DNA from: Ktedonobacterales bacterium
Lineage (GTDB): Bacteria > Chloroflexota > Ktedonobacteria > Ktedonobacterales > JADMIN01
Length of the DNA stretch: 32,000 nt
NCBI GenBank assembly: GCA_030167145.1
Contig: CP126532.1
Coordinates: 2,580,001-2,612,000 of the forward strand
Reading direction: 5' to 3'
Part shown: piece by piece, positions 1-32,000 of the stretch
Layout: each line of letters begins with the position of its first letter
How positions within the stretch are numbered: the first letter of the stretch is position 1
Notes under the pieces: generated by a model
Told to the model about the DNA's origin: nothing
The model's database searches: none
What the model saw: only the letters and a program-made list of their open reading frames with translations
Program-made: the position numbers and the translations under genes

Positions 1-1
1 G

Positions 2-325
2 GGGAAGCGCGCCTGCCTCAGTCTCTGCCGCAGCCCGCACGCCTTCATTGCGGATAGCGGACCAGCGCCATCACACACGGCTTGGCGGCTCGGCATCTGG
101 CACGGAGCCGCCTCCGTCGGCTGTTGCTGGGCGCTGATGCTGGTCATGTTCGGCATCGGCGTCGGCAATCTCGTCTGGATGGCGGGCCTGACCTGCCTCA
201 TGGCCAGCGAGACAACCCTTCCCACGAATAGATGGATGAGCCGCGCTATCGGCATCACCTCACTCGTGCTCGCGCTGCTGTGGCTGGCGCATCCCGCCTG
301 GCTCGTGCCCGCCACCGTCTCCTGA
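2..325 (+). CDS. DUF2182-family predicted metal-binding integral membrane protein, C-terminal part (5' end outside window)
   Basis: The frame is open from base 2. Translation GKRACLSLCRSPHAFI...GIWHGAASVGCCWALMLVMFGIGVGNLVWMAGLTCLMASE shows the Cys-x3-Cys-RSP and GCCW-x-LM motifs plus hydrophobic helices that I associate with DUF2182. Stop at 323-325. Confidence 0.55.
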   Translation, partial: GKRACLSLCRSPHAFIADSGPAPSHTAWRLGIWHGAASVGCCWALMLVMFGIGVGNLVWMAGLTCLMASETTLPTNRWMSRAIGITSLVLALLWLAHPAWLVPATVS

Positions 326-335
326 TACCACCCGG

Positions 336-977
336 CTACGACGCCACCACATCGAACCGGCAGCGCGATGACGTGCCCCGCTCACAATGCTCGCAGACCG
401 CGACACCACTGATTGTGCTGATGAACATTTCCGTCATCCGGCACACCTCCGCATGGCCGTTGACCACCGCCGCGAGTGGGCAGCTAGCTCCGCGAATGGA
501 AAGCTGATTGTCCTCCTCCACGACCTCCGCCAGCCCGCCGAGTTCGTTCAGCGCCTCCGCCGCCACGACGAGACGGCTGCGTGTATCGCTGCCCTCCGTG
601 GCCGCGTCCATCTCATCGGCAATGCGCCGCCCCGCCTCACGCGCGGCGGCGTCGAGGTCGTCTTGTCCGAGCCGCTCACCAAGCACCGCCAGAAGTTGGC
701 GCAGCACGTGGTCGTAGGATTTCGGGAAGAGCAGATCCGCGTCCGCCGTCAGCCGGTATTCTTGCGACGGTTTGCGGCTGCCGCTGGTCCACCGCTGGCC
801 CGCCTCGCACACCAGCCCATCGCGTTCCAGCAGCACCAGTTGCGTGCGAATCGCGTTATTCGTCAGATCCAGCGCCTGCGCGAGATCGTCAACGGTGGCG
901 GCCTGGCGGCGAAGATACTGCAACATCCGGCCACGTGTCGTGGTGAAGAAACGCCGATCCCACGTGGTAGCCGGCAT
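336..977 (-). CDS. ArsR-type winged-helix transcriptional regulator with Cys-rich C-terminal domain
   Basis: MPATTWDRRFFTTTRGRMLQYLRRQAATVDDLAQALDLTNNAIRTQLVLLERDGLV is a typical ArsR/COG2345-like HTH. The C-terminal part has CPLAAV..HAEVC..CEHC..C. ATG at 977-975 is preceded by AAAGGAG. The longer track ORF start at 1070 lies upstream of that RBS and is rejected. Confidence 0.7.
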   Translation of the reverse strand: MPATTWDRRFFTTTRGRMLQYLRRQAATVDDLAQALDLTNNAIRTQLVLLERDGLVCEAGQRWTSGSRKPSQEYRLTADADLLFPKSYDHVLRQLLAVLGERLGQDDLDAAAREAGRRIADEMDAATEGSDTRSRLVVAAEALNELGGLAEVVEEDNQLSIRGASCPLAAVVNGHAEVCRMTEMFISTISGVAVCEHCERGTSSRCRFDVVAS

Positions 978-1036
978 GTCGCTCGCTCCTTTCGCTCTGC
1001 TCACCCATAGCTCGCCCGAGTCTCGCGCTCTTTTTG

Positions 1037-1066
1037 AGCATAGCCAGCCCCATTCGCTGATGTCAA
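1037..1066 (-). promoter_or_regulatory. Predicted sigma70-type promoter for the ArsR-type gene
   Basis: On the minus strand: TTGACA (1066-1061), an 18-nt spacer, then TATGCT (1042-1037), about 60 nt upstream of the ATG at 977. Confidence 0.4.
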
Positions 1067-1305
1067 GCAAATCAAGGAATTCATGCGAATGCTGTATCAG
1101 TGCGCTCTAGCCTCCACACTACGGCGTCCCTCCGCTGGGTCTCCACCTCGCGTTCCCAATCCCGCGTCCGTATCCGCCCCTCTTTGTCCGCATGTGCCCG
1201 TATCTGCCGCCTTGCCATACCCGAACATCAGTTCTACACTGCTCACTGGGGAACGGCAGACCAGATCACACAACTTCACACGATTCGCGAACGGAGACGA
1301 CCAGC

Positions 1306-2628
1306 ATGGGCAAGCGCAACAACGGCAACAACCGCAACAACCGCAACACTACAAAACATCACACTGGCAGCAATCCACTCCCCTCGCCTCGTAGGAGAGG
1401 GGCCGGGGGTGAGGTCTCTCTCTTTCCGCCCGGCGAGCCGCTGCGCCCCAGCGCTGGCCTCACCGGCGCGCAGGGCGAGCCGCGCCAGTGGGCCTATCCC
1501 GTCGGCTACAACATCGCCCAGCTTCCGCGCGCCACCGAACAAACCAGCTTCGCAGAGCTACGCAACCTCGCCGCCCTCTACGACGGAATCCAGCTCTGCG
1601 AGCGCGTCTACTTCGACCTCCTCGGGCGCCTCGAACCGCGTGTGCTGCCACGGCCAGACGCCCTCGCCCCAGGCGACACCGGCGCCGAGCCGCGCTGGCG
1701 CGAACCCGCCCGCCGCATCGAGGCCTTCCTCGAAAGCCCCGACCACGCCCAAGATCTGCGCTCCTGGCTCGTCGCCTTCGTCCGCGATCTGCTCGAAATT
1801 GACGCCGTCGCCATCTACACCCGGCGCACCCGCGGCGGCGCGCTTCACGCCCTCGAACTCGTCGCCGCCGACAGCATCAAGCCGCTCATCAACCCTGACG
1901 GGCGCACCCCACAGCCGCCACAGCCCGCCTATCAGCAATACCTCTACGGCGTGCCCGCTGGCTGGTACACCCGCGACGACCTCGACTACCTCCGCGAGAC
2001 CGCCCGCACCGACAGCCTCTACGGCCTCTCGCGCGTCGAGCGCATCATCCTGCGCGTCAACCAGGCGCTACGCAAACAAAGCTTCGATCTCGCCCGCTTC
2101 ACCGACGGCGCTACCCCGCTCGGCATCATCGAGCCGCCCACCACCCTCGCCTGGACCCCTGAACAGCTTGAAACCTTCGAGCGCGCCTTCAACGGCCTCC
2201 TCGCTGGCAACGACGCCTGGCGTGTCCGCGCCAAAACCCTCCCACCGGGCGCACACTGGCAGGCGCTCACCGGCGACGATCCGCTCATCGCATTCGACCG
2301 CTTCCTGCTCAACGTCACTGTCGCCGCCTTCGGCCTCACCATGGACGAACTCGGCTTCACCGACACCAGCAACCGCAGCACCGGCCAAACGCAAGAAAGC
2401 GTCGTCTATCGCCGCGCCGTCGCACCCGTCGCCGCCCTTGCCGCCAGTTACCTCACCCGCAAGATCCGCCACTGGCTCGACCCACGCTTCACCGTCACCT
2501 TCACCGGCCTCGAAGAACCCGACGACTTCGCCACCCGCGCCAACGCCTTCGCCCAGCTCATCCCCCTCGGCGTCGTCACCCCCACCACCGCCGCGCGGCT
2601 GCTCCATCTCCCCGCTCCCGGCGCCTAG
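1306..2628 (+). CDS. Phage portal-like protein (orphan), 440 aa
   Basis: Long high-GC3 ORF. The segments LYGLSRVERIILRVNQALRKQSFDLARFTDGATPLGIIEPP...WTPEQLETFERAFNGLLAG...FDRFLLNVTVAAFGLTMDELGF...STGQTQESVVYRR match the general pattern I know from HK97/SPP1-type portal proteins. ATG at 1306 follows GGAGA. The N-terminal ~60 codons are low complexity (NNGNNRNNRN) and run through a repeat element, so the start is uncertain. Confidence 0.55.
   Translation: MGKRNNGNNRNNRNTTKHHTGSNPLPSPRRRGAGGEVSLFPPGEPLRPSAGLTGAQGEPRQWAYPVGYNIAQLPRATEQTSFAELRNLAALYDGIQLCERVYFDLLGRLEPRVLPRPDALAPGDTGAEPRWREPARRIEAFLESPDHAQDLRSWLVAFVRDLLEIDAVAIYTRRTRGGALHALELVAADSIKPLINPDGRTPQPPQPAYQQYLYGVPAGWYTRDDLDYLRETARTDSLYGLSRVERIILRVNQALRKQSFDLARFTDGATPLGIIEPPTTLAWTPEQLETFERAFNGLLAGNDAWRVRAKTLPPGAHWQALTGDDPLIAFDRFLLNVTVAAFGLTMDELGFTDTSNRSTGQTQESVVYRRAVAPVAALAASYLTRKIRHWLDPRFTVTFTGLEEPDDFATRANAFAQLIPLGVVTPTTAARLLHLPAPGA
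1378..1420. repeat. C-rich/G-rich hairpin element followed by GGGGGTGAG (copy 1)
   Basis: ctCCCCTCgcctcgtagGAGAGGGGccgggggtgaggtctctc. The same architecture occurs in reverse orientation at 29071-29120. Confidence 0.5.
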
Positions 2629-2695
2629 CCCGTGCGCACCTCCACTGCCCACCACCCCATTCGCCCCACTGTGCCGCTGGCATCCCGCCAGCCCT

Positions 2696-3270
2696 TCAGT
2701 GGGGCGGACATTCTTGTCTGCCCTCCATCTCTGTGGTGGGGCGGACATTCTTGTCTGCTCATGGCCGCGAAATCGGCAGAATCGGCAACTGCTCATCACA
2801 CACATGCGCGCGAAAATCGGCAGAATCGGCAACTGCCCTTCGTGTGTACAACACACAATTGCGGCGAAAACGGCGAAAATCTATCTGCCACCACCCATCT
2901 CTACCTCCACGATCCGCTCTGCATCGGATTACCCTCGGCTCTTCAGGCCGAGAACCCGCTTTACCACCCAGCTCGCTCTACGCGCAAATCAAAATATCGG
3001 CCATTTCGGCCACTGCCTGTGAGGAGGCAAGCCGTGCGCCATCTCAACCGAAAAATCGGCAGAATCGGCAACTCTGGCAACTGGTGGGACAGACATTCTT
3101 GTCTGTCCGCAATCGAAATACCGGCCACTCCGGCCATCGGCGATTTTGTGCAACTTCCAAATTTCGGCAGAATCGGCAACTGCCATTGCGTGCAACCTGG
3201 ACATTCATGCCCATCCCACCTGTGCTCCGGCCACTTATGGCCGAGAGCGCGGCCATTTCGGCCACTACCC
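2696..3270. repeat. Non-coding repeat cluster R1: 9-bp-periodic direct-repeat dimers plus three copies of a GACATTCTTGTC hairpin
   Basis: AAATCGGCAGAATCGGCAACTGC occurs at 2771-2793, 2815-2837, 3054-3076 and 3161-3183. ATCGGCCATTTCGGCCACTRC occurs at 2996-3017 and 3251-3269. CCGGCCACTCCGGCCATCGG occurs at 3122-3141. Hairpins GGGCGGACA-TTCT-TGTCTGCCC lie at 2703-2724, 2740-2761 and 3088-3109. The ORFs across this tract are repeat artefacts. Confidence 0.8.
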
Positions 3271-3284
3271 ACCGCCCACCTCAC

Positions 3285-3560
3285 TTATCCACATCTTGGC
3301 GACTTATCCACAATCCCTGTGGACACCCACCCGCCCGCTTATGTAGACCTCATTCCCACAAAAGTCCGGGGAAGTGTGACCGCTCCAGCGTGGATAAACA
3401 CCCGATTTCTGTGGACAAGTACCCCTGATTGTGCAAAACTCCGCCAATTTCGTAGAACAAGAGTTCCTCTGCCGTATCGCCTCTCGCGGCGCATTTTCGG
3501 TGGATAACCCGGTGGATAAATGGTGCCGAATGTGGATAACTCACACCCACCCGTGGACAG
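3285..3560. promoter_or_regulatory. DnaA-box cluster 1 (9 boxes in 276 bp)
   Basis: Perfect TTATCCACA at 3285-3293 and 3304-3312. Perfect complement TGTGGATAA at 3531-3539. Boxes with 1-2 mismatches: TGTGGACAC 3318-3326, CGTGGATAA 3389-3397, TGTGGACAA 3410-3418, GGTGGATAA 3499-3507 and 3511-3519, CGTGGACAG 3552-3560. Confidence 0.8.
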
Positions 3561-3578
3561 CCAGACTTCCCTACTTGC

Positions 3579-3959
3579 TCATCCACCGAACGAAGCGGCG
3601 GCCTCCGCGATCAGCACGGAGACAGCAGAGAGATCAAACGGAACGCCAAGCACCGCTACCGCAAGTTCCTCAAGCAACGCCCGCTCCTCCTCACGCGGTG
3701 AACTGTAGTAGATGGCAATGTAGCGATGCTCCCCATAGCGCACGTGGTCCGCCGCGAGGGCAGCAAGGGTATGTTTCAGGGTGAATTGCAAGGCGCCGCT
3801 GTCCAGAATAGTTACGATGGGGTGCAGGCTCGAGCGCAGCGCCATCAAAGCCGCCTCTGCGGACTGGGCGACGGTGACCGAATGCCCCTCATCAACACAC
3901 GACATTTCGAGCACATTCGTCATGGCTTCATCGTCGCTATAGATCAGCACATGCGCCAT
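3579..3959 (-). CDS. Stand-alone receiver (REC/CheY-like) domain protein, degenerate
   Basis: MAHVLIYSDDEAMTNVLEMSCVDEGHSVTVAQSAEAALMALRSSLHPIVTILD follows the REC beta1-alpha1-beta2-alpha2-beta3 pattern, with the acidic pair (DDE) and an Asp at the phospho-acceptor position (ILD). The conserved Lys-Pro is replaced by Val-Pro (LGVPFD). ATG at 3959 is preceded by GAGGAGGG. The track start at 3983 would include that RBS. Confidence 0.5.
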   Translation of the reverse strand: MAHVLIYSDDEAMTNVLEMSCVDEGHSVTVAQSAEAALMALRSSLHPIVTILDSGALQFTLKHTLAALAADHVRYGEHRYIAIYYSSPREEERALLEELAVAVLGVPFDLSAVSVLIAEAAASFGG

Positions 3960-4007
3960 CGCATCTACCCTCCTCACCCACACCTATGCGGCTTTCCTCC
4001 CTACACC

Positions 4008-4481
4008 CTACATCGGCGTCCCACCGGTCGGGCCACCGCCCGTCGCCGCGCCCGCCACTGGCACATCATGCACCCGGAAGGGCCAGCGCTTCGCCGCCTC
4101 ATCCCCATCAATCGAAGCCACCACCCGATAGCCGCCCGCGTGCGGAAACGGCACATCCAGCGGAAACCCCAGCATCACCGGCTGCGCCGCGCCCTGCGGC
4201 AACTGCGGAGGACGCCCCACATTGATATGTCCCTCGATCTTCACCAACGGATTCCCATCCTCATCCTCGATCAACACCGTCAGCACGTGCGGGCGATTCG
4301 TCTCATTCCACGGCACGAACACGCACACCCCAATGCCCAGGTGGCTTGGCAGCGGTGCGCCGCCTGGCGGCAAAGGCCGCCGGTGATCCGTCCATCCCCC
4401 ACCGCTCACATACAGCAATCCATTGACCACCTCGACATGATTCGCCAGCACCAGCGAATCTACCGTCACCGTATCCGTCAT
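4008..4481 (-). CDS. Hypothetical protein, 157 aa (conserved-looking, beta-rich, Gly/Pro tail)
   Basis: MTDTVTVDSLVLANHVEVVNGLLYVSGGGW...GYRVVASIDGDEAAKRWPFRVHDV. ATG at 4481 is preceded by GGGAGG at 8 nt. High GC3. It lies 48 bp upstream of the REC-like gene on the same strand. I cannot name the family with confidence. Confidence 0.5.
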   Translation of the reverse strand: MTDTVTVDSLVLANHVEVVNGLLYVSGGGWTDHRRPLPPGGAPLPSHLGIGVCVFVPWNETNRPHVLTVLIEDEDGNPLVKIEGHINVGRPPQLPQGAAQPVMLGFPLDVPFPHAGGYRVVASIDGDEAAKRWPFRVHDVPVAGAATGGGPTGGTPM

Positions 4482-4667
4482 CACCTGCGCCTCCCGCGCG
4501 CCGCACACGCGCCCGTTCTCACTCGCTCGCTCGTTGCCCCATTTCATTGCCCCCATTAACGCACATCTCAGCACGTAAGCAGGCACAGACCGCGACATCA
4601 CCCCACAGGCGCACAGACATAGACCAAACCACCGCCCACACTCAGCAAAATAGCCAGCCAACACGCA

Positions 4668-4697
4668 TTGACAAGCAACGCATATTCAGCATAGGAT
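4668..4697 (+). promoter_or_regulatory. Predicted sigma70-type promoter for the 4745 gene
   Basis: TTGACA at 4668-4673, an 18-nt spacer, then TAGGAT at 4692-4697. Confidence 0.4.
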
Positions 4698-4744
4698 GTG
4701 CGTCATGATTGTATCGTGCCAAGATGGAAAAGGAGCGGCATACC

Positions 4745-5254
4745 ATGTGGCAACCTGACTCACTTTCCCCGTATGCGGAAGTCCCCGCGCCTCCACGGCG
4801 TCCACACGCGCGCCGCCGCCTGCGCGGCGTAGTCCTTGCCTTTCTTGGCCTCATCGTTCTCGGCGGCGCGGTCGGCGTCGGTTTCGTGCTCTCGCGCCCC
4901 CTTCTGCGGCACAACCTGCCCGACAACGTCCCCCTTCTCGCCAACACCAGCTTCGTCACCTACACCGATACCCACCAATCCGGCTTGCACGAACAATACT
5001 GGTATTACACCGTCTCCAATAGCACCCTTCAGCAAGTCACGAGTTACTACGTTACCCAACTGTCCGTGAATGACTGGCAGAACGTGAACATTACCAACGT
5101 CGCCGTCACCCCCAACATCACCGCCACCAGGGACGACGGCGCCACCACCATCTACATCCTCGCCAGCCAGCAACCCCTCACTGCCCAGGGCATCACCGTC
5201 ACCCCGCCCGCCGGCGGCATCGCCCTGGAGATCGCCATCGTCACCAAGACCTGA
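4745..5254 (+). CDS. Single-pass membrane protein, hypothetical (169 aa)
   Basis: MWQPDSLSPYAEVPAPPRRPHARRRLRGVVLAFLGLIVLGGAVGVGFVL has a basic stretch followed by one TM helix, then an extracytoplasmic domain. GGAG at 4732-4735 lies 9 nt before the ATG at 4745. The track start at 4709 is a TTG. Confidence 0.55.
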   Translation: MWQPDSLSPYAEVPAPPRRPHARRRLRGVVLAFLGLIVLGGAVGVGFVLSRPLLRHNLPDNVPLLANTSFVTYTDTHQSGLHEQYWYYTVSNSTLQQVTSYYVTQLSVNDWQNVNITNVAVTPNITATRDDGATTIYILASQQPLTAQGITVTPPAGGIALEIAIVTKT

Positions 5255-5308
5255 TACGCGGTAGTACGCGACAGTACGCGACAGCACACTGTCACATTCC
5301 CTTGTCAA

Positions 5309-5682
5309 CTATCCACAATCCTGTGGATAGCACTGTAGATACCTGGTCGAAAACGCGCGTCAGTGCTAGAGCGCTATCCACATGCCAGTAGATAACCCGG
5401 TGGATGCCGCTGTGGACGGCCTGGGGACGGTGTGGAAACTCTCAAGTCCCATCCACCAGCCGTGTGGATGGCGTCGTGGACAGCCTGGGGACGATGTGGA
5501 GAAGCTGAAACACTTGTCCACATCCATCCACCAGCGGCCTCCAGTTATCCGAGCGATACACCAGCGTCATCCACAATCCACAGCCTGTTTCCACATCGTG
5601 GATAATCCATACAACTCTAGGATTGATGCGACCTTGCACCGCCAATTTTTGCCGGTGGCGTTAGTTATCCCCGCCATCCACA
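5309..5682. promoter_or_regulatory. DnaA-box cluster 2 (at least 12 good boxes plus weaker ones in 374 bp)
   Basis: CTATCCACA 5309-5317 and TGTGGATAG 5322-5330 form a perfect palindromic pair. Further boxes: CTATCCACA 5374-5382, TGTGGACGG 5411-5419, TGTGGAAAC 5431-5439, TGTGGATGG 5463-5471, CGTGGACAG 5475-5483, TGTGGAGAA 5495-5503, TTGTCCACA 5514-5522, TCATCCACA 5567-5575, CGTGGATAA 5597-5605, CCATCCACA 5674-5682. Weaker TGTGGAAA-type sites continue to about 5860. Confidence 0.8.
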
Positions 5683-6137
5683 CCCCCTATGACGATCTGC
5701 TACGGTTTCTCTCCTCTTCTTCAATTAAATGAAAGAGATGGGTATCTTCCACATACCTGTGTTCACATTAGCATTGCCATGTGGAAAGTTCGCGTTGCTC
5801 GATCTTGCTCCGGTAGATGCCACCACACGTTGCGTGGAAACAACGTTCCCACGGCCTATCCCCCAAAGACATGCAGTGTTCCTGCTGCCCAAAAGGGGCA
5901 TACCCGCATACGACGTAGCCAAAACATGGTACAGTTCGTTTGAACTCCATGAAGCATTCTTGACGCGCTGATGGCCGCAATGGTGGATGGGCGAAAAATG
6001 GATGGGGCGGCCATTCAGAGCGCCACAAGGGCAAGAGTCATGCAGCGTGAGAGTTCGCGGATGAGCTGCTTCAGGTGGTAGCGCGGTATGCAATGTGCGA
6101 ATTGCGCGAGCATGGCAGGGCGAGAGCGTATCCCCGT

Positions 6138-6166
6138 TTGACACAAGCCGATACGCATGCTATGCT
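6138..6166 (+). promoter_or_regulatory. Near-consensus sigma70 promoter with extended -10
   Basis: TTGACA at 6138-6143, a 17-nt spacer ending in TGC, then TATGCT at 6161-6166. No convincing ORF follows for about 770 nt, until the rho start at 6942. Confidence 0.5.
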
Positions 6167-6941
6167 TTCGTTAGCGCCAGCCGAATGCGCGCACTTCACA
6201 CACCTGTAGCGGTACGTTGTGCATGGTTGCCCGCGACGATTTCATCCAGCCGCCAGAGATGCGGCGTCGGATCTGGCGCAACGGAGCGTACTCTTAACAC
6301 ACCTGACGGCACGAATGGAGCCTGGCCGACAACGGCGGGCCTTACCAAAGGCAATTTCCAGGCATCCCATGGCTTCTCTGACGTGTGGGGAGGATGTCCA
6401 TTAGAGGAACGTGTGCGCACGCTGATCGCGATCTGCTCGCACGTATGAGCATCAGGCGCGGCGCATATCGAAACCTCGGCGCACATGCTGGTGGTAGACG
6501 CGCACTGTGTGGCCGTTGCCTACTTGTTGAGAATTTTTGAGTTTTTTCCAAGACGATGTGTATCTTTCGCGCTACTCCACCGCCCCGTGTTCGCGTATGC
6601 GCGCCTCAGGCGCGCTCGTAGGGAGTTCGCCCGGTGGATGCGCTTTCAGGAAGCGCCGTTGATGTTGATGCGGATCGCCGTCGCTGAGCCAGCGTGCCGC
6701 GGCGTGCATCCAGACCGCGATTTGCGGCGCATGACCTGATGTTATGGTCTGATGAAGGCGATTGTTTGCTTATGCTGAGTACCGCACGACAGTACAGCCG
6801 TGCGACTACGCGCTACTTTTCGCGATGTTCCGCGCTATGCGGTTGGTCCAGTGTATTGTGCTTTCCCATCGGGAGCGCTGGCGATCAGGCCAGCGCGACC
6901 CGGCTCGTATTCCGCATTGTTTGTTAACGCAGGAGGCCAGT

Positions 6942-9599
<2,658 letters not shown>

Positions 9600-9616
9600 C
9601 TCGCGAACACAAACGA

Positions 9617-9656
9617 CAGCAGGCGGTGGATGCATCTTTGTATCCACCGCCTGCTG
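9617..9656. terminator. Bidirectional intrinsic-terminator-like hairpin between convergent rho and hicB
   Basis: Perfect 15-bp inverted repeat: CAGCAGGCGGTGGAT (9617-9631), a 10-nt loop, then ATCCACCGCCTGCTG (9642-9656). It starts 18 nt after the rho stop. There is no clear U-tract on either side. Confidence 0.6.
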
Positions 9657-9686
9657 TGCATGCTCACTCTATGCTTGCCAATGCGC

Positions 9687-9869
9687 TCATTTTGGCATCG
9701 GGACGGGCAAACTATCTTCTTCGAGCGCAGCGATGTAGCCCTGAATGGCCTCTTTGATGTTGGCTATTGCCTCTTCCTTTGTTTGGCCCTGGCTGACGCA
9801 CCCCGGAAGACTAGGGCATTCCGCCACCCAATACCCATCCTCTCCCGGATGCAGAATGACCTGTCTCAT
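9687..9869 (-). CDS. hicB: HicB-like (UPF0150) antitoxin-family protein, 60 aa
   Basis: MRQVILHPGEDGYWVAECPSLPGCVSQGQTKEEAIANIKEAIQGYIAALEEDSLPVP is the classic short HicB/UPF0150 fold signature (YxAxxPxLPGCxxxGxTxEEAxxNxxEAI). ATG at 9869 is preceded by GGGAGGA. Confidence 0.8.
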   Translation of the reverse strand: MRQVILHPGEDGYWVAECPSLPGCVSQGQTKEEAIANIKEAIQGYIAALEEDSLPVPMPK

Positions 9870-10016
9870 CGTCTATCCTCCCGGACTCACTACACAGTCT
9901 TGCCCATCGCGCGGCACGTGGCAGCCCTTATCCGCAATTGTACAACCAGCAACAGAAGCGGCTACGATTGGCTCCCGTCAGGTCGTACACTGCCAAGGTC
10001 GAGCGAATCCAAACCA

Positions 10017-11813
10017 TCAAGGTGTCGCATAGATCGCGAGATCAGTAAAATTGACGGTTGCCGCAGGCTCTACAGCCAGGCACAAGAACCCCGTCGTGTA
10101 TGTTGAATCGCTGGTACTGAAGACGAGCGCGCCATCGAAATAGAATGAAAACGCTGTACCGTCTACGATCAGATCCAATGTGTGTTTGCTGCTGACTGCG
10201 AAAGACGAGACGTGCCGTTGGACCAGAATTTGTCGGTTGCCGTTGGCGCTATAGCGATTAAACTGCCATTGACCGTTCGGATCCACCAGGAATGAATAGC
10301 CGCCTCGCCCGTTGTTAGCATCTGCTGCTGATTGCTGCTGAAACTTAAAGCCGAATTTTGCTGTTGTAGTTTGCCCCATTGGTTCTGCGTTCACCTGAGC
10401 GACATAGCTGGCTGGATACGACATGCCGGGAAGAGACGTCAGCACCGCTACCCCAAGGGGACAATTACAATCCGCATCGCTCATCACCAGCGCACCGTTT
10501 TCGCAACGCTGGTCTGCCTGCGAGTTCTGTGACCATTGGCCGCCCTGATTATCGCACGCTCCTGGAGCATTGGTGGTATACAATAAACGCCCAACAGGAA
10601 CGAGCGGTTTCACTGGCGCTGTCTTATTATTGAAAGTGGTTGCAGAAGGAGACGCATTTCCGTTTGGTGCATTTGCAGCGACTCGGAAGAACGAGCCGCC
10701 CTTCGCCAGCAATACGAGGAGTGCAACCAGTAGAACCGCAGCTACCGTTCCGCCGAGAAATACCCCATTGCTGCGCTGATTACGTCTGGAAGGCGCTAGT
10801 TGAGTTGCTCCAGGCAAATATTGCCCACTGGTTTCGTATGATACCCCGGCGGGCAGTGTTTGAGCGAAGTTTGGCGCATTGTCGGCAGTTGTGTTCTTGG
10901 GTTTCTCTGCCTGTGGCCGCAACTCTTCGCTCCATTCGCCGCGCAGCCCCGCTGCGAAGGCCCGCGCCAGCGCCGAGGCCGTAGCGAGACGATACTCCGG
11001 GCGCTTCGCCAGCGCCTTCATGATCGCCGCCTCCGCTGGCGCGGGTAGCTCTGGCCGTAGTCGCTGGGGCGGTGGTGGCGGATCCTGCACTTGTTGGCGG
11101 ATCAACTCGATCAGCGTGGTCGCCTCGAACGCCACATGGCCCGTCACCATCTCGTAGAGCACCATGCCCAGGCTGTAGGTGTCGGTGGCTGGTCCCACTT
11201 TTCCGCTGCTCACCTGTTCCGGCGACATGTACATTGGCGTGCCGAGCACCTGCCCCGTCGAGGTAAGTTTGGTGCTGGTCTCCGCCAGCAGCCGCACGAT
11301 ACCGAAGTCCGTAAGATATGCCTGTCCTTGCGAATCCAGTAGCACATTGCCGGACTTCACATCGCGGTGGATGATGTTCTTGTCGTGGGCATAGTCCAGG
11401 GCGCTCGCCAGTTGCGTCGCGATCCGCGAAGCTTCGTCCAGCGACAACCCACCAGGATGCGCCGCCAGGCCGTCGCTTAGCGTACCACCCGCGATATAGG
11501 GCAGCACCATGTAGGTGAAGCCCGCATCCTCACCCGAAGCCAGCAGCGCGAGGATGTGCGGATGCCGTAGCTGTTGCAGCGTCTCCGCTTCACGGCGGAA
11601 GCGCGCCCGAAAGTCGTCGCGCTCCTCAGGTGTCAATTGCCAGGGGAGGATCAGCAACTTGATTGCCGCCTGCTCTGGCAAGTCCGCGGATGCGGTGGTT
11701 CGTCTCCCGCGAAACACGGCTCCCGTCGCCCCTGTGCCAGCAAGCGCTTCCAAGATGTAGCCGCCCACCGTTTGCCCTATCAGCGCTTCCGGCCCTTGCC
11801 CACCTGGTCCCAT
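10017..11813 (-). CDS. Ser/Thr protein kinase, single TM, C-terminal extracytoplasmic jelly-roll/lectin-like domain (598 aa)
   Basis: Hanks kinase motifs are present: G-x-G-x-x-G region, AIKLL, HRDVKSGNVLL, DFGIV, GTPMYMSPE. TM helix VFLGGTVAAVLLVALLVLLA. The C-terminus reads GGYSFLVDPNGQWQFNRY...FYFDGALV. ATG at 11813 is preceded by GAGGAGG. Confidence 0.9.
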   Translation of the reverse strand: MGPGGQGPEALIGQTVGGYILEALAGTGATGAVFRGRRTTASADLPEQAAIKLLILPWQLTPEERDDFRARFRREAETLQQLRHPHILALLASGEDAGFTYMVLPYIAGGTLSDGLAAHPGGLSLDEASRIATQLASALDYAHDKNIIHRDVKSGNVLLDSQGQAYLTDFGIVRLLAETSTKLTSTGQVLGTPMYMSPEQVSSGKVGPATDTYSLGMVLYEMVTGHVAFEATTLIELIRQQVQDPPPPPQRLRPELPAPAEAAIMKALAKRPEYRLATASALARAFAAGLRGEWSEELRPQAEKPKNTTADNAPNFAQTLPAGVSYETSGQYLPGATQLAPSRRNQRSNGVFLGGTVAAVLLVALLVLLAKGGSFFRVAANAPNGNASPSATTFNNKTAPVKPLVPVGRLLYTTNAPGACDNQGGQWSQNSQADQRCENGALVMSDADCNCPLGVAVLTSLPGMSYPASYVAQVNAEPMGQTTTAKFGFKFQQQSAADANNGRGGYSFLVDPNGQWQFNRYSANGNRQILVQRHVSSFAVSSKHTLDLIVDGTAFSFYFDGALVFSTSDSTYTTGFLCLAVEPAATVNFTDLAIYATP

Positions 11814-11829
11814 TGCGTGTCCTCCTCTG

Positions 11830-13827
11830 CTATCTCTGCCCTTTGTGCCGTATTGCTTTGCGTCCGCGCTTCGCTTGCACGGCGACGAGGCCGGTTAAGA
11901 GGAGCGATGGCGCGAGTGGAACCGCTGGATACGGTAGCGCCGGGCCGATCGCATGTACGTGTTGCCCAGCAGGCGATGCGCCCCGCCCTTGAACGCCGTA
12001 GTTTTTCACATTCGAGCAATAATTGCCTGACGACTGATACCCGCTCACCTCCCATACTTCGATCTCGCGAAAGCCATTCGTGCCGCTGGAATCCGTCCCA
12101 TTCACCCGCACCGAAGTCACCGTGCGCGCGCCGAAGTTCACGTCCGCGCAGCGCGGACCGCCGCTCGCCATGTCAATCCCGGTGATCGCGCTGCCGTCGC
12201 TGAAATGCAGGTCTATCAGGTTGATCTGGTTGTTATCCGGCGAGTCCTGGAACCGATCCCATACCACCACGCGGTGAATTGTCTCTGGCCCTGGCCAGCT
12301 CAGGTCCACCTCCACCGGATGACAGCAGACCCATTGCTGGCTCAGGCTTCCATCCGCGACAATGCCGCTCACGCCGCCATCTGGCGAGGTGAGCGAGGCA
12401 TTCAGCGCAATGTCGCCGGTATAGTGCGGTGGCGCGGGTGTGTTGGTTGGCGTGGGGATATCAGTCGCTGTTGGTGTGGGGGTATCGGTTGGTGTCGCTG
12501 TTGGTGTGGGGGTATCGGTTGGTGTGACGCCGGGCGCCAGTGTCGGTGTGGCCGTTGGCGTCACGCCGGGCGGTAATGTTGATGTTGGTTGTCCGGGTTT
12601 TGGTGTCTTGGTTGGATGGGCCGTTTTGCTTCCACCGGCTTTCGTTGCCTGCCCTGGGGAGGATGTCAAGGATGCTTGTCCGGTGGGCGCGCCCTGGGTC
12701 GTCCTGAAGGGCAACCAATCTACACGGCCTCCCAGCGCCAATACCAGCAGCCCTGCCAGCACCAGCAATCCCACCGCCATGCGCAGGGCTGTGCCGGTGC
12801 AGCCGCCCCGCCGCCGTGTGGGCGGCGCCACTGCCCTCGGCGGTGGTTCGTAGGCCATCATCGTCGCCGCATTGCTCGCCGCGAGCATCTCTGGCGTCTG
12901 ATGCGCCTGCCCGTCTGGCAGCGTCCGCAGTTCCTCGGCCCATTCGCCACGCACGCCCATCGTGAAAGCCCGCGCGAGCGCCACCGTGGTGATAAATCGC
13001 GCGGCTGGCTCCTTTGCCAGCGCCTTCATGATCGCCGCCTCCGCTGGCGCGGGCAGCTCTGGCCGCAGTTGTCGGGGCGGCACGGGTGGTTGCTGCACCT
13101 GTAGCAGGATCAGTTGCACCAGCGAATCTGCTTGAAATGGCACCTGCCCAGTGACGAGTTGGTAGAGCAAGATCCCGAGGCTATAGGTATCCGCCGCTGG
13201 GCCAACTTTGTCGCCACGCGCCTGCTCCGGCGCCATGTACTCGAATGTGCCGAGCACCTTGCCCGTGGTGGTGTGCGAGACCTGCGTATCCGTCACGATG
13301 CGGGCGATGCTGAAGTCCGCCAGAAATACCTGCCCGTGCGCGTCGAGCAGCACGTTCTCTGGCTTGATGTCGCGGTGAATGACGTCCTTATCATGAGCGT
13401 AGTCCAGCGCACTGGCGAGTTGCGTTGCGATGCGCCCTGCTTCGTCCAGCGGCAGCCCATTTGGCGCGGCCCTCAGGCGTGTGCTCAGCGTATCGCCTTC
13501 CTTATACGGCAGCACGATATAGAGAAATCCTGTCGCGCTATCTTCACCGAACGCCAGCACTGGTAAGATATGCGGATGGCTCAGCCGCTGAAGGGTGCGC
13601 GCCTCGCGCAGGAACCGCTCGCGCAGGTCCGCTCGTTCATCCTGGCTAGCCAGCATCGGCAACAGCAAGAGTTTGATCGCCGCTTGCTCTGGCAGGTCGG
13701 CAGCCGCGCTCGTCCGCTGGCCAAGGTAGACCGCGCCGGAAAGACCCCTACCGAGTACACGTGCGAGCTGGTAGCCCGCCACTTCCTGCCCAACGAGGTC
13801 TTCGAGTCCCTGCCCACCTGGTCCCAT
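11830..13827 (-). CDS. Ser/Thr protein kinase paralog, single TM, Thr/Pro-rich linker and C-terminal discoidin/galactose-binding-like domain (665 aa)
   Basis: Kinase motifs: AIKLL, HRDIKPENVLL, DFSIA, GTFEYMAPE. TM helix ALRMAVGLLVLAGLLVLAL. The linker reads TPTATPTLAPGVTPTDTPTPTATPTDTPTPTATDIPTPTNTP. The C-terminal part (WDRFQDSPDNNQINLIDLHFSDGS...TNGFREIEVWEV) looks like an F5/8-type-C-like module. The stop lies 16 bp upstream of the next kinase start. Confidence 0.9.
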   Translation of the reverse strand: MGPGGQGLEDLVGQEVAGYQLARVLGRGLSGAVYLGQRTSAAADLPEQAAIKLLLLPMLASQDERADLRERFLREARTLQRLSHPHILPVLAFGEDSATGFLYIVLPYKEGDTLSTRLRAAPNGLPLDEAGRIATQLASALDYAHDKDVIHRDIKPENVLLDAHGQVFLADFSIARIVTDTQVSHTTTGKVLGTFEYMAPEQARGDKVGPAADTYSLGILLYQLVTGQVPFQADSLVQLILLQVQQPPVPPRQLRPELPAPAEAAIMKALAKEPAARFITTVALARAFTMGVRGEWAEELRTLPDGQAHQTPEMLAASNAATMMAYEPPPRAVAPPTRRRGGCTGTALRMAVGLLVLAGLLVLALGGRVDWLPFRTTQGAPTGQASLTSSPGQATKAGGSKTAHPTKTPKPGQPTSTLPPGVTPTATPTLAPGVTPTDTPTPTATPTDTPTPTATDIPTPTNTPAPPHYTGDIALNASLTSPDGGVSGIVADGSLSQQWVCCHPVEVDLSWPGPETIHRVVVWDRFQDSPDNNQINLIDLHFSDGSAITGIDMASGGPRCADVNFGARTVTSVRVNGTDSSGTNGFREIEVWEVSGYQSSGNYCSNVKNYGVQGRGASPAGQHVHAIGPALPYPAVPLAPSLLLTGLVAVQAKRGRKAIRHKGQR
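12466..12525. repeat. Perfect 2 x 30-bp tandem repeat inside the kinase Thr/Pro linker
   Basis: CGCTGTTGGTGTGGGGGTATCGGTTGGTGT at 12466-12495 is repeated exactly at 12496-12525. It encodes TPTDTPTPTA twice on the minus strand. Confidence 0.9.
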
Positions 13828-14145
13828 AGTACCGCCTCCGCATTACAGCCATCGCTCGCGTAAGCCGCCTTGAAGTCAACGTGCAGTCATGGCCATCATC
13901 ACAGCGAACAACGGCATTACACCATACATACAGTGAAAGAATCAGCAGCACATGTTCACGCAACTGTAGTGTGATGGTCGCTGTGCGATACGCTCTGTAG
14001 TGTGTGACGATTCAGGCGGCCAATCGTAATTGCGTTCGCAGTCTCAGATGCGCGGCGTACTACGAGTACATTTCTTGGTGAAGTGGAACACGCGTGGGCG
14101 CGAGGTCAGAGGTGCGAAATCACGTGGTGATTGGTAGCTGGCGCT

Positions 14146-16074
14146 TCACTCTTCCGAAGCATCGTCAGCATTCTCTGGCTGGGCATTCTCCGTCACGACA
14201 GGCAGCCCGACGATCTCCATCAGCTTCAGTGCGTTGGTCGAGGTGGCGAAGCCGGGGCGCAGGGCATAATCGAAGCGCATCTGCGGGCCGTCTGGCCCAC
14301 GTGTGAAGGTCTCGGTGAAGTAGACTGGCGTGCTGATCGCCGCGATCTCTGGCACGCTCACCAGCGTCAGGTCATGCGTGGAGACCGCGCCGATAGCCCC
14401 CAGTTCCACCAGATAGCGGATGATATGCCGCACCGCAATCTGGCGCTCGCTCGTATTCGTGCCATGCAGGATTTCATCTAGCAAGAAGAGTGGTGTGCGT
14501 TCGCCTCGTGTTCGCGTCTCCTCCGCCGTATCCACCACCAGCTTTAGCCGCTGCAATTCGGCCATAAAATAGGAGACGCCGTATTCCAGCGAATCGCTGA
14601 TGCGGATGCTCGTCGCCAGCGCCACTGGCGGCAGACGCAGTTCACGCGCGCAGACCGGCCCGCCCATCTGCGCCAGCGTCACATTCACGCCGATGGCCCG
14701 CAGCAGTGTGCTCTTGCCCGACATATTCGACCCCGTGACCAGCACGAAACTGCCCGGCGGGCCGACCGTCACATCGTTGCCGATACGCACCTCAGCGGCG
14801 AGCAGCGGATGCCCCAGGTCGCGCGCCGCCAGCACGGCGGGCTGTTTCTCGGTGATGTCGGTGATCTCTGGGAATGCCCAGGTGGGGTTGTCAAACGATA
14901 GCGTGGCGAGCGCGGCGAGCGCCTCGATCTCGCTCAGCGTTTCAAGCCATGTGCGCACATGTGGCCCCGCGCGGCGCTGCCAGCGCTCCAGCAGCCACAG
15001 CGCGTGAAAGTTCCAGAGCAGAAACGCTTGAAGCACGGGAAAGAAGAACGACAGCCGGATGTCGCCGAAGCGCAGAATGCTGCCCAGGCGGCGTAGCTGC
15101 CCATCGGCGTTTAGGCCGCTCGCGGTTAGCCGCGCTTGAAGCTCTCGTAGCGCGGGCGCGGCGAAACGCTGGCGCTCGACCTGCTGGAAGATGCCCGCGT
15201 AGGGCAGAAATAGCGCCTGCCGGTCTGCCACTTCGTCTAGAATACGCTCTACTGGCTTGCCGACGAGCCAGGTAAGCAGCACATTGATCGCAAGCACGCC
15301 GAGCCAGATGGGCAACCTCGTTAGCCCTGCCACCTGTGCCACCAGCGACCCTACTGCGATCACTGGCAGAAGGCGGCTCAGCCAGAGCAGCCAACGCCTG
15401 CGCGCAAACCAGGCTTCGCTCTCCGCCCACGTGAGGAAATGCTGGTACTCTGTCGCGGTCATCGCCGAGAGCCGCCCGAAGAGCGTCAATTCTTCGCGCA
15501 GGTCTACGAGTGGCGCCAGCTCGCGCACCGCCTCCTGGCGAGCGCGCACCACATCCGGGGCCGCAGGGCGCAGGAGCCACTCTTGCAGGCGCATCTGTCC
15601 GGCGGGCGTGGTGACGGTATTCAGCAGATGTTGCAGCGAGCCGTGGCCAAGCAGGTCGAGGTCGGCGGCATAGAACGGCGTGGCGACGGGCGGGCCGGGC
15701 TGGGGCAGCGGTGTCGCATCCCAATCGCGTTCCAGCCGGCGCAGTGCCTCGGTATTCAGTTCCACCAGCGTTTTGTAGCGCTGATGCAATTGGTCGAGCT
15801 TGCCCTGCCGCGCGAAGGCCGCGACGAAGCCAACACCCGCCAGTATCCCGATCAGCACGAGCAGAGGCGAGAGCTGTACCAATGCGACGATGAGCAGGGC
15901 CAGTGTCACGAAGAAGAGCGCCACCGTCATATTCGCCGACGCGAAGCGCGCACGGTTGGCGCGGTCCCGCAGCGGCGCATAGCGGTCGGCGCGCTCCCGA
16001 TAGACCTCAGCCGGTGCGGGCGCGCCCGCTGCGCTGGGGCGTTGTCCTGTCTGGCTCTGTGCCGATGTCGCCAT
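14146..16074 (-). CDS. MutS-family ATPase (domain III/V only) with N-terminal transmembrane helices (642 aa)
   Basis: GSFVLVTGSNMSGKSTLLRAIGVNVTLAQMGGPVCA...SDSLEYGVSYFMAELQRL...LFLLDEILHGTNTSERQ...VSTHDL matches MutS domain V (Walker A/B, STF-like motif, THD). N-terminal hydrophobic stretch MTVALFFVTLALLIVALVQLSPLLVLIGILAGVGFVAAF. No mismatch-binding domain is recognisable. ATG at 16074 is preceded by GGAGAAGGA. Confidence 0.8.
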   Translation of the reverse strand: MATSAQSQTGQRPSAAGAPAPAEVYRERADRYAPLRDRANRARFASANMTVALFFVTLALLIVALVQLSPLLVLIGILAGVGFVAAFARQGKLDQLHQRYKTLVELNTEALRRLERDWDATPLPQPGPPVATPFYAADLDLLGHGSLQHLLNTVTTPAGQMRLQEWLLRPAAPDVVRARQEAVRELAPLVDLREELTLFGRLSAMTATEYQHFLTWAESEAWFARRRWLLWLSRLLPVIAVGSLVAQVAGLTRLPIWLGVLAINVLLTWLVGKPVERILDEVADRQALFLPYAGIFQQVERQRFAAPALRELQARLTASGLNADGQLRRLGSILRFGDIRLSFFFPVLQAFLLWNFHALWLLERWQRRAGPHVRTWLETLSEIEALAALATLSFDNPTWAFPEITDITEKQPAVLAARDLGHPLLAAEVRIGNDVTVGPPGSFVLVTGSNMSGKSTLLRAIGVNVTLAQMGGPVCARELRLPPVALATSIRISDSLEYGVSYFMAELQRLKLVVDTAEETRTRGERTPLFLLDEILHGTNTSERQIAVRHIIRYLVELGAIGAVSTHDLTLVSVPEIAAISTPVYFTETFTRGPDGPQMRFDYALRPGFATSTNALKLMEIVGLPVVTENAQPENADDASEE

Positions 16075-16155
16075 CTTCTATCCTTCTCCAATTGGTGCGA
16101 ACGTGCCACACGTGCGCCCCATCCCTTAACTATGCCACGCCCCTTCCACCCAGGC

Positions 16156-18621
16156 TCATCCCGCTGCTATCGGCACATATCGCACTTCCCCGCTCGGCTG
16201 TGTCTCCAGCAGAAAGAGCGCCCGTCCAGGGAATGCCTGTCGCAACTCGGCGAAATCGGCTGGCGTGCTGCCGAAGGCGTAGAGCAGATCGCCGCGCAGG
16301 GAGGGATCATTCAGCGCGAAGAGCGTGTAGCCGTAGAGTTGGTAGTTGCTCGTCACGATAATCGCGTGGTGGAAGGGTGGCGCGGTGATCTGCGCCAGAT
16401 TCACCCGCTGGCCCGCTGGGAGGCCCGTGTAGTGGTCATAGAGCGCGATTTGGCGCGGCAAGTAGTAGAACAGATTGCACGCTAGCAGCGCCCCAACGAT
16501 GATGACCGCCGCCACGCTCCACCGTGGTCCGGGCGCATGCTTCGCTGCTTCGCCTGTGGCATCCGCGCGCCGGGCGAACCACGCGCTCACATTGCGCCCC
16601 GTTGCAACGCCGGTCTGGCCCAGCGCCACGATGCCGCGCGCCGTCAGCGGCAGCAGGAAGGGCAGTGTCTCATAGAGGAAGCGCGGACCCAGGTAGATGC
16701 CGTGGTAGAAGAAGCCGATATACGCCCCGGTCATGAGGACCGCGCCCACCAGCAACAGCCAGTCCGCTGGGCGAGCGCGCCGCGTAAGGAACGGCACACA
16801 GAGCAGCGCCAGCGTCAGATAGAACGGCCAGCCGTAGAGGTCAATCGCCAGACTGGTGAGCAGTTCATCCAGCGTGACGAACCCCGCCGCGAGGGTGTGC
16901 TGGCCGTAGAAGCCCACGCCCATGCCGAAGCCGTAATGATCGGATGGATTGAAGAATAAGCGCGGAGTCACGAAAGGGTTGCCTGTGAGGGCGATATCGA
17001 AGGCTATCTGCGCGAGTATAGCGAGCAATACGACCCCAAGCGCCGCCAGCACGGGCACGAGCCAGCGCCAGCCATTATGCCACCAGCGCAGGTGTCGCCA
17101 GTGCAACAGCAGGATTCCAGGTATGACCACCCCCGCGAAGAGCAGCGGCACCTGTTCGCGGGTCAGCGCCGCCGCGCCGAAGAGCGCCACCGCCAGCGGC
17201 AGATGCCAGCCTGCCTCGCCCTGTGCGAACCGCACCAGCGCCCAGAAACCCCACGCCAGGAAGAACAGCGCGACGGTGTGGCTCATGTAGCTGGCCGCGA
17301 GATAGCTGTAGAAGGGTGAGAGCGTGCCAAGGATCACCGCCAGCGTCGCCGTGCGCCGGTCATACAGCCGCGCCACTGTCAGCCCGATGCCCAGCAGCGC
17401 CAGTGTGCCCAAGACTGGCTCGATCAGCCACGGTGCGCCCAGTTTCACGCCCAGCGCCAGCAGCAGCGATGTTCCGGGCACGTACTGCGGAAACCACTTG
17501 CCATCGTGCAGCGCCATGAATGGACCGGGGAAACGGTCGCTCGCGGGTGGAACCGGCAGCCATAGGTGGCCCGTGGCGTAGATCTTCGCGCCGAAGAGAT
17601 AGGCGCTGGCGTCGTAGATGTGTGGCAGGCCGGCGTATTCAACGCGCGCAATCCAGGCGACGAAGATCAGCGAACCCGCCAGCGCCGCCAGCGCCAGTGG
17701 ATGTAGCGCCGCCGTGAGCGAGCGCCAGCGCGCGGATGCCCACCGCGCCACCGGCGCCAGCCGGGTTGGCAGCGCAAGACGGCTCACCCACCCACGCAGC
17801 GCCTCGCCTGCCTTGTGGATGCGCTGCCAGGCGCGACAACGCGCCGCGCTGAGCGAGCCGGTATAGCCCGCGAGAGCGAACCATGTCAGCGCCAGCCAGC
17901 ATTCTATCGCCAGCGCCACCAGCACCAGCGCGACCCCCCAGAAGAGCGTCCGCACCAGGAAGTCGAGCACCATCGCCGCGAAGGGCGCGCTCTGCATTGG
18001 GAAGAACGTCCGGCTCGTGGTTGGTGCATCCGAGGAAGTCGAATCGAATCGTGTGACGATGATCGCGCGGTCGTTGCGGTCAATCAGCGCCATGTACGCG
18101 CCGCCGCTCGCCGTCGTCACGACCAACGTCACAGGCGTCTCTGGCCGCTGAAGCGCCAGTGTCACGCGCAGCGAAGTCGCCGCTGGCAGCGCCACATTTG
18201 CGCCATTGGGTGGCGCGGCTTCCGTGCGGATCTCGTGTCCCCCCGCCCACACATGCAGGTTGCCCCAACGGCTCAGGCCATCCAGGTCGCGCATCCACGA
18301 CTGAAAACGATAGTATGGCGTGTCTGAAATGCTGTGCAGGTACGCGAGATCGAGCGTGAAGTTGTTGGTGCTATCCGTGCCGTCGAGCTGATATTCGTGG
18401 ACCACTGGATCACGCGGAGCGAGCGTGAGCGCCACCGGCTGGCCGAGCGTGCCCAACACGACGCGCTGCCCGTCCACAGTGAGCGTTGTCACGTTGCTAT
18501 GGGCGTCCAGTTCCACGGGCAGCGTCACCCGGTAGCACAGCGCGTCCAACCCTGCCAGGAGCAGCGCCAGCACCAGCAGCGCCAGCGCCGCGCGCAGCGG
18601 AGGGAAGCGCCACGCCCGCAT
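16156..18621 (-). CDS. GT-C fold glycosyltransferase (ArnT/PMT, GT39/GT83-like) polytopic membrane protein
   Basis: At least 10 predicted TM helices. HIYDASAYLFGAKIYATGHLW resembles the first-loop acidic motif region of ArnT/PMT enzymes. An N-terminal ~230-aa non-membrane domain follows a signal-anchor. I prefer the ATG at 18621 (GGAGAGGGG 7 nt upstream) over the track start at 18645. Confidence 0.6.
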   Translation of the reverse strand: MRAWRFPPLRAALALLVLALLLAGLDALCYRVTLPVELDAHSNVTTLTVDGQRVVLGTLGQPVALTLAPRDPVVHEYQLDGTDSTNNFTLDLAYLHSISDTPYYRFQSWMRDLDGLSRWGNLHVWAGGHEIRTEAAPPNGANVALPAATSLRVTLALQRPETPVTLVVTTASGGAYMALIDRNDRAIIVTRFDSTSSDAPTTSRTFFPMQSAPFAAMVLDFLVRTLFWGVALVLVALAIECWLALTWFALAGYTGSLSAARCRAWQRIHKAGEALRGWVSRLALPTRLAPVARWASARWRSLTAALHPLALAALAGSLIFVAWIARVEYAGLPHIYDASAYLFGAKIYATGHLWLPVPPASDRFPGPFMALHDGKWFPQYVPGTSLLLALGVKLGAPWLIEPVLGTLALLGIGLTVARLYDRRTATLAVILGTLSPFYSYLAASYMSHTVALFFLAWGFWALVRFAQGEAGWHLPLAVALFGAAALTREQVPLLFAGVVIPGILLLHWRHLRWWHNGWRWLVPVLAALGVVLLAILAQIAFDIALTGNPFVTPRLFFNPSDHYGFGMGVGFYGQHTLAAGFVTLDELLTSLAIDLYGWPFYLTLALLCVPFLTRRARPADWLLLVGAVLMTGAYIGFFYHGIYLGPRFLYETLPFLLPLTARGIVALGQTGVATGRNVSAWFARRADATGEAAKHAPGPRWSVAAVIIVGALLACNLFYYLPRQIALYDHYTGLPAGQRVNLAQITAPPFHHAIIVTSNYQLYGYTLFALNDPSLRGDLLYAFGSTPADFAELRQAFPGRALFLLETQPSGEVRYVPIAAG

Positions 18622-18775
18622 GTACACGCCCCTCTCCGCGTCCACCGTCCTGGTCTGCCACGATGCACCCCCCCAGGTGCGCTGCCAGGCTCAGTTACAC
18701 TGTACTACGTCCAGGCAAGCGGAATGTTGTTGCGGGCGGTTCGCCTCGCGGCGGGTTTGGTCGAGTGTGGTGGGG

Positions 18776-19681
18776 CTATGCCAGGCGCTGCCCGTACGAG
18801 ACGTAGAACGGCAGCACGCCTTTACCACGGGGATCGGCAAACTCGCTCTGCGCCAGAGCATAGAGCCGGTCGTACTCCTCTGCGGACATGATATTCTGGC
18901 CGATCACCCCGGCGCGCAGCGCGCTGCCAACCGCCAGGCAATCGGTGGCCGACATGCGCCCCACATGCCCACCATGCGCCCCCATCGGGAAGCGCAGCAT
19001 GTGCCGCGAGGCGTGGCTCATCCCGCCCGCGCGCAGCATATCGGCGGTGGTGTGGCCGATGGTGAAGTCTACCCCGCGTTTCGCGCAGAACTGGATCCAG
19101 GTATTCCACAGGCCCGTATAGCCAGGGCCGCCGTCTTCGGGCACACCGCATTCGGCCAGTTCCACCCAGCCGCCAGGGCGCGTGACCCGCACGAGTTCCT
19201 GAACCACATACGGCCAGCGCTCCTTGGGGATGGCGGTGATCAGCAAACGCTGGTGGACGAAGTCGAAGCTGCGGTCGGCGAAGGGCAACCCTTCGAGGAT
19301 GTTGCCCGCTGTGAAGCTGTAGTTATCGGGTCGCCGTTCGAGGCCATTGCCCAGCAGTTGCGCGTCCGAGACGGCGGGCGGCACCAGATCCAGTCCGACG
19401 ACATTGGCGCTGGGGAAGATGCTGGCCACTTCCAGCGCCCAGCGGCTGGAGCCACAGCCGACATCCAGGATGCTGGTGGGGTTCTGGAGCGGTGCGGCGT
19501 AGTTGCCGCGCAGGCCGGTGCGCAAGAGATAATGCTGGAAGTCGAGGCGGTTGATCTCTGCCAGATCCTTGGGCAGCGGGTAGGGTAGCGCCGCGAGGTG
19601 GCGCCGCCCCCCAAAGACAAAGAAGCGCCTGTCGGAAACGCTGTCTGTCACAATACGTGGCCGCCTACGAAACAAAGGCAT
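18776..19681 (-). CDS. Class I SAM-dependent methyltransferase (301 aa)
   Basis: Motif I is ILDVGCGSSRWALEV, followed by VVGLDL, then FDFVHQRLL. ATG at 19681 is preceded by AGAGGAGAG. Confidence 0.8.
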   Translation of the reverse strand: MPLFRRRPRIVTDSVSDRRFFVFGGRRHLAALPYPLPKDLAEINRLDFQHYLLRTGLRGNYAAPLQNPTSILDVGCGSSRWALEVASIFPSANVVGLDLVPPAVSDAQLLGNGLERRPDNYSFTAGNILEGLPFADRSFDFVHQRLLITAIPKERWPYVVQELVRVTRPGGWVELAECGVPEDGGPGYTGLWNTWIQFCAKRGVDFTIGHTTADMLRAGGMSHASRHMLRFPMGAHGGHVGRMSATDCLAVGSALRAGVIGQNIMSAEEYDRLYALAQSEFADPRGKGVLPFYVSYGQRLA

Positions 19682-19839
19682 CTCTCTTCTCTCCTCTTGG
19701 TGACGTTATGGCTCGAACTCCGAGCGCATCCTGTGGTTGGGTATATGACGCTCATCCCCAGTGTTTATGCTTACTACGATAGCTTATCCGTCAAGCGGTG
19801 TGCCGCGCTTTCATAGAGATAGAGCGTAGCGCGCCATCA

Positions 19840-20070
19840 TCATGTGCGAAAAAATGGCAGCGGCGGTGCGCCCGGCAAAAACTCGTCCGGGTGGCGCGGC
19901 TCCGGCAGATGCAGCAGCACGATGGCGACGCCAGGCGTTGGTGTGCTCATGATTTCCACACGCCCGCCCGTCTGTTCGATGAGTGGCGTGGCCGCGCGCA
20001 CCCGCGCGAGGTTCTCTGGGCGCGTAAGCTGTGCCTGATAGGTGATCTTCCGCATACAGAGCGCATCCAT
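19840..20070 (-). CDS. Small hypothetical protein (about 76 aa; start uncertain)
   Basis: ORF with reasonable GC3 (MDALCMRKITYQAQLTRPENLARVRAATPLIEQTGGRVEIMSTPTPGVAIVLLHLPEP...). The track start at 20133 is a TTG. No good RBS precedes any in-frame ATG. No family recognised. Confidence 0.3.
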   Translation of the reverse strand: MDALCMRKITYQAQLTRPENLARVRAATPLIEQTGGRVEIMSTPTPGVAIVLLHLPEPRHPDEFLPGAPPLPFFRT

Positions 20071-20310
20071 TTCCTCTATGGCGCCGCGTATCCTGGGCGG
20101 CGGGTACAGCAGGGTTGATCCTTGATGCGGCAAGAGGGCTGACAGCCGTTGCCGGGGTATCTCGTGCCAAAGGGAGGGAATGAAGCGCCACGCCGAAAAA
20201 GATGCCCGTCACAGATATACACGACCCACGCGGAAGAATCAAGCACATTATGTTGTGTTGTTCCGTTTCTTTTCGGAATCCTTATGCGCGAGGCCATACC
20301 GGTGCGGCGA

Positions 20311-20886
20311 TCACCTGACTCCCGCATCCTGCCATTCGTCGCGCAGTAGGCCGAAGTAGTGTTCGTCCAGGAATCGCTCGCGGAAGAAGAACCGCTGGCG
20401 CAGCGTGCCCTCATGCGTAAAGCCGAGCGCGCGCAGCAGAGCCTTGGAGCGCTCGTTCACATCGTCCACCACCGCTTCGATGCGGTGCAGCCTCATCTCG
20501 TCGAACACGAACGTCAGCATTGCGGTGAGCGCTTCGCGCATGATTCCCTGCCGCCAGAATGCCCGCCGCAGCTCGTAGCCGCACTCGGCGCGGTGGAATC
20601 CTTCGTCGAAGAGATACACGCCGCAGGAGCCGATGACGCTGTCGTCGCCTTTCAGCGTGATGCCCCAGCGAATACCCTCGCGCCGCGCGTACCACTCCCC
20701 CAATTGCTCAATCAGCGCCCGCGACTCCGCAACGGACTGGTGCGGCAGATGCCCGTAGAATTCCATCACCACCTCATCGGAGAAGGTCGCGAAGAGCGCC
20801 TCCGCATCCTGCGGCTGAATCTGCCGCAGCGCCAGCCGTGGCGTTTCGAGACGCGGAAAGCTCGTGAACGCGCTGTCAATGCTCAT
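20311..20886 (-). CDS. GNAT family N-acetyltransferase (RimJ/RimL-like)
   Basis: FPRLETPRLALRQIQPQDAEALF...IGSCGVYLFD...HRAECGYELRRAFWRQGIMREAL...RIEAVVDDVNERSKALLRALGF is typical of COG1670 acetyltransferases. ATG at 20886 is preceded by GGAGGTG. Confidence 0.85.
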   Translation of the reverse strand: MSIDSAFTSFPRLETPRLALRQIQPQDAEALFATFSDEVVMEFYGHLPHQSVAESRALIEQLGEWYARREGIRWGITLKGDDSVIGSCGVYLFDEGFHRAECGYELRRAFWRQGIMREALTAMLTFVFDEMRLHRIEAVVDDVNERSKALLRALGFTHEGTLRQRFFFRERFLDEHYFGLLRDEWQDAGVR

Positions 20887-20927
20887 GCAACACCTCCATA
20901 CTCAGCCAACACGTCTGGCGCGGATGT

Positions 20928-21536
20928 TTATCGCTTGCCGCCCGCACTCCCCATTCCCAGCCGTCGTCTCAGGGCGGTGTCCAGCGGATAGACATGCTCA
21001 CGAGGCAGCAATGCGCGTACCCGCTCCGTATGCCCCTCGTGGCGCAGCGCGTAGAGCCGGTGTACCAGTGGTGTCATGTCGCGTATCTCGACCGTCCACT
21101 CGTTGACATACCGCTCGATGATCTGGCGGCCCAGCCCAACCTGAATGCTGCGCTGAGGGAGACTGGCCCCGGTAATCGTGCGCTCTGGATCCCACTGCAC
21201 CCGCACCGGCGCTGCTTCTAGCTGCCGTCGCCACCCGTCATGGTCGCCGTAGAGCGTAGGGTTTGGTGCCGTCAGTACAGCGGAGCCGAGCGCCTCTTCC
21301 CAGCCCGCCCGCGTGATGCGCACCGCCAGCACATACTCCTGCCCAGGCTTACGCGTCCAGCCACAGCGCTCCATCATCCACAGAAACGACGGCTTGATCC
21401 ACGTCATTCGGTTCAGCGAGAAGGGCGGCACGAAGCGGTTGTGCTGGATCGCCGCCAGCGCAATCTCCCGTCGGTACGCCTGATACACCGCAATGGTCTT
21501 CTCGTCGTAATCCGCGCGAATCTCGAATTCATCCAT
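20928..21536 (-). CDS. DUF4291 domain protein (202 aa)
   Basis: MDEFEIRADYDEKTIAVYQAYRREIALAAIQHNRFVPPFSLNRMTWIKPSFLWMMERCGW...VLAVRITRAGWEEAL matches my memory of DUF4291. ATG at 21536 is preceded by GGGGGGTGA. The 139 upstream codons of the track ORF are low-quality and overlap the divergent gene. Confidence 0.6.
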   Translation of the reverse strand: MDEFEIRADYDEKTIAVYQAYRREIALAAIQHNRFVPPFSLNRMTWIKPSFLWMMERCGWTRKPGQEYVLAVRITRAGWEEALGSAVLTAPNPTLYGDHDGWRRQLEAAPVRVQWDPERTITGASLPQRSIQVGLGRQIIERYVNEWTVEIRDMTPLVHRLYALRHEGHTERVRALLPREHVYPLDTALRRRLGMGSAGGKR

Positions 21537-21759
21537 CGCTGGTGTCACCCCCCACTCGCATACTATCGCATAGGTTGGCTGGCGAGGCGTCAGTTTTCCG
21601 CAGATGATGCAACTGACGCTTTCCCCTGTCGGTATCGGCGCTGCTTGACGTGCGGTATGTGTTTGCGTAGAGTATCGCCACATGCAAATTGGCCATGCAC
21701 TTGCTAGCTCTCGTGTGGTTCTGGTGGCTGGATGGCAGGCGTCCGAAAGGGGGCGCTCG

Positions 21760-23415
21760 ATGGGCAGTGAGGCAGATGTCATCATCGTCGGCGCTGGCCT
21801 GGCGGGCCTCGTGGCTGCGGCGGAGCTAGCCGATGCGGGCAAGCGTGTGATTCTGGTTGACCAGGAGCCGGAGCAATCGCTTGGCGGCCAAGCCTTCTGG
21901 TCTTTTGGCGGCCTGTTCCTGGTTGACTCGCCGGAACAGCGGCGTATGGGCATTCATGACTCCTACGAGTTGGCGCTCGAAGACTGGATGGGCACCGCCG
22001 GCTTCGACCGCGAGGAAGATGGCTGGCCGCGCCAATGGGCGCAGGCGTATGTAGCCTTCGCCGCTGGCGAGAAGCGCTCCTGGCTGCATGCCCAGGGGGT
22101 GCGCTTCTTCCCGGTGGTCGGCTGGGCCGAACGCGGTGGCTATGACGCCACCGGCCCCGGCAACTCGGTCCCGCGCTTTCACGTCACCTGGGGGACTGGC
22201 CCAGCCGTGGTCGCGCCCTTTGCCCGCCGTGTGCGTCGGGCGGTGAAGCGCGGCCTCATCACGTTGCGTTTCCGCCATCGCGTGAACGAATTGACGATTA
22301 CGTCCGGCGTCGTGGACGGTGTGCAGGGTGACATCCTCGAACCCAGCGCGGTTGCGCGCGGTGAGCCAAGCTCTCGCGTCATCATTGGCGAGTTCACGTT
22401 CAAGGCGCAGGCGGTGATCGTCACCTCCGGTGGCATCGGCGCGAATCATGAGCTTGTCCGCCAGAACTGGCCGGAGCGGCTGGGCAAGCCACCCACGCGC
22501 ATGCTCTCTGGTGTGCCCGACCACGTGGATGGGCGTATGCTGGCCATCACCGAGGCGGCTGGTGGACGCCTGATTAACCGCGACCGCATGTGGCACTACA
22601 CCGAGGGCATCCAGAACTGGAAGCCCATCTGGACTCGTCACGGCATCCGCATCCTTCCTGGCCCGTCGTCCCTCTGGCTGGATGCGCGCGGCAATCGCCT
22701 GCCCGTGCCGCTCTTCCCTGGCTTCGATACCCTGGGTACGCTCGCGCACATCATGCAGACTGGCTACGACTACACGTGGTTTGTGCTCACCCAACAGATC
22801 ATCAAGCGCGAGTTTGCCCTTTCGGGTTCAGAGCAGAACCCCGATTTGACCGGCAAGAGCATCCTGGGTACGCTGGGCCGTGTGTTTCGTGGTGTGCCCG
22901 CGCCGGTGGCGGCATTTATGAAGCATGGCGCGGACTTTGTGCTTGCGCGCGATGTGCCTACGCTGGTTCGTGGCATGAACGCGCTCACCGACGAGCCGCT
23001 GCTGGATGCGACGGCGGTAGAGCGCGAGATCGTCGCGCGGGACCGTCAGCTCGATAATCCCTTCGGCAAGGACATGCAGATCACCGCGATTCGCGGCGCG
23101 CGGGCCTACCGGGGCGATAAGCTGATACGGGTGGCCAAGCCCCACAAACTGCTCGATCCAAAGGCGGGTCCGCTGATCGCCGTTCGGCTCAATATCCTGA
23201 CCCGCAAGACGCTGGGCGGTCTGGAAACGGACCTTTCGGCGCGCGTGCTGGGCGCGGATGGGCAGCCGGTGCCCGGACTCTACGCGGCGGGCGAGGTTGC
23301 GGGCTTTGGTGGCGGTGGCATGCACGGCTATCGGGCGCTCGAAGGCACGTTCCTGGGCGGGTGCATCTTCTCTGGCCGCACTGCTGGTCGCGCTGCCGCT
23401 AAAGCCGTAATCTGA
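21760..23415 (+). CDS. FAD-binding dehydrogenase (COG3573-like predicted oxidoreductase)
   Basis: N-terminal Rossmann motif DVIIVGAGLAGLVAAAELADAGKRVILVDQE. C-terminal GLYAAGEVAGFGGGGMHGYRALEGTFLGGCIFSGRTAG is typical of the fumarate-reductase/KsdD-like flavoprotein fold. ATG at 21760 is preceded by AAAGGGGG. Confidence 0.75.
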   Translation: MGSEADVIIVGAGLAGLVAAAELADAGKRVILVDQEPEQSLGGQAFWSFGGLFLVDSPEQRRMGIHDSYELALEDWMGTAGFDREEDGWPRQWAQAYVAFAAGEKRSWLHAQGVRFFPVVGWAERGGYDATGPGNSVPRFHVTWGTGPAVVAPFARRVRRAVKRGLITLRFRHRVNELTITSGVVDGVQGDILEPSAVARGEPSSRVIIGEFTFKAQAVIVTSGGIGANHELVRQNWPERLGKPPTRMLSGVPDHVDGRMLAITEAAGGRLINRDRMWHYTEGIQNWKPIWTRHGIRILPGPSSLWLDARGNRLPVPLFPGFDTLGTLAHIMQTGYDYTWFVLTQQIIKREFALSGSEQNPDLTGKSILGTLGRVFRGVPAPVAAFMKHGADFVLARDVPTLVRGMNALTDEPLLDATAVEREIVARDRQLDNPFGKDMQITAIRGARAYRGDKLIRVAKPHKLLDPKAGPLIAVRLNILTRKTLGGLETDLSARVLGADGQPVPGLYAAGEVAGFGGGGMHGYRALEGTFLGGCIFSGRTAGRAAAKAVI

Positions 23416-23454
23416 GTGCGCTGGTTTGCCATTCGTGGTGGATATTTTTGCCCC

Positions 23455-23485
23455 TTGACCCTCCGGTTACCGGAGGGTCCATACT
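23455..23485 (+). promoter_or_regulatory. MerR-type promoter/operator: 19-bp spacer containing a perfect palindrome
   Basis: TTGACC at 23455-23460, a 19-nt spacer, then CATACT at 23480-23485. GACCCTCCGG-TTA-CCGGAGGGTC (23457-23479) is a perfect 10-bp inverted repeat filling the spacer. It lies 54 nt upstream of the MerR-family gene. Confidence 0.65.
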
Positions 23486-23538
23486 TTGTTCCATGACGGC
23501 AATCCGCATGTCATCGGTGCGCGGAAGGCGGCGAGACG

Positions 23539-24375
23539 ATGCTCAAAATCGGCGAATTTTCGCGACTGAGCCAGGTAACGGTCAAGACGCTGCACCACTA
23601 TGATGAGATTGGATTGCTCAAGCCGTCGCATACGGATCAGTTCACCAGCTATCGCTATTACACCCTCGACCAACTCCCCCGGCTGCACACCATCATGGCG
23701 CTCAAGGAGCTGGGGCTGTCGTTGGAGGAGATCGCCCAACTGTTGCGCGACGATCTCACCACCGAACAGGTGCGCGGCATGTACCTGCTGAAACGGGCCG
23801 AGCTTCAGCAGCGTGTGCGCGAGGAGCAGGCGCGGCTGGCACATATTGAATTCCGTCTGCGGCAGATAGAACTGGAAGGGAGCGTCGCCACCTTAGATAT
23901 CGTGGTCAAGCGGATTGAGCCGTTCTTCGCGCTGACGCTGCGGCGGACGTTTCAGTCGCGGCAGGAGCGCGAGGTGGTCGCCAGGGGCATCGAAGCGGCG
24001 ATCCAGCGAGGAGACATCGCGTGGACCGGCGGTGTGCCGACCGCCATGTTCTATGAGGATGAGTTTCGCGGGGAGTATCTGGATACGGAGATGGTGGTGC
24101 CAGTCGAGTCCACGCACCCCGCCGTGGTGTCGCTTGGGGACGCCGGAACGCTGACGCTGCGCGAAGTGCCTGCCATAGAGACGGCGGCGGTCTATCTGCA
24201 CCAGGGCGACTACGACTCGCTGAATGAGAAGTATCTGCTGCTCCAGCGGTGGACGGTGGAGAATGGCTATCACCTGAGCGGTGTCTGGTGCTTCCTGTAC
24301 CATCGCGGGCCGATGCACCGGGGCGACCCGGCGGACTATCTGACGGAGATTCAACATCAGTTAGACCCAGGGTGA
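23539..24375 (+). CDS. MerR family transcriptional regulator with C-terminal GyrI-like effector-binding domain
   Basis: MLKIGEFSRLSQVTVKTLHHYDEIGLLKPSHTDQFTSYRYYTLDQLPRLHTIMALKELGLSLEEI is a canonical MerR HTH with coiled-coil region. The ~150-aa C-terminal domain is of the BmrR/GyrI-like type. Confidence 0.85.
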   Translation: MLKIGEFSRLSQVTVKTLHHYDEIGLLKPSHTDQFTSYRYYTLDQLPRLHTIMALKELGLSLEEIAQLLRDDLTTEQVRGMYLLKRAELQQRVREEQARLAHIEFRLRQIELEGSVATLDIVVKRIEPFFALTLRRTFQSRQEREVVARGIEAAIQRGDIAWTGGVPTAMFYEDEFRGEYLDTEMVVPVESTHPAVVSLGDAGTLTLREVPAIETAAVYLHQGDYDSLNEKYLLLQRWTVENGYHLSGVWCFLYHRGPMHRGDPADYLTEIQHQLDPG

Positions 24376-24450
24376 CGCTGACGGAGAGCCGTTGGGCGAG
24401 CGTCCCTGGGCATGAGACGCCCGCAACCATGTGGGCAGTGGGAGAGGGTT

Positions 24451-24897
24451 ATGTCAGAGGCGAATAAGACGTTGGTGCGGCGGCACTTCGAGGAGATCTT
24501 CAACCGGCAGAACTACAGCGTGTGCGCTGAGATGATGGCTGACGACTATATGGAGCACGCTGTAGCGCCGTTTGGGCGCTCCGAACCGGGAAAGGTGTAC
24601 GGGCCGGAACATGCGCGCAACGCGGCAGAGTGGCTGCGCGCGCAGTTCCCTGATCTGCATATGACCGTCGAAATGGTGATTGCCGAGGGTGATTTGGTGT
24701 CGTGCCGGGTCTTTTCGGAGGGGACGAACCTGGGCATGTTGAACGGCTTCGTGCCGCCAACCGGCAAGCGCTTTGCCGCGTGGCAGTGTCACTGGTATCG
24801 TGTCGTAGACAATAAGCTGGCTGAGCATTGGGCGGTGCGCGAAGACCTGCCCACGATGCTCCAGTTGGGAATCATAGAAGCGCCAGGGCGGCCATAG
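24451..24897 (+). CDS. SnoaL-like ester cyclase family protein
   Basis: MSEANKTLVRRHFEEIFNRQNYSVCAEMMADDYMEH...AEGDLVSCRVFSEGT...GKRFAAWQCHWYRVVDNKLAEHWAVRED is the typical COG5485/SnoaL pattern. ATG at 24451. Confidence 0.65.
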   Translation: MSEANKTLVRRHFEEIFNRQNYSVCAEMMADDYMEHAVAPFGRSEPGKVYGPEHARNAAEWLRAQFPDLHMTVEMVIAEGDLVSCRVFSEGTNLGMLNGFVPPTGKRFAAWQCHWYRVVDNKLAEHWAVREDLPTMLQLGIIEAPGRP

Positions 24898-24982
24898 CCT
24901 GCGGCGCGAAAGCCCGCCCTTGCCCTTCCTCTGCGCTTCGCCCTATCGTTGAAGCGGAGTGTGGAGGAGGGAGGCGCCAGCT

Positions 24983-25738
24983 ATGCGCGCTCGCGACATC
25001 GTGCGCCAGGTGGCGCACCGCCCCTGGCCGCTGCCATCTGGCCCGTGGATCATGCGGCAGACGTGGAGCGAACTGCTCTTCGCGCACTGGCCCATGCCTG
25101 CCACCGACCTTGCGGCGCTGCTGCCAGCAGGCCTGACGGTGGATACCTACGAAGGGCAGGCGTGGCTCGGCGTCGTGCCATTTCGCATGAGCGGCGTGCG
25201 CCCGCGCGGCGTGCCAGCGATTCCCTGGCTTTCGGCCTTCCCTGAGCTGAACGTGCGCACCTATGTGACGGCGGGTGGCAAGCCGGGCGTGTGGTTCTTC
25301 AGCCTCGACGCCACCAATGCGCTCGCCGTCAGCGCCGCCCGCGCCACCTTTCACCTCCCGTACTTCACCGCCCGCATGCGCTGCGACTTCGATGGCGCGG
25401 CGGTGGAGTATGCCAGCCATCGGACACACCATGGCAGCGCGCCCGCCGACTTCCAGGCGGTGTACCGTCCCATCGGTTCAGCCTACACCGCGCAGGCTGG
25501 GAGCCTGGAACACTGGCTCGCCGAGCGCTACTGCCTGTATGCGCTGAGCCGCCGGGGCCATGTGTTGCGCGGTGAGATACACCATCCTCCCTGGCTGCTG
25601 CAACCCGCTGAGGCGGAGATCCGCTCGAATACGATGGCGCTGGCTGCTGGCCTCGCGCTCTCCGACATCCCACCACTGCTGCACTATGCCGCCCGCCAGG
25701 ATACGCTGGTCTGGCTGCCGTACCGCGTCAGCCGCTGA
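24983..25738 (+). CDS. DUF2071 (YqjF-like) family protein
   Basis: WPLPSGPWIMRQTWSELLFAHWP...GQAWLGVVPFRMSGVRPRG...FPELNVRTYV...PGVWFFSLDA matches DUF2071. ATG at 24983 is preceded by GGAGGAGGGAGG. Confidence 0.6.
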   Translation: MRARDIVRQVAHRPWPLPSGPWIMRQTWSELLFAHWPMPATDLAALLPAGLTVDTYEGQAWLGVVPFRMSGVRPRGVPAIPWLSAFPELNVRTYVTAGGKPGVWFFSLDATNALAVSAARATFHLPYFTARMRCDFDGAAVEYASHRTHHGSAPADFQAVYRPIGSAYTAQAGSLEHWLAERYCLYALSRRGHVLRGEIHHPPWLLQPAEAEIRSNTMALAAGLALSDIPPLLHYAARQDTLVWLPYRVSR

Positions 25739-26339
25739 GCGCCGTCGCGCCGGTGGGCTGGACGATCAGCGCGGCGTAGATCGCCCCCATGCGCTCCGGT
25801 GGGTAAGGCATGTCGTGCTCCAGCCACCACTGAATCAGCGCGACCGACGAGGCGACGATGTGATGCGCCACGATCTCTGGCGGCACGATGCTAGCGGCTT
25901 GCGGAAGGGTGTCGCCGCGCACGCTCTGGGTGCCCAAGGTGATCAGCTTGCGGGTTAGCGGCATACTGCCTGTCAAAACACGGCACACCTCGCTATGCTC
26001 GCCTACGTAGCGGAAGATCAAGGTGCCCATCGCCGCCGGATCGGCGCCGTTCGCGGGGAGCAGCAGTTCTAACATCTCGGCCAGCACCACATCCAGCACG
26101 TCTTCGAGCAGTTCATCCTTGTCGTGATAATGCCGGAAGAAGGTGGCGTAGCCCACATCGGCGCGCTCGGTGATGTCGCGGATGGTGACGACATCGTAGC
26201 CCTTCTCCAGGGTGAGTGTGATCAGCGCCTTCGCTAGCAGCCGCTGTGTGCGTTTTACCCGCCGGTCTTCTACATTCATCAGCACCCCATCGGACTTTCC
26301 GCTGTTCCGCGTGAACACACGTGGCAAGGCGCGTTTCAT
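25728..26339 (-). CDS. TetR/AcrR family transcriptional regulator
   Basis: RVKRTQRLLAKALITLTLEKGYDVVTIRDITERADVGYATFFRHYHDKDELL is a canonical TetR HTH. There are two possible ATG starts (26339 or 26279). 26339 sits 7 nt downstream of an extended -10 (TGGTAAAAT, 26354-26346), which is compatible with a leaderless mRNA. The 3' end overlaps the convergent DUF2071 gene by 11 bp. Confidence 0.8.
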   Translation of the reverse strand: MKRALPRVFTRNSGKSDGVLMNVEDRRVKRTQRLLAKALITLTLEKGYDVVTIRDITERADVGYATFFRHYHDKDELLEDVLDVVLAEMLELLLPANGADPAAMGTLIFRYVGEHSEVCRVLTGSMPLTRKLITLGTQSVRGDTLPQAASIVPPEIVAHHIVASSVALIQWWLEHDMPYPPERMGAIYAALIVQPTGATALSG

Positions 26340-26382
26340 TTGCTCATTTTACCATGCCGCGCGCCGCTGCGGCGTGTATTCC

Positions 26383-26460
26383 TTGACAGGGGATTCGATA
26401 TGATATACAATATATCATAAGATATGTTATATACAACAATGTACACTACATATCATATTT
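26383..26460 (+). promoter_or_regulatory. P450 promoter with overlapping AT-rich palindromes (probable TetR operator)
   Basis: TTGACA at 26383-26388, a 17-nt spacer, then TACAAT at 26406-26411. The perfect inverted repeat ATGATATA-CAA-TATATCAT (26400-26418) overlaps the -10. A second inverted repeat, GATATGT...ACATATC, spans about 26421-26454. This is the most AT-rich stretch in the window. Confidence 0.55.
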
Positions 26461-26514
26461 TGCGATGTTGTCTCTTTTCCACCGCCAGCAGGCGAAGGAA
26501 TAGCGTAGATACCC

Positions 26515-27774
26515 ATGCCAGCCGAACTCACCAGCGCACCAGTCTCCGAGCGGGAAACCCACTCCACCACTGGCCGCTGCCCCATTGACCACCATCCATA
26601 TGCTGTCCAGAAGACGGCCCGCACGAGCGAGCCGGTCGGCGTGCCCATCCTGCGCGATGCCGAGGGTGTCTGGCACGTGCGCGGGCACGAGGAGGCGCGG
26701 GCCATCCTGCGCAGCCCCGATACGAAACAGAGCGGCTTCAAGGCCGAACTGATCGAACGTTTGCCCCGCGCGATGAATTTGCCGATCCTGTATCAGGAGG
26801 GCAAACCGCACCAGCAGCAGCGCAAACAGACAGCGCGCTTCTTCACGCCGAAGGCGGTGAGCGCGAACTACCGGCGCTTGATGGAAACGCTGTCCGATCA
26901 ATTTGTCGCCGACCTCCAATCCGCGCGTCGCGCTGATCTGAGCCGCCTGAGCCTGGCGCTGGCCGTGCGGGTGGCGGCGGAGATCATCGGTCTGACCAAC
27001 AGCCGCCGCCCTGGCATGGAGAAGCGGTTGGCGGTGTTCTTCGCGATGGAGCCGGGAGACCTGAGCTGGCGGCCCAGCGCGCTGTTGCGCTATCTGCGCG
27101 GGCAGACGCAGATCGCCGCATTCTATCTGCTGGACGTGCGCCCGGCGATCAAGGCGCGCCGCCGCCAGCCGCGCGAAGACGTGATCTCGCACCTGATCGC
27201 TCAGGGCTACCGCGACAGCGAGATACTCACCGAATGCGTGACCTACGGCGCGGCGGGGATGATCACCACGCGCGAATTCATTAGCGTGGCCACATGGCAT
27301 CTGCTGGAACAGCCCGCGTTGCGCGCCCGCTACCTCGTCGCGCCTGAAGCGGAACGCCATGCCATGCTCGAAGAGATTCTGCGGCTGGAGCCAGTAGTTG
27401 GTCATCTGTATCGCCGCGCTACTGCCGATCTGCAGATCGAGAGCAATGGCGGGCAGGTCACGATTGCCGAGGGCGACTTGATTGACGTGCATATCTACGC
27501 GGTCAACGCCGATGAGGCGGTGGTGGGTGAGCAGCCGCTGGCGCTCTGCCCCGGACGCGAACTGCACGCCGACCGCGTGGCGCCCTCGGTGATGGGCTTC
27601 GGCGACGGCCAGCATCGTTGCCCCGGCTCGTATGTGGCGATTCAGGAGACGGACATCTTCTTGCGGCTGCTGCTGGCGCTGGATGGGCTGCGGATCGAGT
27701 GCGCGCCCACGCTGAGTTGGAACGAGCTGGTCACGGGCTACGAACTGCGCGACTTCATGCTCGCGCTGGACTAG
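26515..27774 (+). CDS. Cytochrome P450
   Basis: Heme-thiolate loop FGDGQHRCPGSYVAIQE (FxxGxxxCxG), an ExxR-type EILRLEP motif, and AGMITTREF in the I-helix region. 419 aa. Confidence 0.85.
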   Translation: MPAELTSAPVSERETHSTTGRCPIDHHPYAVQKTARTSEPVGVPILRDAEGVWHVRGHEEARAILRSPDTKQSGFKAELIERLPRAMNLPILYQEGKPHQQQRKQTARFFTPKAVSANYRRLMETLSDQFVADLQSARRADLSRLSLALAVRVAAEIIGLTNSRRPGMEKRLAVFFAMEPGDLSWRPSALLRYLRGQTQIAAFYLLDVRPAIKARRRQPREDVISHLIAQGYRDSEILTECVTYGAAGMITTREFISVATWHLLEQPALRARYLVAPEAERHAMLEEILRLEPVVGHLYRRATADLQIESNGGQVTIAEGDLIDVHIYAVNADEAVVGEQPLALCPGRELHADRVAPSVMGFGDGQHRCPGSYVAIQETDIFLRLLLALDGLRIECAPTLSWNELVTGYELRDFMLALD

Positions 27775-27782
27775 ACGGCGTG

Positions 27783-28979
27783 TCACTTGAGGTACTCCAG
27801 GGTGGCGCGGGCCAGCACTTCGACGCCGATGGACAGGGAGTCTTCGTCAATGTCGAAGCGGGCGCTGTGGTGCGGCGCGGTGATGCCACGCTCAGCGTTG
27901 CCCGCGCCGACGAGGAAGTAGGAGCCGGGGACGGCGGCAAGGAAGAGGGCCATGTCGTCGCTGACGGGGAGGCGGTTGTCGCCGCGCGGGACGTTGCTGG
28001 CGCCGACGGTGGCGTCGGCGGCGCGGCGAATCAGGTCGGTGATGGCGGGGTCGTTGTCGCAGGCGCGCACGCCTGGGCCGATCTCGACGCGGGCCTCGCC
28101 GCGCATGCCGCTGGCGATGCTCTGGGCGACCTCGCGCACACGCAGGTGCAGGTGTTCGCGGTCGGCCTGATCGTAGGCGCGGATGGTGCCGATCATCTCG
28201 ACTTCGTCGGCGATGATGTTGCCAGCGGTGCCGCCATGGATCGCGCCGATGGTGACGACGCCCGCGTGCAGGGGCGAGATCTCGCGGCTGACCAGCGTTT
28301 GCAGGGCGGCGAGGATCTGCGCGGCGATCAGGATGGGGTCTACATTCAGGTGCGGCATGGCGCCGTGGCCGCCGCGCCCACGCACGCGAATCTTGACTTC
28401 GTCGGCGCTGGCGAAGATTGGCCCAGTCTGGACGCCGACGGTGCCGACGGGTAGGGTGCTCCACAGGTGGAGTCCGATGACGGCGTTGACGTCGGGGTTT
28501 TGCAAGACGCCGTCACGGATCATGGGTTCGGCCCCGCCGACGCGCTCTTCGGCGGGCTGAAAGGCGAATTTGACATTGCCGCGCAGGTGGTCGCGCTGGG
28601 CAAAGAGCAGTTCGGCGAGGGTGAGGGCGATGGCGGTGTGGCCGTCATGCCCGCAGGCGTGCATGATGCCTAGCTTCTGGGATTTGTATGGCACGTCGTT
28701 GGCTTCGGTGACGGGCAGGGCATCAATATCGGCGCGGACGAGCAGCGTGCGGTCGGAGCCGCCGTCTTTCGTGCCGCGCAGGAGGCCGACGACGCCGTAG
28801 CCGCCAACGTTTTCGGTGACGTCAAGGCCGGTGTTGCGCAGGCGCGCGGCGATGGTGGCGGCGGTTTCACGTTCTTCGAAGGAAAGCTCTGGGTGCTGGT
28901 GGAAGTAGCGGCGCAGTTCGATCAGTGCGGGCCGCCGCTGCTGGATATCTGCCTTCAGGGCGTCTTTGGTTCGGGGCAT
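27783..28979 (-). CDS. M20D-family amidohydrolase (N-acyl-amino-acid amidohydrolase / hippurate-hydrolase-like)
   Basis: ELRRYFHQHPELSFEERETAATIAARL...LLVRADIDALPV...GIMHACGHDGHTAIAL...FQPAEE are the hallmark M20D motifs. ATG at 28979 is preceded by AGGAGA. The 53 upstream codons of the track ORF run through a repeat element and are rejected. Confidence 0.85.
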   Translation of the reverse strand: MPRTKDALKADIQQRRPALIELRRYFHQHPELSFEERETAATIAARLRNTGLDVTENVGGYGVVGLLRGTKDGGSDRTLLVRADIDALPVTEANDVPYKSQKLGIMHACGHDGHTAIALTLAELLFAQRDHLRGNVKFAFQPAEERVGGAEPMIRDGVLQNPDVNAVIGLHLWSTLPVGTVGVQTGPIFASADEVKIRVRGRGGHGAMPHLNVDPILIAAQILAALQTLVSREISPLHAGVVTIGAIHGGTAGNIIADEVEMIGTIRAYDQADREHLHLRVREVAQSIASGMRGEARVEIGPGVRACDNDPAITDLIRRAADATVGASNVPRGDNRLPVSDDMALFLAAVPGSYFLVGAGNAERGITAPHHSARFDIDEDSLSIGVEVLARATLEYLK

Positions 28980-29070
28980 GTGGTTTGGTGTCTCCTGATG
29001 GGTGCTGAATGAATAGGCGCTGATGTGGATGGAAATGATGTCCTTCAAGGATACCGCAACCGGGCAAGGA

Positions 29071-29120
29071 GGGATCTCTCCCCCCAACCCCCTCCCCTCG
29101 CAGGGGAGGGGGAGCAGAGG
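29071..29120. repeat. C-rich/G-rich hairpin element (copy 2, reverse orientation relative to 1378-1420)
   Basis: gggatctctccccccaaCCCCCTCCCCTcgcAGGGGAGGGGGagcagagg has a perfect 11-bp stem with a 3-nt loop. Confidence 0.55.
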
Positions 29121-29156
29121 CGGCCCGTCCTCGGCCATGATGCAGTTTTACAACTT

Positions 29157-30172
29157 GGGAGTTGTGCTAGTTCGTTGAGTTGACAAGAACGCCTCGGTTG
29201 GCTACAAGGGAACAAACTACACCGTTCCGTTGGGACCGACCGAGGTGATGTGGATGATACGCGATTTTGACGACTTCTGCACGTGGATGTATGTGCTCAT
29301 TAGCGACCTGTTCGTTGCGATTGCTCCGCTGGTCGCACGCCCCGGCCCGCTGCCGGTCTGCACCGATGCCGAACTGATCACGATGGCAATCGTCGGCGAA
29401 TGTGCTGGCTGGGACCAGGAGACCGTTCTCCTGAGCCGCTGGCAGGACCATCGCGACCTGTTTCCGCACCAGCCCGAACGCAGCCGCTTCAATCGCCGTC
29501 GGCGTGATCTGGCACCGGCCATCAACCTGGTGCGTCAAGCCGTCGTACAGGTGCTGGATCTCGCCCAGGACTCGCACTGTATCATCGATAGTCTGCCCAT
29601 CCCCGTGGTGCAGTTCTATTACGTGCCCCAGGCCAACTCCGACTGGAAGGCGGCAGGCGCCACCTTTGGCCATTGCTGCTCCAAGAAGCAGGCCATCTTT
29701 GGCTATAAACTGCATCTGCTGATCACCCAAGGCGGCGTCATTCGCGACTTCGCGCTGGCGCCCGCGCATGTCACCGACCGCGAAGTCGCCGGCGAATTGC
29801 TCCATGACCATACCCACCTGCTCGTACTCGCCGATAAAGGCTATATCAGCCACTCCCTGGCGGCTGACCTGCGCGCCGAGCGCCACCTCGCCCTTGTGAC
29901 CATCCCGCGCAGCAATCAGCGGGTGCAGCCCTCGGCGGCGTTTCGCCACCTCCATGCGCATCTGCGCCAACTGATCGAGACGGTCAATAGCCAATTAGCC
30001 CTCCAGTTCCCTATCGAGACCAACCATGCCCATAGCTTCTGGGGGCTGACCGCGCGGCTCTACACCAAACTGGCCGCCCATACCCTCTGTCTCTGGCTCA
30101 ATCGCCTGCTCGGGGTGGCTGAGGTCTTACATCTCAAGACGCTCGCCTTCCCCAACATCTAGCACAACTCCC
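29157..30172 (+). mobile_element. IS982-family insertion sequence (1016 bp)
   Basis: Perfect 14-bp terminal inverted repeats GGGAGTTGTGCTAG (29157-29170) and CTAGCACAACTCCC (30159-30172). Flanked by the direct repeat AACTT (29152-29156 and 30173-30177). A single transposase ORF ends inside the right repeat. Confidence 0.85.
29248..30162 (+). CDS. IS982-family DDE transposase
   Basis: DDFCTWM...CTDAELITMAIVGE...DSLPIPVVQFY...FGYKLHLLITQGGVIRDFALAPAHVTDREV...LLVLADKGYIS...IETVNSQL is typical of the IS982/DDE_Tnp_1-like family. The start is ATG 29248 or ATG 29254 (GAGGTG just upstream). The track start at 29230 is a TTG. Confidence 0.8.
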   Translation: MWMIRDFDDFCTWMYVLISDLFVAIAPLVARPGPLPVCTDAELITMAIVGECAGWDQETVLLSRWQDHRDLFPHQPERSRFNRRRRDLAPAINLVRQAVVQVLDLAQDSHCIIDSLPIPVVQFYYVPQANSDWKAAGATFGHCCSKKQAIFGYKLHLLITQGGVIRDFALAPAHVTDREVAGELLHDHTHLLVLADKGYISHSLAADLRAERHLALVTIPRSNQRVQPSAAFRHLHAHLRQLIETVNSQLALQFPIETNHAHSFWGLTARLYTKLAAHTLCLWLNRLLGVAEVLHLKTLAFPNI

Positions 30173-30220
30173 AACTTAATCGGGTAATGGTAGACTGACC
30201 TCCAAAAAGGAGGTGTGCAG

Positions 30221-31271
30221 ATGCGTCAACGTCGCTTGGCCCTGACAGCGGGGCAACGTCGCGAGTTAGTACAGATGCGTGACCGTGATCGTCGCGCCTA
30301 TTTGCGGGAACGGGCCGCCGCGCTGCTCAAAATCGCGGAGGGCCGCTCGGTACGAGCGGTCGCCCTCCGCGGGCTGCACCGCCGCCGCAAGCCTGACACG
30401 GTCTATGGCTGGCTCAATGCCTACCTGACCGGTGGCGTGGCGGCGCTGGTGCAGCGTGCGCGCGGCCACCGGGGTTTTTCCCCCTCAGCAGGGGCGCGAA
30501 TTGCTCCAGGTGCTGCACCAAGCGCCTGAACGCTTTGCCGTGGCGCGTGCGCGCTGGCGGTTGGTGGACTTGCGGCAGGTGCTTCCCTGGTTAGCGCACT
30601 ACACCTTAGCCGGGATCTGGCGCGCCTTGCGGCGGCTGGGGGGTCGCACCAAACGCGGACGGCTCAGTGTCCACAGTCCCGATCCGCACTACGCTGAGAA
30701 GTGCTTTGCCATTGAGCAGGTCTGTGCGCTGGCCCAGCAGCAGCCGCAGCGGGTGCGGGTGTTCTACGGCGACGAATTCAGCCTGTATCGCCAGCCGAGC
30801 CTGGCGGCGCGCTTTGCGCCGCGTGGGCACCGGCCCAAGGCGCGGCTCGCACCCCGCGCCACCACCCGCTACCGCGTCAGTGGGGCGCTGGATGTCGTCA
30901 GTGGCCAGGTGCACTACACCACCGGCGCCAAGATGGGGGTCAAGGGCCTCTGCGCCTTCCTGGCGCAGTTGCGCGCCCGCTCCCCCCACCACCGGCTGGT
31001 CCTGATCTGGGACAACTGGCCGGTCCACCAGCACCCCGATGTGCTCGCCCAAGCCGCGGCGTTACACATTCGGCTCCTCTGGCTGCCGACCTATGCGCCT
31101 TGGACCAATCCGATCGAAAAGCTCTGGCGCTGGCTCAAGCAGACGCTGCTGCATCACCACCGTCTCGCCGACCGCTGGGACGACTTGAAAGGCGCGGCGC
31201 TCGCCTTTCTCGACCAGTTCGCCACCGACTCATCGGCGCTCCTGCGCTATGTTGGCCTATTACCCGATTAA
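30221..31271 (+). pseudogene. IS630-family transposase, split into two frames (+1 shift at a G4T5C5 tract)
   Basis: The first frame (30221-30529) encodes an HTH region (RELVQMRDRDRRAYLRERAAALLKIAEGRSVRAVA..., GWLNAYLTGGVAAL). The +1 frame, from about 30480 to 31271, encodes the DDE_3 core (VFYGDEFSL...IWDNWPVHQ...LPTYAPWTNPIEKLWRWLK). Skipping one base in 30471-30484 gives a continuous ~349-aa protein (...RGHRGFPPQQGRELLQVL...). ATG at 30221 is preceded by AAGGAGGTG. Confidence 0.75.
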
Positions 31272-31299
31272 GTTGTAAAACTGCATTATGGCCGACGCA

Positions 31300-31570
31300 C
31301 AAGGGTAGTGGCATGAATGCCAGAGTGGCCGATGTAGCCGATATTCCCGGAAGGCAGACAGGAATGTTTGCCCTATGAGGGCAGTGGCCGGAGTGGCCGA
31401 TTTTTGACTTGGCGGGATGGATATGGCCGAAATGGCCGATTTTGCAATACGTGCATGATGCAGTTGCCGGAGTTGCCAGCGAGACGCTGGCGCTCCATGC
31501 GCGAGTGGCCGAAATGGCCGAAATGGCCGAAATGGCCGATGTGGCTGATTTGGCTGATTTGGTTGATGGT
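31300..31570. repeat. Non-coding repeat cluster R2: the same 9-bp-periodic family as R1, in reverse-complement orientation, including a 7-unit tandem array
   Basis: 7 x 9 bp at 31506-31568: TGGCCGAAA x3, TGGCCGATG, TGGCTGATT x2, TGGTTGATG. Dimers: TGGCCGATGTAGCCGATA 31326-31343, TGGCCGGAGTGGCCGATT 31385-31402, TGGCCGAAATGGCCGATT 31424-31441, TTGCCGGAGTTGCCAGCG 31464-31481. Hairpin GGCAGACA-GGAA-TGTTTGCC at 31353-31372. Palindrome TGGCATGAATGCCA at 31309-31322. Confidence 0.8.
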
Positions 31571-31732
31571 GCATGGGTGTGGGCATGTGGGCGTTCCTTG
31601 CGCGGGAGTGGGGGAGACATGGGGCGCTGGGGTAGTGTAGCATGCGAGGTGGGGAAGCGGAGGGGGTGAGGGCGGTCGAATGCGGTCAGATGTGGACGCG
31701 AGGATATGGGAGGCGGACGGGGAGTGAGGTAG

Positions 31733-32000
31733 TTACCACCGGCCATAGAGCAACTGATCGCGCATCTCTTCGGGGGTTGTGGTCAGTGCCAGCAGTTCGA
31801 GATACTCAACGCACGCTCCGATACTGAGTTGTACGGGAAAATAGACGATGCCCGCATGGGGGCGCTGGTTGAGACTGTGCTGGACAAAGTCGCTATCTTC
31901 GGTCACCAAGACACGCGCGCCTTCTGTGGCAAAGCGTAGCTGGGCCTCGTCTGGATATTTCTGGTTCGCCCGGCCAGCTTCGACAGTGGTGAGCACATCA
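31733..32000 (-). CDS. DUF5615 (PIN-like, Mut7-C-related) family protein, C-terminal part (5' end outside window)
   Basis: ...DEAQLRFATEGARVLVTEDSDFVQHSLNQRPHAGIVYF matches the A..EgRvLvT.D.DF......h.Gii pattern of DUF5615. The frame stays open to the window edge. Stop at 31733-31735. Confidence 0.55.
   Translation of the reverse strand, partial: DVLTTVEAGRANQKYPDEAQLRFATEGARVLVTEDSDFVQHSLNQRPHAGIVYFPVQLSIGACVEYLELLALTTTPEEMRDQLLYGRW

What the first reader, a model, noticed from the sequence alone, without database searches (positions are those of the whole stretch)
2696..3270. Array of 9-bp-periodic direct-repeat dimers (WWTCGGCMR-WWTCGGCMA-CTGC) directly abutting a DnaA-box cluster
About 575 bp of non-coding DNA is built from short direct repeats with 9-bp register. 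AAATCGGCAGAATCGGCAACTGC occurs four times. The variant ATCGGCCATTTCGGCCACTGC/CCGGCCACTCCGGCCATCGG occurs at least three times. There are also GGCGAAAACGGCGAAAATC (2864-2882) and CTCTGGCAACTGG. None of this is explained by genes, CRISPR (units too short, irregular spacing, no cas genes) or known IS ends. Arrays of contiguous short direct repeats are how iteron-type replication origins and RHH/ParG/omega-type centromeres are built. This array ends 15 bp before the first perfect DnaA box. My hypothesis is that these are binding sites for an unidentified DNA-binding protein acting at an origin or partition site.
Basis: partly seen in the sequence, partly recalled or inferred. Interest (0 to 1): 0.7.

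Follow-up and report, generated by a model that had tools for sequence, protein, structure and literature searches.

The report
Mosaic repeat cluster beside replication origin
A 600-base non-coding stretch next to the likely chromosome origin of a soil Chloroflexota bacterium is a patchwork of 9-base tandem pairs and small hairpins that recurs 28 kb away, so it looks more like a dispersed intergenic repeat cluster than an origin-specific protein landing pad, although that reading is not excluded.

Summary
The repeats are real and far beyond chance: the 16-mer TCGGCMRWWTCGGCMA has 10 matches against 0.02 expected. The tract is non-coding (GC3 0.54 against 0.69-0.84 in neighbouring genes), although GenBank and JGI call a hypothetical ORF across it.

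- The tract is a mosaic. Eight 9-bp-register direct-repeat modules ("D") are interleaved with three GTGG-tagged 8-9-bp hairpins ("H").
- The same mosaic, including a roughly 95-bp D-H-D composite, recurs in inverted orientation at 31280-31570. There are no DnaA boxes there.
- The DnaA boxes at 3285-3539 are an accessory cluster. The conserved origin-like core (DnaA boxes, AT-rich element, sharp GC-skew switch) is at 5300-5760.

H fits the known GTAG/GTGG-tagged REP class and also occurs in Planctomycetota-like and viral contigs. D is specific to this lineage, absent from 110 kb of related Ktedonobacterales DNA, and expands by slippage.

No Rep or Par genes lie nearby. Relatives' origins lack both D and H.

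Best reading (0.45): a REP/BIME-like mosaic repeat cluster. An origin-linked protein-binding array remains possible (0.25). The decisive genome-wide map could not be obtained.

The parts
2629..3578 (.). 950-bp non-coding gap between convergent 3' ends (portal gene ends 2628 on +; 126-aa REC-like gene ends 3579 on -). It holds array 1 and DnaA-box cluster 1.
   Evidence: GC3 is flat in all frames. It is the second-longest of 24 intergenic gaps in 49 kb.
2699..2723 (+). H1: GTGG-tagged hairpin GTGGGGCGGACATTCTTGTCTGCCC
   Evidence: 9-bp stem, 4-nt loop, -8.6 kcal/mol as DNA, z -5.95. Repeat family D3/D4.
2736..2760 (+). H2: GTGGGGCGGACATTCTTGTCTGCTC, head-to-tail with H1 (37-bp spacing)
   Evidence: z -7.2
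2770..2792 (+). D1: AAATCGGCAGAATCGGCAACTGC (A-tract, two 9-bp units, then CTGC)
2813..2836 (+). D2: AAAATCGGCAGAATCGGCAACTGC
   Evidence: The short-read Logan contig L107 ends at 2836.
2861..2880 (+). D3 variant: GCGGCGAAAACGGCGAAAAT
   Evidence: TRF period 9, 2.0 copies, 100%
2991..3016 (+). D4: AAAATATCGGCCATTTCGGCCACTGC (CCA allele)
3051..3083 (+). D5: AAAAATCGGCAGAATCGGCAACTCTGGCAACTG (three units), running directly into H3
3084..3108 (+). H3: GTGGGACAGACATTCTTGTCTGTCC, perfect 9-bp stem
   Evidence: -9.3 kcal/mol, z -5.8
3116..3141 (+). D6: AAATACCGGCCACTCCGGCCATCGGC
3158..3183 (+). D7: CAAATTTCGGCAGAATCGGCAACTGC
3247..3269 (+). D8: GCGCGGCCATTTCGGCCACTACC, the last module before the DnaA boxes
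3285..3539 (.). DnaA-box cluster 1 (accessory). It has 3 perfect and 4 one-mismatch TTATCCACA boxes, shares the 15-mer GATAACCCGGTGGAT with cluster 2, and has no strong AT-rich element.
5300..5760 (.). DnaA-box cluster 2 with an AT-rich element (5707-5756, 68% AT). This is the conserved origin-like core.
   Evidence: The GC-skew switch at about 5306 is.
31280..31570 (-). Array 2: the same D units on the minus strand (31317-31343, 31385-31402, 31424-31441, 31464-31481, 31506-31541), followed by a diverging 9-bp run to 31567.
   Evidence: The D-H-D composite aligns to array 1 over 96 nt at 70% (E 7e-8).
31353..31376 (-). H4: ATAGGGCAAACATTCCTGTCTGCC, a degenerate tag with one stem mismatch

Best explanation
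The tract is a cluster of two short intergenic repeat families that travel together. It is not an origin-specific device.

H family. H is a REP-type element: a GTGG/GTAG tag followed by an 8-9-bp stem and a 4-nt loop. This is the kind of hairpin thought to be spread by REP-associated HUH/Y1 enzymes acting on single-stranded DNA.

D family. D is a lineage-specific module: an A-tract, then 2-4 head-to-tail copies of WWTCGGCMR, then CTGC. It grows and shrinks by replication slippage. It is copied with the hairpin as a roughly 95-bp D-H-D composite.

Such mosaics accumulate in long gaps at gene ends, as BIMEs do in enterobacteria. Any cellular effect is most likely generic, for example curved DNA from phased A/T tracts, binding of nucleoid proteins, or an effect on the 3' end of the upstream mRNA.

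Shown here: the anatomy, the recurrence at a second locus, the fit of H to the REP class, and the traces of slippage. Inferred: the mode of spread and the lack of an origin role.
For: 1. The same two families, in the same relative order, occur at two loci 28 kb apart. Only one locus has DnaA boxes.
2. H meets the published definition of GTAG-tagged REPs: the tag may degenerate to GTRG or GTGG, stems are 6-13 bp, loops are short, G-T pairs are common, and clusters are reiterated with flanking DNA (PMC3733652; folding).
3. The same H sequence (GTRGGG-CAGACATTCCTGTCTG-CC) is multi-copy elsewhere: in GC-rich IMG/VR contigs (L394 x4, L412 inverted pair, L415 tandem pair), in a 120-bp tandem array (L238), and in a Planctomycetota MAG (L105).
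4. D copies fall into alleles that are identical including their non-core bases: 4x TCGGCAGAATCGGCAA and 5x TCGGCCATTTCGGCCA across both loci. That points to copy-paste rather than independent selection on each site.
5. Array 2 holds a perfect 4-copy 9-bp run that grades into 3-4 diverged copies. This is a slippage signature.
6. Both arrays sit just downstream of, and co-oriented with, a gene's 3' end, in two of the three longest gaps of 24.
7. No Rep or Par gene lies nearby. Related origins lack both D and H.
Against: - Genome-wide copy number is unknown. Only about 70 kb of the 5.07-Mb genome could be read, and both arrays lie within 26 kb of the origin-like core.
- An independent 21-kb sample has none, but it is a prophage.
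- D is not palindromic, so it is not itself a REP.
- No RAYT-type gene was seen in the DNA held.
- The two arrays are mirror-oriented about the origin, which a replichore-polar functional site would also show.
- Head-to-tail REP dimers such as H1-H2 are described as rare.
- Short tandem repeats beside H in other genomes are only weakly enriched: 17/28 against 10.5 +/- 2.4, and the sites are not independent.
Confidence: 0.45

Rival explanations
1. The D units, and perhaps the H palindromes, are arrays of sites for a sequence-specific DNA-binding protein acting on origin-proximal DNA. They would work like AdpA, MtrA, CtrA or Spo0A sites that gate DnaA at oriC, or like origin-proximal loading or segregation sites, placed on both sides of the origin with replichore polarity.
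For: - Array 1 abuts a 7-box DnaA cluster, 1.75 kb from a conserved origin-like core with a GC-skew switch.
- Both known arrays lie within 26 kb of that core and are mirror-oriented about it.
- Cores are invariant while flanks are unrelated.
- A 10-bp tandem (TACGCGACAG x3) likewise abuts cluster 2.
- An independent 21-kb sample of the same genome has no array.
Against: - Array 2 has no DnaA boxes and reaches the start of a peptidase gene.
- Origins of two related genera have no D or H units and no analogous array.
- Spacing between modules is irregular, with no helical phasing.
- Copies are identical at non-core positions, and copy number is unstable.
- No candidate binding protein is shared between the two loci.
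- With two arrays, mirror orientation has a 50% chance expectation.
Confidence: 0.25
2. The arrays act as RNA. They would be transcribed as the 3' tail of the upstream gene, where the hairpins protect the mRNA or end transcription and the repeated single-stranded units bind an RNA-binding protein.
For: - Both arrays are co-oriented with the gene ending just upstream.
- The + strand of array 1 folds better than shuffles (z -4.6) and better than the - strand (z -2.0).
- H1 and H2 use a G-U pair on that strand.
- REPs are known to act at the mRNA level (PMC3733652).
Against: - In array 2 the co-oriented strand carries an A-C mismatch, while the opposite strand would have G-U. The strand preference is therefore not consistent.
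- No T-run follows the hairpins, and no promoter-like site lies in the array.
- No Rfam family matches.
- The D units have no structure of their own.
Confidence: 0.1
3. The array is the iteron set or centromere of an integrated plasmid- or phage-type replicon whose other parts are the adjacent DnaA boxes and the lone portal gene.
For: - Direct repeats next to DnaA boxes are the layout of iteron origins (established knowledge of P1, F and pSC101).
- A portal gene and an HTH gene lie immediately upstream.
- Cluster 1 and the three small genes beside it have no counterpart in relatives.
Against: - No Rep initiator, ParA/ParM, integrase or other phage gene lies within 49 kb.
- The portal-HTH pair occurs in relatives without any array.
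- The second array is 28 kb away.
- There is no match to any plasmid or phage record.
- No AT-rich element lies beside the array.
Confidence: 0.05
4. The tract encodes the repeat protein annotated as OJF49_002475 (248 aa).
For: An open frame spans 2761-3507 and was called by both NCBI and JGI pipelines.
Against: - GC3 is 0.54 against 0.69-0.84 in neighbouring genes.
- The D units fall in all three phases of the frame.
- The frame runs on through seven DnaA boxes.
- A search of 1.84 billion representative proteins found only itself and a spurious ORF over another hairpin array.
- It is a singleton cluster.
Confidence: 0.02

Closest known systems
GTAG-tagged REPs and their clusters (BIMEs); Di Nocera et al. 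2013, PMC3733652
   Same: - H has a 5' GTGG/GTAG-type tag, an 8-9-bp G+C-rich stem with G-T pairs, and a 4-nt loop.
- It lies outside genes, at gene ends.
- It occurs singly, as pairs and in clusters mixed with other short motifs and reiterated flanking DNA.
- The class is reported in Chloroflexi and Planctomycetes.
   Different: - Copy number in this genome is unknown, and no RAYT gene was seen.
- H1-H2 are head-to-tail, which is described as rare.
- The dominant partner motif (D) is a non-palindromic 9-bp tandem repeat with no described counterpart in BIMEs.
- The same stem-loop sequence is shared across phyla, which is unusual for REPs.
Iterons of theta-replicating plasmids (P1, F, pSC101, R6K; own knowledge)
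   Same: Several direct repeats with conserved cores lie next to DnaA boxes in a non-coding region.
   Different: - The units are 9-bp pairs rather than 17-22-bp sites.
- Spacing is irregular.
- There is no rep gene and no adjoining AT-rich unwinding element.
- A second array lies far from any DnaA box.
ParR/ParG/omega-type centromeres (own knowledge)
   Same: Contiguous short direct repeats of 7-11 bp.
   Different: - Only 2-4 contiguous copies per module.
- No partition ATPase or adaptor gene is adjacent.
- The array is not upstream of an operon that it could autoregulate.
Regulator sites flanking oriC: AdpA boxes (Streptomyces), MtrA direct repeats (Mycobacterium), CtrA and Spo0A boxes (own knowledge, not checked in papers here)
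   Same: Short sites for a non-DnaA protein placed beside DnaA boxes. The host is a mycelial, spore-forming lineage like Streptomyces. The reverse-complement unit TGGCCGRRRT loosely resembles the AdpA consensus TGGCSNGWWY.
   Different: - The match to the AdpA consensus fails at 1-2 fixed positions.
- No regulator has been identified.
- The sites are not conserved in related origins.
- Identical copies also occur away from DnaA boxes.
Short tandemly repeated repetitive (STRR) sequences of cyanobacteria (own knowledge)
   Same: Short units of 7-9 bp repeated head to tail in intergenic DNA at several loci. Copy number varies.
   Different: The unit length and sequence differ. Here the runs are mostly only two units long and are tied to a hairpin element.

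Membership tests
GTAG-tagged REP (applies to the H hairpins) | Terminal GTAG tetranucleotide (variants GTRG and GTGG accepted) next to the stem | tested here: met
   GTGG heads H1, H2 and H3. H4 has ATAG. Accepted variants are listed in PMC3733652.
GTAG-tagged REP (applies to the H hairpins) | Stem of 6-13 bp with a short loop, stable as a single strand | tested here: met
   8-9-bp stems and 4-nt loops. H1-H3 give -5.3 to -9.3 kcal/mol and z -5.8 to -7.2. H4 is weaker at z -2.05.
GTAG-tagged REP (applies to the H hairpins) | High copy number, dispersed in extragenic DNA of the genome | not testable with these tools
   There are four copies at two loci in about 70 kb. The family is multi-copy in other contigs.
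GTAG-tagged REP (applies to the H hairpins) | A RAYT (Y1/HUH) gene in the genome, often flanked by the REPs | not tested
   None appears among the Pfam hits of the 70 kb held. The rest of the genome could not be reached.
REP (applies to the D units) | Palindromic body | tested here: not met
   D units are direct repeats. Folding gives z -1.25 and -1.45.
Iteron-type origin | Adjacent gene for a Rep initiator | tested here: not met
   No Rep family appears in the Pfam scans of neighbouring ORFs or in precomputed hits over 49 kb.
Iteron-type origin | Repeats of about 17-22 bp, usually phased, beside an AT-rich unwinding element and DnaA box(es) | tested here: inconclusive
   DnaA boxes are adjacent. 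However, spacing is 42-133 bp, and the richest 40-nt stretch near the array is only 57-60% AT.
ParR/omega-type centromere | Adjacent partition ATPase and adaptor genes, with the array upstream of that operon | tested here: not met
   No ParA/ParM/ParB-type hit in 49 kb. Array 1 lies between convergent 3' ends.
CRISPR | Regular repeats of 24-48 bp with unique spacers of similar length, and cas genes | tested here: not met
   Modules are 18-33 bp at irregular spacing. No cas genes.
Chromosomal oriC (applies to 5300-5760) | Cluster of DnaA boxes beside an AT-rich element, conserved in relatives | tested here: met
   Seven boxes with at most one mismatch and many weaker ones. AT content is 68% at 5717-5756. 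Box cores and a TATCCACA-CCCTATGAC-ATCT-CTAC block are invariant in L111 and L114.
Chromosomal oriC (applies to 5300-5760) | GC-skew switch from negative to positive | tested here: met
   All seven 2-kb bins to the left are -0.12 to -0.27. Skew is about 0 from 5306, then +0.1 to +0.18 beyond 31 kb, and +0.156 at contig position 3.38 Mb. Only 70 kb was sampled.
Chromosomal oriC (applies to 5300-5760) | Linkage to dnaA/dnaN | tested here: not met
   No dnaA or dnaN within 49 kb, or in the loci of relatives. Ktedonobacteria chromosomes are reported to carry dnaA/dnaN with parA/parB (PMC13289182).
Protein-coding gene (ORF 2761-3507) | Codon-position composition like the genome's genes, and homologues | tested here: not met
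   GC3 is 0.54 against 0.69-0.84. There is no true homologue among 1.84 billion representatives.

The most novel reading that the evidence does not exclude
The D units are sites for an undescribed protein that marks origin-proximal DNA on both replichores with polarity. Array 1 would use them to control an accessory DnaA-box cluster, giving a split, regulated origin in a mycelial, spore-forming Chloroflexota lineage. This would be a developmental gate on initiation analogous to AdpA, MtrA or CtrA but built from 9-bp tandem sites.
Probability: 0.15. Interest if true: 0.7.

Novelty: new variant of a known kind. Interest (0 to 1): 0.38.

Why it matters
If the mosaic is a dispersed repeat, it extends REP/BIME-type elements to Ktedonobacterales. 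It also shows a REP hairpin sequence shared with Planctomycetota-like and viral DNA, tied to a slippage-prone 9-bp partner motif. That is useful for annotation, because two pipelines called false ORFs here, and for assembly and strain typing.

If the D units instead prove to be confined to the origin, they would give the first handle on how replication initiation or origin segregation is controlled in this little-studied, actinomycete-like group. In this genome the origin appears to lie away from dnaA and to carry two DnaA-box clusters.

Tried and rejected
1. Genome-wide mapping of the motif failed.
The hits were chance matches and coding tandem repeats such as collagen-like and PE-PGRS-like arrays and CRISPRs.
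- The source contig was never reached.

2. Sampling more of the genome through multi-copy genes failed. The IS630-type and IS5-type transposases are single-copy.

3. A six-frame translation of both arrays, used as a protein query to find other miscalled ORFs, returned nothing. The HMMER search with the miscalled ORF found only itself and one hairpin array. This method did not detect the known ORF over array 2, so its silence is uninformative.

4. Similarity and family searches were negative:
- megablast and blastn against plasmids and phages gave no match;
- Rfam gave nothing at gathering or E-value thresholds;
- no tRNA or tmRNA was found;
- a literature search for the hairpin sequence found nothing relevant.

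5. Readings considered and rejected:
- a sigma-54 promoter, because the TGGC spacing is 9 rather than 11;
- ends of a large Tn7- or Mu-like element, because the interior would hold oriC and rho;
- inverted repeats of the neighbouring IS630, whose true 28-bp inverted repeats lie outside the array;
- CRISPR.

6. Enrichment of short tandem repeats beside H hairpins in other genomes is only weak and the sites are not independent.

Full report
**Source and setting**

The window comes from a 5.07-Mb contig of a Ktedonobacterales (Chloroflexota) MAG. The portal protein at 1306-2628 is identical to OJF49_002474, and window position 1 corresponds to contig position 2,580,001.

The finding lies in a 950-bp gap (2629-3578). 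On its left a portal-like gene ends at 2628 on the + strand. On its right a 126-aa REC-like gene ends at 3579 on the - strand. Third-position GC is flat in all frames across the gap, against 0.69-0.84 in the flanking genes.

**Checking the observation**

The direct repeats are real.
- TCGGCMRWWTCGGCMA with at most one mismatch has 10 matches in 32 kb, against 0.02 expected.
- Six of these lie at 2773-3264.
- The repeat finder recovers the families.
- Tandem Repeats Finder reports CGGCGAAAA x2 at 2862-2879.
- Lag-9 autocorrelation stands out at 0.33 against about 0.25.

Some details need correcting. The exact 23-mer occurs twice, not four times, although the 16-mer core does occur four times. 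The modules cover roughly a third of the tract.

Each module reads as an A-tract, then 2-3 units of WWTCGGCMR, then CTGC. I call these modules D1-D8.

First, the tract also holds three 25-nt hairpin palindromes, H1-H3: GTGG followed by GGCGGACA-TTCT-TGTCTGCC or a variant. They are very stable as single strands, with z -5.8 to -7.2. The D units do not fold.

Second, the same D units occur again at 31280-31570 on the opposite strand, with a fourth hairpin at 31353-31376. That site includes a perfect four-copy 9-bp run grading into diverged copies. The two loci share a composite of D, H, about 12 nt, then D, which aligns over 79-96 nt at 68-70%.

Array 2 has no DnaA boxes. A nested pair of insertion sequences must be removed to see its original context: an IS630-type element with 28-bp inverted repeats, itself carrying an IS5-type element. 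With those removed, array 2 fills the gap between the 3' end of a DUF433/DUF5615 pair and the start of an M20 peptidase gene.

Third, the DnaA boxes abutting array 1 (3285-3539; 3 perfect, 4 with one mismatch) are not the main cluster. A denser cluster at 5300-5700 is followed by the most AT-rich stretch of the region.

**The origin**

Rho homologues led to two related contigs, L111 and L114, that carry a DnaA-box cluster within 1-9 kb of rho. Aligned with window 5290-5780, the three sequences keep the box cores and a block TATCCACA-CCCTATGAC-ATCT-CTAC followed by AT-rich sequence.

The + strand GC skew behaves as follows:
- -0.12 to -0.27 in all seven 2-kb bins to the left of 5306;
- about 0 from 5306 onwards;
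- +0.1 to +0.18 beyond 31 kb;
- +0.156 in a sample 0.8 Mb further along the contig.

I therefore read 5300-5760 as the replication origin or an origin-like element. This is an inference from conservation and skew. dnaA and dnaN are not within 49 kb. A recent paper places them with parAB on Ktedonobacteria chromosomes and describes Rep-less secondary replicons (PMC13289182).

Cluster 1 shares a 15-mer with cluster 2. Together with the three small genes between the clusters, it has no counterpart in the relatives. It therefore looks like a lineage-specific partial duplicate.

**Is the array an origin feature?**

Relatives' origins, and the DNA downstream of their portal genes, contain no D dimers, no H hairpins and no analogous array.

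In the 49 kb of contiguous source DNA, 2 of 24 intergenic gaps of at least 100 bp carry the motif. These are two of the three longest gaps. A separate 21-kb sample, which is a real prophage, has none.

No Rep, ParA/ParM/ParB, cas or integrase gene is present. Iteron and centromere membership therefore fail on their defining genes.

**What the hairpins are**

A profile-free HMMER search with the miscalled ORF over the array found one other protein. It proved to be a spurious ORF over a 120-bp tandem repeat containing GGTGGAGCAGACATTCCTGTCTGC and its inverse.

A scan of viral contigs for CAGACATTCYTGTCTG was near chance overall. It nevertheless contained a clear subfamily with a GTAG/GTGG head and extended stems:
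- four copies in one 10-kb contig;
- inverted and tandem pairs;
- several copies lying 5-40 nt upstream of a ribosome-binding site and start codon.

Two further copies lie in 8 kb of a Planctomycetota MAG. None occur in about 2.7 Mb of other fetched DNA.

These features match the published GTAG-tagged REP superfamily, which has been reported in Chloroflexi and Planctomycetes. That family has degenerate GTRG/GTGG tags, 6-13-bp stems, G-T pairs, and clusters reiterated with flanking DNA (PMC3733652).

**What the D units are**

The D units are not palindromic, and I found them nowhere else. They fall into alleles that are identical even at non-core positions: four copies of TCGGCAGAATCGGCAA, and five of TCGGCCATTTCGGCCA spread over both loci. 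Array 2 shows fresh tandem expansion.

That pattern fits copying plus slippage better than independent maintenance of individual binding sites. It does not exclude binding.

The phased A/T tracts predict curved DNA. This is inference only.

The G-U and A-C pattern in the hairpin stems is not strand-consistent between the two arrays, which weakens a purely RNA-level reading. The + strand of array 1 does fold better than shuffles.

**Verdict**

The tract does lie beside an origin, but it is best described as a REP/BIME-like mosaic of a known hairpin class and a new 9-bp tandem motif that also occurs away from DnaA boxes.

Both known arrays lie within 26 kb of the origin and are mirror-oriented, and the genome-wide distribution could not be obtained. 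An origin-linked protein-binding role therefore keeps about a one-in-four chance.

Noticed in passing
window 5300-5760 (also L111 4225-4680, L114 870-1330): A conserved DnaA-box cluster with an AT-rich element and a sharp GC-skew switch, within 1-9 kb of rho and not next to dnaA/dnaN. It is a likely replication origin for this order. The block after the last box (CCCTATGAC-ATCT-CTAC) has 3-nt periodic GAT/GAC on the complement and may be DnaA-trios.
   Followed up: partly
window 3285-3539 and 3579-5254: A second DnaA-box cluster shares GATAACCCGGTGGAT with the main cluster. Three lineage-specific small genes separate it from the main cluster: a 126-aa REC-like gene, a DUF6941 gene, and a 176-aa gene encoding a protein with a hydrophobic segment near its N-terminus. 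This could be a split origin or a DnaA-titrating copy.
   Followed up: partly
window 5255-5284: A 10-bp tandem repeat, TACGCGACAG x3, ends about 25 bp before the first DnaA box of the main cluster. This mirrors the way array 1 abuts cluster 1.
   Followed up: no
window 3146, 3429; L111 4149, 4191: Exact TTGTGCAA occurs only twice in the 32-kb window and only twice in the 22.7-kb L111. All four copies lie beside the DnaA-box clusters. It may be a conserved origin-associated site.
   Followed up: partly
window 336-2628; L108, L109, L110: A lone phage portal gene, paired in this genome and L108 with a divergent upstream gene (HTH in this genome), is 70-80% identical across many Ktedonobacterales in different gene neighbourhoods. 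A 76%-identical paralogue sits in a complete-looking prophage of the same genome (L110). The lone copy may be a domesticated or remnant portal.
   Followed up: partly
window 29141-31287: Nested insertion sequences. An IS630-family element has perfect 28-bp inverted repeats (ATGCAGTTTTACAACTTAATCGGGTAAT). It is interrupted near its left end by an IS5-type (DDE_Tnp_1) element at about 29158-30175. It is inserted 2-3 bp upstream of the longest M20 peptidase ORF. Both transposases are single-copy in the collection look-up.
   Followed up: partly
window 2761-3507 and 5382-5732: Public annotation calls ORFs over the repeat array (OJF49_002475, 248 aa) and over the main DnaA-box cluster (116 aa). Both look spurious on composition.
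   Followed up: yes
L394, L405, L408, L415, L442 (IMG/VR contigs); L105 (Planctomycetota MAG): The hairpin GGCAGACAGGAATGTCTGCCCCAC often sits 5-40 nt upstream of a ribosome-binding site and start codon in GC-rich viral or planctomycete-like contigs. One stem-loop sequence shared across phyla is unusual for REPs and may mark a conserved protein or RNA partner.
   Followed up: partly
window 6138-6166 and 6942-9599: Rho carries a long disordered N-terminal extension, and its true start is near 6942 (VPEDQE, conserved in relatives). It is preceded by a leader of about 800 nt that starts near a promoter-like TTGACA-17-TATGCT with an upstream TG. Similar TTTGACA motifs occur in L111 and L113.
   Followed up: partly
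L107 (Logan contig of SRR22113990), end = window 2836: The short-read contig stops exactly after D2. No 30-mer is repeated inside array 1. This hints at a branch caused by another copy elsewhere or by array polymorphism in the population.
   Followed up: no
window 12464-12525: A perfect 30-bp tandem duplication (2.1 copies) lies inside a Ser/Thr kinase gene on the minus strand.
   Followed up: no

What the first reader, a model, noticed from the sequence alone, without database searches (positions are those of the whole stretch)
3285..3560. DnaA-box cluster 1: three perfect and six near-perfect boxes in 276 bp, no dnaA nearby
TTATCCACA is the canonical high-affinity DnaA box. Here it occurs perfectly twice in tandem (3285, 3304) and once as the complement (3531), with six further 1-2 mismatch boxes. 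The first pair, TTATCCACAATCCCTGTGGACA, forms a converging box pair. The same arrangement recurs at 5309-5330. Such density is expected for oriC, a DnaA-titration locus (datA-like), a DnaA-reactivating site, or a plasmid/phage origin. It is not expected for ordinary DnaA-regulated promoters. No dnaA, dnaN, gidA or parAB gene is in the window.
Basis: partly seen in the sequence, partly recalled or inferred. Interest (0 to 1): 0.8.

Follow-up and report, generated by a model that had tools for sequence, protein, structure and literature searches.

The report
Split chromosome replication origin far from dnaA
The DnaA-box cluster is real and is the left half of the chromosome replication origin of an uncultured Ktedonobacterales bacterium; the origin is not next to dnaA and is cut in two here by three inserted genes, an uncommon layout of a well-known element.

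Summary
Positions 3285-3539 hold 3 perfect, 4 one-mismatch and 2 two-mismatch TTATCCACA boxes; 0.06 perfect boxes are expected in the whole window.

In five related Ktedonobacterales genomes the same boxes recur in the same order and spacing. Box columns are 82% identical and spacer columns 27%.

Cluster 1 is only half of the element. Cluster 2 (5309-5682) ends in two abutting co-oriented boxes, a GC cluster, CTATGACGA and the most AT-rich stretch of the origin region. That 28-nt module, searched in public metagenomes, lies in or beside the dnaA-dnaN gap in 54 of the 80 loci listed. It is therefore the canonical oriC unwinding module.

No dnaA or dnaN lies within -9.7 to +32 kb.

In at least four relatives clusters 1 and 2 form one ~700-bp origin. 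Here 1.75 kb carrying three genes separates them. Another relative has ~7 kb of different genes at the same junction.

GC skew has origin polarity (-0.2 to the left, +0.16 at 0.8 Mb to the right). The element sits at 51% of a 5.07-Mb contig.

Verdict: the distal DnaA-assembly half of a dnaA-orphaned, split oriC (confidence ~0.78). The position of dnaA on the contig, and function, remain untested. Interest is moderate.

The parts
3285..3539 (.). Cluster 1, the target of the finding: nine DnaA boxes. They are 3285+ and 3304+ (perfect), 3318- (2 mismatches; converges on 3304), 3389- and 3410- (21 bp apart), 3430- (2 mismatches), then 3499-, 3511- and 3531- (12 and 20 bp apart; 3531 is perfect). 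Interpreted as the distal DnaA-assembly array of oriC.
   Evidence: Searches give counts against shuffles. Alignment A1 with L005, L007, L008, L010 and L019 shows that the invariant columns are the boxes. Box columns are 82% identical and other columns 27%. The same order and spacing occur in L079, L087 and L101.
3561..5365 (.). Insertion that splits the origin. It has no counterpart in L005, L007, L079 or L101. It also carries the extra box pair at 5309-5330.
   Evidence: Junction comparison with L005, L079 and L087. The break lies after the weak box at 3551-3559 and before the ATCCACA box at 5374.
3579..3959 (-). Cargo gene p134 (126 aa as called by JGI). It looks like a degenerate receiver (CheY-like) domain with no DNA-binding domain.
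   Evidence: ORF and translation and JGI call. The only Pfam hit is weak, to the REC-like PDE8A_N. A 36% identical homolog lies 1 kb upstream of cluster 2 in L003.
4008..4547 (-). Cargo gene of family DUF6941 (179 aa).
   Evidence: Pfam PF22091, E 2.6e-15. JGI call. A 65% identical homolog lies upstream of cluster 2 in L130.
4724..5254 (+). Cargo gene p181 (176 aa as called by JGI); hypothetical protein with an N-terminal membrane anchor.
   Evidence: No Pfam family. Promoter-like site at 4668-4697.
5309..5682 (.). Cluster 2: about 15 DnaA boxes with up to 2 mismatches, most of them degenerate GTGGA/TCCAC cores. This is the proximal DnaA-assembly array of oriC.
   Evidence: Alignment A2 with L005, L007, L003 and L009 shows invariant TCCAC/GTGGA cores.
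5665..5695 (+). Unwinding module (BUS-type). It consists of tandem abutting boxes TTATCCCCG and CCATCCACA, a GC cluster CCCC(C), and CTA TGA CGA. On the bottom strand these read 3'-GAT ACT GCT-5', which are DnaA-trio-like.
   Evidence: Identical architecture in L003, L005, L007, L009 and L012. The pattern found 89 metagenome stretches, of which 80 loci were listed. In 54 of these it lies next to dnaA and/or dnaN; 37 show both genes flanking it. Definition of the BUS taken from PMC8287927.
5696..5760 (.). Pyrimidine-rich, AT-rich stretch; the presumed DNA-unwinding element.
   Evidence: It is 65% AT against a 41% regional mean. Within 2600-6800 only a stretch in the rho leader (~6520, 68% AT) is higher. 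In all five relatives the AT peak of the region lies at the same place, 20-60 bp after the module.
6138..6166 (+). rho promoter (TTGACA, 17 nt, TG-TATGCT). It marks the right boundary of the origin region.
   Evidence: The motif is conserved in L007 and L008.
6942..9599 (+). rho gene with a long disordered N-terminal extension. The start is at 6942 by homology with L008, or at 7368 in the JGI call. It is the right-hand neighbour of the origin.
   Evidence: Pfam ATP-synt_ab and Rho_RNA_bind.
1306..2628 (+). Solitary phage-portal-like gene (NCBI tag OJF49_002474). It is the left-hand neighbour of the origin in this sub-lineage.
   Evidence: Pfam PF04860. Homologs sit directly left of cluster 1 in L005, L079 and L087.
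2630..3280 (+). Non-coding block of dispersed repeats between the portal gene and cluster 1. It is not part of the origin proper.
   Evidence: The same repeat family occurs at 31290-31560(-). In L005 only 135 bp separate the portal gene from the first box.

Best explanation
Cluster 1 is the distal DnaA-box array of the chromosomal replication origin (oriC) of an uncultured Ktedonobacterales (Chloroflexota) bacterium.

The complete origin is cluster 1 (3285-3539), cluster 2 (5309-5682), a canonical unwinding module (5665-5695) and an AT-rich stretch (5696-5760). It lies between a solitary portal-like gene and the rho promoter, and not next to dnaA-dnaN.

Proposed mechanism, inferred from the established oriC model. 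DnaA-ATP fills the strong boxes of cluster 1 and the many weak boxes of cluster 2. The two co-oriented boxes at 5665-5682 anchor a DnaA oligomer that extends onto the adjoining trio-like repeats and opens the AT-rich stretch for helicase loading.

In this genome a 1.75-kb, three-gene insertion separates the two arrays. If cluster 1 still contributes, it must do so through a DNA loop, as in the bipartite origins of Bacillus subtilis and Helicobacter pylori.

Shown here: the anatomy, purifying selection on the boxes, homology of the unwinding module with modules in the dnaA-dnaN gap of many bacteria, and the absence of dnaA and dnaN nearby.

Inferred, not shown: DnaA binding, unwinding, looping, and that this is the only active origin.
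For: 1. Box density is far above chance.

2. Phylogenetic footprint. In six genomes the boxes of cluster 1 are invariant islands, 82% identical against 27% in the spacers, with conserved order, orientation and spacing. Cluster 2 behaves likewise.

3. Cluster 2 ends in TTATCCCCGCCATCCACA-CCCC-CTATGACGA followed by the regional AT peak. The same is true in five relatives.

4. The pattern TTATCCNCNNNNTCCACAN{1,2}CCCTAYGA found 89 metagenome stretches, of which 80 loci were listed, with GC from 24 to 74%. In 54 of them the module lies next to dnaA and/or dnaN. In 37 both genes flank it, 36 of them in the order dnaA(+), module, dnaN(+), with dnaN 70-600 bp downstream. That is the classical place of the oriC basal unwinding system (PMC8287927; PMC7561715).

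5. Clusters 1 and 2 are contiguous (~700 bp) in L005, L007, L079 and L101, so they form one element.

6. GC skew has origin polarity. It is about -0.2 over the 15 kb to the left, changes at the element, and is +0.156 at 0.8 Mb to the right on the same contig.

7. The element lies at 50.96% of a 5,069,600-bp contig. Linear chromosomes occur in this class (PMC13289182).

8. There are no viral or plasmid matches.
Against: - The position of dnaA on the contig is unknown, so a second box cluster next to dnaA cannot be excluded.
- Published Ktedonobacteria chromosomes carry dnaA/dnaN together with parA/parB. None of these genes is near this element.
- Immediately right of the element the skew is only about 0 for 26 kb rather than positive. 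Relatives show no clear skew switch at the 10-kb scale.
- The strict criterion of three consecutive A-centred trios within 16 bp is not met. The trios are GAT, ACT, GCT, that is one A-centred and two C-centred.
- L008, L010 and L019 keep cluster 1 but have no unwinding module within 21 kb.
- About 30 other Ktedonobacterales rho loci, and three portal loci, have no boxes at all. The location is therefore lineage-specific.
- No experiment was done.
Confidence: 0.78

Rival explanations
1. Cluster 1 is an autonomous DnaA-binding locus: a DnaA sink or regulator like E. coli datA or the B. subtilis DnaA-box clusters. It merely lies near the true origin (cluster 2 plus the unwinding module) and is not needed for initiation.
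For: L008, L010 and L019 conserve cluster 1 upstream of rho but have no cluster 2 and no unwinding module within 21 kb. Cluster 1 tolerates separation from cluster 2 by 1.75 kb here and by ~7 kb in L087/L168/L169.
Against: Cluster 1 directly abuts cluster 2 in L005, L007, L079 and L101. Distal box clusters of bipartite origins also work at kilobase distances (PMC6669920). No feature specific to datA, such as an IHF site, could be tested.
Confidence: 0.12
2. The boxes are operators through which DnaA controls transcription of rho or of the p134/DUF6941 operon.
For: In L008-type genomes cluster 1 ends about 180 bp upstream of the conserved rho promoter. DnaA is a known transcription factor (established knowledge).
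Against: Here cluster 1 lies 2.6 kb from the rho promoter, with three genes and cluster 2 in between. Nine to 25 boxes plus an unwinding module are far more than any known DnaA-regulated promoter has. The boxes do not overlap the promoter-like sites.
Confidence: 0.04
3. It is the origin of a secondary replicon (chromid or megaplasmid) or of a prophage, not of the main chromosome.
For: A portal-like gene adjoins it. Ktedonobacteria carry 1.6-3.5 Mb chromid-like replicons that lack Rep initiators and could use DnaA (PMC13289182).
Against: The contig is 5.07 Mb, within the size range of Ktedonobacteria chromosomes, and carries rho and a MutS-family gene next to the element. The portal gene is solitary and has no other phage genes around it. 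The module has 0 hits in viral contigs and cluster 1 has 0 in plasmids.
Confidence: 0.04
4. It is a decaying relic of a former origin, and the active origin is elsewhere, for example at dnaA.
For: The origin is interrupted by an insertion. The trios are imperfect. The right-hand GC skew is weak.
Against: The boxes stay invariant while the spacers are saturated with changes across genomes whose neighbouring portal proteins are only ~70% identical. That pattern means ongoing selection. The split arrangement was recovered in two assemblies from different samples of another lineage.
Confidence: 0.05

Closest known systems
Basal unwinding system (BUS) of bacterial oriC, defined in Bacillus subtilis incC: DnaA-boxes 6/7, GC cluster, DnaA-trios and an AT-rich region (Richardson 2016/2019; Pelliciari 2021, PMC8287927)
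   Same: Two co-oriented boxes, with the upstream one closer to consensus. A 4-5 nt GC cluster follows, then trinucleotide repeats starting with GAT on the strand that carries TGTGGATAA, then an AT-rich stretch. The 28-nt module is shared with 54 metagenome loci where it lies in or beside the dnaA-dnaN gap.
   Different: The module is not flanked by dnaA and dnaN. Only the first trio is A-centred (GAT, ACT, GCT). C-centred trios are common in the dnaA-linked hits too, and in B. subtilis strand-separation assays C could replace A at the centre of the first trio (PMC10721633).
Bipartite origins: B. subtilis incAB/incC, Helicobacter pylori oriC1/oriC2, Clostridioides difficile oriC1/oriC2
   Same: Two DnaA-box clusters separated by kilobases of coding DNA. 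Only one of them carries the unwinding module.
   Different: In those species the spacer is the dnaA gene itself and is fixed. Here the spacer is unrelated, variable cargo: none, 1.75 kb or ~7 kb in different genomes. The undivided form occurs in close relatives.
Origins not next to dnaA: Escherichia coli oriC (gidA-mioC) and Caulobacter Cori (hemE)
   Same: A DnaA-box origin separated from the dnaA gene.
   Different: The flanking genes differ (portal-like gene and rho). This origin keeps the ancestral-type tandem-box/trio module, which scores weakly in E. coli (PMC8287927).
E. coli datA, DARS1/2 and the B. subtilis DnaA-box clusters
   Same: A dense cluster of DnaA boxes away from dnaA.
   Different: Those loci have no unwinding module and lie far from oriC. 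Cluster 1 is contiguous with an unwinding-competent array in relatives. The cluster-1-only state in L008-type genomes is the one respect in which it resembles them.

Membership tests
Bacterial chromosomal origin oriC (in silico criteria of Ori-Finder/DoriC) | A cluster of DnaA boxes well above the genomic background | tested here: met
   There are 14 boxes with up to 1 mismatch in two clusters, against 2.6 expected in the whole 32-kb window. There are 27 boxes with up to 2 mismatches in 3285-3539 plus 5309-5788.
Bacterial chromosomal origin oriC (in silico criteria of Ori-Finder/DoriC) | A switch of strand composition (GC-skew or Z-curve extremum) at the site | tested here: inconclusive
   Skew is -0.2 over the 15 kb to the left, about 0 for 26 kb to the right, and +0.156 at +0.8 Mb. 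The polarity fits an origin.
Bacterial chromosomal origin oriC (in silico criteria of Ori-Finder/DoriC) | An adjacent indicator gene (dnaA, dnaN, gidA, parAB, hemE ...) | tested here: not met
   No DnaA or DnaN by tblastn in the window, its left extension or the related loci. No such Pfam family was found. This feature is auxiliary rather than obligatory; E. coli oriC, for example, is not next to dnaA.
Bacterial chromosomal origin oriC | Replication initiates here in vivo, or the fragment replicates autonomously | not testable with these tools
   This needs marker-frequency analysis, DnaA ChIP or an oriC-plasmid assay.
Basal unwinding system (BUS; PMC8287927) | A DnaA box with at most 2 mismatches plus a second co-oriented box with at most 4 mismatches, in tandem | tested here: met
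   TTATCCCCG (5665-5673, 2 mismatches) abuts CCATCCACA (5674-5682, 2 mismatches), both on the + strand. The pair is conserved in five relatives.
Basal unwinding system (BUS; PMC8287927) | At least three consecutive trios 3'-NAN-5' starting within 16 bp of the box, on the strand that carries TGTGGATAA | tested here: inconclusive
   Read by eye. The frame starting at 5687 gives GAT ACT GCT, one A-centred and two C-centred trios. The frame starting at 5697 gives GAC GAT GCC. Four A-centred trios (GAG GAG AAG AAG) begin only 28 nt after the box. The strict rule is not met. The same CTA-YGA start is shared with 54 dnaA/dnaN-linked modules. In B. subtilis strand-separation assays C could replace A at the centre of the first trio.
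Basal unwinding system (BUS; PMC8287927) | A GC-rich spacer, then an AT-rich unwinding region distal to the trios | tested here: met
   CCCCC at 5683-5687. Positions 5690-5760 are 60-65% AT against a 41% regional mean. The AT peak lies at the same place in L003, L005, L007, L009 and L012.
Bipartite oriC | Two box clusters separated by a gene or genes, both needed for initiation | tested here: inconclusive
   Separation by 1.75 kb carrying three genes is shown. Whether cluster 1 is required is not testable here. The spacer is not dnaA.
datA-type DnaA-inactivating or titrating locus | A box cluster with an IHF site that promotes DnaA-ATP hydrolysis, with no unwinding element, located away from oriC | tested here: not met
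   Cluster 1 is 1.75 kb from an unwinding-competent array here, and contiguous with it in four relatives. IHF binding and ATP hydrolysis are not testable.
Plasmid or phage replication origin | A Rep or initiator gene, iterons, and a mobile-element context | tested here: not met
   No Rep family was found in the window. The repeats at 2630-3280 belong to a dispersed family that also occurs at 31.3 kb, and they are absent in L005. There are 0 viral and 0 plasmid matches. The contig is 5.07 Mb.

The most novel reading that the evidence does not exclude
In this Ktedonobacterales lineage the chromosome origin has three unusual properties.
- It is detached from dnaA-dnaN.
- It sits near the centre of what may be a linear chromosome.
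- The junction between its DnaA-assembly array (cluster 1) and its unwinding half (cluster 2 plus BUS) repeatedly accepts kilobases of unrelated gene cargo: 0, 1.75 or ~7 kb in different genomes.

This would be a natural bipartite origin without dnaA as spacer. It would imply long-range DnaA looping as a general, insertion-tolerant property.

In addition, cluster 1 persists alone upstream of rho in other genomes. That hints at a second, origin-independent role, such as DnaA titration or coupling of rho expression to initiation.
Probability: 0.25. Interest if true: 0.6.

Novelty: new variant of a known kind. Interest (0 to 1): 0.42.

Why it matters
- It locates the replication origin of a little-studied, actinomycete-like Chloroflexota lineage, and shows that the origin is not where dnaA-based annotation would place it.
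- A single 28-nt module (two boxes, GC cluster, CTAYGA) retrieves canonical dnaA-dnaN origins from bacteria with 24-74% GC. It is a practical probe for orphan origins in metagenome-assembled genomes.
- The series of relatives with 0, 1.75 and ~7 kb between the two halves is a natural experiment. It bears on how far apart the DnaA-assembly and unwinding parts of an origin can be.
- It also gives candidates for testing DNA looping at origins outside the Firmicutes and Helicobacter.

Tried and rejected
- **Iterons.** I first took the repeats at 2630-3280 for origin iterons. I rejected this because the same family occurs at 31290-31560(-), just downstream of an IS630-family transposase gene, and is absent at the homologous place in L005.
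- **GC skew in relatives.** Left-versus-right skew in eight related loci and eleven control loci showed no consistent switch at the 10-kb scale.
- **Finding dnaA on the source contig.** This was not possible. Look-ups are limited to window proteins and their homologs.
- **Sampling the contig through transposase paralogs.** Two protein searches (IS982, IS630) and two look-ups found no further copy on the contig. Only the portal paralog gave a distant sampling point.
- **Extending the window to the right.** This returned only a 10-kb Logan contig.
- **parS.** No match to the consensus.
- **Rfam.** No family in the window.
- **Literature on a Ktedonobacteria oriC.** Nothing specific was found. 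The 2026 mSystems paper used Ori-Finder but gives no positions in the text or supplements held.
- **Trio frame.** My first reading of the trios used the wrong frame. I corrected it against the C. difficile example and the metagenome hits.
- **Portal-oriC and rho-oriC linkage as general rules.** Both were rejected. L162, L166 and L167 have the portal gene without boxes, and about 30 rho loci have none.

Full report
**The observation**

Perfect TTATCCACA occurs at 3285(+), 3304(+) and 3531(-), against 0.06 expected in the whole window. Allowing one mismatch gives 17 boxes in 32 kb against 2.6 expected. Seven lie in 3285-3539 and seven in 5309-5605. The head-to-head pair at 3304-3326 recurs at 5309-5330.

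**Gene context**

From left to right the window carries:
- an ArsR-type regulator (336-1070, -);
- a solitary phage-portal-like gene (1306-2628, +);
- a 650-bp non-coding repeat block;
- cluster 1;
- three small genes: p134 (3579-3959, -), DUF6941 (4008-4547, -) and p181 (4724-5254, +);
- cluster 2;
- an AT-rich stretch;
- a promoter at 6138-6166;
- rho with a long N-terminal extension, followed by Ser/Thr kinases, a MutS-family gene and ordinary metabolic genes.

The window is positions 2,580,001-2,612,000 of a 5,069,600-bp JGI contig, Ga0494333_323. The same sequence exists as an NCBI Ktedonobacterales MAG with OJF49_ locus tags.

No dnaA or dnaN lies in the window, in 9.7 kb of left extension, or in 1.25 Mb of related loci. 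They are validated because they hit other loci at E about 1e-130.

**Comparison with relatives**

A scan of species-representative genomes with the Rho C-terminal domain returned 67 loci. About 40 of these are from Ktedonobacterales.

A subset carries a DnaA-box cluster upstream of rho with the same box order, orientation and spacing as cluster 1. The pattern is +,+ at 19 bp; -,- at 21 bp; and -,-,- at 12 and 20 bp. It occurs in L005, L007, L008, L010 and L019.

In the alignment the invariant columns are the boxes, while the spacers have diverged to random level. Box columns are 82% identical and other columns 27%. This is the signature of selection on DnaA binding sites.

Cluster 2 aligns in the same way with L005, L007, L003 and L009.

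**The unwinding module**

Cluster 2 ends in TTATCCCCG-CCATCCACA-CCCC-CTATGACGA (5665-5695). The same module is present in L003, L005, L007, L009 and L012.

Immediately after it comes an AT-rich stretch: 65% AT at 5700-5760 against a 41% regional mean. Within 2600-6800 only a stretch in the rho leader near 6520 is higher (68%). In all five relatives the AT peak lies at the same position after the module.

I searched the pattern TTATCCNCNNNNTCCACAN{1,2}CCCTAYGA in public metagenome contigs. It gave 89 stretches, of which 80 loci were listed, with GC from 24 to 74%.
- In 54 of the 80 the module lies next to dnaA and/or dnaN.
- In 37 both genes flank it, 36 of them in the order dnaA(+), module, dnaN(+). 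dnaN starts 70-600 bp downstream, mostly 150-290 bp.
- Two further loci carry the portal homolog and so are Ktedonobacterales.

That position and architecture define the oriC basal unwinding system: tandem boxes, a GC cluster, DnaA-trios and an AT-rich DNA-unwinding element (PMC8287927; PMC7561715).

Read on the strand that carries TGTGGATAA, the typical hits give 3'-GAT ACT GAT GAT GAT-5'. The window gives GAT ACT GCT. The strict rule of three A-centred trios is therefore not met. However, the element is homologous to bona fide dnaA-linked modules. In B. subtilis strand-separation assays, C could replace A at the centre of the first trio (PMC10721633).

**One origin, split here**

In L005, L007, L079 and L101, clusters 1 and 2 form a single ~700-bp array.

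In the window, 1.75 kb carrying three genes lies between them.

In L087 about 7 kb of unrelated genes lies at the same junction. These include YjbQ, a cupredoxin, a GNAT and a glycosyltransferase-like protein. The same arrangement appears in L168 and L169, two assemblies from different samples. In both the window and L087 the break falls between the last boxes of cluster 1 and the first ATCCAC box of cluster 2.

L130 has a DUF6941 homolog, and L003 a p134 homolog, beside cluster 2. No integrase or transposase is present in the cargo.

The repeats at 2630-3280 belong to a dispersed family that also occurs at 31.3 kb. They are absent in L005, so they are not iterons.

**Strand composition and position on the contig**

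GC skew is -0.10 to -0.28 over the 15 kb left of the unwinding module, on genes of both orientations. It rises to about 0 for the next 26 kb.

A 21-kb sample 0.8 Mb to the right on the same contig has +0.156, and every 2-kb bin is positive.

The polarity, negative on the left and positive on the right, is that of an origin and not of a terminus. I therefore rate this evidence as supportive only.

The element lies at 50.96% of the contig. Putatively linear chromosomes with terminal inverted repeats are reported in this class (PMC13289182). A central origin would fit such a chromosome, but the topology of this contig is unknown.

**Rival explanations**

- A plasmid or phage origin is not supported. 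The module has no match in viral contigs and cluster 1 has none in plasmid records. There is no Rep gene, the portal gene is solitary, and the replicon is 5.07 Mb.
- A DnaA-regulated promoter is unlikely, given 9-25 boxes plus an unwinding module.
- The serious rival concerns cluster 1 only. In L008, L010 and L019 a clear cluster 1 homolog lies about 180 bp upstream of the rho promoter, with no cluster 2 and no unwinding module within 21 kb. Cluster 1 may therefore have, or have acquired, a role of its own, such as DnaA titration or rho control. I cannot resolve this.
- About 30 other Ktedonobacterales rho loci and three portal loci have no boxes. The position of the origin is therefore specific to a sub-lineage.

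**Verdict**

The finding is real. It is best explained as the distal DnaA-assembly half of a chromosomal oriC that is detached from dnaA and split by a gene insertion (confidence about 0.78).

An origin away from dnaA and a bipartite origin are both known. A bipartite origin whose spacer is variable non-dnaA cargo is a new variant.

Function, the position of dnaA, and the need for cluster 1 remain untested.

Noticed in passing
window 1306-2628 (+); paralog at record 3,380,718-3,382,076 of the same contig (L161 10001-11359): A solitary Phage_portal gene sits directly left of the origin, with no other phage genes around it. Homologs that are 64-81% identical over the aligned part occur in more than 100 Ktedonobacterales protein clusters. 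The same genome has a 76% identical paralog inside a capsid/terminase cluster. The solitary copy looks like a conserved, possibly domesticated gene.
   Followed up: partly
window 2630-3280 (+) and 31290-31560 (-): A dispersed non-coding repeat family built from the units CGGCCATTTCGGCCAC, ATCGGCAGAATCGGCAAC and GGACATTCTTGTCTG. One block lies between the portal gene and cluster 1. The other lies just downstream of an IS630-family transposase gene. The block is absent at the homologous site in L005.
   Followed up: partly
record 2.570-2.586 Mb (L164 1-14000; window 1-5700): Unusually strong negative GC skew (-0.12 to -0.27) over about 15 kb, although most genes there are on the + strand. The coding strand is therefore C-rich. 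The skew ends at the origin.
   Followed up: partly
L008 6775-7060, L010 6948-7230, L019 5841-6135: A cluster 1 homolog stands alone upstream of the rho promoter, with no cluster 2 and no unwinding module within 21 kb. In L008 a tRNA-like sequence (by eye; no tRNA scan was run on this locus) lies directly to the left (about 6553-6625).
   Followed up: partly
window 6138-6941: rho has a conserved promoter (TTGACA, 17 nt, TATGCT) and a leader of about 0.8 kb (1.2 kb under the JGI start). The promoter motif is also present in L007 and L008. The long leader may serve autoregulation by attenuation. No Rfam family matches.
   Followed up: no
L003 912-2333 (+): A fusion of an Mrr_cat restriction-endonuclease domain with a ParA/MinD-type ATPase (AAA_31/CbiA) lies about 2.6 kb upstream of that genome's origin.
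   Followed up: no
L101 154-1908 (-): A DarT/Macro (DarTG) toxin-antitoxin pair lies about 2.3 kb left of an orphan origin of the same family. DarT ADP-ribosylates thymidine in single-stranded DNA.
   Followed up: no
L132 and L139 (metagenome loci): In these two loci the tandem-box/CTAYGA module is inverted relative to the adjacent gene(s): dnaN in both, and dnaA too in L139. This differs from the other 52 dnaA/dnaN-linked loci.
   Followed up: no
window 29254-31271: Adjacent IS982-family and IS630-family transposase genes. Both appear single-copy in this genome as far as the protein index shows. A PIN/DUF433 toxin-antitoxin pair follows at the window end.
   Followed up: partly

What the first reader, a model, noticed from the sequence alone, without database searches (positions are those of the whole stretch)
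5309..5860. DnaA-box cluster 2 with palindromic box pair, a 29-bp internal direct repeat and an adjoining AT-richer tract
At least 12 boxes with 0-2 mismatches lie in 374 bp, in both orientations. CTATCCACA-ATCC-TGTGGATAG (5309-5330) is a perfect 22-bp palindrome made of two boxes. TGTGGACGGCCTGGGGACGGTGTGGAAAC (5411-5439) recurs as CGTGGACAGCCTGGGGACGATGTGGAGAA (5475-5503), 64 bp apart, so a two-box module has been duplicated. Immediately downstream the GC content falls. By my hand count 5701-5800 is about 42% GC, including TTCTTCAATTAAATGAAAGAG at 5717-5737. That tract could be an unwinding element, although it is short. Weak TGTGGAAA-type boxes continue to about 5860. Against a chromosomal oriC: genes to the right (9.7-21.5 kb) are mostly on the minus strand, not co-oriented away from this site. 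I could not find a convincing DnaA-trio.
Basis: partly seen in the sequence, partly recalled or inferred. Interest (0 to 1): 0.8.

Follow-up and report, generated by a model that had tools for sequence, protein, structure and literature searches.

The report
Probable chromosomal replication origin, unwinding half
This stretch is very probably the place where a soil bacterium of the little-studied order Ktedonobacterales opens its DNA to start copying its chromosome; it is built like known bacterial origins, so it is a useful but not surprising find.

Summary
Window 5309-5841 carries 20 DnaA-box-like sites with a TCCAC core (35 per kb against 2.4 per kb elsewhere). It also has a 64-bp tandem duplication and an AT-rich tract (5701-5800, 42% GC) that holds the second least stable 50-mer of the 32 kb.

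Comparison with relatives adds the key point. A ~50-bp core at 5665-5714 is conserved while its flanks are not. It consists of tandem boxes TTATCCCCG and CCATCCACA, a CCCC spacer, CTATGACGAT, then trinucleotides CTG CTA CGG TTT CTC. The same core occurs in seven other Ktedonobacterales or metagenome loci, in most of the longer ones a few kb upstream of rho. In lower-GC relatives the trinucleotides are canonical DnaA-trios (CTA CTA CTG...). The layout matches the Bacillus subtilis unwinding module.

Cluster 1 (3285-3539) is conserved box by box in two relatives. The genes between the two clusters differ between genomes, so the origin looks bipartite.

The window comes from a 5.07-Mb contig, and the cluster lies at 51% of its length.

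Caveats:
- No dnaA lies within -9.7 to +26 kb.
- GC skew steps sharply at the cluster but changes sign only about 16 kb further right.
- The window's own trio array fails the published rule by one base.

Verdict: a new member of a known kind, oriC. Confidence is about 0.78.

The parts
5309..5330 (.). Head-to-head DnaA-box pair at the left edge of cluster 2 (CTATCCACA, spacer ATCC, TGTGGATAG)
   Evidence: Each arm has 1 mismatch to TTATCCACA. Head-to-head pairs with 1-5 nt spacers also occur at or near the left edge of the clusters in L004, L009, L006 and L003, and in cluster 1.
5374..5605 (.). Array of about 14 DnaA-box-like sites in both orientations, including a 64-bp tandem duplication (5400-5445 and 5464-5509)
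   Evidence: (D5). Box positions align with those of L046 and L005. Identity is 0.60-0.62 inside boxes and 0.38-0.48 outside.
5665..5682 (+). Abutting tandem DnaA boxes TTATCCCCG and CCATCCACA, oriented towards the AT-rich tract; the predicted platform for DnaA filament growth
   Evidence: Conserved in L005, L009, L004, L002, L046, L047 and L050. Same arrangement as B. subtilis boxes 6/7; the B. subtilis sequence is recalled from memory and the concept is from PMC8287927.
5683..5696 (+). Conserved spacer: CCCC followed by CTA TGA CGA T (family consensus NCCC CTA YGA CKA T)
   Evidence: Near-invariant in eight loci. 23 nt are identical between the window and L005 although the flanks are unalignable.
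5697..5714 (-). Degenerate DnaA-trio array. Top strand CTG CTA CGG TTT CTC TCC; bottom strand 3'-GAC GAT GCC AAA GAG AGG-5'
   Evidence: Across eight loci in this register, the central T (bottom-strand A) is present in 100, 75, 38, 62, 88 and 75% of positions 1-6, then falls to about 25%. L047, L050, L009 and L002 pass the published rule of at least 3 NAN within 16 bp; the window fails at CGG.
5706..5755 (.). Predicted DNA-unwinding element: pyrimidine-rich then AT-rich tract
   Evidence: Second least stable 50-mer of 32 kb by nearest-neighbour energy, z = 3.6. 5705-5745 is 34% GC against 63% for the window. An AT-rich tract occupies the same position in all relatives.
5745..5841 (.). Three weak boxes on the far side of the unwinding element (5745 +, 5780 -, 5833 -)
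   Evidence: L009, L002, L047 and L050 also have boxes just beyond their AT-rich tracts.
3285..3539 (.). Cluster 1: nine DnaA boxes, three of them perfect; the probable auxiliary half of a bipartite origin
   Evidence: Aligned with L046 and L004, identity is 0.90 inside boxes and 0.37-0.39 outside. No low-stability tract lies next to it.

Best explanation
Cluster 2 is the unwinding half of the DnaA-dependent replication origin (oriC) of a Ktedonobacterales chromosome.

Proposed mechanism; every step below is inferred from sequence, and only the sequence features are shown. DnaA occupies about 20 sites with a TCCAC core between 5309 and 5841. The abutting pair at 5665-5682 points towards the AT-rich tract. 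That pair positions a DnaA-ATP oligomer that grows across the conserved C-rich spacer onto the purine-rich bottom strand (3'-GAC GAT GCC AAA GAG-5', 5697-5711). The oligomer stretches and opens the duplex in the least stable tract, 5706-5755, where the helicase is then loaded. Weak boxes at 5745-5841 bracket the opened region.

Cluster 1 lies 1.8 kb to the left and is conserved box by box in two relatives. It probably acts as a second DnaA-loading region that loops to cluster 2, as in bipartite origins. The three genes between the clusters are variable cargo.

The origin is not linked to dnaA. It lies about 450 bp upstream of the conserved rho promoter.
For: - Box density far above chance.
- A sharply bounded conserved core (tandem boxes, NCCC, CTAYGAYKAT, trio array, AT-rich tract) in the window, L005, L009, L004, L002, L046, L047 and L050, with unalignable flanks.
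- The layout equals the published basal unwinding system: boxes, spacer, trios (PMC8287927). Four relatives pass its formal rule at the homologous position.
- The least stable DNA of the intergenic region starts directly after the core.
- Box positions are conserved while spacers diverge in both clusters.
- Seven of 40 rho loci from related genomes have box clusters a few kb upstream of rho. L047 has the rho promoter motif about 700 nt after its core.
- The element is single copy per locus and was not found in plasmid or viral collections.
- GC skew changes abruptly at 5.3-5.9 kb with origin-type polarity, from -0.22 on the left to about 0 and then weakly positive on the right.
- The window maps to record coordinates 2,580,001-2,612,000 of a 5,069,600-bp contig. 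That puts the cluster at 51.0% of the contig, which is where a bidirectional origin would lie if this is a complete linear chromosome. Some Ktedonobacteria have linear chromosomes (PMC13289182).
Against: - No dnaA within -9.7 to +26 kb here, nor within about 10 kb of rho in any related locus (tblastn; gene lists). In cultured Ktedonobacteria dnaA, dnaN, parA and parB form one chromosomal locus, and a second box cluster there cannot be excluded.
- The skew step is not a clean sign reversal. Four-fold-site skew on the + strand stays negative (-0.17 to -0.40) until about 21.5 kb. Noncoding DNA right of the tract is only +0.05, not significant.
- Genes at 10-21.5 kb face the putative origin.
- The window's own trio array fails the published rule.
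- No parS site was found.
- Nothing here measures replication.
Confidence: 0.78

Rival explanations
1. A DnaA-titrating or DnaA-reactivating locus (like E. coli datA or DARS, or the B. subtilis DnaA-box clusters). It would bind and buffer DnaA without ever opening, while the true origin lies next to dnaA.
For: dnaA is not nearby. The skew sign does not reverse exactly here. No box in cluster 2 is a perfect match. Such extra clusters are known in model bacteria (own knowledge).
Against: Titration loci have no reason to conserve a directional tandem box pair, spacer, trio array and AT-rich tract across eight lineages. The least stable DNA abuts the boxes.
Confidence: 0.08
2. The origin of a secondary replicon (a chromid-like element), or of an integrated element, that uses host DnaA, rather than the origin of the main chromosome.
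For: Ktedonobacteria carry 1.6-3.5-Mb secondary replicons that lack any Rep initiator and hold a few marker genes (PMC13289182). An orphan portal-like gene and iteron-like repeats lie beside cluster 1. L004 has a ParA-like gene between its clusters.
Against: The contig is 5.07 Mb, within the chromosome range (4.2-8.9 Mb) and above the reported secondary-replicon range. Housekeeping rho is adjacent in many lineages. No match in plasmid or viral collections. No other phage genes within 10 kb. The iteron-like insert is absent from L046.
Confidence: 0.07
3. A DnaA-responsive transcriptional control region for neighbouring genes (p181 at 4724-5254, or rho), coupling their expression to DnaA level.
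For: The cluster lies between p181 and the rho promoter. DnaA acts as a transcription factor in many bacteria (own knowledge).
Against: The conserved rho promoter is about 450 bp away. It occurs without any box cluster in L001, L008, L011 and L015. About 20 sites plus an unwinding module is far more than an operator needs. p181 has no homologue in the related loci searched.
Confidence: 0.04

Closest known systems
Bacillus subtilis oriC incC region, the basal unwinding system: DnaA boxes 6/7, GC cluster, DnaA-trios, AT-rich 27-mer
   Same: Two abutting boxes in the TTATCCACA orientation, a C/G-rich spacer, trinucleotides with central T on the top strand (A on the bound strand), then an AT-rich tract. 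The B. subtilis sequence TTATCCACA AATCCACAG GCC CTA CTA TTA CTT CTA CTA is recalled from memory; the concept and search rule are from PMC8287927. Relatives L047 and L050 read CTA CTA CTG / CTA CTA CTA.
   Different: A conserved 10-nt element (CTA YGA CKA T) separates the C-rich spacer from the in-register trio array. The window's trios are degenerate (CTG CTA CGG TTT CTC). The AT-rich tract is short and only 34-42% GC in a 63% GC genome. It is not next to dnaA or dnaN.
Bipartite origins (Helicobacter pylori oriC1/oriC2; B. subtilis incAB/incC)
   Same: Two DnaA-box clusters separated by coding DNA, with the unwinding element beside only one of them. Both clusters are conserved in relatives.
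   Different: The intervening DNA is not dnaA. It is variable cargo: 1.8 kb here, about 5 kb in L004 and about 7 kb in L046, and only the small protein p134 is shared, by the window and L004. L005 and L009 appear compact within the DNA available. No functional test was possible.
Escherichia coli oriC (between gidA and mioC, unlinked to dnaA)
   Same: A precedent for a chromosomal origin far from dnaA. A box faces an adjacent unwinding element.
   Different: No 13-mer repeats, and no evidence for IHF or Fis sites or GATC clusters. This origin has many more and weaker boxes.
Streptomyces oriC (high-GC genome, about 19 boxes, near the centre of a linear chromosome)
   Same: A dense array of about 20 mostly imperfect boxes in a high-GC actinomycete-like organism. 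A possible central position on a possibly linear replicon.
   Different: The Streptomyces origin lies between dnaA and dnaN. Linearity of this contig is not shown.
E. coli datA and B. subtilis DnaA-box clusters (titration sites)
   Same: Clusters of DnaA boxes away from dnaA.
   Different: Those lack a directional box pair, trio and AT-rich unwinding module, which is present and conserved here.

Membership tests
DnaA-dependent chromosomal origin (oriC) | Cluster of DnaA boxes well above background | tested here: met
   17 hits with at most 1 mismatch against 2.6 expected; none of 100 shuffles reached 17. 18 boxes with at most 2 mismatches in 480 bp. 35 against 2.4 TCCAC cores per kb.
DnaA-dependent chromosomal origin (oriC) | Low-stability (AT-rich) unwinding element directly beside the boxes | tested here: met
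   5706-5755 is the second least stable 50-mer of 32 kb (z = 3.6). 5701-5800 is 42% GC. It begins 24 nt after the tandem pair.
DnaA-dependent chromosomal origin (oriC) | Box pair, spacer of at most 16 bp, and at least three DnaA-trios (3'-NAN-5'), following the rule in PMC8287927 | tested here: inconclusive
   The window fails: after a 14-nt spacer it reads CTG CTA cgg TTT CTC. L009, L002, L047 and L050 pass at the homologous position. Central-T frequency is 100/75/38/62/88/75% over six positions in eight loci.
DnaA-dependent chromosomal origin (oriC) | Strand-composition switch, negative to positive GC skew, at the site | tested here: inconclusive
   There is a sharp step from -0.22 to about 0 at 5.3-5.9 kb. 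Four-fold-site skew stays negative to about 21.5 kb. Right-hand noncoding DNA is +0.05, p = 0.2. Only 41.7 kb of the 5.07 Mb was available.
DnaA-dependent chromosomal origin (oriC) | Linkage to dnaA or dnaN (common, not universal) | tested here: not met
Gene lists from -9.7 to +26 kb show no dnaA or dnaN.
DnaA-dependent chromosomal origin (oriC) | Orthologous conservation in related genomes, single copy | tested here: met
   The core is found once per locus in seven other loci. Alignments A1-A3 show conserved boxes and diverged spacers.
DnaA-dependent chromosomal origin (oriC) | DnaA binding, DnaA-dependent unwinding and initiation in vivo | not testable with these tools
   Needs footprinting, P1 or KMnO4 assays, marker-frequency analysis or 2D gels.
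Bipartite oriC | Two box clusters separated by coding DNA, both conserved | tested here: met
   Cluster 1 (3285-3539) and cluster 2 are separated by 1.77 kb holding three genes. The same two clusters occur in L046 (about 7 kb apart) and L004 (about 5 kb apart).
Bipartite oriC | dnaA lies between the sub-origins | tested here: not met
   The intervening genes are p134, a DUF6941 protein and p181. Their content varies between genomes.
Bipartite oriC | Both halves needed; DnaA-mediated interaction between them | not testable with these tools
   Needs deletion analysis or looping assays.
DnaA titration cluster (datA / DnaA-box-cluster type) | Box cluster with no adjacent unwinding module | tested here: not met
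   A conserved tandem pair, trio array and AT-rich tract are present.
Dispersed repeat or mobile element | Many copies per genome, or presence on plasmids or phages | tested here: not met
   Only the two clusters occur in 41.7 kb, and one core per related locus. No hits in the plasmid collection or viral contigs. The whole source genome could not be scanned.

The most novel reading that the evidence does not exclude
The Ktedonobacterales origin would be a split origin of a new sub-type with four features. (1) Two conserved DnaA-box modules flank a slot that accepts variable cargo genes. (2) It is unlinked to dnaA and sits beside rho. (3) It lies at the centre of a linear 5-Mb chromosome. (4) In this lineage, forks leaving it behave very asymmetrically. 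Point 4 rests on an extreme one-sided G-to-C strand bias that begins at the origin. On the + strand, four-fold sites are about 70% C and 15% G for at least 15 kb on the left, with no mirror image on the right. This would point to unequal or delayed fork establishment, or to a strand-specific mutational process tied to this origin.
Probability: 0.15. Interest if true: 0.7.

Novelty: new member of a known kind. Interest (0 to 1): 0.42.

Why it matters
No replication origin has been described in detail for Ktedonobacteria, a class of large-genome, actinomycete-like Chloroflexota with linear chromosomes and chromid-like second replicons. The one relevant paper found only reports Ori-Finder predictions.

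This locus gives a concrete, testable origin. It names an unwinding site, a box pair and a lineage-specific spacer. It shows that the basal unwinding layout (boxes, spacer, trios) extends to this class. It also shows that the origin can be separated from dnaA and split by cargo genes. In practice it anchors replichore maps, skew-based checks and growth-rate estimates (peak-to-trough coverage) for Ktedonobacterales MAGs, and it could seed shuttle vectors for these genetically intractable bacteria.

Tried and rejected
- **dnaA location.** The genome's dnaA could not be located with the tools, because protein searches cannot be steered to this taxon.
- **Metagenome scans.** The first pattern, a 27-nt degenerate core, gave 0 hits. 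A shorter pattern gave 5 hits: three are clearly homologous cores (L046, L047, L050), L048 is a divergent core and L049 looks like chance.
- **Other collections.** The plasmid collection (distant blastn) and viral contigs gave no hits.
- **Annotated elements.** Rfam found no RNA family and ARAGORN no tRNA in the window. There is no parS-like site.
- **ORF 5382-5732.** JGI calls this a 116-aa gene. I rejected it: GC3 is 0.59 against about 0.8 for real genes, there is no family hit, and similarity to relatives switches reading frame.
- **Prophage reading of the left flank.** Rejected. Only an orphan portal-like gene is present, and it is syntenic with cluster 1 in L046.
- **Inversion of 9.7-21.5 kb.** This could explain the minus-strand genes and the residual negative skew, but no bounding inverted repeats were found, so it remains untested.
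- **Extending the contig rightwards.** Exact-protein look-ups returned only a 10-kb short-read contig.
- **Literature.** Searches for the source MAG or sample found nothing. No paper describing a Ktedonobacteria oriC was found.
- **Terminus reading of the mid-contig position.** Rejected because the local skew polarity is origin-type, negative then positive.

Full report
**1. What is in the sequence**

The region 5255-6941 is a 1.69-kb noncoding gap. It lies between a small gene (p181, 4724-5254, + strand) and rho (GTG at 6942, preceded by AGGAGG; 885 aa).

- TTATCCACA with at most one mismatch occurs 17 times in the 32-kb window. The expectation is 2.6, and none of 100 shuffles reached 17. Seven hits fall in 5309-5605 and seven in 3285-3539, which is cluster 1.
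- With two mismatches allowed there are 18 boxes in 5309-5788, against roughly 0.7 per 500 bp elsewhere.
- The invariant core is TCCAC, with 20 sites in 5300-5870. That is 35 per kb against 2.4 per kb.
- The duplicated module is real and longer than reported: 5400-5445 and 5464-5509, 80% identical, period 64.
- 5701-5800 is exactly 42% GC, and 5706-5755 is the second least stable 50-mer of the window (z = 3.6).
- One correction: 5309-5330 is a 9-bp inverted repeat around a non-palindromic 4-bp spacer, not a perfect 22-bp palindrome.
- The 116-aa ORF that a public annotation places on 5382-5732 is not a conserved reading frame.

**2. Where the window comes from**

- Rho homologues (50-84% identical in the best segment) are all from Ktedonobacterales or Chloroflexota MAGs.
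- Exact-protein look-ups place the window at 2,580,001-2,612,000 of a 5,069,600-bp contig (JGI 3300045419 Ga0494333_323). NCBI also holds this as a Ktedonobacterales MAG (WIG59729.1, locus tag OJF49_002476).
- Cluster 2 therefore lies at 51.0% of the contig.
- Cultured Ktedonobacteria have chromosomes of 4.2-8.9 Mb, some of them linear with terminal inverted repeats. They also carry secondary replicons of 1.6-3.5 Mb without Rep genes (PMC13289182).
- If this contig is a complete linear chromosome, the middle is where a bidirectional origin is expected. That is inference only.

**3. Comparative evidence: the main result**

Seven of the 40 rho loci from related genomes carry DnaA-box clusters a few kb upstream of rho.

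Four of these (L005, L009, L004, L002) share a sharply bounded core with the window, as do three metagenome contigs found with a degenerate pattern (L046, L047, L050). The core has these parts:
- two abutting boxes (consensus TTATCCCCA and CCATCCACA; window 5665-5682);
- NCCC;
- CTA YGA CKA T;
- a run of trinucleotides;
- a pyrimidine-rich and then AT-rich tract.

In alignment A1 only this ~50-bp block, plus one box about 100 nt upstream, is conserved. Everything around it is unalignable.

In the register that starts 14 nt after the box pair, the central base is T (A on the opposite strand) in 100, 75, 38, 62, 88 and 75% of eight loci at positions 1-6. It then drops to about 25%.
- L047 reads CTA CTA CTG CTT TTA CTT.
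- L050 reads CTA CTA CTA TTT ATC TTC.
- On the other strand these are the canonical DnaA-trios, 3'-GAT-5'.
- The window reads CTG CTA CGG TTT CTC.

The published search rule requires at least three NAN within 16 bp of a box (PMC8287927). L009, L002, L047 and L050 pass it at the homologous position. The window fails by one codon.

The order of boxes, C/G spacer, trios and AT-rich tract is that of the B. subtilis incC unwinding module. The B. subtilis sequence is recalled from memory.

**4. The origin looks bipartite**

- Cluster 1 (3285-3539) aligns with clusters in L046 and L004. Identity is 0.90 inside the nine boxes and 0.37-0.39 between them.
- Cluster 2 aligns with L046 and L005. Identity is 0.60-0.62 in boxes and 0.38-0.48 outside.
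- The DNA between the clusters differs between genomes. It is 1.77 kb here, holding p134, a DUF6941 protein and p181. It is about 5 kb in L004, holding a Mrr/ParA-like fusion and a p134 homologue. It is about 7 kb in L046.
- L005 and L009 appear compact within the DNA available.
- Only cluster 2 adjoins low-stability DNA.

**5. Evidence that does not fit neatly**

- No dnaA lies within -9.7 to +26 kb, nor in any related locus.
- GC skew drops from a mean of -0.22 over at least 15 kb on the left to about 0 on the right, and the step is at 5.3-5.9 kb. That is origin-type polarity.
- At four-fold sites, however, the + strand stays C-rich until about 21.5 kb. Rho is -0.40 against about -0.23 in relatives, and four minus-strand genes are -0.17 to -0.29. 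Beyond 21.5 kb it turns mixed or positive.
- Noncoding DNA to the right is +0.05, which is not significant.
- The genes at 10-21.5 kb face the origin. An inversion of that block would explain both oddities, but no bounding repeats were found.
- The left-hand bias is itself extraordinary. Four-fold sites are 74% C and 13% G in the portal-like gene, against 40% and 47% in its 75%-identical orthologue in L046. A and T are unchanged. I cannot explain it.

**6. Rivals**

- A titration locus would not conserve a directional unwinding module.
- A secondary-replicon or mobile-element origin is disfavoured for four reasons. The contig is 5.07 Mb. Rho is adjacent across lineages. Nothing matched in plasmid or viral collections. 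There are no phage genes nearby other than an orphan portal-like gene, which is itself syntenic with cluster 1 in L046.
- A transcriptional operator for rho is unlikely. The conserved rho promoter (GTTTGACA-N17-TATGCT, 6137-6166) lies about 450 bp away. It also occurs in relatives that have no box cluster.

**7. Verdict**

Cluster 2 is most probably the unwinding half of the chromosomal oriC of a Ktedonobacterales bacterium (confidence about 0.78). It is a new member of a known kind, with three minor variations:
- it is unlinked to dnaA;
- it is split by a variable cargo slot;
- it has a conserved 10-nt element between the C-rich spacer and the trios.

Decisive tests are listed separately. The simplest are the whole-contig skew and the read-depth profile, the position of dnaA, and in-vitro unwinding.

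Noticed in passing
record 2,570,336-2,585,300 (L044 plus window 1-5300): Extreme strand bias over at least 15 kb left of cluster 2. GC skew averages -0.2. Four-fold sites on the + strand are about 70% C and 15% G whatever the gene orientation, while A and T are unchanged. The L046 orthologue of the portal-like gene shows no such bias, so it arose in this lineage. It is not mirrored on the right.
   Followed up: partly
window 2630-3280: Repeat-rich noncoding insert between the portal-like gene and cluster 1: CGGCAGAATCGGCAACTG x4, near-palindrome GGCGGACATTCTTGTCTGCC x3 and CGGCCATTTCGGCCACTRCC x2. It is absent from L046. A short-read contig of the same sample ends inside it, at window 2836, which suggests a multi-copy element or binding-site array.
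   Followed up: partly
window 6137-6166 and 6167-6941: A strong promoter-like site, GTTTGACA-N17-TATGCT, is conserved upstream of rho in L001-L009, L011, L015 and L047. It implies a leader of about 775 nt before the rho start at GTG 6942, possibly for Rho autoregulation.
   Followed up: partly
window 1306-2628: An orphan phage-portal-like gene (Pfam Phage_portal, E = 2e-16) with no other phage genes within 10 kb. Its 75%-identical orthologue in L046 also lies directly beside a cluster-1-type DnaA-box array.
   Followed up: partly
window 3579-3959 (- strand): A small protein, p134/126 aa (NCBI WIG59729.1), with only weak receiver-like family hits. It lies between the two box clusters both here and in L004 (36% identical). 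Only three homologues were found among 5.8 billion proteins.
   Followed up: partly
L002 7216-8895, L004 6816-8318, L005 2259-3638: A conserved membrane and coiled-coil protein of about 460-560 aa with no Pfam family sits between the origin and rho in several relatives. It also lies upstream of rho in L001, L011, L013, L014, L018 and L039. It is missing from the window and from L009.
   Followed up: partly
window 6942-9599: Rho carries a long low-complexity N-terminal extension rich in Pro, Ala, Gly and Arg (885 aa in total). The public gene call starts it at 7368, but the N-terminal peptide MPEDQELT is conserved in relatives.
   Followed up: no
window 26399-26448: The least stable DNA of the window (z = 5.3) contains a perfect 9-bp inverted repeat, TATGATATA-CAA-TATATCATA. 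It lies between divergent TetR and cytochrome P450 genes and is probably an operator.
   Followed up: no
window 9616-9657: A 19-bp stem hairpin, 95% complementary, directly after the rho stop codon. It is probably a terminator, and its arms happen to contain DnaA-box-like GGTGGATGCA.
   Followed up: no
L003 5840-6135, L006 7708-7990, L007 about 7850-8130: Box clusters about 2 kb upstream of rho that resemble cluster 1 (mostly TGTGGATAA orientation, one head-to-head pair). No recognisable tandem-box and trio core was found, so the unwinding site in that lineage was not identified.
   Followed up: partly
window 29254-31271 and 31135-32000: Two insertion-sequence transposases (DDE_Tnp_1; HTH plus DDE_3) followed by a PIN/DUF433 toxin-antitoxin-like pair, about 24 kb right of the origin.
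   Followed up: no

What the first reader, a model, noticed from the sequence alone, without database searches (positions are those of the whole stretch)
31300..31570. Second cluster of the 9-bp repeat family, in inverted orientation 26-28 kb from the first, including a 7-unit head-to-tail array
R2 is built from the reverse complements of the R1 units. GCAGTGGCCGGAGTGGCCGAT and TGGCCGAAATGGCCGAT correspond to ATCGGCCATTTCGGCCACTGC in R1. GCAGTTGCCGGAGTTGCC corresponds to GGCAGAATCGGCAACTGC. It also has one reverse-oriented copy of the GACA-loop-TGTC hairpin. It contains the longest array: seven contiguous 9-mers that grade from TGGCCGAAA to TGGTTGATG (31506-31568). Before the IS insertions, R2 extended leftward to about 29131. 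The two clusters therefore bracket 3.3-29.1 kb as inverted arrays, and only R1 is adjacent to DnaA boxes. Possibilities include paired protein-binding arrays (centromere-like or nucleoid-organising), boundaries of an ancient inversion or island, or simply a dispersed intergenic repeat family. A run of 9-mers with GGCC cores could also form alternative GGCC:GGCC hairpins if transcribed.
Basis: partly seen in the sequence, partly recalled or inferred. Interest (0 to 1): 0.65.

Follow-up and report, generated by a model that had tools for sequence, protein, structure and literature searches.

The report
Mosaic short-repeat cluster near replication origin
The second repeat cluster is real and is a reversed relative of the first one beside the replication origin, but it looks most like a lineage-specific patch of non-coding "junk-type" mosaic repeats (short direct repeats plus a REP-like hairpin) rather than a proven origin-organising device.

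Summary
R2 (31289-31568, plus 7 bp left of an IS at 29131-29137) consists of 9-bp-period units, two small palindromes and a 7-unit array. All of them are reverse complements of motifs in R1 (2684-3275). The dimer motif occurs 11 times against 0.25 expected, only in R1 (all minus) and R2 (all plus).

New findings:
- R1 and R2 share collinear modules (dimer, hairpin H1, dimer, then H2 and a palindromic unit pair). One alignment runs across the IS630-like element, which therefore inserted at the TA of CGGCCA-TA-TGGCCG.
- H1 belongs to a REP-like hairpin family, GT(G/A)GG-GCRGACATTCYTGTCTGCC, found dispersed in unrelated contigs.
- The nearest relative keeps portal gene, DnaA boxes and rho in the same order but has no R1.
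- In 68 kb of the source genome (a Ktedonobacterales MAG, 5.07 Mb) only R1 and R2 carry the family. They straddle a GC-skew minimum with two DnaA-box clusters.
- No coding or Rfam signal was found.

Best reading (about 0.5): a lineage-specific interspersed mosaic repeat (BIME/REP-like), with the array grown by slippage and now decaying. An origin-proximal protein-binding array (about 0.2) is not excluded, because a whole-genome census could not be run.

The parts
29131..29137 (+). TCGGCCA, the left half of a palindromic unit pair (CGGCCA-TA-TGGCCG) split by the IS630-like insertion; leftmost remnant of R2
   Evidence: alignment of R1 3197-3245 with reverse-complemented R2 crosses the IS junction. 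R1 homologue CGGCCACTTATGGCCG at 3229-3245. Sequence read.
29140..31286 (+). IS630-like element (HTH gene 30221-30529, DDE_3 gene 30501-31271) flanked by TG/TA. It carries a nested IS5-like element (29157-30172, DDE_Tnp_1) flanked by AACTT. It interrupts R2 and is not part of the repeat family.
   Evidence: Terminal inverted repeats (I5). Pfam hits. Sequence. Single-copy protein clusters.
31289..31295 (+). TGGCCGA, the right half of the split palindromic unit pair
31310..31321 (.). Palindrome H2, GGCATGAATGCC (R1 counterpart GGACATTCATGCC at 3199-3211)
31326..31343 (+). Degenerate 9-bp dimer TGGCCGATG TAGCCGATA
   Evidence: R1 2993-3014 against 31345-31324, 86%
31353..31373 (+). Hairpin H1 (GGCAGACAGGAATGTTTGCCC), the reversed copy of the R1 hairpins at 2700-2722, 2737-2759 and 3085-3108. 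It belongs to a REP-like family, GT(G/A)GG-GCRGACATTCYTGTCTGCC.
   Evidence: Same element dispersed in unrelated contigs. REPIN-like inverted doublets in L084.
31381..31401 (+). Dimer GCAGTGGCCGGAGTGGCCGAT (GGCC subtype)
   Evidence: D3, I1, I13
31420..31441 (+). Dimer GATATGGCCGAAATGGCCGAT (GGCC subtype)
   Evidence: D3, I12
31460..31478 (+). Dimer GCAGTTGCCGGAGTTGCC (GGCA subtype, counterpart of the four R1 copies of AATCGGCAGAATCGGCAACTGC)
   Evidence: R1 3067-3083 against 31477-31461, 94%
31475..31491 (.). Local palindrome GCCAGCG-AGA-CGCTGGC
   Evidence: Read; stem present in both folds
31506..31568 (+). Seven contiguous 9-mers: TGGCCGAAA x3, TGGCCGATG, TGGCTGATT x2, TGGTTGATG
2684..3275 (-). 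R1, the partner cluster in opposite orientation: 3 H1 hairpins, 4 GGCA-type dimers, GGCC-type dimers, one GGCG-type dimer, H2, and a palindromic unit pair
3285..3539 (.). Context: first DnaA-box cluster (7 boxes), starting 10 bp after R1. A second cluster lies at 5309-5605.
   Evidence: 17 hits against 2.6 expected; GC-skew sign change; conserved in L008

Best explanation
R2 is a second copy, in reverse orientation, of a lineage-specific non-coding mosaic repeat. It resembles the interspersed REP/BIME-type repeats of other bacteria.

Anatomy: the building block is about 80 nt. It is a direct-repeat dimer of 9-bp units (core CGGC every 9 bp, ending ...ACTGC), then a REP-like hairpin H1 (GTGG/ATAG head plus GGCRRACA-TTCY-TGTCTGCC), then a second dimer. 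This is followed by a small palindrome H2 and an inverted unit pair, CGGCCA-TA-TGGCCG.

Proposed history: such blocks are copied as whole pieces into permissive intergenic DNA. The route is inferred, either hairpin-directed mobilisation as for REP/REPIN elements or duplication/gene conversion. Locally they gain and lose 9-bp units by replication slippage. The 7-unit array is such an expansion. It is now decaying by C-to-T changes, and a mutated unit has itself been duplicated. An IS630-like element later landed in the TA of the inverted unit pair.

Function: any function is probably generic (hairpins or protein landing sites) rather than a dedicated origin device.

Shown: the anatomy, the collinearity, the IS target, absence from the relative, and dispersal of the hairpin family in other genomes. 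Inferred: the copying mechanism, the slippage, and the lack of a specific function.
For: 1. Collinear modules, not just shared words. R1 3063-3136 aligns with R2 31402-31326 (82 nt, 68%) and R1 3197-3245 aligns with 31323 to 29130 (80%).
2. Units are copied as pieces. The 22-23-nt string AAATCGGCAGAATCGGCAACTGC recurs up to four times in R1 (D4). The two halves of a dimer share their subtype in 11 of 12 dimers (permutation p=1.3e-4), which is not expected for independently maintained half-sites.
3. H1 belongs to a hairpin family with a GT(G/A)GG head. This family occurs many times in unrelated contigs: L077 has 7 copies in 9.9 kb, all in gene gaps and one orientation, and L076, L069/L080 and L083 also carry it. 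In L084 it occurs as REPIN-like inverted doublets in a 138-nt tandem.
4. The closest relative has the same portal/DnaA-box/rho arrangement without any R1.
5. The array grades from perfect to mutated units, and the mutated unit TGGCTGATT is duplicated.
6. An IS is tolerated inside R2.
7. No Pfam hit on overlapping ORFs, spacings that are not multiples of 3, and no Rfam family.
8. Folding excess is equal on both strands (z -3.8 and -3.5), so it reflects DNA palindromes rather than a strand-specific RNA.
Against: - Dispersal in the source genome is not demonstrated. In 68 kb (window -19176..48790) the family occurs only in R1 and R2. That was 2 of the 28 intergenic spacers of at least 100 bp counted on the first 47 kb.
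- Both clusters lie within 29 kb on either side of the origin-like region.
- R1 starts 10 bp from the first DnaA box. A random insertion would land there only about 5-10% of the time.
- In this genome H1 is seen only inside the two clusters.
- No RAYT-type or other mobilising gene was seen in the 68 kb.
- The 9-bp dimers themselves were not found as a multi-copy family anywhere else.
Confidence: 0.5

Rival explanations
1. Origin-proximal binding arrays. The 9-bp direct repeats, in dimers and one 7-mer array, are landing sites for a lineage-specific DNA-binding protein that coats tandem sites cooperatively, as ribbon-helix-helix centromere-binding proteins or MetJ do on tandem boxes. The sites are placed on both sides of oriC with polarity following replication direction, and serve origin organisation, segregation or initiation control.
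For: - R1 abuts the first DnaA-box cluster, and R2 lies 28 kb away across the GC-skew minimum.
- Strand polarity is strict: 6 of 6 minus in R1 and 5 of 5 plus in R2, so the G-rich strand is the leading strand in both.
- No other copies occur in 68 kb.
- A CGGC core is kept at an exact 9-bp phase while neighbouring bases vary.
Against: - The closest relative, with the same origin layout, has no equivalent array within 15 kb.
- The halves of dimers co-vary and long identical strings recur, pointing to copying rather than site-by-site selection.
- Core positions in the array decay (GGCC to GGCT to GGTT).
- An IS is tolerated inside R2.
- The clusters are mixed with a REP-like hairpin that is dispersed in other genomes.
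- No partition or other dedicated DNA-binding gene lies next to either cluster.
- Two clusters give only a 50% chance test of polarity.
Confidence: 0.2
2. A two-copy event, not a family. A block of a few hundred bp of origin-adjacent non-coding DNA was duplicated once in inverted orientation onto the other replichore, for example during an origin-spanning rearrangement. The copies then diverged, with internal duplications in R1 and slippage in R2.
For: - The right half of R1 (about 2985-3250) is partly collinear with reverse-complemented R2.
- Only two clusters occur in 68 kb.
- The inverted arrangement around the origin fits the common symmetric-inversion geometry.
Against: - Identity is patchy (68-88%) with reshuffled module order and different subtype composition: R1 is mostly GGCA type, R2 mostly GGCC type.
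- The H1 component belongs to a family that spreads in other genomes.
- Synteny at the R1 side is unbroken relative to L008.
Confidence: 0.15
3. Operator sites of a transcription factor that controls neighbouring genes. Before the IS insertion, R2 lay upstream of the M20 peptidase gene.
For: With the IS removed, R2 occupies the 5' region of the M20 gene (start 29048 in the JGI gene call). Tandem short boxes resemble some operators.
Against: R1 lies between the 3' ends of convergent genes, where no promoter is expected. A span of 270-650 bp holding 5-10 sites is far more than an operator needs. The consensus scan finds promoter-like sites only at chance level (1 found against 0.9 expected in shuffles).
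Confidence: 0.05
4. A structured non-coding RNA or a transcription terminator made from GGCC:GGCC hairpins.
For: Folding is more stable than in shuffles (z about -3.5 to -4). One terminator-like site lies at 31385-31399.
Against: - The excess stability is the same on both strands.
- There is no Rfam match.
- The GGCA and GGCG subtypes cannot form the GGCC hairpin.
- The stems are only 4 bp long.
- The terminator-like site is on the strand opposite to the flanking toxin-antitoxin genes.
Confidence: 0.03

Closest known systems
REP / BIME (bacterial interspersed mosaic elements) and REPINs of Proteobacteria
   Same: Extragenic location. A mosaic of a short imperfect palindrome with other short conserved motifs in variable order. 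The hairpin has a GT(G/A)G-type head (from my own recollection of the REP definition). The same hairpin forms inverted doublets in another contig (L084). Sequences are lineage-specific.
   Different: - The dominant motif here is a 9-bp direct-repeat dimer, not a palindrome.
- High copy number is not shown (2 clusters in 68 kb).
- No RAYT gene was seen.
- The organism is a Ktedonobacterales (Chloroflexota) MAG.
STRR (short tandemly repeated repetitive heptamers of cyanobacteria) and other intergenic micro/minisatellites (VNTR)
   Same: Short units repeated head to tail in intergenic DNA. There are graded, slippage-like arrays and several unit subtypes.
   Different: The unit is 9 bp. It is mostly present as dimers embedded in a larger module with hairpins. 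No copy-number variation was observable, because the only other sample has the identical sequence.
Centromere-like or iteron arrays bound cooperatively by small DNA-binding proteins (for example plasmid parC/parS repeat arrays, tandem met boxes)
   Same: Contiguous short direct repeats of 2-7 units, an exact phase, and a position near a replication origin.
   Different: There is no adjacent partition or initiator gene. The arrays are not conserved in the nearest relative. The units are decaying and an IS is inserted. Binding is untested.
Origin-proximal chromosomal site families (parS, RacA ram sites)
   Same: They lie on both sides of oriC within tens of kb.
   Different: Those sites are palindromes spread over hundreds of kb and are conserved among relatives. 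Here the units are polar direct repeats in two compact clusters.

Membership tests
REP/BIME-type interspersed mosaic repeats | Extragenic, non-coding | tested here: met
   Both clusters lie between called genes. The overlapping ORFs have no Pfam hit, and copy spacings are not multiples of 3.
REP/BIME-type interspersed mosaic repeats | Short imperfect palindrome as core unit, combined with other conserved motifs in mosaic order | tested here: met
   Hairpin H1 (8-9 bp stem, 4-6 nt loop) is flanked by dimers, with H2 also present. Modules are collinear between R1 and R2. The most frequent motif, however, is a direct repeat.
REP/BIME-type interspersed mosaic repeats | Many copies dispersed round the chromosome | tested here: inconclusive
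   Only 68 kb of the 5.07-Mb genome could be read, and it holds 2 clusters. The source genome is absent from the searchable collections. The H1 hairpin is dispersed in other genomes.
REP/BIME-type interspersed mosaic repeats | Associated RAYT (Y1 transposase) gene in the genome | not testable with these tools
   None is present in the 68 kb read (gene lists).
Centromere-like / iteron arrays | Adjacent gene for the cognate binding protein (ParB/ParR/Rep type) | tested here: not met
   Neighbours are a portal-like gene, an ArsR-type HTH gene, unknowns, DUF6941, a DUF433/DUF5615 pair, an M20 peptidase and the ISs.
Centromere-like / iteron arrays | Array of near-identical contiguous repeats kept under selection and present in relatives | tested here: not met
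   Only 3 perfect units, with the rest graded. They are absent at the orthologous origin of L008.
Centromere-like / iteron arrays | Specific protein binding | not testable with these tools
   This needs an experiment.
oriC functional elements (DnaA boxes, DnaA-trios, unwinding element) | Conserved position within the origin of related genomes | tested here: not met
   The DnaA-box clusters are conserved in L008, but the R1 repeats are not.
MITE | Defined length with terminal inverted repeats and target-site duplication | tested here: not met
   Neither cluster has terminal inverted repeats or a duplication. The only such structures belong to the two IS elements.
Structured RNA family (Rfam) | Match to a curated covariance model | tested here: not met
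   No match at gathering threshold. The best permissive hit has E=0.37.

The most novel reading that the evidence does not exclude
In this uncultured Ktedonobacterales lineage, polar arrays of 9-bp direct repeats placed on both sides of oriC, with orientation following replication direction, are the binding sites of an unknown protein. That protein organises, anchors or regulates the origin region. This would be a non-palindromic, repeat-array alternative to parS- or ram-type origin sites.
Probability: 0.18. Interest if true: 0.65.

Novelty: new member of a known kind. Interest (0 to 1): 0.35.

Why it matters
If it is an ordinary interspersed mosaic repeat, its value is mainly descriptive. It would be the first description of such a family in a Ktedonobacteria-like genome, it shows that a REP-like hairpin with a nearly identical 25-nt sequence occurs in unrelated contigs, and it warns against reading origin-adjacent repeats as origin elements. 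If the origin-flanking reading is right, it would point to a new kind of origin-proximal binding array in a sporulating, filamentous Chloroflexota lineage whose chromosome biology is unknown. A simple genome scan and a pull-down would settle this.

Tried and rejected
- Genome collection scan for GCAGTGGCCGRARTGGCCGAT. It gave 5 single hits: 4 in coding sequence (chance) and 1 lone intergenic copy in a planctomycete-like contig. The source genome is not in that collection.
- Metagenome scan for ATCGGCMRWWTCGGCMACTGC. It gave 47 single hits, nearly all coding (for example one Acidobacteria gene family) and none multi-copy. The source contig is not in the collection either. L038/L045 carry one copy upstream of dnaB near LexA-like and DnaA-like boxes. 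I judged this uninformative.
- Protein search with a synthetic six-frame translation of R1+R2, meant to catch spurious ORFs over other copies. It returned nothing, not even the window's own ORF, so the search was wasted.
- Kinase-profile search for same-genome paralogues to sample other loci. None appeared in the top 120, but it gave the taxonomic placement (Ktedonobacterales).
- HMMER search of the R1 translation against 1.8 billion representatives. It found only itself, one H1-containing ORF and one low-complexity protein. It does not even detect R2, so it has no census value.
- IS copies as stepping stones. Both ISs are single-copy.
- Walking along the genome with cluster look-ups.
- Viral scans for dimers and array. 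Only chance-level single hits or none.
- BLAST against plasmids and phages. The only hit was an unrelated 9-bp tandem array (GGCCGACGT x22) in Burkholderia.
- Rfam and literature string searches. Nothing found.
- Coding reading: rejected.
- Inversion breakpoint at R1: rejected by synteny with L008.

Full report
**1. Observation**

The stretch 31300-31570 reads as described. Tandem Repeats Finder reports a period-9 array at 31506-31567. Read directly it is TGGCCGAAA x3, TGGCCGATG, TGGCTGATT x2, TGGTTGATG (31506-31568). TGGCCGAWW occurs 11 times in the window against 0.97 expected. A stricter two-unit pattern, [GT]GCCG[AG]N3[GT]GCCG[AG], occurs 11 times against 0.25 expected. All six hits in R1 (2773-3178) are on the minus strand and all five in R2 (31386-31539) on the plus strand. 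The repeat finder pairs R1 and R2 as inverted repeats of up to 35 nt at 80% and 21 nt at 95%.

**2. Surroundings**

Left of R2 lies an IS630-like element (29140-31286; HTH and DDE_3 genes). Its left end carries a nested IS5-like element (29157-30172). To the right lie the 3' ends of a DUF5615/DUF433 pair on the minus strand. R1 lies between the stop of a portal-like gene (2628) and a cluster of seven DnaA boxes (3285-3539). A second DnaA-box cluster is at 5309-5605. GC skew over 68 kb changes from about -0.17 on the left to +0.04 and rising on the right, with the cumulative minimum in the window. This is very probably the replication origin, and R1 and R2 lie on opposite replichores.

**3. Source**

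The window is bases 2,580,001-2,612,000 of a 5,069,600-bp metagenome contig (JGI 3300045419, Ga0494333_323). The same genome is in NCBI as a Ktedonobacterales MAG (locus tags OJF49_). The nearest relative found has a Rho protein only 62% identical.

**4. Anatomy beyond shared words**

I removed the IS in silico and aligned R1 with reverse-complemented R2.
- R1 3197-3245 aligns with R2 from 31323 across the IS junction to 29130 (49 nt, 80%, E=3e-5).
- The IS630-like element therefore inserted at the TA of an inverted unit pair, CGGCCA-TA-TGGCCG. The R1 homologue is CGGCCACTTATGGCCG at 3229-3245.
- A second collinear block, dimer, hairpin H1, dimer, aligns R1 3063-3136 with R2 31402-31326 (82 nt, 68%). 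The same module recurs twice more in R1.

The clusters are therefore mosaics of a composite module of about 80 nt, plus a small palindrome H2 (GGCATGAATGCC, 31310-31321) and the inverted unit pair.

**5. How the units behave**

- The 22-23-nt string AAATCGGCAGAATCGGCAACTGC recurs in R1 (D4).
- The two halves of each dimer share their subtype (GGCA, GGCC or GGCG) in 11 of 12 dimers (permutation p=1.3e-4). This is expected if dimers arise by duplication of a 9-mer or are copied whole. It is not expected if half-sites are maintained independently.
- The array runs from perfect to progressively mutated units, and one mutated unit is itself duplicated. That is typical of slippage followed by decay.

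**6. The hairpin is a known type of thing**

A scan of viral contigs with GCRGACATTCYTGTCTGC found loci with several copies, each preceded by GGTGGG, GTAGG or similar.
- L077 has 7 copies in 9.9 kb, all in one orientation and all in the gaps between genes.
- A profile-free HMMER search with the translated R1 picked up one foreign ORF. Its DNA (L084) holds four 138-nt tandem units, each with two inverted H1 copies, a REPIN-like doublet.

H1 therefore belongs to a REP-like hairpin family that is dispersed in other genomes. The GT(A/G)G-head criterion for REPs comes from my own recollection, not from a test made here.

**7. Conservation**

In the relative's contig L008 the portal-like gene is followed after about 160 bp by the DnaA-box cluster. 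A second cluster and rho follow in the same order and orientation as in the window. There is no R1-like repeat and no dimer motif in 15.5 kb. Two conclusions follow. The repeats are a lineage-specific addition and not a conserved origin component. R1 is not an inversion breakpoint relative to this relative.

**8. Census**

The source genome is absent from the searchable genome and metagenome collections.
- The family occurs only in R1 and R2, which is 2 of 28 spacers of at least 100 bp in the first 47 kb.
- Zero further clusters in about 66 kb bounds the density at roughly one per 22 kb, or fewer than about 230 genome-wide. This does not decide between a dispersed family and an origin-restricted pair.
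- A short-read assembly of the same strain is identical over R2, so it gives no copy-number information.
- Its neighbouring contig ends at window 2836, exactly at the end of an R1 dimer (derived). I cannot explain this with the repeats visible here.

**9. Not coding, not a known RNA**

ORFs across R1 and R2 have no Pfam match, and the repeat copies fall in different frames. Rfam gives nothing. Both strands fold better than shuffles to the same degree (z -3.8 and -3.5). This reflects DNA palindromes. The GGCA and GGCG subtypes cannot form the GGCC:GGCC pairing.

**10. Verdict**

The most likely reading (about 0.5) is a lineage-specific interspersed mosaic repeat of the REP/BIME kind, with a slippage-grown and decaying 9-mer array, into which an IS later inserted. 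The strongest rival (about 0.2) is an origin-flanking array of protein-binding sites. It is supported by position, strict polarity and absence elsewhere in 68 kb. It is weakened by absence in the relative, by copy-like behaviour, by decay and by IS tolerance. A single inverted duplication (about 0.15) is also possible. A whole-genome scan would decide among these.

Noticed in passing
window 3285-3539 and 5309-5605; L008 1240-1520 and 6501-6613: Two DnaA-box clusters (7 boxes each with at most 1 mismatch) flank three small genes and sit at a GC-skew sign change. This is a probable bipartite oriC that is not next to dnaA. It lies next to a portal-like gene, and the arrangement is conserved in the nearest relative.
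   Followed up: partly
L077 (7 copies), L076, L069/L080, L083, L073-L075; L084 3080-3560; window 2700-2759, 3085-3108, 31353-31373: A hairpin of about 25 nt, GGTGGG/GTAGG-GCRGACATTCYTGTCTGCC, is nearly identical in contigs of very different origin and GC content. In L077 it sits in almost every gap between genes, in one orientation. In L084 it forms inverted doublets inside a 138-nt tandem repeat. I found no published description by sequence-string search.
   Followed up: partly
window 29138-31288: Nested insertion. An IS5-like element (29157-30172, flanked by AACTT) sits inside the left end of an IS630-like element (29140-31286, flanked by TG/TA). The IS630-like element itself sits in the TA of a palindromic repeat unit. 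Both ISs appear to be single-copy in the genome.
   Followed up: yes
window 29075-29118 and 1378-1420; L008 1085-1125: A different palindromic element, CTCTCCCC...CCCCTCCCC-N5-GGGGAGGGG. One copy lies just upstream of the M20 peptidase gene, one lies inside the 5' part of the portal-like gene, and one follows the portal gene stop in the relative. This looks like a second, older repeat family.
   Followed up: no
window 2836 (end of Logan contig SRR22113990_12193): The short-read contig of the same strain stops exactly at the 3' end of the second GGCA-type dimer in R1. The repeats visible here share at most 23 nt, which is below the assembler's word size as I recall it. This could hint at longer identical copies elsewhere or at population variation.
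   Followed up: partly
window 10017-13827: Two tandem paralogous Ser/Thr kinase genes (61% identical over the kinase domain; 71-74% DNA identity over more than 500 nt). The second kinase gene contains a perfect 30-bp tandem duplication at 12464-12525.
   Followed up: no
window 6762-9599: Rho has a long N-terminal extension. The ORF is 945 aa, the JGI aa, and the ATPase domain occupies residues 676-882. A non-coding leader of about 1.6 kb precedes the JGI start.
   Followed up: no
L045 7700-7900 and L038: In a high-GC contig, the spacer upstream of dnaB holds one copy of AATCGGCCGATTCGGCCACTGC. It lies between a LexA-box-like GAACATCTGTTCG and DnaA-box-like TGTGGAT/TGTCCACA. A homologous contig has the same arrangement. 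This may be coincidence.
   Followed up: no
L068 1476-1671 (Burkholderia stagnalis NZ_CP156686.1): An array of 22 copies of the 9-bp unit GGCCGACGT. It resembles the R2 array only by composition, which shows how readily GGCCGA-type 9-mers expand.
   Followed up: partly
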